Shown here one piece after another: positions 1 through 4,646 of a stretch of DNA of 4,646 nt (its first letter is position 1; the number at the start of each line of letters is the position of its first letter). The notes beneath the pieces are model-generated. The model ran no database searches. It was not told the origin of the DNA and worked only from the letters and a program-made list of their open reading frames with translations. A program made the position numbers and the translations under genes. The DNA is from a virus. Its lineage: Duplodnaviria; Heunggongvirae; Uroviricota; Caudoviricetes. The stretch is taken from IMG/VR virus record IMGVR_UViG_2541047713_000005; one strand, written 5' to 3'.

Positions 1-1506
1 TCTGCAAGCGCGGCGGCTGCTTCTGCCACTGCATCAGCTAACAGTCAAAAAGCAGCAAAAACCAGTGAAACCAACGCAAAGGTGAGCGAAACAGCGGCTG
101 CGAACTCAGCGAAAGCATCGGCAGCAAGCCAGACGGCAGCTAAAGCAAGCGAAGATGCAGCCAGAGAGTACGCAAGCCAGGCTGCGGAGCCGTATAAATA
201 TGTCTTACAGCCGCTGCCTGATGTGTGGATACCATTTAACGATTCGCTGGATATGATTACGGGCTTTTCGCCGTCATATAAAAAAATTGTTATTGGTGAC
301 GATGAAATAACGATGCCTGGCGACAAGATTGTTAAGTTTAAACGTGCATCGAAAGCAACCTATATTAACAAATCTGGTGTGCTGACAGAGGCTGCCATTG
401 ACGAGCCACGATTTGAACGTGATGGCCTGCTTATTGAGGGGCAAAGAACTAATCTTCTGCTTAATTCAACAAATCCATCTAAATGGAATAAGTCAGGCAA
501 TCTGGAACTCACAGAAATATCCACGGATTCTTTTAATTTTACTTATGGGAGATTTACTGTAAAAGATACTCTTATTGGTCAGACAAGTGCTATTAATATC
601 GTAACGGTTTCTGGCAGTAAAGGGTTTGATGTCACAGGTGATGAAAAATATGTGACCATTTCATGCCGTGTAAGAAGTGATGTTGAAAATGTAAGGTGTC
701 GTTTAAGATTTGAACACCATGATGGTTATACTTACACTTTTTTGGGAGATGCTTACCTCAATTTATCAACACTTGTAATTGATAAAGCTGGTACTGCTGC
801 AGACCGTATTATTGCAAAGGCTGTAAAAGATGAGGTTACTGGTTGGATTTTCTATCAGGCTACAATTAATGCACTAGATACAGAGAGCATGATTGGTGCG
901 ATGGTTCAATACGCTCCTGTAAAAGGTTCAGGCACAGCATCTGGAGACTATCTGGATATCGCAACTCCACAAGTGGAAGGTGGATCAAGTGCTTCGTCAT
1001 TTATTGTAACTGATATAACTGCAAGCACTCGCGCAAGCGATATGGTGACAGTCCCAATCAAGAATAACCTTTATAATCTTCCTTTTACGGTTCTTTGTGA
1101 GGTACATAAGAACTGGTATAAAACGCCAAATGCAGCGCCACGTGTTTTTGATACCGGCGGTCATCAAACCGGAGCGGCTATTATTCTTGGCTTCGGTCGT
1201 TCAACAGATTACGACGGATTTCCTTATTGCGATATTGGAGGAGCTAACAGACGGGTAAACGAAAACGCATCGCTTGAAAAAATGGTTATGGGGATGCGTG
1301 TAAAGTCAGAGCAGTCTACGTGCTCAGTAAGTAACGGGCATATATCCAGCGAAACAAAAACCACATGGTCCTGTATTCAGAACACCGCAATTATCCGTAT
1401 TGGAGGCCAGACTACAGCCGGGTTACGTCATTTATTTGGTCATGTCAGGAATTTCAGAATATGGCACAAGGCATTGACTGATGCTCAGGTGGGGGAGTCA
1501 ATCTAA
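1..1506 (+). CDS. Phage tail fibre protein, 5'-partial (start lies upstream of window); Ala/Ser-rich repeat shaft, distal domain ending in a LamG/concanavalin-A-like signature
   Basis: Frame 1 is open from nt 1 (SASAAAASATASANSQKAAKTSETNAK...) with no stop until TAA at 1504-1506. The 'M' at 82 in the ORF track is an in-frame GTG, not a real start. The N-proximal A/S/T/E/K-rich imperfect repeats are typical of side-tail-fibre shafts. The C-terminus ...LRHLFGHVRNFRIWHKALTDAQV resembles the C-terminal consensus of LamG-like lectin domains (recalled, not searched). GC-rich for the first ~200 nt, AT-rich afterwards. Confidence 0.85.
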   Translation, partial: SASAAAASATASANSQKAAKTSETNAKVSETAAANSAKASAASQTAAKASEDAAREYASQAAEPYKYVLQPLPDVWIPFNDSLDMITGFSPSYKKIVIGDDEITMPGDKIVKFKRASKATYINKSGVLTEAAIDEPRFERDGLLIEGQRTNLLLNSTNPSKWNKSGNLELTEISTDSFNFTYGRFTVKDTLIGQTSAINIVTVSGSKGFDVTGDEKYVTISCRVRSDVENVRCRLRFEHHDGYTYTFLGDAYLNLSTLVIDKAGTAADRIIAKAVKDEVTGWIFYQATINALDTESMIGAMVQYAPVKGSGTASGDYLDIATPQVEGGSSASSFIVTDITASTRASDMVTVPIKNNLYNLPFTVLCEVHKNWYKTPNAAPRVFDTGGHQTGAAIILGFGRSTDYDGFPYCDIGGANRRVNENASLEKMVMGMRVKSEQSTCSVSNGHISSETKTTWSCIQNTAIIRIGGQTTAGLRHLFGHVRNFRIWHKALTDAQVGESI

Positions 1507-1787
1507 TGAAAGATTTAACACTCAAATTTGCCGACAGGGCCGACTTTTCGGCCTTTATGGATAGCACTGGCTATTATGATGACGAGTCGATGCAGGATGA
1601 TATTCTTATTGACGTGATAGGTAACGTGTACAAAGAAACCGGAGAACTGACTGAAGATGGCGAACCGGTATGTGTTAAGGAAGACGGATATTTTGTAAAC
1701 GTGCGCATCATTAATGATTCGCAAATATCGTCATTATTCGATGAATACGTGGTTGCTGTTGAGCATCAACTTCGTGGCTGGATGTGA
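1506..1787 (+). CDS. Hypothetical small acidic protein (93 aa), translationally coupled to the upstream fibre gene; possible fibre chaperone or adaptor
   Basis: ATG at 1506-1508 overlaps the fibre stop (TAATG). Uninterrupted 93-codon frame, acidic composition (many D/E). The downstream gene starts 10 nt after its TGA stop, giving an operon-like arrangement. No family recognised by eye. Confidence 0.6.
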   Translation: MKDLTLKFADRADFSAFMDSTGYYDDESMQDDILIDVIGNVYKETGELTEDGEPVCVKEDGYFVNVRIINDSQISSLFDEYVVAVEHQLRGWM

Positions 1788-1796
1788 GGAAGAAAA

Positions 1797-2837
1797 ATGG
1801 CTACATCGACAGTAATTCCTGATGACATCAAAACGCAAAAATCCGACGTTAGCAAATTAAAAAACGATCAAGGAAGCTACGCAACAAAATTATATGTAGA
1901 CAGCAAAGATAAATTCGTTGGTGACTGCAATGTAATCTATGATCAAAAAACATTGCCAACAACTGGAACTATATTTGGCGGTAAGCTCCGCTTAACTCAC
2001 AGGACTGGTGGAACGGAGGACGCGTATAGTGAACTATATCCCAAAAAAAATATAGATGGTACTAGTAACACAATGGCGCGCCTTAACCTGAACGATAACG
2101 GGACAAACATTTGCTGGGACTTTACCAACCTTTATGGCGGTACGATGATTTTTCCCGGTAGCGGCGGATACCTCAAAATGGGTAACTGCCTTATGTCATA
2201 CAGCAAGCGTGGAAGTAACGCGCTTATTAAATTTGATTACACCGACACATTACAGATCAAATATGCCAATCATGGGTCAACCATGACATTAAACACACAG
2301 GGAACCGCTTATGCTGGTGTTACTGCTCAATTGTGGGGCAACACCAGCCGTCCTGTTGTTTATGAAGTCGGTGTTGATGGTGGCGCTTATATGTTCTATG
2401 CGCAGAAAAATACCGATAACACCTATATGTTAAGCGTTAATGGTGCATGTCATGCCACCGCATTTAACCAGCATTCCGACCGGGATCTGAAAGACAACAT
2501 TCAGGTGATCGATAATGCAACCGACCGCATCCGTAAAATGAACGGCTATACATACACGCTTAAAGAAAACGGTATGCCCTATGCTGGTGTCATTGCACAG
2601 GAAGCTCTGGAAGCAATCCCAGAAGTTGTAGGTTCCGCAATGAAATATCAGGACGGTGCAAGCGGATCGGAAGGTGAAGAAGGTGAACGTTATTACACAG
2701 TAGATTATTCTGGTGTTACTGGCTTGCTTGTTCAGGTAGCCAGAGAGTCAGACGACAGAATAACAGCACTGGAAGAAGAAAACGCAGAATTAAGACAAAG
2801 ATTATCTGCAATTGAGGCGGCGCTTGCGTCTAAATAA
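1797..2837 (+). CDS. Short tail-fibre tip / receptor-binding protein with C-terminal intramolecular chaperone (peptidase S74-type) auto-cleavage domain
   Basis: SD GAGGAAG at 1786-1792, 6 nt before ATG 1797. Residues ~170-215 (AQLWGNTSRPVVYEVGVDGGAYMFYAQKNTDNTYMLSVNGA) resemble the conserved distal segment of P2 gpH / T4 gp37-type fibres (from memory). Residues 227-232 S-D-R-D-L-K (Ser codon at 2475-2477) have the Ser/Lys i,i+5 spacing of the endosialidase-chaperone catalytic dyad. The C-terminal helix ITALEEENAELRQRLSAIEAALASK is typical of this domain. Confidence 0.85.
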   Translation: MATSTVIPDDIKTQKSDVSKLKNDQGSYATKLYVDSKDKFVGDCNVIYDQKTLPTTGTIFGGKLRLTHRTGGTEDAYSELYPKKNIDGTSNTMARLNLNDNGTNICWDFTNLYGGTMIFPGSGGYLKMGNCLMSYSKRGSNALIKFDYTDTLQIKYANHGSTMTLNTQGTAYAGVTAQLWGNTSRPVVYEVGVDGGAYMFYAQKNTDNTYMLSVNGACHATAFNQHSDRDLKDNIQVIDNATDRIRKMNGYTYTLKENGMPYAGVIAQEALEAIPEVVGSAMKYQDGASGSEGEEGERYYTVDYSGVTGLLVQVARESDDRITALEEENAELRQRLSAIEAALASK

Positions 2838-2843
2838 TATTAA

Positions 2844-2864
2844 GGGGCCGAGCGCCCCGTTTTA
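2844..2864 (+). terminator. Putative intrinsic terminator after the fibre operon
   Basis: GGGGC (2844-2848) / GCCCC (2854-2858), an all-GC 5-bp stem with a 5-nt loop, followed by G-TTTT-A (2859-2864), 7 nt downstream of the TAA stop at 2835-2837. The stem is short, hence moderate confidence. Confidence 0.45.
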
Positions 2865-2879
2865 TTGGGTAGGATGAAA

Positions 2880-3173
2880 ATGGATATAACACCTTTCCTT
2901 CATGCGCTTTGTGCTGTGGCTGCGCAGCTACTGATTGGTCTTTTTACCGGGAACTGGGCTTACGGGGCGATAGCCGGTTGTACGTTCTTCATTGCGCGTG
3001 AACACACCCAGGCAGAATATCGCTGGATTGAAATGTTCGGGCATGGCAAGCGAATGAATATGCCGTGGTGGGGCGGTTTTGATCCGCGCGCGTGGGATGT
3101 GGCAAGCCTGATGGATTTTGCTGTGCCGGTGGTGGCGTGTCTGCTGGTCTGGCTGTTGGTTAATCGTGGGTGA
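2880..3173 (+). CDS. Hypothetical small integral membrane protein (~97 aa, 2-3 predicted TM segments)
   Basis: ORF open from TTG 2865; in-frame ATGs at 2874 and 2880. ATG 2880 has an AGGA (2871-2874) 5 nt upstream and is preferred. Hydrophobic stretches FLHALCAVAAQLLIGLF, AYGAIAGCTFFIA and LMDFAVPVVACLLVWLLV. About 55% GC, unlike the AT-rich fibre genes. The antisense ORFs over this region lack such features. Confidence 0.55.
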   Translation: MDITPFLHALCAVAAQLLIGLFTGNWAYGAIAGCTFFIAREHTQAEYRWIEMFGHGKRMNMPWWGGFDPRAWDVASLMDFAVPVVACLLVWLLVNRG

Positions 3174-3183
3174 AAAAAGGTGA

Positions 3184-3312
3184 GCTGTATATGCAACGGA
3201 GGAAGAAACTCCGTTGCTGGAAGCCTGGAAGAAGTATCGGGTGTTGCTGAACCGTGTTGATACATCAACTGCACCTGATATTGAGTGGCCTACGAACCCT
3301 GTCAGGGAGTAA
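3184..3312 (+). pseudogene. tfa: 3' remnant of a tail fibre assembly gene (tfa); no start codon, ~42 codons
   Basis: Frame 1 reads [42 protein letters not shown] directly after a TGA at 3181-3183, with no in-frame ATG/GTG/TTG. It matches the C-terminus of lambda-type Tfa (…[26 protein letters not shown]…, recalled). Relative to copy 2 it carries a 9-nt in-frame deletion. Confidence 0.75.
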
Positions 3313-3326
3313 TCATTGGGATTATG

Positions 3327-3359
3327 CCGCAGCACGTCTTAAGCAAGAACGTGCTGCGG
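3327..3359. terminator. Perfect 11-bp inverted repeat (hairpin) between convergent genes; possible bidirectional terminator or RNA-stability element
   Basis: CCGCAGCACGT (3327-3337), 11-nt loop, ACGTGCTGCGG (3349-3359), which are exact reverse complements. It lies 15 nt after the tfa-remnant stop and 8 nt beyond the methyltransferase stop (TAG, complement of 3367-3369). No U-tract immediately follows on either strand, so it is not a canonical intrinsic terminator. Confidence 0.4.
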
Positions 3360-3366
3360 TTGGATG

Positions 3367-4035
3367 CTATTTTTTCCCTGAAGCGGAAAACATTACTACA
3401 GTACCTTGAACCTTGGTTTTAACATTCTCGAAATGCTCTGAGAGTATATGTGTTAAGCCTTCTTCGGAATCTTTTGTGTTTGAAAAGATGCCTTTCTGAT
3501 TGTAAATGCGCATCAGTTTTTGACCGAAGCTATTGTGCACAACTCCATCGCCAAGAATTGTGGCTCCGTATAGAGTTCCATCGTCAGTTAAGGCCTGCGC
3601 CGCATTGCGTATTACACAGCTTTTTGTAGATATATTTCCAGGCAGGCAGTGAAGAAGGTAAAACATGGAAATGGAATCAAATTGACCATGTAACGCCGCG
3701 GGATAAGGTTCAAAAACATCATGGCTAATTTTATGTTTAATTTTTGATTCCCCAGCCCTTGTAGATGCCGCGTTCAGGCTAGCTTCGTTCAAATCCATTA
3801 AAGATATCAGACTACTCTCAGGTACGTGAGTAAGGTAAAACCCAGTTCCAACACCAATATCCAGATGGTTGTTACCTACATGTTCCAGAAAGTGTGGAAG
3901 AAGGTGTTCCTTTGTAGGACATCCCCATGCAAGCCGATTTGATACTCCCAAAACCCACCAGTCATAAAGCTTTAGGGTAAGTGGTGTGTAAATTTTAGCC
4001 CCATCATCTGTGTTTTTTTTCATTGATTTCACCAT
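3367..4035 (-). CDS. Class I (Rossmann-fold) SAM-dependent methyltransferase, probably not a DNA methyltransferase
   Basis: Motif I LDIGVGTGFY (the hh-D-h-G-x-G-x-G SAM-binding loop), a downstream acidic residue in ISLMDLNE, and a motif II-like FDSISMFYLLHCLP. No D/N/S-PP-Y/F/W motif IV. Stop TAG is the complement of 3367-3369. Two candidate starts: ATG at 4035 (no SD) and ATG at 4023 (GGTGA 5 nt upstream), the latter giving 218 aa and more likely. About 40% GC. Confidence 0.85.
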   Translation of the reverse strand: MVKSMKKNTDDGAKIYTPLTLKLYDWWVLGVSNRLAWGCPTKEHLLPHFLEHVGNNHLDIGVGTGFYLTHVPESSLISLMDLNEASLNAASTRAGESKIKHKISHDVFEPYPAALHGQFDSISMFYLLHCLPGNISTKSCVIRNAAQALTDDGTLYGATILGDGVVHNSFGQKLMRIYNQKGIFSNTKDSEEGLTHILSEHFENVKTKVQGTVVMFSASGKK

Positions 4036-4091
4036 GTTATAGTTTTATTTGTGAATTAAATCAATTATGGCGATGAATTACAAGGGGTTAA
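4036..4091. promoter_or_regulatory. AT-rich divergent intergenic region, putative promoters for the methyltransferase (-) and truncated tfa (+)
   Basis: A 56-bp AT-rich spacer between divergent starts. Minus strand: candidate -10 CATAAT (complement of 4064-4069) with a weak -35 TTTAAC 17 bp upstream. Plus strand: TATAGT at 4038-4043 and TTGTGA at 4049-4054 are possible elements. Read by eye, not scored. Confidence 0.3.
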
Positions 4092-4361
4092 ATGCTGCCG
4101 CAGCATAGCGATATTGAAATAGCCTGGTATGCTTCGATACAGCAGGAGCCGAATGGCTGGAAGACCGTCACCACACAGTTCTACATCCAGGAATTCAGTG
4201 AGTATATTGCGCCACTGCAGGATGCTGTAGATCTGGAAATCGCAACGGAGGAAGAAAGATCGTTGCTGGAGGCATGGAATAAATATCGGGTATTGTTGAA
4301 TCGTGTTGATACATCAACTGTACCTGATATTGAGTGGCCTGCAAATCCTGTCAGGGAGTAA
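4092..4361 (+). CDS. tfa: Tail fibre assembly protein, N-terminally truncated (89 aa; corresponds to the C-terminal half of lambda-type Tfa)
   Basis: SD AAGGGG 4-5 nt before ATG 4092. The C-terminus [53 protein letters not shown] aligns closely with the lambda Tfa C-terminus (…[53 protein letters not shown], from memory). Lambda-type Tfa is ~190 aa, so the N-terminal domain is missing. Confidence 0.8.
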
Positions 4362-4412
4362 TCATTGGGATTATGCCGCAGACACGTCGTATGCAGGAAC
4401 GTGCTGCGGTTA
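4219..4412 (+). repeat. Direct repeat copy 2 (tfa 3' end plus degenerate hairpin)
   Basis: Partner of 3178..3362. The hairpin at 4376..4409 keeps both arms but has one bulged A (4382) and a loop that differs at 3 of 11 positions. Confidence 0.85.
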
Positions 4413-4475
4413 GTTTGTGAGCTTTCGATAGTGGTTGTTATTTTTGCCCTTATTTGTTCCGGAGGCCATGGTTCA

Positions 4476-4646
4476 ATGGTCCGTCTGCCCCCTGTGGTGA
4501 TGTCAGCAAAATCAGCCACTGCGCGAACCACAATAGCCCGGGAAGATGCTGAAGATCACCAGGTAAAGCTGTCAGCGCAGAAACTGGAAGAACTGCTCGC
4601 ATCAATGGTTAAGGATGAGGTTGATCGCAATGATGGGATTTATTGA
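4476..4646 (+). CDS. Hypothetical small protein (56 aa from ATG 4476; the frame is open from TTG 4365)
   Basis: Frame ends at TGA 4644-4646. The 5' part of the maximal ORF overlaps the hairpin and tfa repeat, so an internal start is more plausible: ATG 4476 (GGAGG at 4461-4465, 10-nt spacing) or ATG 4500. The product is charged and probably helical (…AQKLEELLASMVKDEVDRNDGIY). No family recognised. Confidence 0.4.
   Translation: MVRLPPVVMSAKSATARTTIAREDAEDHQVKLSAQKLEELLASMVKDEVDRNDGIY

Follow-up and report, generated by a model that had tools for sequence, protein, structure and literature searches.

A small acidic phrog_1361 gene directly follows one type of tail-fibre gene in diverse phages and may encode an accessory partner of that fibre

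The window analysed here is a 4,646-nucleotide stretch from a tailed virus of the Caudoviricetes (IMG/VR record IMGVR_UViG_2541047713_000005), in which a small open reading frame lies between two fibre genes on the + strand. The upstream gene, fibA (1..1506, +), is the 3' part of a gene for a side or lateral 'proximal' tail fibre. It is truncated at the left edge of the window and matches phrog_1419 ('tail protein', E 5e-268); in an identical E. coli prophage the full-length ORF encodes 805 aa. Residues ~75-501 of the part in the window form a conserved module that is always found 5' of the small gene. The NCBIfam model GTA_spike_fiber matches aa 144-345, and a weak PDB sequence match to the head spike fibre of RcGTA (6TB9) was obtained. 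Pfam searches found no S74 domain in fibA and a weak, sub-threshold Laminin_G_3 match at aa 445-497; together with a published model in which the 64%-identical Gp22 of phage IrisVonRoten is galectin-like, this match weakly suggests that the fibA end is lectin-like. The module comprises an exchangeable receptor-binding cassette (223..1350, +; aa ~75-450), made up of a conserved neck (aa 75-140) and the variable domains D1 (aa 141-350) and D2 (aa 351-450), followed by a conserved C-terminal stretch of ~50 aa (1351..1503, +) that ends in ...IRIGGQTTAGLRHLFGHVRNFRIWHKALTDAQVGESI with a LamG/ConA-type last-strand motif. Column conservation in this stretch is 0.77-0.96, the end of the Laminin_G_3 profile is matched, and the motif [HY][IV]RN[FL]R[IV]WH[KR]xL[TS] is kept in environmental relatives with ~30% overall identity.

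The small ORF (1506..1787, +) belongs to the phrog_1361 family and encodes a protein of 93 aa (~10 kDa) with a pI of 4.05, 21 D/E against 7 K/R residues and a net charge of about -14. An earlier note on this DNA had described a 93-aa acidic ORF that sits between two fibre genes and shares a TAATG stop/start overlap with the upstream one. All of this was borne out: both neighbours match tail-fibre or tail-protein families, and the fibA stop codon TAA (1504-1506) and the ATG of the small ORF (1506-1508) have one base in common. An SD-like GGGGGAG (1491..1497, +), as read from the sequence, lies inside the last fibA codons, 8 nt upstream of the start, and comparable purine-rich sites precede the small-gene ATG in other lineages. 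At the other end, the stop codon TGA (1785-1787) overlaps an SD-like GAGGAAG assigned to fibB in the same way (1786..1792, +), and an intergenic gap of 9 nt separates it from the fibB ATG at 1797, so the earlier placement of the ORF end 10 nt before the next ribosome-binding site was inexact. This junction, CTGGATGTGAGGAAGAAAAATGGCTACATCGACAG, is identical in most of the close loci that reach it, with no more than a few base differences in the others. No promoter-like or terminator-like sites were found at the + strand junctions of fibA, the small gene and fibB. Direct reading of the small protein gave neither a signal peptide nor a membrane segment, and the protein is cytoplasmic.

The downstream gene, fibB (1797..2837, +), encodes the 346-aa second or 'distal' fibre, whose C-terminus carries an intramolecular chaperone, and matches phrog_4563 ('tail fiber protein', E 4e-213). 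Pfam places a Peptidase_S74 domain at aa 227-278 (E 5.8e-14), S74 is present in all fibB variants tested, and there is a weak PDB match to a long tail fibre distal subunit (6F45). The N-terminus of fibB (1797..1886, +), beginning MATSTVIPDDIKTQKSDVSKLKND..., forms a 'plug' with the motif M-x-T-x-T-x-IP-x-DI-x-x-LK. A terminator-like hairpin, GGGGCCGAGCGCCCC and then GTTTTATT, follows fibB at 2844..2866 (+), ahead of a gene for a 97-aa membrane protein (2880..3173, +; phrog_1443, unknown function) that in the phage-21 lineage is found directly 3' of the small ORF.

The small ORF is a true gene under purifying selection, because its dN/dS is 0.24 across 40 alleles and 0.32 across 12 alleles of the phage-21 lineage, its variable sites show a third-position excess (15/14/29 at the three codon positions), and the window-type allele is present in 988 of 5426 complete E. 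coli genomes (18%). The ORF is intact in 80 of 80 closely related IMG/VR loci, which were chosen through a full-length match to it. Absence or a frameshift in syntenic relatives, which would have spoken against the proposals of the earlier note, was looked for in ~150 loci; the gene was absent in none, and a single nonsense allele was seen (locus L121). In E. coli prophages the segment lies between two exchangeable cassettes and is far more conserved than either, as would be expected if it were conserved merely as a DNA 'linker', supplying homology for fibre-cassette recombination, rather than as a gene. However, the reading frame is kept between families at 22-54% protein identity, where DNA homology has gone, and dN/dS is well below 1 with the third-position excess given above. 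The SD and start context are also conserved, and the AF2 fold is confident (mean pLDDT 82). The linker explanation, to which we attach almost no probability, is thus effectively refuted.

Profile searches placed the small protein in a family without an assigned function. It matches phrog_1361 (E 7.1e-46) over residues 1-93 against positions 1-92 of the 92-position profile; the only other PHROG match is phrog_18574, and both are annotated 'unknown function'. For phrog_1361 the annotation also reads 'hypothetical protein', with the tags VOG7707 and FIG00639828 in public phage records. No Pfam profile, Caudo_TAP included, matched at E<=1, and NCBIfam and PDB searches gave no match. The AF2 model has a predicted β-α-α-β-β-α fold and then a low-confidence C-terminal tail (pLDDT 44-68); a fold search with it gave no significant match, and a BFVD structure search returned uncharacterised phage proteins only. 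The tail carries a family-wide motif, P-x-R-x-W-[AS]-COOH, which reads QLRGWM in the window copy. R90 and W92 are invariant, and the R-x-W motif is kept in lineages without fibB. An exhaustive HMM search for the small domain fused to a fibre produced no credible case; long PKD/TPR repeat proteins with several weakly matching stretches came up in it and were rejected as spurious, because Pfam gives them ordinary PKD, TPR and CHAT domains. A P0208 search of viral contigs found nothing. The family includes Gp23 of IrisVonRoten (bas32_0023), but neither PHROG 1361, nor public phage records, nor the BASEL papers give it a function. The BASEL papers model the flanking fibres and do not discuss the small protein, and the literature on DT57C, BF23, AKFV33, rV5, the BASEL phages (both papers) and E. 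coli HS phages holds no functional statement on it.

The most consistent property of the gene is its position. In every relative examined, down to ~30% identity, it stands directly 3' of a fibA-type C-terminal module. The pair was found in lambdoid prophages, the phage 21 type, Drexlerviridae, Queuovirinae, Dhillonvirus, T5-like and rV5-like phages, and environmental contigs at ~30% identity. The fibA module is carried by 220 phage records, and at least 179 records have the small gene at E<=1e-5; both of the inspected records that were missed at this threshold, those of SelmaRatti and SP15, contain a divergent copy. In intact loci fibA and the small gene share 1 or 4 nt, except in SelmaRatti and SP15, two very divergent T5-like phages, where a 1-nt gap is found. 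These observations bear on the possibility that the gene merely hitch-hikes in the fibre operon and serves some purpose other than fibre assembly, for instance in regulation, anti-defence, host takeover or superinfection. Morons, however, are patchy and lineage-specific, whereas the small gene accompanies a single fibre module in phages with unrelated backbones. Its stop/start junction is conserved at very deep divergence, the two genes overlapping everywhere except in two loci; the small gene lacks a separate promoter, and blocking of a receptor would need the signal peptide or membrane segment that the protein lacks. We therefore consider hitch-hiking improbable.

As a rule, trimeric phage fibres depend on a chaperone, which is either intramolecular (S74) or separately encoded, usually just downstream. 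Tfa proteins (lambda/P2/Mu type; PF02413, Caudo_TAP) are of the second kind, and the small gene resembles them in lying immediately 3' of a fibre gene, with which it is co-expressed, and in that its product presumably acts at the C-terminus of a trimeric fibre without an intramolecular chaperone. Here the likeness ends. In agreement with the earlier note, which saw no resemblance to lambda- or Mu-type Tfa, the small protein has no sequence or fold similarity to Tfa: besides the missing Caudo_TAP match, BLASTP against a Tfa remnant elsewhere in the window, which itself matches Caudo_TAP at 1.7e-24, gave no alignment. It is also half the size (93 aa against ~175-195 aa). T4 gp57A and gp38-type fibre chaperones or adhesins share no sequence or fold similarity with it either.

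The C-terminal domain of Tfa co-varies and co-transfers with the receptor-binding tip; the small protein does neither. Among prophages whose small proteins are 94-100% identical, identity ranges over 32-100% in fibA D1 and 21-100% in D2, and receptor-binding domains that are just 21-55% identical occur ahead of such small proteins. The opposite arrangement was found in the T5-like Salmonella phage FGS017, which shares nt ~230-1350 of the window at 94-100% DNA identity, dropping on both sides, and has a small protein only 40% identical to that of the window. DNA identity to FGS017 is 72-76% in the C-terminal stretch at 1351..1503, compared with 94-100% over the cassette; an exchange of the cassette leaves the last ~50 aa of fibA beside the small gene. 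Because fibA receptor-binding domains have been exchanged without the small protein and no co-variation is seen, a dedicated chaperone of the lectin tip in the Tfa sense, one of two roles put forward in the earlier note, is not supported. The small protein (net charge -14) and the final 150 residues of fibA (+5) are oppositely charged, as they are in 21 of 23 lineage representatives. As a correlation across the 23 lineages this complementarity gave r = -0.26 and p = 0.23, so the opposite signs are kept as a weak hint only.

The other proposed role was that of an adaptor joining the two fibres. According to this explanation, the small protein is a virion component at the fibA end, a structural 'knee-cap' whose main job is to hold the fibB plug in a jointed or branched fibre. 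All fibB-type proteins found 3' of a small gene start with the plug motif, and the bodies behind it differ: 346 aa as in the window, 'stub' forms of 234 and 245 aa, 348 aa, or LtfB-like proteins of 573-586 aa. DT57C, which has an LtfB-type body, a different LtfA and no small gene 5' of LtfB, has an LtfB N-terminus unrelated to the plug. Small-protein identity correlates best with identity of the fibB plug (r = 0.87, a raw value that ignores phylogeny and may reflect plain linkage of neighbouring DNA). In a published model of IrisVonRoten, furthermore, Gp24 (fibB) sits on Gp22 (fibA), the proximal fibre, and the small Gp23 bears the authors' label 'tail fiber protein'.

The layout is also that of DT57C LtfA-LtfB, phiEco32 gp14-gp15 and T4 gp34-gp35-gp36-gp37, in which a proximal fibre carries a distal one and the conserved N-terminus of the distal fibre is the attachment module. 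T5-like members of the small-gene family have an LtfB-type distal fibre, and T4 gp35 offers a functional analogy as a small connector with a matched attachment module on its partner, which here is the plug of all fibB-type proteins and is lacking in DT57C LtfB. However, DT57C and phiEco32 have no small gene in between and another LtfB N-terminus and, unlike gp35-like adaptors, the small protein is also found in loci that lack a distal-fibre gene. Although fibB is often found 3' of the small gene, it is missing from whole lineages that keep the gene, namely the phage-21 lineage (~45 loci), rV5-like phages and some environmental Mu-like contexts, in which the next gene encodes a GpP-like baseplate protein. 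In the phage-21 lineage the small gene is under purifying selection without fibB (pS 0.11, dN/dS 0.32). In addition, no 10-kDa protein of this family is resolved or listed in the portions consulted of the virion proteomics of AKFV33, for which only gel bands were analysed, and of rV5. The small protein is therefore not merely an adaptor for fibB; joining the two fibres fails as its sole role and may be a second one. An adaptor as the main function is possible but doubtful in our estimation, and this explanation overlaps with the one we prefer, the two not being mutually exclusive.

Because the gene always stands directly behind one fibre type, help in the assembly or end-capping of that fibre is the most likely function. 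The general idea of an accessory fibre protein is strongly supported, since the gene follows fibA in all lineages examined, and both specific versions of it need correction. We lean, by a modest margin of confidence, towards the small protein being an obligate accessory partner of the fibA-type fibre that serves as an intermolecular assembly factor or cap, and we infer the following mechanism. The partner fibre would be of the type whose C-terminal ~430 residues consist of a domain like the GTA head spike fibre and a LamG/galectin-like end, without S74. Since a stop/start overlap is found in nearly all loci and the SD falls within the final fibA codons, the small gene would be read by ribosomes that have only just completed fibA, and the small protein would therefore be made beside the emerging fibA C-terminal domain. 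There it would attach to the conserved scaffold at the fibA end and not to the variable receptor-binding surfaces, with the conserved C-terminal P-x-R-x-W-A tail, of low confidence in the predicted monomer, as the likely docking peptide. Where fibB follows, the bound protein may take part in the joint that accepts the N-terminal plug.

The small protein would accordingly be an in-trans counterpart of the S74 domains or Tfa of other fibres. Peptidase_S74 (PF13884), known from fibres and endosialidases, and the small gene have complementary distributions: fibB, DT57C LtfA and T5 pb1 carry S74, fibA is the fibre with the small gene after it, and no small gene follows the S74-bearing fibB or DT57C LtfA. 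This suggests that the small protein does the same job in trans. Unlike S74, it is encoded as a polypeptide of its own; it bears no S74 signature, and autoproteolysis is not expected.

More tentatively, and in our view less probable than an accessory role as such, the small protein could be retained on the virion as a universal 'socket', which caps LamG-tipped proximal fibres and takes any plug-bearing distal fibre. If so, at least six phage groups (lambdoid, Drexlerviridae, Queuovirinae, Dhillonvirus, T5-like and related environmental phages) would share a three-part plug-and-socket system in which the proximal tip and the distal fibre can be swapped independently and the joint stays constant.

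Fibres of the fibA type recognise O-antigens and decide host range. They are common in E. coli genomes and among T5-like, rV5-like, Drexlerviridae and Queuovirinae phages that serve as models or therapy candidates. An obligate 10-kDa partner would matter to recombinant production and structural work on these fibres, and a new class of fibre chaperone or joint would help to explain how fibres lacking both S74 and Tfa are assembled. The small gene is widespread among phages and relevant wherever fibre tips are swapped to alter host range. Judging from the sequence comparisons, natural exchanges carry fibA residues ~75-450 only and leave the small partner behind, which suggests a rule for host-range engineering: replace the cassette but leave the resident small gene in place.

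The window spans the tail-fibre end of an E. coli prophage of the lambdoid type; a copy 98.9% identical to it has gpJ and lom upstream and adjoins the yciE/trp region and a truncated ompW. The small ORF (1506-1787, + strand) matched phrog_1361, a family of 'unknown function', over its full length in a profile search (E = 7e-46). As the earlier note had described from the sequence alone, it encodes a 93-aa acidic protein between two fibre genes; the pI is 4.05. The upstream gene, fibA (3' part, 1-1506, +), belongs to phrog_1419 'tail protein', and the downstream gene, fibB (1797-2837, +), matched phrog_4563 and contains the intramolecular chaperone Peptidase_S74 (S74); a terminator-like hairpin (2844-2866, +) comes after fibB. 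The reported coupling through TAATG was also confirmed: the ATG of the small gene overlaps the fibA stop by 1 base, and an SD-like GGGGGAG lies within the last fibA codons, 8 nt upstream. The gap to the next fibre gene is short as reported, but it is not the case that the ORF ends 10 nt before the RBS, because its TGA overlaps the SD-like GAGGAAG of fibB, 9 nt from the fibB ATG.

The small ORF is a real gene. Of 5426 complete E. coli genomes searched by megablast, 988 carry the window-type gene, almost always at full length. The dN/dS ratio was 0.24 for 40 distinct window-type alleles and 0.32 for 12 phage-21-type alleles, and variable sites at codon positions 1/2/3 numbered 15/14/29. A non-coding recombination linker, the alternative on which these figures bear, is highly improbable. 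Among about 150 loci checked for an absent or frameshifted ORF, the sole disrupted copy was a phage-21-type gene (locus L121, 5001-5033) in which a nonsense mutation has changed codon 11 from AAA to TAA. AlphaFold2 with 45 homologues confidently predicted a small alpha/beta fold (mean pLDDT 82), the C-terminal tail being of low confidence. When 1.84 billion representatives were searched exhaustively with an HMM, 85 clusters came back; the ones that we judged genuine consist of free-standing proteins, or fragments, with lengths of ~30-180 aa and mostly of 85-125 aa, and the family is, by this measure, small and self-contained. The few long matches were PKD or TPR repeat proteins, which we regarded as spurious.

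Homologues of the small protein were detected by tblastn in 179 phage records, and the fibA module in 220. The loci inspected covered lambdoid phages (phage 21, its IS-interrupted relative 3W, Tritos and PhiR47_2), Drexlerviridae (tunus, swan01, G3B1), Queuovirinae (JenP1, JenP2), a Dhillonvirus (KarlBarth), T5-like phages (T5_ev219, FGS017, IrisVonRoten, phA11, SelmaRatti, SP15), the rV5-like JeffSchatz, 131 IMG/VR prophage loci and 22 loci from environmental metagenomes, where the small protein has only ~30% identity. The small gene lies directly behind a fibA-type gene at all of them except 3W, with a 1- or 4-nt overlap, or a 1-nt gap in SelmaRatti and SP15. In 3W, the sole break in contiguity, an IS element with three 'mobile element protein' genes (4767-7183) sits at the fibA 3' end, and both the small gene and the gene for the membrane protein are intact. 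The small-protein search detected no small gene behind the most divergent T5-like fibA genes (33-35% identity), but both loci then inspected (SelmaRatti and SP15) have a recognisable 88-aa family member. The S74-bearing fibres of the same phage groups, such as DT57C LtfA, lack the small gene; a Pfam profile search found no S74 domain in fibA. A moron-type function unrelated to the fibre seems unlikely for a gene that keeps this place. We lean towards the small protein being an obligate accessory subunit of the fibA-type fibre. Literature and structure searches, as far as the sources were accessible, turned up neither experiments nor a solved structure nor virion proteomics for it.

At several environmental loci (L170-L174, L167, L172), fibA and the small gene are followed after a 2-nt gap by a Mu GpP-like baseplate gene, so Mu-like tail modules, too, can contain the two-gene unit. 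Genes for fibA and the small protein of the rV5-like or E. coli type are present in several records labelled 'Campylobacter phage' (C11, C12, A12a) and 'Listeria phage', which may reflect wrong labels or host assignments, or contaminated samples.

The proposal of a dedicated chaperone for the lectin tip, taken in the Tfa sense, does not hold, because the small protein is constant while the fibA domains vary. In E. coli prophages it is 94-100% identical, whereas D1 (fibA aa 141-350) is 32-100% and D2 (aa 351-450) 21-100% identical, in several D1/D2 combinations. A lack of likeness to Tfa had been remarked on before, and neither a Pfam profile search nor comparison with the window's own Tfa remnant revealed any. 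The T5-like Salmonella phage FGS017 has a fibA cassette that matches window nt ~230-1350 at 94-100% DNA identity; over the final 150 nt of fibA the figure is 72-76%, and over the small gene it is ~50-60%, with the encoded small proteins 40% identical. Together with the D1/D2 variation, this identity profile shows that natural exchange moves fibA residues ~75-450 and leaves behind the last 50 fibA residues, the small gene and the fibB N-terminus. The shared stretch of ~1.1 kb (window 223-1350, FGS017 locus 3430-4650) has sharp breakpoints at the conserved neck and ~50 codons before the fibA stop, and represents a recent transfer across phage families, with this lambdoid E. coli prophage on one side and T5-like FGS017 on the other.

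The last 50 fibA residues contain the canonical LamG/ConA last-strand motif G-x-V-R-N-F-R-I-W-H-K-A-L-T, conserved as far as the environmental relatives. FibA also has a GTA-head-spike-fibre-like domain (NCBIfam; weak PDB match to 6TB9) and a sub-threshold Laminin_G_3 match at its extreme end. As an accessory subunit, the small protein would be made by coupled translation beside the emerging fibre end and would attach to the conserved scaffold of the LamG-like domain, not to its variable surfaces, serving either as an assembly factor in trans or as a cap that is retained. Its net charge is about -14, against about +5 for the last 150 fibA residues. In 21 of 23 lineage representatives the two have opposite signs, and in the one lineage with an acidic fibA end the small protein is the least acidic; no linear correlation was found across the 23. 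Charge complementarity is thus a weak physical hint.

An adaptor joining the two fibres had also been suggested. As an exclusive role this fails, since the gene is kept in lineages without fibB: ~45 phage-21-type loci (fibA, small gene, membrane protein gene), the rV5-like phages, and the environmental group in which the baseplate gene comes next. The phage-21 lineage is as diverse at synonymous sites (pS 0.11) as the window lineage, with purifying selection still acting on the gene. The C-terminal motif P-x-R-x-W-[AS]-COOH, found across the family, is unlikely to serve fibB, because fibB-less lineages retain it, except in the rV5-like version. Hints of a joint role remain. All fibB-type proteins behind a small gene start with a common plug, M-x-T-x-T-x-IP-x-DI-x-x-LK, on bodies that can be as short as 234-aa 'stubs' (plug, coiled coil and S74 only) or as long as 586-aa LtfB-like fibres. 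DT57C LtfB, a member of the LtfB family with a different LtfA and no small gene upstream, has an unrelated N-terminus. Pairwise identities of small protein and plug correlate at r = 0.87, against 0.28-0.53 for fibA segments, all uncorrected for phylogeny, and the former could reflect simple linkage. In the 2025 BASEL paper, IrisVonRoten Gp24 (fibB) is modelled as attached to the 'proximal fibre' Gp22 (fibA), whose C-terminal domain is galectin-like; Gp23, the small protein, is annotated 'tail fiber protein' but receives no discussion there. A structural socket for fibB, which is compatible with an accessory subunit, is a possibility that we hold more tentatively. Stub fibB proteins (227-245 aa; L018, L038, L072 and other loci at ~6292-6996, L006 at 5292-6029) would have almost no receptor-binding part left after autocleavage.

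The last gene of the fibre module (2880-3173, +; phrog_1443, unknown function) encodes a predicted 97-aa membrane protein, 92-100% conserved among prophages, and has 54% GC against ~43% in the fibre genes. In the phage-21 lineage it directly follows the small gene. Possible roles for the protein are superinfection exclusion and receptor modification. A 140-nt direct repeat of 90% identity (3193-3332 and 4242-4381) covers the 3' ends of two Tfa (Caudo_TAP) gene remnants, both truncated at the N-terminal side, that appear to be left over from earlier stf-tfa modules. Between these remnants lies a gene for a SAM-dependent methyltransferase (3367-4035, minus strand), probably a moron. In NZ_CP018957 (L001), RefSeq gives fibA (14128-16506) as two partial pseudogenes, yet it is one unbroken 805-aa ORF; the split is probably an annotation artefact of the repetitive shaft region.

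Follow-up and report, generated by a model that had tools for sequence, protein, structure and literature searches.

A predicted LamG/pentraxin-type domain at the C-terminus of a lambda-type side tail fibre, probably part of a mobile two-domain head

The window, that is, the whole 4,646-nucleotide stretch of phage DNA analysed here (Caudoviricetes; IMG/VR record IMGVR_UViG_2541047713_000005), carries the 3' part of a tail fibre gene. Structure prediction confirmed that nt ~1042-1503 of this gene encode a LamG/pentraxin-type two-sheet beta-sandwich. Judging from sequence comparisons, this domain is probably the second half of a two-domain mobile head, the first half being related to a head-spike fibre of a gene transfer agent. 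A 93-codon gene (p93) and a second, unrelated fibre gene follow. Here we establish the fold of the domain, its homologies, its gene linkage and the mosaicism of the head.

From nt 1 onwards, frame 1 of the window has no stop codon before the TAA at 1504-1506. Therefore, the 5' end of the first fibre gene lies upstream, and the window holds its last 501 codons and the stop (1..1506, plus strand). The product belongs to PHROG 1419 'tail protein' (E 5e-268). The whole window is ~97% identical to the lambdoid phage 2G7b (Nesevirus), where the orthologue of the first fibre is gp22, a 'tail protein' of 791 aa. Its gene comes after those for the central tail fibre and lom and occupies the position of lambda stf. 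The prophage tail fibre N-terminal domain PF08400 was found in the full-length homologues and in the 2G7b orthologue; the anchor itself lies outside the window. Thus, both marks of an Stf, the PF08400 anchor and the position downstream of J and lom, were seen through the 2G7b orthologue and the full-length homologues. A previous reading made from the sequence only had called the gene a long tail fibre; by the position in 2G7b and by PF08400, it is a lambda-type side tail fibre and not a T4-type long tail fibre. The part of the gene before the head module (1..201, plus strand) reads as Ala/Ser-rich shaft repeats (SASAAAASATAS...), which show weak similarity to the shafts of other fibres and depolymerases.

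The sequence-only reading had also noticed a LamG-type signature at the C-terminus of the fibre. Its hallmark motif, GLRHLFGHVRNFRIWHKALTDAQV, is encoded by nt 1420..1491 on the plus strand and corresponds to a loop, the last beta-strand and a short helix of the LamG fold; the residues GESI and the stop codon come directly after it. For the window sequence alone, the match to Pfam Laminin_G_3 (PF13385) is weak (E 0.0011) and does not reach the gathering threshold (19.6 versus 27.6 bits). It spans profile positions 98-150 of 151, which is exactly GLRHLFGHVRNFRIWHKALTDAQV. The family as a whole gave much clearer matches. All ten close homologues (10/10) matched Laminin_G_3, with a best E-value of 8.9e-6, and one homologue that is 44% identical (P0016) has a precomputed PF13385 assignment. 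Among diverse family members, 40 of 50 matched, the best at E 4.1e-13. A word-indexed homologue search with a 168-aa piece gave mainly fragments. When 1.84 billion representative proteins were searched exhaustively with a profile (E<=0.001), there were 1386 relatives in which the TRAxD linker is combined with a LamG domain, mostly in C-terminal position. In a typical relative the linker SSYIPT.G.A.TRAAD is followed by a domain of ~150 aa that ends in LFGHIRNLRIWH.ALTD.QIK, usually at the extreme C-terminus.

We then have the evidence of solved structures. Searched against the PDB, a profile built from a shallow alignment (A2) found the linker of Rcc01080 alone and no LamG structure. The family profile A3 matched the S-layer LamG-like protein 4qvs (E 1.6e-6, profile positions 30-166), as well as C-reactive protein (CRP), BoNT/D HCN and the CBM40 of NanA at ~6e-4. 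Further PDB matches of the family profile, covering the whole domain, were a SAP-like pentraxin, laminin LG and neurexin. In these alignments GLRHLFGHVRNFRIWHKALTDAQV falls on LHGMIDDFRIFDRALSADEIK of 4qvs and on the equivalent strand of CRP, and this region is the most conserved part of the LamG family.

The first AlphaFold2 model was built from a 10-sequence alignment and was unusable (pLDDT 58). With a 50-sequence alignment, the model is an all-beta sandwich with a pLDDT of 87.1 and a pTM of 0.83, in which GLRHLFGHVRNFRIWHKALTDAQV forms a strand (147-155) and a helix (161-167). Foldseek matched this model in the PDB to the LG domain of PAPP-A, CRP, SAP, PTX3, agrin LG, CBM40, BoNT HCN and SHBG with a probability of 1.0 and TM-scores of 0.64-0.74. 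Independent BFVD models of homologous fibres from the phages 'rolling' and EdH4 superpose on it at TM 0.87-0.89, and the next viral structural matches are proteins annotated as LamG-like jellyroll or ConA-like. Thus, both features of the LamG/pentraxin group were found: a two-sheet jelly roll of ~150 aa and profile homology over the whole domain. It could be argued that GLRHLFGHVRNFRIWHKALTDAQV is a chance resemblance and that the C-terminus is not LamG, given a single-sequence score below the gathering threshold that covers one third of the profile, and the poor first model from a shallow alignment. With 40 of 50 members matching Laminin_G_3, the PDB profile matches and the predicted LamG/pentraxin sandwich, we regard this as ruled out, its probability being next to nothing. 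The outcome named beforehand as speaking against a LamG domain, a lack of LamG/ConA matches together with a fold other than a jelly roll, was looked for and was not what we found, so the fold assignment stands. The coordinates given earlier for the domain (1000-1506) have to be narrowed. The domain is real, and the domain proper takes up ~1042-1503 on the plus strand, the last ~155 residues of the first fibre, while 1000-1041 is the end of the previous domain and a linker.

This previous domain makes up the other part of the head. The segment from nt 202 to nt 1041 (plus strand) comprises the N-terminal segment of the head (PLPDVWIPFNDSLDM...) and a domain like the head-spike fibre of a gene transfer agent (GTA), and it ends in the conserved linker SSFI..T.T.ATRASD (~1018-1041). 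The NCBIfam model NF048003 (GTA_spike_fiber) matched aa 144-345 (nt 430-1035) with an E-value of 8.8e-16 and 58.9 bits against a cut-off of 36. In the PDB, profile A6, built from the region upstream of LamG, matched Rcc01080 of RcGTA (6tb9 chain F3, E 3.3e-38). The same profile also matched, at ~1e-16, the structural protein (triplex) gp45, the baseplate wedge 2 protein gp46 and the tail fibre gp17, each taken from a solved phage structure. By cryo-EM, Rcc01080 was resolved at residues 2-10 only (PMC7296036). The head-spike fibres of RcGTA bind capsular polysaccharide (PMC7296036; PMC10218006), and tagged Rcc01080 binds to cells in a capsule-dependent manner (PMC10218006). Therefore, the distal lectin tip of the sequence-only reading is correct as to the lectin-like fold; however, the domain does not stand alone and forms the second half of a head together with the spike-fibre domain.

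The unit that travels between phages is this head of ~430 aa, which starts near aa 68 (PLPDVWIPFNDSLDM). The DNA match to phage ESCO3 begins at nt 208, and we place the module boundary there for that reason. Stand-alone heads of 400-464 aa, with a PDVW motif at the start and the LamG domain at the end, occupy baseplate and fibre positions in myoviruses. By tblastn, the LamG domain was found in 205 phage records, including lambdoid phages (phage 21), Dhillonvirus, Drexlerviridae, Queuovirinae, T5-like and rV5-like phages. The head has been grafted onto many fibre anchors, namely those of lambda Stf, T5-like, Drexlerviridae, rV5-like and P2-like phages.

The two domains of the head do not vary together. 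We compared 120 full-length homologues by their identity to the window. For the spike-fibre domain there are three allele classes, at ~95%, 68% and 54% identity, and for the LamG domain likewise three, at ~95%, 78% and 46%. It turned out that these classes occur in all combinations, for example spike 54% with LamG 99% and spike 94% with LamG 47%; each domain is therefore exchanged at the linker independently of the other. The segment before both domains is 90-100% identical in most homologues and 71-80% in about ten. Within LamG, the first ~50 and the last ~40 residues are more conserved than the ~75 residues in the middle. Such conserved ends around a variable middle are expected of a receptor-binding module, and we take them as consistent with this role and not as a proof of it. 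Specificity could reside in the spike-fibre domain, in the LamG domain or in both.

The gene after the first fibre encodes p93, a protein of 93 aa (1506..1787, plus strand; PHROG 1361 'unknown function'), and its ATG overlaps the TAA of the fibre (TAATG). A total of 85 loci were compared, and in all of those with downstream DNA (84/84) a p93 homologue starts at the fibre stop codon. Eighty IMG/VR loci were picked by LamG similarity and the scan returned only close relatives (86-100% identical), so the conservation of LamG among them is partly by construction. p93 is also present, at 36-54% identity, in Warwickvirus swan01, the T5-like phage BUCT632, phage 21 and the rV5-like phage APECc02. In the tblastn search, 181 phage records contained p93 and 205 contained LamG, and the taxonomic spread of the two was the same. 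Distant p93 homologues come after LamG-ended proteins in a P2-like myovirus (between gpI and a gpH-like fibre), in a second myovirus and in one other contig. Two distant contigs carry several LamG-ended proteins with one common p93-like gene or none, which indicates that p93 is not needed one-to-one. The alleles of LamG and p93 covary only loosely: in the loci L079-L085 LamG is 88-89% and p93 42-43% identical to the window, and in phage 21 the values are 42% and 54%. For this reason no match of p93 to the LamG allele can be claimed.

Even by profile, p93 matched nothing in Pfam, NCBIfam or the PDB, and a comparison with Tfa (Caudo_TAP, PF02413) gave no match. The gene occupies the tfa position, and only truncated tfa remnants persist. 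It is possible that p93 is a functional analogue of Tfa. Most likely, we infer, p93 helps to assemble the head or is a small structural partner to it.

The second fibre gene (1797..2837, plus strand; PHROG 4563 tail fibre) encodes 346 aa: an N-terminal peptide, a variable body and a C-terminal Peptidase_S74 chaperone. The S74 domain (PF13884) was detected at aa 227-278 (nt 2475-2630; E 5.8e-14, 52.6 bits against 22), the chaperone region extends as far as the C-terminus, and the S-D-x-x-x-K motif is present as HSDRDLKDNI. The two fibres share no sequence similarity. Nevertheless, the first ~15-22 residues of the second fibre (MATSTVIPxDIxxLK...; MATSTVIPDDIKTQKSDVSKLK, nt 1797-1862, plus strand) are conserved and recur on at least five different proteins, of 346, 234, 340, 224 and 579 aa. 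Each gene with this peptide lies directly 3' of the 93-aa gene. In distant examples the DNA of the first 15 codons is only 62-67% identical, with synonymous changes at conserved residues, and hence the constraint on the peptide acts at the protein level. Being conserved on at least five bodies, the peptide resembles a docking element, and the second fibre therefore probably docks on the first. This suggests that it plugs onto the first fibre or onto p93, giving a branched or serial fibre and not two separate fibres. Thus, the earlier proposal of a second, unrelated tip gene was right in that the product is an unrelated, genuine S74 fibre, and has to be modified in that this fibre is probably plugged onto the first by a peptide shared among different bodies.

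The second fibre is present in the window and in most of its close relatives. It is absent from eight loci including phage 21, in which a diverged p93 is followed directly by a membrane protein gene. Relatives such as phage 21 and rV5-like phages possess the LamG tip together with the 93-aa gene and lack the second fibre. T5-like phages provide known cases of branched or serial lateral fibres (PMC4728585; PMC11990801, section 20). In DT57C and DT571/2, LtfA and LtfB form branched lateral fibres, and the second fibre has been proposed to attach by its N-terminus (PMC4728585). In some T5-like phages a distal receptor-binding protein is joined to a long proximal fibre (PMC11990801, section 20).

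The second fibre gene is directly followed by a terminator-like site, a GC-rich hairpin with a T-run (GGGGCCGAGCGCCCC GTTTTATT; 2844..2858, plus strand), which also scores on the minus strand. It is likely to be the end of the fibre operon. Past the hairpin come the gene for a small membrane protein and, on the minus strand, a SAM methyltransferase gene flanked by two truncated tfa remnants; no intact tfa was found in the window.

Taken together, we consider it probable that the window encodes a glycan-binding LamG/spike-fibre head with p93 as its partner, to which the S74 fibre is attached in the window and in most of its close relatives. The head would bind a surface glycan (O-antigen, LPS core or capsule) reversibly, with a specificity determined by the variable middle of LamG and by the exchangeable spike-fibre domain. 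The head would have no Tfa chaperone, the ~93-aa protein serving instead as assembly factor or structural partner. The S74 fibre would be attached to the distal assembly via its conserved N-terminal peptide of ~15-20 aa, and the outcome would be a single branched fibre with two binding specificities. Glycan binding by LamG is suggested by its fold and by the neighbouring domain, and LamG domains can also bind proteins and small ligands. Recognition of two receptors, as proposed in the sequence-only reading, is plausible. An enzymatic function of the LamG domain, as a ConA-like glucanase or polysaccharide lyase degrading O-antigen or capsule, seems very improbable. The top sequence and structure matches (LG domains, pentraxins, CBM40, BoNT HCN) are all non-catalytic, and we set this explanation aside because no catalytic family is among them. 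In addition, the conserved residues lie in structural strands at both ends of the domain, and Pfam gave no match to a glycoside hydrolase or lyase family.

A role of LamG that involves no host glycan deserves more attention, even if we find it rather unlikely: alone or with p93, the domain could be mainly a structural socket that closes off the proximal fibre and grips the N-terminal peptide of an exchangeable distal receptor-binding fibre. The strict linkage of the 93-aa gene to the LamG end agrees with this, as does the recurrence of one N-terminal peptide on at least five distal bodies. LamG is also 92-100% conserved where the spike-fibre domain is only ~54% identical. LamG/LNS domains such as those of neurexin and laminin, both among the matches, are known protein-binding modules. 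The distal receptor-binding protein on the long proximal fibre of T5-like phages is a further parallel (PMC11990801, section 20). However, fibres with LamG and p93 and without a second fibre exist in phage 21, rV5-like phages and L079-L085, and in P2-like and other myoviruses the gene after a LamG-ended fibre has its own baseplate-attachment domain. LamG alleles as low as 46% in identity also occur with a spike-fibre domain that has not changed, and a pure socket would not be expected to vary in this way. In the locus L074, the docking peptide and p93 (48% identical) both differ from the window while LamG stays at 92%, and in L079-L085, which lack the second fibre, p93 falls to 42-43% with LamG at 88-89%. 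It follows from these two patterns that the docking partner may be p93 and not LamG. The structural and glycan-binding roles could coexist. As a tentative possibility, the LamG end and p93 may form a widely shared socket for fibres with the plug M-A-T-x-T-V-I-P-x-D-I-x-x-L-K, in which case the p93 family would represent a new type of fibre adaptor or chaperone in place of Tfa.

Phage receptor-binding proteins with LamG-like modules have been described before, and therefore the fold assignment mainly improves annotation. The LamG-like jellyroll on viral adhesins is a known kind of domain, of which the family in the window is a large, sub-threshold and so far unannotated member. In RefSeq the first fibre is named solely by its N-terminal or spike-fibre domain and the LamG domain is unnamed; p93 is only a 'hypothetical protein'. 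The DNA of LamG and p93 (nt 1036-1787) matches 1219 of 5426 complete E. coli genomes, at about two places per positive genome, and the segment is annotated in these genomes without any mention of LamG. Our literature searches on LamG or PF13385 tail fibres returned genome-annotation mentions only, and no published binding assay was found for this LamG family. A paper on a Cronobacter tail fibre was set aside, as it concerns an S74-type fibre and not a LamG module. The boundaries at nt ~208, at the TRASD linker (~1018-1041) and at the plug peptide (1797-1862) are useful for the engineering of side tail fibres and for host-range prediction, and so is the independent recombination of the spike-fibre and LamG domains. 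The most promising leads are p93 and the plug at the N-terminus of the second fibre. If the plug and socket are true, a second receptor-binding protein could be exchanged or added in lambdoid, T5-like and Drexlerviridae phages.

Compared with known systems, the C-terminal domain shares with Laminin_G_3 the two-sheet sandwich and the C-terminal strand motif G-x-I-x-x-h-R-I-W/Y-x-x-A-L-S/T-x-x-E/Q-I, and many members of its family score above the Pfam threshold. It differs in that the motif in the window reads RN in place of the DE of the Pfam consensus, and in that it is preceded by the family-specific IGGQT.G.RHLFGH. With the pentraxins (CRP, SAP, PTX3), PAPP-A LG and sialidase CBM40 it has only 10-17% identity, and their oligomeric context differs from that of the fibre.

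The locus resembles lambda Stf/Tfa in its genomic position after J and lom and in the N-terminal anchor; in contrast, the distal Stf tip and tfa are replaced here by the spike-fibre and LamG head, the 93-aa gene and the S74 fibre. Stf shafts are trimeric, unlike the single-subunit head fibre of RcGTA. Rcc01080 is homologous to the domain just upstream of LamG, including the linker SS.IPT...TRAAD; however, it has only ~40 residues after the linker and no LamG domain, and it is located as a single subunit on the capsid (PMC7296036) and not on a tail fibre. A parallel in gene order is LtfA/LtfB of DT57C, where two consecutive fibre genes both encode recognition domains (PMC4728585). These proteins belong to another sequence family, LtfA ends in an S74 chaperone and not in LamG, no 93-aa gene is described there, and the attachment of the second fibre in the window is deduced from its sequence. 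Thus, branched or serial fibres are a known arrangement in T5-like phages, but not for a LamG head module.

The window opens on Ala/Ser-rich shaft repeats (SASAAAAS..., 1–60), which belong to the first fibre, the lambda-type side tail fibre. The 'pre' segment ahead of the head of this protein (aa 64–143) is 90–100% conserved across most homologues, and the two head domains that lie behind it are exchanged among them. Three LamG-ended genes follow one another in each of two metagenomic contigs, L086 (3–5246) and L088 (1665–7248). In L088, these genes have the N-terminal motif MA.RRTTV.L in common. This suggests that such runs may be arrays of alternative heads for a single attachment site.

The start codon of a 93-aa ORF (1506–1787; PHROG 1361) overlaps the stop codon of the first fibre. 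A search of Pfam, NCBIfam and PDB gave no match for this ORF. The 93-aa gene goes together with LamG-ended fibres in lambdoid, Drexlerviridae, T5-like, rV5-like and P2-like contexts. Its family is a candidate for a new family of fibre chaperones or adaptors.

The second fibre, which carries an S74 chaperone domain, begins with the peptide MAT(S/V)T(V/T)IPxDI(K/T)xLK (1797–1862). The same N-terminus is present in the compared loci L002 (from 3194), L003 (from 4759) and L074 (from 3961), and in all it is conserved in no fewer than five distinct fibre proteins encoded downstream. The identity of the peptide-coding DNA across second-fibre types is only 62–67%. This N-terminal peptide probably serves the second fibres as a docking plug.

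A class I SAM-dependent methyltransferase of 222 aa is encoded on the minus strand (3367–4035), within the tail-fibre region and opposite to it. The gene resembles moron-type cargo and is carried by some relatives only: in the phage collection by 2G7b and ev243, and among the 80 IMG/VR loci by 10. Copies of a 140-nt direct repeat (3193–3332 and 4242–4381), which are 90% identical, flank it on both sides. Each copy takes in the 3' end (~39 codons) of a tail fibre assembly gene of the Caudo_TAP family (tfa) and ~20 nt past its stop codon. Of tfa, the first copy retains no more than a 39-codon remnant; the second forms the end of an 89-aa ORF (4092–4361), which matches the Caudo_TAP profile only at positions 75–130 of 131. 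No intact tfa remains in the window. Its last ~235 nt (4412–4646) are absent from phage 2G7b and match 'Escherichia phage 204576'. Another 93-aa ORF, distinct from the gene at 1506–1787, occupies this right end (4365–4646) and has no convincing match to any family.

Downstream of the second fibre lies the gene (2880–3173; the ORF is listed from a TTG at 2865) of a small protein for which membrane segments are predicted. The protein is 96% identical to gp24 of phage 21, a 'putative membrane protein' with two transmembrane domains. In phage 21, the gp24 gene lies directly 3' of the 93-aa gene, whereas in the window the S74 fibre gene separates the two. Since the S74 gene splits a gene pair that is adjacent in phage 21, the comparison suggests that the second fibre was inserted as an optional cassette.

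Follow-up and report, generated by a model that had tools for sequence, protein, structure and literature searches.

A 346-residue S74 chaperone-bearing protein as a likely distal subunit of a composite side tail fibre in an Escherichia coli lambdoid prophage

How a short fibre tip that carries a chaperone domain of its own, but no long shaft, could become part of a virion is the question raised by a 346-aa gene in the viral DNA examined here (4,646 bp, referred to below as the window). The first-pass annotation had described this gene as an orphan tip cassette lacking any N-terminal anchor or virion-attachment region. The window represents the tail-fibre end of a lambdoid E. coli prophage. 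It is 98.9% identical to the chromosome of E. coli strain Ecol_316, in which a lambdoid prophage has been inserted beside ompW and trp; the counterpart of the window is located at the right end of this prophage, downstream of the tape-measure gene, J and lom. The following genes and sites of the window are considered in this study:

1..1506, plus strand: last 501 codons of the proximal Stf-like side tail fibre gene, which extends past the window start
1506..1787, plus strand: 93-aa protein, constant companion of the proximal fibre (phrog_1361, E 7e-46)
1797..2837, plus strand: putative 346-aa distal fibre subunit, stop codon included (phrog_4563)
2844..2866, plus strand: GC-rich hairpin GGGGC-CGAGC-GCCCC (2844-2858), then a T-run, GTTTTATT (consensus match only)
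2880..3173, plus strand: 97-aa membrane protein with two predicted TM segments (phrog_1443)
3193-3312 and 4092-4361, plus strand: truncated tfa gene fragments (C-terminal part of PF02413)

The 346-aa gene belongs to a common, already annotated kind of phage gene. Its ORF opens with ATG and is preceded by a Shine-Dalgarno-like GGAAGA within the 9-nt upstream spacer, and the “tail fiber protein” family phrog_4563 matched the product over its full length (346/346 positions, E 4e-213). With coverage of at least 80% of the gene as the threshold, it was found in 637 of 5,426 complete E. coli genomes (12%). Comparison with the allele of phage PhiR11_1 gave a dN/dS value of 0.17 for the gene as a whole and of 0.055 for the chaperone domain, and the gene is thus under purifying selection. 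Within the encoded protein, the following elements were distinguished:

1797..1841, plus strand, residues 1-15: conserved N-terminal motif MATSTVIPDDIKTQK, proposed docking element (alignment)
1821..1901, plus strand, residues 9-35: coiled-coil-like stalk with the heptads DIxxLKxDVSxLK (AF2 helix)
1911..2069, plus strand, residues 39-91: hypervariable patch, first beta-rich domain (Ecol_316 comparison)
2265..2462, plus strand, residues 157-222: T4 gp34-like beta domain, just before the predicted cleavage site (4uxe)
2475..2834, plus strand, residues 227-346: Peptidase_S74 intramolecular chaperone domain (Pfam, profile and AF2)
2475-2477 and 2490-2492, plus strand: codons of Ser227 and Lys232, respectively

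Proteins of the Peptidase_S74 family carry a domain that templates trimer folding and then cleaves itself off. The presence of such a domain in the 346-aa protein, with Ser227 and Lys232 as its dyad, had been suggested from the sequence, and both parts of this assignment were borne out. Pfam Peptidase_S74 (PF13884) was found by profile search at residues 227-278 (E 5.8e-14; score 52.6 bits, cut-off 22; positions 1-57 of the 58 in the profile), and the two residues are located exactly where they had been placed, within NQHSDRDLKDNI (SDRDLK), Ser227 being the first position of the profile and Lys232 lying five residues further. Each of them is at least 90% conserved in a 36-sequence homologue alignment, and the S-x4-K spacing is identical in nine distal types. 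The domain makes up the last 120 residues of the protein, with a long C-terminal helix (residues 304-344, pLDDT 80-88 in the AF2 model), and a search of the PDB with the alignment profile retrieved the chaperone-bearing C-terminus of S16 gp37 (6f45, E 4.8e-7). The S74 profile, the Ser-x4-Lys dyad, the C-terminal position and the long terminal helix are all shared with the endosialidases and T5 pb1; the difference lies in the passenger, which here is a 226-aa mini-fibre and in those proteins is a large tailspike or a fibre of ~1,260 aa.

The mature part of the protein comprises only 226 aa, which agrees with the earlier statement that a long shaft is missing. The tip and chaperone region recurs in long fibres (phrog_6578 and phrog_5668): by PHROG match, residues 129-342 correspond to the C-terminal ends of two fibres, 1,210 and 1,567 aa long. 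The AF2 monomer model of the whole protein was mediocre (mean pLDDT 63.8), as would be anticipated when a single chain of an intertwined trimer is modelled. In addition to the helix at 304-344, a helix was predicted at residues 10-29, and the segments 58-110 and 151-214 were beta-rich. The stalk finishes in a YATKLYVD collar motif, and the number of heptads behind the N-terminal motif varied among the four distal homologues compared. In the Foldseek search with this model, the best match, a weak one, was T4 gp34 (4uxe_A, probability 0.96, E 0.039), and it was uninformative as to the tip. The alignment profile matched the repeated beta domain of T4 gp34 (4uxe) in the PDB over residues ~170-222 with E 1.1e-8, and the same structure was obtained with phmmer. 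W180, G181 and R185 are invariant in this domain in the 36-sequence alignment; per-column conservation within the 346-aa family was uninformative, most of the sampled sequences being near-identical.

The alleles of the gene differ chiefly at residues 36-125. Over the 4.6 kb shared by the window and Ecol_316, 51 mismatches fell into a single patch of ~160 nt at 1911-2069, and only one was located elsewhere, outside the 346-aa gene. This clustering marks the beta-rich segment of residues 39-91 as fast-evolving and probably as the candidate specificity determinant of the tip. A diversity-generating retroelement (DGR) was considered as the source of the patch and rejected, the mismatches being spread over all base classes with no repeat seen. 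Because all base classes are affected, the patch looks instead like the product of short-patch recombination; no donor for it was present among the loci compared, the best of which reached 81% identity.

The N-terminus of the protein requires a reading different from the one first given to it. Residues 1-226 are matched by no model of Pfam or NCBIfam, and for this reason the anchor had been missed. Alignment revealed that the distal proteins, of 224-581 aa and with otherwise dissimilar tips, all open with M[AV]TxT[VN]IPxDIxxLK and continue with a few heptads of coiled coil. Within this motif, M1, T5, I7, D10, I11 and K15 do not vary, and conservation at P8 and L14 is 90% or more. Over the 36 pairs formed by nine distal types, the mean identity was 70% for residues 1-15 and 34% for the rest of the mature part, the latter value being near background for that measure. 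Residues 1-8 had a pLDDT below 50 in the AF2 monomer model, and the predicted helix 10-29 comes next. Thus, the 346-aa protein does possess a conserved N-terminal module, common to otherwise unrelated distal fibre proteins, and the description of it as a protein without an N-terminal anchor or attachment region cannot be maintained.

The genomic context of the motif is equally constant. A scan of IMG/VR with the motif yielded 177 confirmed loci, and in 80/80 of the loci kept, which are closely related to one another, a homologue of the 93-aa gene was present no more than 420 nt upstream. A tblastn search with residues 1-45 (E <= 1) returned 41 phage records, and in every phage in both tblastn tables the motif starts 10-20 nt downstream of the 93-aa gene. 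The conservation of this N-terminal element across five phage groups seems not to have been spelled out previously; the junction between proximal and distal subunits has no domain model and seems to lack an explicit description.

Comparison of ten loci showed a fixed gene order with tight spacing, namely a proximal fibre of ~650-800 aa, a protein of ~92 aa and the distal protein. The carriers of this module include the lambdoid phages 2G7b and PhiR11_1, the Tequintavirus members FGS017 and IrisVonRoten (gp22/23/24), the Drexlerviridae phage swan01 together with three metagenomic contigs, Dhillonvirus KarlBarth and Nonagvirus JenP2; in Tritos and HannyBb the module was recognized by nucleotide similarity over the same stretch. 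Among these carriers, 2G7b, Tritos and HannyBb are viable phages. The proximal fibres of the module have at least four unrelated N-terminal anchors and one common end module of ~430 aa, which starts with LQPLPDVWIPFNDSL, and the ~92-aa proteins are 29-54% identical to each other. The 346-aa gene is therefore no orphan, being the third member of a fixed three-gene module that occurs in five phage groups. Published virion proteomics of swan01 (PMC6563131), with five proteins detected and none of them from the module, was uninformative in this respect. Additionally, records of “Campylobacter” and “Listeria” phages with an Escherichia-type module were encountered, which are probably mislabelled or contaminated.

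Upstream of the 346-aa gene, the first partner is a full-length fibre, as had been supposed: in the nearest genome it has 794 aa, with PF08400 phage_tail_N at residues 5-134. In this protein, the lambda Stf N-terminal anchor is followed by SETNAK repeats rich in Ala, Ser and Thr, and these by a globular module of ~430 aa. It was matched by phrog_1419 (E 2.5e-252) and, over residues 437-638, by NF048003 GTA_spike_fiber, and it is 71% identical overall to the fibre of Tequintavirus FGS017, a T5-like Salmonella phage, the two being near-identical over the last ~430 aa. The lectin-like tip ascribed to this fibre received weak support, from a Laminin_G_3 match below the gathering cut-off (E 0.0044) and from the galectin-like domain predicted in IrisVonRoten gp22.

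The second partner, the 93-aa protein, is encoded by a gene that overlaps the proximal fibre gene and ends 9 nt before the 346-aa gene. Its homologues were found by tblastn in 181 phage records, each directly after a fibre gene; a scan of the GTDB species representatives with the 93-aa profile gave three loci only and added no independent lineages. The AF2 model of the protein has a compact alpha/beta fold (pLDDT 83.9), and the structural match search with it gave no informative match and no known connector. Since the protein is kept where the distal gene is absent, we lean towards an assembly factor or a cap for the proximal module, with a connector as the alternative. In Vequintavirus JeffSchatz, a representative of rV5-like myoviruses, a 110-aa homologue (gp27, locus positions 4001-4333) is encoded behind a lateral fibre gene of 1,479 aa, and the gene after gp27 has no N-terminal motif; in this arrangement, therefore, the small protein travels with the fibre and not with the distal subunit.

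The distal gene is an optional add-on that can be swapped between phages. Close relatives lack it: in ev243, a member of the genus of 2G7b, in phage 21 and in 4A7, the 92-aa gene is followed by the membrane-protein gene, with the distal gene absent. At the same time, of the IMG/VR prophages with near-identical 93-aa genes, some continue with the 346-aa type and others with a mini type of 234 aa. The N-terminus of this mini type is the same; its heptads are more numerous, its tip is tiny, and it also ends in an S74 domain. Thus, of the earlier proposal that a tip cassette had been captured by recombination, the recombination is supported, although inside the module and with a tip shared with long fibres, and the orphan cassette is not. 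In KarlBarth, a motif-bearing 98-aa ORF overlaps a 196-aa Phage_tail_C_2 ORF by 8 nt (gp30/gp31, locus positions 4770-5649). The pair may represent a distal fibre that has been split or frameshifted and whose tip is not of the S74 type.

Taken with the published IrisVonRoten model, the constant module and the common N-terminal motif support, at the level of comparative genomics, the earlier suggestion that the 346-aa protein attaches to the upstream fibre as a separate polypeptide. We consider it likely that the side tail fibre is composite and that the protein serves as its distal receptor-binding subunit, which is exchangeable and docked on the Stf-like fibre. From the co-inheritance of these genes across phages with otherwise different tails we infer the attachment step, and the whole assembly could proceed as follows. 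The 794-aa Stf-like protein would be the proximal subunit, anchored to the tail by its lambda-type N-terminal domain and continued by the coiled coil of the shaft. By analogy with its family, the C-terminal S74 domain of the 346-aa precursor would drive trimerisation and folding of the small beta-rich tip, and would then cleave itself at Ser227, with Lys232 as the base, to leave a mature chain of 226 residues. The mature trimer would dock via its N-terminal 15 residues and the short coiled coil onto the proximal C-terminal module, with the 93-aa protein perhaps acting as an assembly factor or a connector in docking; as the docking partner, the 93-aa protein is a candidate besides the proximal C-terminal module. 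Once docked, the tip would add a second binding specificity, probably for the O-antigen or an LPS glycan, a receptor class extrapolated from IrisVonRoten, whose tip is unrelated.

Other destinations of the protein have to be weighed against this one. It could form an independent short fibre on the tail tip or baseplate, held by J or associated proteins and not by the Stf-like fibre; this would suit a separate polypeptide with its own Shine-Dalgarno sequence, and phages with separate long and short fibres do exist. However, the motif is common to phages with unrelated tail tips and with four proximal anchors, and apart from the proximal C-terminal module and the 92-aa protein it has no constant partner, so that we regard such a fibre as unlikely. 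The protein could also remain outside the virion altogether, as a recombination reservoir or as decaying cargo. The tfa remnants downstream do record past recombination at the locus, the distal gene is missing from the close relatives ev243 and phage 21, and the portal gene of the Ecol_316 host prophage is truncated, because of which the copy of the 346-aa protein in that prophage may never be assembled. Nevertheless, the low dN/dS values, lowest in the chaperone domain, the full-length gene in 637 complete E. coli genomes, the conservation of the N-terminus and of the gene spacing, and the occurrence of the module in the compact virulent Tequintavirus, Drexlerviridae and Nonagvirus phages all make an unassembled cassette improbable.

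The remaining alternatives concern the 93-aa protein, which could be the true adaptor, a knee-cap like T4 gp35/gp36 that is seated on the proximal fibre and binds the distal N-terminus in place of the fibre itself. The strict gene order with a spacer of only 2-12 nt, the confident compact fold and the GenBank label “tail fiber protein” of IrisVonRoten gp23 are in favour of this role. It is, however, rather doubtful in view of the retention of the protein without the distal gene in phage 21 and ev243, its presence also in Vequintavirus, the outcome of the structure search, which gave no known connector, and the PhiR11_1 copy, which is only 29% identical while the distal N-terminus is almost unchanged. 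A more intimate link, namely a fusion of the 93-aa and 346-aa products through read-through of the TGA stop, might be suspected from the fact that in the window the two ORFs are in one frame (1785-1799), with TGA and GGA AGA AAA between them, and from the in-frame 9- or 12-nt spacers of 8/11 lineages. Yet the spacers of the other three lineages are 11, 11 and 2 nt long, a Shine-Dalgarno sequence lies in the spacer, the distal N-terminal Met is invariant and no read-through signal was identified; a fusion of this kind is highly improbable, and the in-frame arrangement probably reflects just Shine-Dalgarno spacing.

Docking of the 346-aa protein on the Stf-like fibre, the preferred reading, also agrees with what is known of other phages. 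According to the BASEL papers, two or more proteins may make up the lateral fibre in T5-like and small siphoviruses, and the closest known system is the gp22-gp23-gp24 lateral tail fibre module of IrisVonRoten (Bas32). An AlphaFold-Multimer model of this phage sets gp24 on the proximal fibre gp22, for which a galectin-like domain is predicted at the C-terminus, and the phage needs the O16 O-antigen (Humolli et al., BASEL completion, 10.1101/2024.09.12.612763). The two systems have the same three-gene order, a homologous proximal C-terminal module, homologous 92-aa proteins with 37-41% identity, matching distal N-terminal motifs (MVTKTVIPTDITKLKNE) and distal proteins that both end in an S74 domain. 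The differences are that the window module sits on a lambda Stf N-terminal anchor and that its distal protein has 346 aa against the 574 of gp24. When the 346-aa protein was compared by BLASTP with gp24 and with the homologue from FGS017, alignment was limited to the chaperone region and the N-terminal motif; the 346-aa protein showed no similarity to the Gp12-like RBD1 region of gp24, ~230 residues being absent, and gp12 was not among the results of the PDB searches. Judging by these alignments, the tip is probably a simple one and not the T-shaped variant composed of RBD1 (Gp12-like) and RBD2 (T5-like).

The branched LTF of the T5-like phages DT57C/DT571-2, in which LtfB joins the virion only through LtfA and provides dual O-antigen specificity (Golomidova 2016, PMC4728585; PMC10713586), offers a more distant parallel. 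Here too a second fibre protein has its own S74 domain; the corresponding attachment in the window system would follow the same principle. In contrast, the LtfB N-terminus resembles phiEco32 gp15 and LtfA has a gp14-like region, DT57C has no 92-aa gene, and LtfA also carries a chaperone domain. Neither DT57C nor phiEco32 was among the 41 phage records matched by residues 1-45 in tblastn at E <= 1.

The lambda Stf-Tfa fibre occupies the same position (J - lom - stf) and has the same PF08400 N-terminal anchor. In the window, however, the distal half of the fibre is replaced, no intact Tfa (PF02413) gene is present downstream but only fragments, and folding of the tip is proposed to depend on the intramolecular chaperone domain instead of Tfa. 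The fragment at 4092-4361 corresponds to positions 75-130 of 131 in the Caudo_TAP profile, and the tfa genes are labelled partial by PGAP in Ecol_316; these fragments are the remnants of a classical Stf-Tfa arrangement that was displaced by the T5-like module. Between them, on the minus strand at 3367-4035, lies a gene for a class I SAM-dependent methyltransferase (phrog_2132), a moron-like insertion that 2G7b and ev243 have too. The hairpin and T-run 3' of the distal gene form a terminator-like site by consensus match, and the hairpin is kept in 2G7b and PhiR11_1. The 97-aa phrog_1443 protein ends the fibre module in the lambdoids phage 21, ev243, 4A7, 2G7b and PhiR11_1, being retained with or without the distal gene. 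PADLOC gave no significant match for the flanking small genes, that of the 97-aa protein included, and the Rfam search returned no matches.

No new mechanism is revealed by this locus, which represents a lambdoid, short-tip form of a known composite fibre. It does follow that the side fibre of many lambdoid prophages in E. coli is not the textbook Stf-Tfa fibre but a T5-like one with two subunits. The N-terminal motif can aid the annotation of distal subunits, which are currently labelled “tail fiber domain-containing protein” or “hypothetical”, as well as the prediction of prophage host range and the design of chimeric fibres. Moreover, we put it at somewhat better than even that the motif and the proximal C-terminal module, perhaps together with the 92-aa protein, constitute a universal plug-and-socket for distal cassettes. 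If so, at least five groups of Escherichia and Salmonella phages would be able to mount, swap or drop distal cassettes on one common fibre. A phage could thereby alternate between dual specificity and a single one, the latter provided by the globular end of the proximal fibre, which may be lectin-like, and the junction would provide a ready-made handle for host-range engineering.

What the first reader, a model, noticed from the sequence alone, without database searches (positions are those of the whole stretch)
2865..3173. GC-rich small membrane protein inserted between the fibre operon and the tfa remnant
A ~97-aa polytopic membrane protein follows the fibre terminator, and its stop codon abuts the start-less tfa remnant, as if it replaced the 5' part of tfa. 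Its ~55% GC contrasts with the AT-rich fibre genes. Small membrane proteins at this position in prophages are plausible superinfection-exclusion or receptor-masking factors.
Basis: inference. Interest (0 to 1): 0.5.

Follow-up and report, generated by a model that had tools for sequence, protein, structure and literature searches.

The report
Conserved small phage membrane protein, function unknown
The ORF is a real, widely conserved gene for a 97-residue membrane protein that sits at the end of swappable tail-fibre cassettes in temperate phages, but published RNA-seq shows this exact arrangement is silent in a lysogen, so the proposed exclusion or receptor-masking role has no support and its function is unknown.

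Summary
The ORF is real. It runs from ATG 2880 to the stop at 3171-3173 (97 aa) and is identical to RefSeq WP_000355601.1, a "hypothetical protein". It matches PHROG family 1443 (function unknown) over its full length and has no Pfam, NCBIfam, PADLOC or PDB match. It is under purifying selection (dN/dS about 0.15-0.23) and is found in 1915 of 5426 complete E. coli genomes. AlphaFold2 gives three helices (pLDDT 91).

It is not a lone insertion. It is the last gene of a fibre cassette (stf C-terminus, orf93, optional S74 fibre, orf97). Relatives follow fibre or tailspike genes in lambdoid, SSU5-like, P22-like and P2/HP1-like phages. Others are chromosomal in Aeromonas and sphingomonads, or lie among early or accessory genes of other phages.

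Two results count against a fibre-specific mask. Orf97 stays 95-100% identical while the neighbouring fibre proteins fall to 38-55%. In prophage Tritos, which has the same gene and terminator base for base, published RNA-seq shows background transcription in all five conditions.

Best reading: a read-through-transcribed accessory membrane protein acting on a conserved host component. Mechanism unknown. Interest is modest.

The parts
2880..3173 (+). orf97: CDS for a 97-aa, three-helix membrane protein (PHROG 1443; identical to WP_000355601.1). The finding's start at 2865 is an upstream in-frame TTG.
2871..2874 (+). AGGA Shine-Dalgarno, 5 nt upstream of ATG 2880
   Evidence: Read directly from the sequence. 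The RefSeq start agrees.
2844..2865 (+). Intrinsic terminator of the S74 fibre gene (stem-loop GGGGC-CGAGC-GCCCC, then GTTTTAT). In the identical Tritos locus transcription stops here in the lysogen.
   Evidence: identity to Tritos; RNA-seq tables of PMC9928086
1797..2837 (+). 346-aa tail fibre with a C-terminal Peptidase_S74 intramolecular chaperone domain. It is an optional member of the cassette.
   Evidence: absent in phage 21, Perceval and E. coli B Rac
1506..1787 (+). orf93 (PHROG 1361, function unknown). Its start overlaps the stf stop codon. By position it is a possible fibre accessory protein.
1..1506 (+). 3' part of the side tail fibre gene stf, which runs off the window's 5' end. 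It matches PHROG 1419/5939 and the NCBIfam 'head spike fiber' domain.
3193..3312 (+). Start-less remnant of tfa (the last ~40 codons). It marks the right-hand recombination joint of the cassette and is the left copy of a ~170-nt direct repeat (3193-3361 and 4242-4411).

Best explanation
Shown:

- orf97 (2880-3173) encodes a conserved ~97-aa integral membrane protein of an uncharacterised family (PHROG 1443).
- The model has three helices. The family-wide invariant core is H8, G29, R40-E41, Q44-A45-E46, R48, R58, W72, D79 and P83.
- It is the last gene of a mobile receptor-binding-protein cassette (stf C-terminus, orf93, optional S74 fibre, orf97).

Inferred from comparing loci: the cassette is exchanged among temperate phages by recombination in conserved flanks. 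These are the stf N-terminus on the left, and orf97 itself or the tfa 3' end on the right.

Shown or strongly indicated: it has no promoter of its own. It is transcribed only when RNA polymerase runs on from the upstream fibre genes. Here the S74 fibre terminator insulates it, and the identical locus is silent in a lysogen.

Inferred:

- It is made late in lytic growth, when Q-modified polymerase ignores terminators.
- It is an accessory protein, neither structural nor an assembly factor.
- It acts at the cytoplasmic membrane on a host component conserved across Proteobacteria, through its invariant polar and aromatic segment.
- It is not a mask tuned to the fibre's receptor.

My single best guess for the activity is a generic conditioning of the infected cell's membrane. 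This could be blocking secondary DNA entry or modulating a conserved envelope machine. I put only about 0.2-0.25 on that step. The stated confidence refers to the anatomical, transcriptional and 'not a receptor mask' parts.
For: - Family and conservation: PHROG 1443 matched full-length at E 5.8e-59. There are 575 clusters at 90% identity and 439 at 50%, and all listed members are stand-alone proteins of about 60-150 aa. Invariant motif. Purifying selection. AlphaFold2 pLDDT 91.
- Cassette position: the gene lies after stf/orf93 with or without the S74 fibre in E. coli prophages, phage 21, Tritos, Perceval and an SSU5-like plasmid. It lies after a P22-type tailspike in Gally. It follows, or overlaps the stop of, P2/HP1-type fibre or tfa genes in Aeromonas, Leclercia and phiHAP-1. 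It lies after tail, fibre or spike genes in Comamonas, Pantoea, Chelativorans and Desulfovibrio. Gaps to the upstream gene are mostly -4 to +27 nt.
- Decoupling from fibre specificity: orf97 is 95-100% identical, against 38-55% for orf93 and 45-52% for the stf C-terminus.
- Transcription: no sigma-70-like site upstream. Tritos is identical over the gene and the terminator. TRITO_22 is at background in five conditions while TRITO_19-21 are induced. PERCE_24 and GALLYPH_17 rise together with their upstream fibre or spike genes. None of the three passes the paper's moron cut-off in LB (PMC9928086).
- Dispensable for virions: siphophage HC6 has an intact S74-type fibre gene but only a decayed fragment of this family just after it.
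Against: - No experiment addresses the protein, and late-phase expression is inferred rather than measured.
- Some RNA-seq reads shared between the Tritos and Perceval copies (282/294 nt identical; longest identical run 83 nt) may have been discarded by the paper's mapping-quality filter, which would lower both counts.
- Topology is unresolved. The positive-inside rule puts the conserved loop in the cytoplasm for most members (K+R 5.6 in the loop against 0.05 in the turn). Arg-rich C-tails of the chromosomal copies argue the opposite. The phage 21 record cites TMHMM with only 2 TMDs, N-in and C-in.
- Family members in a P1-like plasmid, an Aeromonas podophage and a jumbo phage are not next to fibre genes, so the fibre linkage may be hitch-hiking.
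- The Perceval and Gally copies are transcribed in the lysogen inside macrophages, so a lysogen role is possible in other arrangements.
Confidence: 0.55

Rival explanations
1. Superinfection exclusion or receptor masking expressed from the prophage. The membrane protein protects the lysogen by blocking adsorption or DNA entry of incoming phages.
For: Genes placed next to receptor-binding genes that protect against the same receptor are an established pattern (Cor, Llp; from my own knowledge). The protein is membrane-embedded. The Perceval and Gally homologues are transcribed in LF82 lysogens inside macrophages (log2FC 3.0 and 4.9). Some family members sit among early genes of lytic Aeromonas phages, as T4 imm does.
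Against: The identical Tritos gene is at background in five lysogen conditions. No promoter is predicted. The gene does not co-vary with the fibre. There is no lipobox, and C11 is not conserved. There is no PADLOC hit and no annotated PHROG or Pfam hit. Invariant residues shared with chromosomal genes of Aeromonas and sphingomonads are unusual for fast-evolving exclusion proteins.
Confidence: 0.15
2. Passenger or host-derived housekeeping membrane protein. On this reading the gene does something for cells generally and is kept in phages mainly as a conserved flank that promotes fibre-cassette exchange, with little phage-specific function.
For: There are chromosomal copies in conserved non-phage contexts: pirin-X-RIO1 in several Aeromonas species, and ligA-X, PrmA or cyclophilin neighbours in sphingomonads. 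Near-identical nucleotide sequence lies next to highly diverged fibre genes, which is what a recombination anchor looks like. A decayed copy is found in HC6.
Against: Purifying selection acts on the phage copies themselves (dN/dS 0.15-0.23). The gene is retained intact in about 1900 E. coli genomes. In P2/HP1-type phages and several other non-E. coli prophage loci it abuts or overlaps the stop of the upstream tail gene.
Confidence: 0.15
3. Lysogenic-conversion factor that alters a surface glycan, for example a small inhibitor or partner of an O-antigen polymerase, ligase or chain-length regulator, like the small hydrophobic Iap of phage D3.
For: In P22-like Gally it occupies the slot between tailspike and int, which from my own knowledge is where P22 carries gtrABC. 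S74-type fibres and tailspikes usually bind polysaccharides (from my own knowledge). The conserved segment is rich in tryptophan.
Against: There is no match to GtrA/B, Oac, Wzy or any glycan enzyme family. It is silent in the Tritos lysogen. It is conserved as a chromosomal gene in sphingomonads, which (from my own knowledge) lack LPS O-antigen. It is identical next to fibres of different specificity.
Confidence: 0.07
4. Lysis-related membrane protein (holin, antiholin or another late membrane effector).
For: It is about 100 aa with up to three transmembrane helices, and transcription is apparently tied to late genes. In Comamonas prophages it sits between gpJ and small genes that might be a lysis cassette; those genes were not annotated here.
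Against: It has no charged C-terminal tail (it ends in NRG). It has a 35-residue invariant polar loop, which is unlike holins (from my own knowledge). No holin PHROG or Pfam family matches. In lambdoid and P22-like phages the lysis cassette is elsewhere (from my own knowledge). There are cellular homologues.
Confidence: 0.05
5. Membrane-anchored helper for maturation or assembly of the upstream fibre or spike.
For: Tight physical linkage to fibre genes, at the position where tfa usually lies.
Against: Nearly the same protein follows unrelated receptor-binding proteins (lambda-type stf, P22 tailspike, P2 fibre, S74 fibre). An intact S74-type fibre gene occurs with only a decayed copy in HC6, and fibre-gene homologues occur without the gene in other phages. 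Other members are far from any fibre gene.
Confidence: 0.05

Closest known systems
PHROG family phrog_1443 (function unknown); RefSeq WP_000355601.1 and WP_000355360.1; phage 21 CPT_21_24 'putative membrane protein'
   Same: The window protein matches the PHROG profile over its full length (1-96 of 97; E 5.8e-59). It is 100% identical to WP_000355601.1 and 96% identical to the phage 21 protein.
   Different: Nothing. This is the same family, and it has no described function.
Receptor-blocking lipoproteins encoded next to receptor-binding genes (T5 Llp; phi80/N15/HK022 Cor)
   Same: A small envelope protein encoded directly beside the genes that determine host range.
   Different: Orf97 has no lipobox or signal peptidase II site. 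It is a polytopic membrane protein, probably of the inner membrane (inferred). It shows no sequence similarity to these proteins and no co-variation with the fibre, and it is not transcribed in the lysogen in this arrangement.
Inner-membrane superinfection-exclusion proteins (T4 Imm, P22 SieA, HK97 gp15)
   Same: A small phage-encoded membrane protein. HK97 gp15 is likewise embedded in a tail operon (from my own knowledge and PMC3594210, listed but not read).
   Different: No homology was detected. Those proteins are expressed from the prophage or early in infection, whereas orf97 follows fibre-gene transcription. Orf97 also has conserved cellular homologues.
Morons in the sense of Hendrix and colleagues (autonomous promoter-gene-terminator units)
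   Same: GC content foreign to its neighbours (54% against 43%), located at the end of the tail operon, with variable cargo beyond it.
   Different: No promoter of its own was predicted or observed. It fails the expression criterion used for morons in LF82.
Tail fibre assembly proteins (Tfa, Pfam Caudo_TAP PF02413)
   Same: It occupies the gene position just after the fibre gene.
   Different: No Caudo_TAP match, and it is hydrophobic and membrane-embedded. The true tfa fragment lies downstream at 3193-3312.

Membership tests
PHROG phrog_1443 | Full-length match to the family profile HMM | tested here: met
   E 5.8e-59, residues 1-96 on profile positions 1-96 of 97
Integral membrane protein (polytopic) | At least two hydrophobic helices long enough to span a bilayer | tested here: met
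   Kyte-Doolittle 19-residue peaks of 1.86 (around residue 12) and 2.32 (around residue 85), with a weaker segment at 26-39. AlphaFold2 helices 4-23, 26-53 and 74-96 at pLDDT 91. The number of spans (2 or 3) and the orientation are unresolved.
Prophage-expressed superinfection-exclusion factor | Transcribed in the lysogen | tested here: not met
   Identical locus in LF82 Tritos: TRITO_22 at background in 5 conditions (PMC9928086 S1/S4). Homologues in other arrangements (PERCE_24, GALLYPH_17) are transcribed in macrophages.
Prophage-expressed superinfection-exclusion factor | Homology to a described exclusion or defence protein | tested here: not met
   No PADLOC, Pfam or NCBIfam hit, and the PHROG hit is to an unannotated family
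Prophage-expressed superinfection-exclusion factor | Reduces plating, adsorption or DNA entry of challenge phages | not testable with these tools
   Needs plasmid expression and a phage panel
Receptor-masking lipoproteins (Cor/Llp type) | Lipoprotein signal peptide with a lipobox cysteine | tested here: not met
   The N-terminus MDITPFLHALC has no basic n-region. H-A-L-C does not fit the lipobox consensus, and C11 is not conserved.
Receptor-masking lipoproteins (Cor/Llp type) | Specificity linked to the adjacent receptor-binding protein | tested here: not met
   Orf97 is 95-100% identical next to orf93 at 38-55% and stf C-termini at 45-52% identity
Moron (autonomous transcription unit) | Base composition different from its neighbours | tested here: met
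   54.4% GC against 42-43%
Moron (autonomous transcription unit) | Own promoter, expressed independently of phage late genes | tested here: not met
   No sigma-70-like site in 2600-3500. Not above prophage background in LF82.
Holins (class I, three TMDs) | Charged hydrophilic C-terminal tail, a place in the lysis cassette, and a holin family match | tested here: not met
   The C-terminus is ...LLVNRG. The neighbours are fibre genes. No holin Pfam or PHROG hit.
Tail fibre assembly protein (Caudo_TAP) | Match to PF02413 | tested here: not met
   No hit for orf97. The hits are at 3184-3309 and 4092-4358.
O-antigen conversion proteins (GtrA/GtrB/Oac/Wzy-type) | Match to the respective Pfam or NCBIfam models | tested here: not met
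   No family at E <= 0.1 except a sub-threshold PhoR hit (E 0.059)

The most novel reading that the evidence does not exclude
PHROG 1443 proteins could be a previously unrecognised class of phage accessory factor. They would be captured from a conserved proteobacterial membrane protein. Their invariant H8 / R40-E41 / Q44-A45-E46 / R48 / R58 / W72 / D79 face would bind or modify a universal envelope or membrane component. Phages would carry them with host-range cassettes as a specificity-independent way to condition the infected cell, for example a generic block to secondary DNA entry or control of a conserved envelope machine.
Probability: 0.2. Interest if true: 0.6.

Novelty: already known. 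Interest (0 to 1): 0.3.

Why it matters
The gene is very common: 35% of complete E. coli genomes carry it, typically in two copies, including E. coli B, ST131 and the AIEC strain LF82. It is strikingly conserved, and it marks the right-hand edge of the most frequently exchanged host-range module of temperate coliphages. Knowing its function would fill a gap in the annotation of lambdoid, P22-like and P2-like prophages. It could also matter to people who engineer fibre cassettes, who need to know whether to carry it along. For now the practical result is negative but useful. It should not be annotated as an exclusion or receptor-masking gene. In this arrangement it is transcriptionally insulated in the lysogen.

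Tried and rejected
Searches for a known relative:
- Pfam, NCBIfam and PADLOC scans gave no family. The only hit was a sub-threshold PhoR match at E 0.059.
- A PDB sequence profile search gave nothing meaningful.
- An exhaustive profile search of 1.84 billion representatives found only stand-alone proteins of about 60-150 aa among the 150 listed. There were no fusions that could hint at function.

Alternative readings of the ORF:
- Antisense ORFs (2928-3335 and 2960-3274, minus strand) are rejected as the real gene. The substitution pattern fits the sense frame.
- Lipoprotein, holin, Tfa and Gtr memberships are rejected (see the membership tests).
- A visual -35/-10 candidate (TTGAGG at 2812-2817, 17 nt, TAATAT at 2835-2840) did not pass the scan threshold. 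It is also contradicted by the Tritos RNA-seq.

Context and literature:
- Neighbours of the chromosomal homologues are unrelated housekeeping genes (pirin, RIO1, lipid A acyltransferases, ligA, PrmA, cyclophilin, porin/nifJ) and gave no functional hint.
- Literature searches by identifier (WP_000355601, phrog_1443, FIG00639861, UMO75439) and by topic found no functional study. In the passages I read of the LF82 in-vivo CRISPRi preprint, this gene is not mentioned.
- A resemblance of MPWWGGFDxRxW plus flanking histidines to the WWD haem-handling motif of CcmC was only recalled from memory. It was not tested and is not claimed.

Full report
**Observation**

The window holds an ORF at 2865-3173 on the plus strand. 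The upstream-most start is a TTG. The credible start is ATG 2880, preceded by AGGA at 2871-2874. That gives 97 aa and is the start used by RefSeq for the 100% identical gene WP_000355601.1 in E. coli Es_ST80.

- The ORF follows a good intrinsic terminator, with a stem-loop at 2844-2858 and then GTTTTATT. This closes a 346-aa tail fibre gene carrying a Peptidase_S74 intramolecular chaperone domain.
- Nineteen nucleotides after its stop begins the last ~40 codons of a tail-fibre-assembly gene, with no start (Caudo_TAP profile positions 95-130 of 131).
- GC content is 54.4%, against 42-43% in the three fibre-module genes.
- Hydropathy shows two strong hydrophobic segments and one weaker one. AlphaFold2, run with a 26-sequence alignment, gives helices 4-23, 26-53 and 74-96 at mean pLDDT 91.

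**Is it a gene?**

An ORF of this length is not significant alone, since two longer antisense ORFs overlap it. The sense frame is nonetheless clearly the coding one.

- The protein matches PHROG 1443 over its whole length (E 5.8e-59).
- It has 575 homologue clusters at 90% identity and 439 at 50% identity. All listed members are stand-alone proteins of about 60-150 aa.
- Codon-level comparison gives dN/dS of 0.15-0.23 for moderately diverged copies. For distant ones, synonymous sites are saturated (pS about 0.8) with pN only 0.25-0.34.
- A core of residues is 91-99% conserved in 154 full-length members: H8, G29, R40, E41, Q44, A45, E46, R48, R58, W72, D79 and P83. The 69 copies from genome-scan and look-up loci, drawn from about 50 species, also share TQAEYRWI and MPWWGG.D.

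**Where it sits**

The DNA is found in 1915 of 5426 complete E. coli genomes, with a median of two copies per genome. The exact junction of S74 fibre, terminator and orf97 occurs in 705 genomes.

In E. coli the gene is always the last gene of one module. That module is stf with a C-terminal 'head spike fibre' domain, then orf93, then an optional second fibre (S74-type or a 234-aa type), then orf97. It is seen in:

- lambdoid prophages at the Qin and Rac sites, in ST131 and in IHE3034;
- phages 2G7b, 21, Tritos and Perceval;
- SSU5-like phage-plasmids.

What lies beyond it varies: tfa remnant plus pin, sitABCD, a reverse transcriptase with a SLATT protein, or a methyltransferase. E. coli B Rac has stf, orf93, orf97, tfa remnant and pinR. 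From memory, K-12 Rac has stfR, tfaR and pinR at that place. The start-less tfa is therefore best read as the right-hand joint of a cassette replacement, not as the scar of a single-gene insertion.

Outside E. coli:

- Relatives follow a P22-type tailspike in Gally.
- They abut or overlap the stop of P2/HP1-type fibre or tfa genes in Aeromonas salmonicida, Leclercia and phiHAP-1.
- They follow tail, fibre or spike genes in Comamonas, Pantoea, Chelativorans and Desulfovibrio prophages.
- Gaps to the upstream gene are mostly -4 to +27 nt.

The linkage to fibre genes is not universal.

- Several Aeromonas species carry the gene between pirin and a RIO1 kinase gene.
- Sphingomonads carry it next to ligA, PrmA or cyclophilin genes.
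- A P1-like plasmid, an Aeromonas podophage and jumbo phage PS1 carry it among small early or accessory genes.
- Siphophage HC6 keeps only a decayed fragment right after its S74-type fibre gene.

Co-variation. A receptor mask should co-vary with the receptor-binding protein. It does not. Across eight E. coli-type loci orf97 is 95-100% identical. Against the window, six of the seven other loci have orf93 at only 38-55% identity and all but 2G7b have the last 400 residues of stf at 45-52%. The close relative 2G7b, and orf93 of L011, are higher.

Expression in the lysogen. An exclusion factor should be expressed in the lysogen. Published RNA-seq of E. coli LF82 (PMC9928086) happens to cover three family members in one strain.

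- Tritos has the window's architecture. Its orf97 and its intergenic terminator region are identical to the window base for base (294/294).
- Its gene TRITO_22 stays at log2(fpkm+5) 2.8-3.8 (raw counts 1-17) in LB, in two further conditions (B1, B6) that I did not see defined, and in macrophages at two time points. The macrophage 6 h versus LB comparison gives log2FC 0.21 with q 0.22.
- TRITO_19-21 (stf, orf93, S74 fibre) rise to 5.0-8.3 in macrophages. Transcription coming from upstream therefore stops at the terminator, and no promoter fires in between. This agrees with the negative promoter scan.
- In Perceval, which has no terminator, PERCE_24 rises together with stf and orf93 (log2FC 3.0). 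In Gally the gene rises with the tailspike (log2FC 4.9).
- None of the three reaches the paper's moron cut-off in LB.
- One caveat: the Tritos and Perceval copies differ at only 12 of 294 positions. Some reads may have been filtered as ambiguous.

Similarity to known systems. There is no lipobox and no hit in PADLOC, Pfam or NCBIfam.

**What it most likely is**

Shown:
- a conserved membrane protein of PHROG 1443;
- the terminal gene of a mobile fibre cassette;
- no independent transcription, and insulation by a terminator in this locus.

Inferred:
- It is expressed late in lytic growth, by Q-antiterminated read-through.
- It is accessory rather than structural. This rests on the decayed copy in HC6, on fibre homologues found without it in other phages, and on the same protein following unrelated receptor-binding proteins.
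- It acts on something conserved across Proteobacteria. This rests on residues that stay invariant from coliphages to sphingomonad chromosomes.

The activity itself is unknown. My best guess is a generic, specificity-independent conditioning of the infected cell's membrane. I hold this at low probability (about 0.2-0.25).

Topology is unresolved. Positive-charge counts favour a cytoplasmic conserved loop in most members. The Arg-rich C-tails of the chromosomal copies favour the opposite, as does the TMHMM note in the phage 21 record.

Rival readings and the results that would refute each are listed separately. They are lysogen-expressed exclusion, a passenger or recombination anchor, glycan conversion, lysis, and fibre assembly.

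**Comparison with known systems and novelty**

The sequence is already catalogued: RefSeq hypothetical proteins, PHROG 1443, and 'putative membrane protein' in phage 21. It has no described function. I found no paper addressing it.

Its position resembles Cor/Llp-type and Imm/SieA/gp15-type protection genes and classical morons. It fails the features of each that could be tested here. Structure searches gave only generic helical matches.

I therefore rate it 'already known' as an object and unknown in function. Interest is modest (0.3). It is common, conserved and easy to test, but nothing here is surprising, and the specific functional proposal is not supported.

Noticed in passing
window 3193-3361 and 4242-4411 (bracketing 3367-4035 on the minus strand and 4092-4361 on the plus strand): A ~170-nt direct repeat (90% identical) covers the 3' end of tfa and, by eye, a downstream hairpin (about 3325-3357). 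The two copies bracket a minus-strand class I SAM methyltransferase gene (PHROG 2132, function unknown) and a second, 89-aa tfa. Related loci (Es_ST80, E. coli B Rac, Tritos) go straight from the tfa remnant to pin. This looks like a cargo cassette inserted by recombination in the conserved tfa end.
   Followed up: partly
E. coli LF82 prophages Tritos (L085 755-4458) and Perceval (L086 647-3294); equivalent to window 1-2837: In the published LF82 RNA-seq (PMC9928086 S1/S4), the stf, orf93 and S74-fibre genes rise roughly 8- to 200-fold inside macrophages. J and the other late genes stay at or near background. This suggests an internal promoter, perhaps counter-silenced, in or near the AT-rich fibre genes.
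   Followed up: partly
L082 (Escherichia phage HC6) 3465-3620: Directly after an 859-aa fibre gene whose C-terminus looks S74-like by eye (no domain scan was run) lies an unannotated, decayed fragment of the orf97 family (…RRRANIPWWGGFDWRAWDLPSLLD). So the gene appears to have travelled with the fibre cassette and then been lost.
   Followed up: partly
window 1506-1787: orf93 (PHROG 1361, function unknown; acidic, 93 aa) has a start that overlaps the stf stop. It accompanies the stf head-spike-fibre domain in every E. coli locus examined and diverges along with it (38-55% identity in most loci). By position it is a plausible dedicated fibre chaperone.
   Followed up: partly
L003, L012, L013, L017, L019 (Aeromonas); L070, L072, L056 (sphingomonads): There are chromosomal, non-prophage copies of the family in conserved housekeeping contexts: pirin-X-RIO1 kinase in Aeromonas, and ligA-X, PrmA or cyclophilin neighbours in sphingomonads. 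Many have Arg-rich C-terminal extensions.
   Followed up: partly
window 4365-4646: A plus-strand ORF that ends at the window's last base. Its C-terminal 60 residues match tail-fibre PHROGs (7703 and 1141). It lies just after the second tfa and was not examined further.
   Followed up: no
L081 (E. coli IHE3034) 5436-7335: In this K1 strain the cargo slot just beyond orf97 holds a reverse-transcriptase gene and a SLATT-domain gene, a likely anti-phage defence pair. This shows that the site beyond orf97 is a cargo hotspot.
   Followed up: no

Follow-up and report, generated by a model that had tools for sequence, protein, structure and literature searches.

Two tfa 3' ends flank a ybcY-type methyltransferase gene at the right end of a lambda-like Escherichia coli prophage

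The locus and its direct repeat

The window analyzed here is the whole 4,646-nucleotide stretch of the viral record IMGVR_UViG_2541047713_000005. It belongs to a lambda-like prophage and covers part of its right end (J-lom-stf ... attR at ompW), where the 3'-terminal parts of two distinct tail fibre assembly (tfa) genes lie as direct repeats around a methyltransferase gene. This tfa–ybcY–tfaX cargo region is common in lambda-like E. coli prophages, where it has long been annotated, and is an already known case of ordinary mosaicism. The features discussed below are as follows.

2880..3173, plus strand: membrane protein gene, 97 aa, phrog_1443 with no function assigned (open reading frame [ORF] list, Pfam, and PHROGs; gene order alike in phage 2G7b)
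3193..3312, plus strand: copy 1, all that is left of the resident tfa: 39 codons from its 3' end and the stop, start codon absent
3253..3331, plus strand: crossover core in copy 1 (4302-4380 in copy 2), with identical runs of 19, 19, and 35 nt
3326..3360, no strand: hairpin 1, GC-rich with a stem of 11 bp, flanked by the convergent tfa remnant and methyltransferase gene
3367..4035, minus strand: class I SAM-dependent methyltransferase, ybcY homologue, cargo gene (Methyltransf_12/23/25/11; phrog_2132)
4036..4091, no strand: divergent promoter spacer between the methyltransferase gene and ORF89; sigma-70-like site on the minus strand
4092..4361, plus strand: ORF89 (tfaX-like), a leader of 31 unrelated codons, then the terminal 58 codons of a tfa
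4242..4411, plus strand: copy 2, a tfa 3' end with hairpin 2 (about 4375-4410); aligns in register with 3193-3361
4458..4646, plus strand: third tail-assembly-like remnant, a DUF4376 pseudogene with an internal stop (PGAP annotation of locus L001, 98.9% identical to the window; phrog_7703, phrog_1141)

Each copy of the repeat consists of the last codons of a tfa and a GC-rich hairpin, and the pair brackets the minus-strand methyltransferase gene at 3367-4035. A preliminary description of this DNA had reported such a repeat, and a repeat finder, MAFFT, and blastn all recovered it. The repeat finder returned two blocks separated by a 1-nt indel, 3193-3332 versus 4242-4381 (140 nt, 90%) and 3333-3361 versus 4383-4411 (29 nt, 90%); 3193-3361 and 4242-4411 are thus 89 to 90% identical in direct orientation with that single indel. 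MAFFT and local alignment gave concordant results for 3182-3361 versus 4230-4411 (160/180, or 88.9%), in good agreement with the earlier hand estimate of about 90%. The 170-nt match has a blastn E value of 7e-57, so the similarity is far above chance; its longest stretch of perfect identity is 35 nt. The bounds first given for the repeat, 3178..3362 and 4219..4412, enclose this solid core, but about the first 15 nt are weak: the edges 3178-3192 and 4219-4241 can be aligned only with a 9-nt gap.

Both copies match the C-terminal part of the Caudo_TAP profile (PF02413, 131 positions), copy 1 over positions 95 to 130 (E = 6.6e-17) and copy 2 over positions 75 to 130 (E = 1.7e-24). A functional tfa is a full-length coding sequence of about 194 aa with its own start, directly 3' of its fibre gene, and neither copy has this form; at locus L001, PGAP annotates both as tfa pseudogenes lacking the N terminus. 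Copy 1 was correctly described as having no start codon. It had been thought to begin exactly at the stop codon of the membrane protein gene (3171-3173), but firm homology starts 20 nt past that codon, at 3193; an in-frame TGA at 3181 precedes the open frame, which starts at 3184.

Copy 2 is indeed preceded by a Shine-Dalgarno-like motif (AAGGGG) and an ATG at 4092, as first noted, but the frame that they open is the 89-aa ORF89 and not an intact tfa. Residues 32 to 89 of its product correspond to residues 137 to 194 of a 194-aa Tfa (86% identity by BLASTP), and homology to full-length tfa at the DNA level starts at 4196 (90.7% by blastn for 4196-4411 versus the tfa of locus L006). A search for a longer parent protein of the first 31 codons found none; all close homologues are equally short. 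In all of about 90 loci examined, the downstream tfa copy is a remnant whose ORF does not exceed 110 aa, so that none of these relatives carries two full-length tfa genes, an arrangement that the preliminary description had named as counterevidence to its reading.

A stable stem-loop follows each of the two tfa ends, its stem being 11 bp long (CCGCAGCACGT/ACGTGCTGCGG). The fold energy is -34.4 kcal/mol for hairpin 1 (z = -3.9 on the plus strand and likewise on the minus strand) and -29.6 kcal/mol for hairpin 2 (z = -3.3). Hairpin 1 ends 7 nt from the methyltransferase stop codon. Terminator prediction on the window called no canonical intrinsic terminator there, because no U-run abuts the stem; hairpin 1 is probably a stem-loop of the terminator or transcript-end kind. 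The 45-aa ORF that has been annotated over it as “hypothetical” or “nucleocapsid” is almost certainly spurious.

The methyltransferase ORF is intact and is 99% identical to the gene in the K-12 prophage DLP12; translation probably begins at Met5 (4023). A PDB sequence search found weak similarity to the small-molecule O-methyltransferases UbiG and JHAMT and otherwise generic fold-level likeness. For the methyltransferase and its small neighbors, PADLOC gave one weak, meaningless match, and NCBIfam matches were all far below the cutoff. A literature search on ybcY found only incidental mentions. In K-12, the spacer binds RpoD holoenzyme in SELEX, and ybcY and tfaX are divergent neighbors with promoters TTGATT-17-TATAAC (ybcY) and ATGGCA-15-TTAAAT (tfaX) and H-NS binding (PMC3946193). 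The ybcY motif occurs verbatim in the window, and the tfaX promoter would place its -10 element over the ATG of ORF89. The methyltransferase may be expressed in the lysogen and act on a small-molecule substrate. The G+C content of the unit formed by the methyltransferase gene, the spacer, and ORF89 with its hairpin is 41.4%, versus 47 to 51% for the tfa copies and 47 to 54% for these together with the membrane protein gene, although the fibre genes are also at 42 to 43%.

Distribution and relatives of the unit

At an identity of at least 95%, the methyltransferase gene is present in 3,829 of 5,426 complete E. coli genomes (691-nt query, itself 99.0% identical to K-12) and in 14 complete phage records, one of which lists K-12 MG1655 as host. 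The tfa–ybcY–tfaX layout, present in DLP12 as well, is old and widespread and cannot be read as a recent local scar. More-distant relatives of the gene in Enterobacter (61 to 64% identical) lie beside housekeeping genes and lack tfa flanks.

Among 94 loci surveyed, all those from Escherichia or Shigella with both flanks available are bordered by a tfa end on each side. The most frequent layout is a tfa194 with ORF89, forming a repeat of about 226 nt at about 89% identity, and the upstream tfa is full-length in 54 loci. The unit occupies at least three chromosomal settings, with ompW, appY/ompT, or hydrolase/ompT on its right. Locus L001 shows the setting of the window, in the order J, lom, stf, fibre genes, tfa pseudogenes, methyltransferase gene, DUF4376 pseudogene, ompW', and yciE-trp; the DUF4376 remnant runs past the window as far as ompW', a fragment lying where prophage and chromosome meet.

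The window carries what characterizes the ybcY cargo unit of DLP12: a K-12-like ybcY (99% at the nucleotide level), a convergent tfa end with its hairpin, and a divergent remnant with the same 31-codon leader. The order at the right end of DLP12, tfa'-ybcY-tfa'-appY, is that of the window up to appY; the two fragments are named tfaD and tfaX in K-12 annotation, and a literature search on these names yielded only unrelated acronyms. The two loci differ in several respects. In DLP12, a large deletion fuses the upstream tfa to a terminase fragment, ybcY is frameshifted, and copy 2 turns to a different 3' end past the equivalent of 4338, which leaves a repeat of only about 97 to 157 nt. In the window, the methyltransferase ORF is intact, the repeat extends over 170 nt and takes in a second hairpin, and the fibre module upstream is not that of K-12.

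Two lambdoid phages carry the unit too. PhiR26_1 (PV340555) has stf, a 194-aa tfa, ybcY, and a tfa remnant, with the unit thus behind a full-length tfa, while 2G7b (NC_049954) has the layout of the window: fibre module, membrane protein gene, tfa remnant, methyltransferase gene, and tfa remnant. Both depart from the window in copy 2 past the equivalent of 4316, and their right flank consists of an alpha/beta hydrolase gene and ompT, followed by int, instead of the DUF4376 remnant and ompW'.

The locus also resembles the “morons” of the lambdoid-phage literature and the exchangeable cargo loci 3' of lambdoid tail fibre genes. The extra gene opposes the late operon and lies between the fibre genes and attR; it has a putative promoter region of its own, and the G+C content of its unit is below that of the tfa copies and the membrane protein gene, with the fibre genes similarly low. 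As in morons, it is absent from collinear relatives (20 genomes and 2 strains; see below) in which the flanks are then adjacent. A promoter-like site is present; the hairpin has no adjacent U-run, was not called a terminator, and is noncanonical by comparison with morons. Furthermore, it is the tfa' fragment that supplies the flanking homology, which lies outside the moron definition.

Alleles without the unit

The preliminary description proposed looking for empty-site alleles with a single intact tfa, and such alleles exist: at the same ompW-yciE site, 20 genomes have stf, a full tfa, the hairpin, and the right flank without the methyltransferase gene, compared with about 360 filled genomes of this type. 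Empty alleles of the window's own layout, with precisely the predicted product (membrane protein gene, single tfa remnant, hairpin, and right flank), were found in four records representing two sheep strains, compared with 53 filled loci. They were identified with short junction queries designed so that filled loci stay below 80% coverage. A long chimeric query had suggested that the window layout has no empty alleles, its best 40 of 53 matches being filled loci aligned in two pieces.

Eleven empty alleles were typed at diagnostic sites fixed across the 53 filled loci. All 11 are of copy 1 type up to 3252 and of copy 2 type from 3332, so that the switch falls inside 3253-3331. The joints at which other lineages switch to a different downstream sequence (4316, 4338, and 3291) map to the same core. 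Overall, the joints are spread over about 80 nt (3267, 3289, 3291, and 3298-3331), mostly 5' of the hairpin. Sites 3292, 3294, and 3297 are polymorphic within copy 1 (11 of 53 loci), which makes independence of the crossover points unprovable and removes the basis for the different crossover points at first assigned to loci L007, L008, and L009 with one filled relative as reference.

These chimeric alleles are in keeping with the suggestion that the repeats could mediate exchange or deletion, and they support the conserved tfa 3' end as a place of gain, loss, and exchange of the methyltransferase unit. Their make-up is equally compatible with deletion and with an empty site that is ancestral. 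The lower length limit for RecA to recombine DNA efficiently in E. coli is near 35 nt; because the longest perfect identity between the two copies is of that length, intramolecular deletion in the window should be rare.

Origin of the arrangement

Our preferred account, to which as a whole we assign a probability of roughly 0.8, combines truncation of copy 1 by a fibre module, a unit composed of copy 2 and ybcY, and homologous exchange at the tfa-end core. Copy 2 and ybcY travel together as one 1,050-bp unit made up of the minus-strand methyltransferase gene, the divergent promoter spacer, ORF89 (31 unrelated and 58 terminal tfa codons), and the hairpin. The usual position of this unit is directly 3' of a full-length, functional tfa and its hairpin. 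The resident tfa of the window lost all sequence upstream of 3193, leaving 39 codons and the hairpin as copy 1, when a self-chaperoned fibre module replaced the distal part of stf and the 5' part of tfa. The module now present consists of a stf variant, orf93, a 346-aa fibre gene with a Peptidase_S74 intramolecular chaperone, and, last, the 97-aa membrane protein gene; given that chaperone, Tfa is not needed. The last 25 or so tfa codons and the hairpin are conserved in lambdoid phages and would thus act as a homology anchor, and homologous crossovers inside the core of about 80 nt (3253-3331) would add, remove, or swap downstream sequence. These crossovers may be RecA- or Red-type events, and the hairpin may end transcripts.

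The truncation step is supported by PhiR26_1, which is 99.3% identical to the window over exactly 3193-4316 (blastn) and carries the 194-aa tfa followed by ybcY. Because homology begins exactly at 3193, the 3192|3193 break marks the right edge of a fibre-module replacement. Copy 1 was thus truncated when a Tfa-independent module took the place of the upstream tfa sequence, in an event unrelated to gain of the methyltransferase gene. The locus raises no new biological question; it is a clear, well-populated case of lambdoid prophages shuffling receptor-binding modules and cargo at a conserved tfa end.

Three other explanations of the arrangement were weighed, all of them improbable to different degrees. 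(i) The methyltransferase gene, ORF89, and the DUF4376 remnant might be leftovers of decayed prophages that used the same attachment site, and not a mobile unit at all; the repeat would then be no more than the right ends of two neighboring prophages. Three tail-assembly remnants do lie in a row before attR, and some carriers (DLP12 and L105 among them) are plainly decayed, but the unit is also found inside complete phage genomes, including the one with K-12 MG1655 as its listed host, and in the three or more chromosomal settings listed above, which indicates that it travels with phage. We consider this explanation unlikely for the locus as it stands, while prophage debris may have been the source from which the unit first arose.

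(ii) Somewhat less likely still is that the cassette was gained in the window's own lineage at an intact tfa, with copy 1 as the scar and copy 2 as the intact gene. This is close to what the preliminary description proposed, and the bracketing repeats, the cassette-less alleles, and the Shine-Dalgarno-like motif with ATG at copy 2 are all in keeping with it. However, most loci with the same cassette (PhiR26_1 and the 54 surveyed loci) have a complete 194-aa tfa upstream, the break at 3192|3193 is an edge of the fibre module and not of the cassette, and copy 2 encodes only Tfa residues 137 to 194, is annotated as a pseudogene, and has an ATG that the K-12 tfaX -10 element would overlie. Thus, the proposal of recombination at a conserved tfa 3' end stands as regards the anchor for exchange, whereas the interpretation of copy 1 as a scar does not, since phages with a full tfa match the window from exactly 3193.

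(iii) A dedicated recombinase acting on the hairpin as a site of the integron attC or invertase type is the least credible of the three: an imperfect hairpin is conserved at both cassette boundaries, and at locus L003 it remains joined to the methyltransferase gene without any tfa end, but the repeats are direct and 170 to 226 nt long instead of short sites, the joints are scattered and mostly upstream of the hairpin, and locus L001 has no invertase or integrase gene within 12 kb rightward or among the left tail genes. For the same reasons (direct 170-nt repeats, scattered joints, and no recombinase nearby), the locus was rejected as a Gin/Pin invertible segment or an integron cassette.

A joint reading in which the ORF89/tfaX transcript is expressed and useful to the lysogen, and the tfa-end/hairpin core is selected as a cargo-docking sequence, strikes us as very improbable, ranking between (ii) and (iii). 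The product could be an 89-aa protein with the conserved Tfa C terminus or an IS009-like RNA. The H-NS-controlled divergent promoter could drive its transcript together with that of the methyltransferase gene, and one conceivable role is to hinder superinfecting lambdoid phages in assembling their tail fibres. The Rfam model RF02111 (IS009, a candidate small RNA family) aligns end to end with 4115-4318 in ORF89/tfaX, at 112.5 bits, and partially with 3171-3269 at copy 1, at 68.3 bits, both below the gathering threshold of 117; the matched stretch of the window is a tfa pseudogene, and a literature search on IS009 led only to a statement of prophage association for the family.

In practical terms, both tfa annotations in the window are pseudogene remnants, and repeats of 170 to 226 nt may confuse short-read assembly and prophage boundary calls. 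The presence or absence of ybcY at the ompW site is a recombination polymorphism and not a marker of prophage identity.

Right end of a lambda-like prophage

Several complete E. coli chromosomes contain a stretch with 98.9% identity to the window, and in them it closes a lambda-like prophage on the right. Towards that end the prophage carries tape measure, L, J, lom, stf, a 93-aa ORF and a 346-aa fibre carrying a Peptidase_S74 intramolecular chaperone, followed by a 97-aa membrane protein, a tfa pseudogene, the methyltransferase, a second tfa pseudogene and a DUF4376 pseudogene; the prophage ends in a 3' fragment of ompW beside yciE-yciF-yciG-trp. The features discussed are the following.

3193-3361, direct orientation: copy 1, tfa 3' end plus hairpin 1
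3367-4035, minus strand: class I SAM-dependent methyltransferase, 222 aa, lying between the copies
4242-4411, direct orientation: copy 2, tfa 3' end plus hairpin 2

The methyltransferase is ybcY of the K-12 DLP12 prophage, in which a frameshifted ybcY lies between two tfa fragments, with appY and then ompT beyond the second. The window presents every tested feature of this DLP12-type tfa-ybcY-tfaX region, which is already present and annotated in K-12 and in most E. coli genomes. At nucleotide identities of at least 95%, 3,829 of 5,426 complete E. coli genomes contain ybcY, as do 14 full phage records. Side-by-side prophage debris could still account for the first origin of the unit, but its presence in complete phage genomes and with three different right flanks does not fit that reading as its present state.

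That a direct repeat brackets the methyltransferase, as the preliminary description proposed, was confirmed by four methods. The repeat finder gave 140 nt at 90% identity (3193-3332 versus 4242-4381) and, beyond a 1-nt indel, 29 nt at 90% identity (3333-3361 versus 4383-4411); MAFFT, in agreement with local alignment, gave 160 identical positions out of 180 (3182-3361 versus 4230-4411); and blastn gave a 170-nt match (E = 7e-57). The proposed limits hold from 3193 and 4242 onward, whereas the outer ~15 nt (3178-3192 and 4219-4241) are weakly similar and alignable only through a 9-nt gap. Copies 1 and 2 match Caudo_TAP profile positions 95 to 130 and 75 to 130, respectively, the C-terminal end of the Tfa domain. 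Both terminate in a stable stem-loop with an 11-bp stem, the two hairpins differing in the loop and by one bulged A. Inside 3253-3331 lie the longest stretches (19, 19, and 35 nt) over which the copies are identical. Rfam CssrB has a weak sub-threshold match over hairpin 1 (3296-3358, plus strand). A 45-aa RefSeq ORF at 3285-3422 (plus strand), labeled “hypothetical protein” or, in K-12, “nucleocapsid protein”, covers the tfa stop codon together with the hairpin and the 3' end of the methyltransferase; this annotation is almost certainly spurious.

Origin of the two tfa copies

In phage PhiR26_1, stf is followed by a full 194-aa tfa, by ybcY on the opposite strand, and last by a short tfa remnant. 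Phage 2G7b has exactly the layout of the window. In blastn comparisons, PhiR26_1 is 99.3% identical to the window over exactly 3193-4316, with no homology upstream of 3193. Copy 1 is therefore the leftover of the resident tfa, whose 5' part gave way, together with the distal stf, to a different fibre module that has the membrane gene last. This separate replacement explains why copy 1 abuts that gene. The module includes a fibre with its own S74 chaperone domain, and such a fibre should not need Tfa.

Copy 2 aligns with full-length tfa only from 4196 (blastn). Residues 32 to 89 of ORF89, the 89-aa tfaX-like ORF, correspond to Tfa residues 137 to 194 (86% identity), and its first 31 residues had no match in Tfa in the protein comparison. 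Close ORF89 homologues in a search of 5.8 billion proteins are all similarly short. PGAP calls both tfa copies pseudogenes, and neither is a functional tfa. Rfam IS009 (RF02111; gathering score, 117) aligns over its whole length with the ORF89/tfaX region (4115-4318, plus strand; 112.5 bits) and partially with copy 1 (3171-3269, plus strand; 68.3 bits), both below the gathering score. The IS009 “sRNA family” thus largely models a tfa pseudogene.

We surveyed 94 loci with methyltransferase relatives (80 viral contigs and 14 loci from a one-genome-per-species collection). Every Escherichia/Shigella locus with both flanks is bordered by tfa 3' ends, one on either side. The commonest form (~35 loci) comprises a 194-aa tfa, the methyltransferase and an 89-aa ORF, with a ~226-nt repeat of ~89% identity; in several other classes the upstream tfa is cut at differing points, and the downstream ORF is at most 110 aa throughout. 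The survey, the PhiR26_1 boundary and the remnant nature of ORF89 contradict the earlier account of copy 1 as the scar of cassette insertion and of copy 2 as an intact tfa with its own start; the repeat and the empty alleles (below) are the parts of that account that stand. Enterobacter relatives of the methyltransferase (61 to 64% identical) lack tfa flanks and neighbor housekeeping genes (for one relative an M3 oligopeptidase gene, for another flhE-flhA-flhB), so the cargo gene has non-phage relatives.

Empty alleles and the crossover core

Alleles lacking the methyltransferase do exist in relatives, as had been anticipated. A chimeric query that joined full tfa to a single repeat copy and the right flank recovered single-piece, full-length matches without the gene. 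For counting, we used a shorter junction query, against which filled loci stayed below 80% coverage by design: the full-tfa form is empty in 20 genomes versus about 360 filled loci (380 minus 20), and an equivalent query found the window layout empty in 4 records from two sheep strains versus 53 filled loci. The latter empties consist of the membrane gene 3' part, a single tfa remnant, the hairpin, the DUF4376 remnant, and ompW'. Two empty alleles (L107 and L109, both at 2228-3057) have a Rha-family regulator gene and an ash-family gene inserted after the DUF4376 remnant and before ompW', a further cargo polymorphism at this end of the prophage. In E. coli rl0044, tfa, the hairpin and the DUF4376 remnant, without the methyltransferase, lie beside uspF-ompN, elsewhere on the chromosome; the “empty” arrangement is thus itself mobile among prophage sites.

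Diagnostic sites were defined as fixed differences between the copies across the 53 filled loci sharing the right flank. Barring occasional single-site patches, each of the 11 fetched empties is copy-1-type at every fixed site up to 3252 and copy-2-type from 3332 on, so that the switch always falls within 3253-3331. Copy 2 has a different 3' end after 4316 in three comparison loci (L002, L005, and L006) and changes after 4338 in K-12 and E. coli RM14516 (L003). In RM14516, copy 1 also passes into a different tfa terminus after 3291, followed by a katN-yciE-yciF-yciG block, with the hairpin still attached to the methyltransferase. These joints lie in the same core as the switch of the empties. 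At three linked sites (3292/3294/3297), copy 1 has the copy-2 state in 11 of the 53 filled loci, which may reflect inter-copy conversion or allelic variation; because these sites are polymorphic in copy 1, separate crossover points among the empties are not provable. The chimeric empties fit loss of the unit by deletion and its gain at an empty site equally well. Against site-specific recombination stand the direct repeats, the scattered joints, and the lack of any nearby recombinase. The favored explanation is homologous recombination in the conserved last ~25 tfa codons, which adds, removes, or swaps downstream cargo. Morons, or exchangeable cargo loci downstream of lambdoid tail fibre genes, are known from the lambdoid-phage literature; the window unit behaves alike and is absent from collinear relatives. 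The hairpin following the methyltransferase has no U-run next to its stem and was not called a terminator, and the unit has 41.4% G+C, compared with 47 to 54% in the tfa copies and membrane gene but 42 to 43% in the fibre genes.

At 7290-10100 of the RM14516 locus, Mn-catalase, yciE, yciF, and yciG separate the tfa remnant from the methyltransferase hairpin. This prophage sits at the appY/ompT site, and the same genes flank the chromosomal ompW attachment site; the block looks like host genes taken at one att site and moved to another as cargo.

Promoter spacer and window edges

In K-12, ybcY and tfaX are divergent neighbors, and a genomic SELEX study lists RpoD promoters as well as binding of H-NS for the spacer separating them (PMC3946193). 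One K-12 promoter motif from SELEX, TTGATT-17-TATAAC, recurs in the window (minus strand, region 4021-4064), where the -10 hexamer (4041-4036) lies directly against the ATG annotated for the methyltransferase at 4035. The match to the PHROG profile begins at residue 5, and the second ATG (4023) has a GGTGA motif ahead of it. Together these point to Met5 (4023) as the probable start, giving a 218-aa protein. The SELEX-listed tfaX promoter, ATGGCA-15-TTAAAT (ATGGCG in the window; 4066-4094, plus strand), has a -10 that would overlie the ORF89 start codon; if this promoter is real, the ORF89 ATG lies outside the transcript.

Within stf, 468-1026 has no megablast/blastn match in L002, L003, or L005, and its flanks (1-467 and 1027 onward) are 95 to 98% identical in them; this segment is a further mosaic patch in the fibre gene. 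PGAP splits stf of the best-matching genome into two pseudogene pieces, and Rfam isrG has a weak sub-threshold match inside stf (1-199, minus strand). In more than 35 IMG/VR contigs (L011 to L066), the methyltransferase starts 611 to 612 nt from a contig end, a position that equals window base 4646, also the position of the internal stop of the DUF4376 pseudogene. Given these recurrent ends, the right edge of the window looks like a prophage-boundary call rather than a biological end; the prophage extends ~430 nt beyond it, to the ompW' fragment.

Follow-up and report, generated by a model that had tools for sequence, protein, structure and literature searches.

tfaX and other tfa-derived genes

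Tail fiber assembly (Tfa) proteins of the lambda type have a length of 175–200 aa and are encoded directly 3' of their cognate fibre genes, in the same orientation. In Mu Tfa and Pam3 gp25, fibre binding is a function of the variable N-terminal beta-sandwich, and trimerisation that of the conserved C-terminal helices (PMC9608196). The C-terminus of Tfa is also found fused to fragments of terminase gpA, Nu1, Rz or tape-measure proteins in many predicted proteins (P0121, P0126, P0128, P0170), and TfaD of Escherichia coli K-12 (L106 5535–6098; TfaD/aaaD) opens with 42 terminase residues. Such fusions arise when a deletion or recombination links the 3' end of tfa to a 5' part of other origin, and in degraded prophages this 3' end seems to be a point at which deletions repeatedly end.

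The closest described counterpart of the ORF analysed here is tfaX (b0563, formerly ylcE) of the DLP12 prophage of K-12. A literature search for "tfaX" and "ylcE" yielded only array or RT-PCR expression data, a genomic SELEX site and a match in an overexpression screen; the origin of the gene is not discussed in these reports. The tfaX mRNA was reported to be induced in mixed biofilms, and a deletion mutant showed normal growth and biofilm formation (PMC3646849). In the overexpression screen, tfaX raised the kanamycin MIC 3-fold (PMC12924614). Binding of both RpoD holoenzyme and H-NS was mapped by genomic SELEX to the spacer between ybcY and tfaX, in which a tfaX promoter (ATGGCA-15-TTAAAT) was predicted (PMC3946193).

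Genetic context and orthology of the ORF

The window, i.e. the whole 4,646-nt stretch of DNA analysed, comes from a lambdoid Escherichia prophage, of which it forms the right end. Over all of its 4.6 kb it shares 98.9% identity with E. coli chromosomes. In these the region is preceded by gpJ, lom and a side-tail-fibre gene, and borders on a disrupted ompW beside the trp operon. The identified features are listed in Table 1.

Table 1. Features of the window and the evidence for them
Feature	Position	Strand	Basis or remarks
Tail-fibre gene	82–1506		PGAP: "prophage tail fiber N-terminal domain-containing protein"
93-aa ORF	1506–1787	+	Conserved phage ORF, phrog_1361
346-aa fibre protein	1797–2837		Peptidase_S74 intramolecular chaperone (E 5.8e-14)
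102-aa membrane protein	2865–3173	+	Conserved phage ORF, phrog_1443
Left direct-repeat copy	3193–3361	+	Start-less 39-codon tfa 3' remnant (3193–3312) and post-tfa hairpin; repeat D1/D5
ybcY-like class I SAM-dependent methyltransferase gene	3367–4035	-	Pfam methyltransferase domains; phrog_2132; cargo gene accompanying the ORF
AT-rich (27% G+C) spacer, divergent, between methyltransferase gene and ORF	4036–4091		Composition; conserved with the unfused cassette in L109
Shine-Dalgarno-like AAGGGG	4082–4087	+	4 nt ahead of ATG; inherited from the ~79-aa donor gene
Chimeric ORF, 89 codons and stop	4092–4361	+	ORF list; orthologue of K-12 tfaX
Codons 1–34, non-tfa, from the 5' end of a phrog_3893 (~79-aa) family gene	4092–4193	+	Family HMM, PHROGs, alignment with L109
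Fusion junction in microhomology	4188–4199	+	CAGGAATTCAGT in the window; three-way DNA alignment and 20-nt sliding identity
tfa-derived 3' part, codons 36–89 and stop	4197–4361	+	Covers the larger part of the conserved helical C-terminal domain of Tfa
Right direct-repeat copy	4242–4411	+	Last 40 codons of the ORF and post-tfa hairpin

Comparison with K-12 showed that the ORF is the orthologue of tfaX. The 61-aa TfaX protein is identical to residues 1–61 of the ORF product; the next codon is a stop in K-12 (W62stop), and the frame beyond it is still Tfa-like. In both loci a tfa copy is followed by an opposite-strand ybcY-type methyltransferase gene and then by tfaX, with the same order, spacer and ATG. 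The two loci differ in that tfaX is stopped at 61 aa and ybcY is a pseudogene in K-12, whereas both genes are intact in the window, and in that the upstream tfa copy, reduced to 39 codons in the window, is the 187-aa terminase::tfa fusion (TfaD) in K-12. Among the PHROGs, phrog_2341 covers the ORF end to end (1–88 of 88; E 6e-61), including the non-Tfa N-terminus, and the ORF shares with this group of TfaX relics the divergent ybcY-type methyltransferase gene across a 56-nt spacer. The ORF is a known tfaX-type relic, an ordinary prophage scar. Its biological weight is small: the locus is a widespread counterpart of K-12 tfaX, and the RefSeq pipeline already marks such loci as pseudogenes. The chimeric origin described below is a small new detail of a relic that was itself already known.

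Chimeric structure of the ORF

An earlier note on this DNA described the ORF as a truncated and probably decaying tfa gene, which encodes the C-terminal half of a lambda-type Tfa and retains an RBS and a start codon. The ATG and a good Shine-Dalgarno (SD) sequence are indeed present, and a TAA lies in frame immediately 5' of the ORF. However, the extent of the Tfa part and the origin of the start signals both proved to be different from those proposed.

The Pfam profile Caudo_TAP (PF02413) matched the ORF product with an E value of 1.7e-24, residues 31–86 corresponding to profile positions 75–130 of 131, and an HMM that we built from 25 full-length Tfa proteins placed the same residues at its positions 119–174 of 175. 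The Tfa part aligns to residues 136–194 of a 194-aa lambda-type Tfa and to residues 123–174 of the 175-aa Mu TfaU (PDB 5YVQ), the sole relative with a solved structure. According to these alignments, the Tfa-derived share (residues ~32–89) is the last ~30% of a 194-aa Tfa, not its C-terminal half. Over this region (~58 residues) the ORF product is 76–85% identical to lambda-type Tfa proteins, which thus share with it their conserved C-terminal region, but at 89 aa it is far from their usual length, has no N-terminal domain for fibre binding and is missing the first half of the helical C-terminal domain. Since the chimera contains neither the fibre-binding domain nor a complete helical domain, a chaperone role appears unlikely. 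The placement of the ORF also differs from that of tfa genes, as it is not adjacent to the fibre gene, which ends at 2837. In the closest genome, PGAP annotates 4185–4361 as a pseudogene ("tail fiber assembly protein, incomplete, missing N-terminus").

The 5' part of the ORF has a different source. Residues 1–30 had no Pfam match, and our Tfa HMM gave no signal with residues 1–30 (E 0.07–0.17) or 1–36 alone; NCBIfam gave nothing for the ORF as a whole. A likeness of the N-terminus to lambda Tfa noticed by eye ("LP..W..NG.W") was rejected, as the HMM tests gave it no support. Residues 3–37 match phrog_3893, a family with 79 positions (E 3e-7), and an HMM of this family (76 members) matched residues 3–38 at its positions 2–37 (32.4 bits; E 4e-12). 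The family comprises 76 clusters of 76–82 aa (exactly 79 aa in 67 of the 76), with 51–98% identity. Its hosts belong to about ten enterobacterial genera, including Klebsiella, Raoultella, Enterobacter, Citrobacter, Salmonella, Cedecea, Pantoea and Trabulsiella, and one E. coli phage also carries a member.

An unfused form of the cassette was found in an IMG/VR contig (L109), in which a homologue of the methyltransferase gene is separated by the same divergent spacer, with identical SD and ATG, from an 80-aa ORF that has another C-terminus and precedes an S24/UmuD-like gene. The sequence GAATTACAAGGGGTTAAATG, the same as in the window, is found ahead of the unfused 80-aa gene both in L109 and in phage Ayreon, whose copy of the small gene is also unfused and has a stop codon, and in which most of the methyltransferase gene is deleted. 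The phrog_3893 family is thus the source of the spacer, the SD, the ATG and residues 1–34, and in L109 it shows the same divergent pairing with a ybcY-like methyltransferase gene. The ORF differs from full-length members of ~79 aa in that their conserved C-terminal 45 residues (...YVTTFRDVSTQEGENRTFQLFNPNGGL), with the conserved segments YVTTFRDVSTQEG and RTFQLFNPNGGL, are swapped for a Tfa tail. Four positions that the donor family conserves are also substituted in all fusion alleles (R23W, R30F, F31Y and V32I).

The point of fusion is clearly visible at the DNA level. Identity to three full-length tfa genes (including K-12 tfaD) is ~45% to the left of 4185 and 90–100% to the right of 4196, and so abrupt a change is a sign of a recombination junction and not of gradual divergence. 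The codons GTC CAG GAA CTG AGC AAG of the donor and ATG CAG GTA GCC AGT GAG of tfa correspond to ATC CAG GAA TTC AGT GAG in the window. A phmmer search of 1.84 billion representatives found no full-length Tfa parent with residues 1–30, and returned only ORFs of the same allele or deletion chimeras, i.e. terminase::tfa (P0121), an internally deleted Tfa (P0161) and Nu1::tfa (P0170). A distant blastn search with 4036–4195 against 50,697 phage records detected the same module only (15 records). The ORF is therefore an in-frame chimera with an RBS and ATG that come from the ~79-aa gene and not from tfa, which explains why a "truncated tfa" has good start signals. The other tfa-tail fusions differ in partner and junction, and most of them are rare; that of the window is a single, very widespread junction linked to cargo. 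The label "tail fiber assembly protein" on ORFs of 61–110 aa beside ybcY-type methyltransferase genes is misleading, because such ORFs are in-frame chimeras with the start signals of an unrelated ~79-aa gene.

The phrog_3893 members themselves (e.g. L109 752–994, minus strand; L227 4001–4240; L231 714–956) are labelled "DNA polymerase V" in many NCBI records, which is probably a misannotation; the family had no Pfam or NCBIfam match. In every case another small gene comes after the donor gene: it is S24/UmuD-like in L109, 123 aa long in Klebsiella and 102 aa long in a Salmonella contig, which also encodes resolvase and partition (CbiA/SopB-type) proteins.

Distribution of the junction and its relation to the S74 fibre

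The methyltransferase/ORF junction (query 3980–4440, coverage of at least 80%) was detected in 1,683 of 5,426 complete E. coli genomes. Among isolated phages that are viable, ev243, the PhiR series, Kati, Turner and 2G7b have the ORF with an identical ATG. A conventional fibre gene and a full-length tfa gene (191–194 aa) lie directly upstream of the ORF in PhiR68_2 and in P2-like prophages located near smpB (L007–L011), and in ev243 it is found beside the methyltransferase gene in a genome with no S74 fibre gene.

These data bear on the explanation given in the earlier note, according to which the intramolecular chaperone of the neighbouring fibre would make a separate Tfa redundant. In this model, the 5' half of the tfa gene of this prophage would have been lost in situ, an internal ATG and SD being left by chance. 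The 346-aa fibre protein does contain such a chaperone domain (Peptidase_S74), and the window has no full-length tfa gene. However, the ATG, the SD and codons 1–34 are not tfa sequence, the identical allele occurs in K-12 and, elsewhere, beside a classical Stf with full-length Tfa, and the membrane-protein gene, the tfa remnant and the opposite-strand methyltransferase gene separate the ORF from the fibre gene. In situ truncation is refuted by the chimeric junction and by this distribution, and we regard it as almost certainly wrong. A junction so widespread, and present also beside full-length Tfa, shows that the S74 fibre did not cause the truncation, which is an old junction inherited with the methyltransferase cassette. 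The tfa that was displaced by the S74 fibre module is the separate 39-codon remnant at 3193–3312, which adjoins that module; it matches Caudo_TAP positions 103–130 of 131 and is annotated by PGAP as a pseudogene.

In E. albertii NBRC 107761 the methyltransferase protein has exactly the same sequence (100% identity). Its homologues in Enterobacter (L020–L023; 61–64% identity) are chromosomal and have neither a tfa nor an ORF partner, so that the methyltransferase/ORF pair shows no deep conservation. This suggests that the prophage methyltransferase gene was captured from a chromosomal gene family. In L020, the sole one of these loci with ORFs listed, the homologue has a 677-aa peptidase-like gene next to it, and its surroundings contain no phage genes.

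Allelic variation and coding potential

IMG/VR loci were sampled solely by the 20-nt SD-ATG pattern, which returned 80 loci, 77 of which could be scored for the ORF. The ORF had 88–89 aa and the canonical Tfa end in 51 of the 77; in 13 the Tfa C-terminus was replaced (101 or 110 aa), and in 12 the ORF was truncated (11, 28, 32, 61, 66 or 80 aa). About a third of the sampled alleles are therefore truncated or have a replaced Tfa C-terminus. In the same sample, the 2.5-times longer methyltransferase gene (222 codons) was intact at 73 of 78 loci and broken at five. Across all loci, at least eight independent disruptions of the ORF were identified.

Unique variants in codons 1–35 comprised 16 missense, 8 synonymous and 2 nonsense changes, versus a neutral expectation of 17.9 : 6.3 : 1.8, and this substitution spectrum fits neutrality. 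The methyltransferase variants (34 missense, 22 synonymous) look only mildly constrained. Such population tests have little power at a divergence below 2%, and nothing in them indicates constraint. Between the two ORF lineages, the 5' part differs by 2 synonymous and 5 non-synonymous changes (dN/dS about 0.55, from too few sites), and dN/dS of the tfa-derived part is 0.18, a value confounded by gene conversion. The C-terminal variants are block-wise (ANPVRE, TSPAE, EEPDTM, AVPVME), which together with this low ratio points to gene conversion from other tfa copies. Moreover, the ORF differs by 13.5% between the lineages and the methyltransferase gene by only 1.2%, which indicates recombination within the ORF.

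The view of the earlier note that the gene is probably decaying is thus borne out by several independent nonsense or frameshift alleles, the replaced C-termini and the neutral-looking spectrum. That note had also allowed for an intact short Tfa variant, to be recognised by full-length homologues of ~90 aa. Homologues of 88–89 aa do exist (phrog_2341; 51 of the 77 loci), but they represent the same fusion allele of Escherichia/Shigella prophages and not an independent short Tfa family.

As the same note had suggested, a small protein may still be produced, because the ORF has a genuine translation initiation region and is probably translatable. One may then ask whether a mini-protein consisting of the C-terminal helical hairpin of Tfa, expressed from the donor signals, acts in fibre assembly in trans, or as a dominant-negative on the Tfa oligomers of competitors, an effect from which the lysogen would gain protection. 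The initiation region is unstructured and was taken over from a genuine gene, the conserved C-terminal region is largely kept, and AlphaFold2 predicted three helices, of which those at residues 24–47 and 53–71 form the C-terminal region; the C-terminal domain of Tfa has been proposed to mediate trimerisation (PMC9608196). The ORF is intact at 51 of the 77 sampled loci, one diverged lineage (P0025; protein 82% identical) has kept exactly 89 codons, and viable phages (ev243, the PhiR series, Kati) carry it. The induction of tfaX mRNA in biofilms (PMC3646849) and the kanamycin MIC effect of overexpression (PMC12924614) also speak against a mere relic, as does the dN/dS of 0.18 in the tfa-derived part, although gene conversion from functional tfa genes can explain the latter. 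On the other hand, the unique part of the ORF varies in a neutral-like manner, nonsense alleles included, and the disruptions arose repeatedly. None of the most widespread alleles has the PDIEWP end (82 aa in P0023, found in 998 contigs; 101 aa in ev243; 61 aa in K-12), the first half of Tfa helix 1 is missing, the structure model is of low confidence (pLDDT 62.9), and the K-12 deletion mutant grows and forms biofilms normally (PMC3646849). We therefore consider a functional mini-protein unlikely. A domesticated decoy, in which Tfa oligomerisation helices expressed by the lysogen from the promoter and RBS of the donor gene co-assemble with the Tfa of superinfecting phages and block trimerisation of their fibres, would make the progeny of lambdoid, P2-like or Mu-like competitors less infective; such a role is conceivable but unsupported, and highly improbable. 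The product of the ORF is most likely functionless.

Expression signals

The region around the start codon is unstructured (MFE -10.9 versus a shuffle mean of -14.2 kcal/mol; z +1.18), and the plus strand 5' of the SD contains no good sigma-70 consensus. The window equivalents of the predicted K-12 tfaX promoter are at 4067–4072 and 4088–4093. As the -10 element overlaps the ATG, a transcript from this promoter would carry neither the SD nor the start codon. Read-through from the late operon may be another source of mRNA for the ORF.

Such a transcript (PMC3946193) would also suit an element acting as RNA instead of protein, either as the Rfam RNA IS009 or as a 3'-UTR-derived small RNA ending at the hairpin that follows the stop codon, which is stable (z -3.7). 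Positions 4115–4318 (+) match IS009 (RF02111) with 112.5 bits (E 3e-26). This score, however, lies under the gathering threshold of 117 bits, and the IS009 consensus reads as tfa coding sequence, with the match strongest where tfa homology begins, so that it merely restates the tfa homology. The O157:H7 matches to IS009 were set aside as lying inside same-strand genes (PMC5331693), and the literature searched contained no experimental RNA for the locus. An RNA-level function is therefore very unlikely.

Proposed history of the locus

We consider it probable that the ORF as a whole is a recombination scar, i.e. an in-frame chimera formed where a cargo cassette joined the 3' end of tfa. The ancestral cassette would have consisted of a ybcY-like methyltransferase gene and a ~79-aa phrog_3893 gene, divergent across the 56-nt AT-rich spacer. 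A crossover in the microhomology at 4188–4199 would then have fused the small gene, at its codon 34, to a lambda-type tfa at about codon 137. The spacer, the SD and the ATG are kept from the former, and the last ~55 codons, the stop codon and the downstream hairpin from the latter. The product lacks the fibre-binding N-terminal domain of Tfa as well as 45 of the 79 donor residues. Low-level translation, by late read-through or from the spacer, may occur, and the ORF drifts neutrally.

The methyltransferase gene is flanked by direct repeats of ~170 bp, composed of the tfa 3' end and the hairpin, with 90% identity. Such an arrangement would have arisen if the cassette was already located just downstream of another tfa. 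The conserved tfa 3' sequence that is shared by lambdoid and P2-like prophages may allow the cassette to move between them by homologous recombination, and the same sequence may drive the continual reshuffling of the 3' end of the ORF; the order of these events and the role of the repeats in mobility are what we infer from the present arrangement. The conserved 3' end of tfa might thus serve as a recombination landing pad, at which cargo genes such as the methyltransferase gene are inserted or moved between lambdoid and P2-like prophages, with tfa-tail scars left behind.

Other features of the region

The flanking repeats could mediate loss or transfer of the methyltransferase cassette via homologous recombination; in phage Ayreon the methyltransferase gene was lost by a different, internal deletion. 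The start of this gene is probably its fifth codon (ATG 4021–4023, minus strand), since this ATG is also the start of phrog_2132 (218 positions) and of the 218-aa homologues in Enterobacter, and the predicted promoter of K-12 ybcY has its -10 element directly against the first ATG.

A strong hairpin follows both tfa stop codons, at 3325–3361 and 4375–4411 (+), with the stem CCGCAGCACGT...ACGTGCTGCGG (fold z -3.9 and -3.7, respectively). The left copy is followed by a T-run and gave a weak Rfam match to CssrB (32.6 bits). The post-tfa hairpin may be a terminator or a small-RNA 3' end; for the prophage sRNA PasB, matches to IS009 and IsrG in the flanks have been reported (2026 preprint). Another terminator-like hairpin, GC-rich, is located at 2844–2858, between the fibre gene and the membrane-protein gene.

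An opposite-strand ORF at 4181–4531 (116 aa) had no family match. At the end of the window, the last 60 residues encoded by an ORF at 4365–4646 (+) match the tail-fibre families phrog_7703 and phrog_1141, and PGAP annotates the region 4412–4646 as a DUF4376 pseudogene with an internal stop. This ORF is another fibre-related remnant at the prophage end, beside the disrupted ompW of the closest genome.
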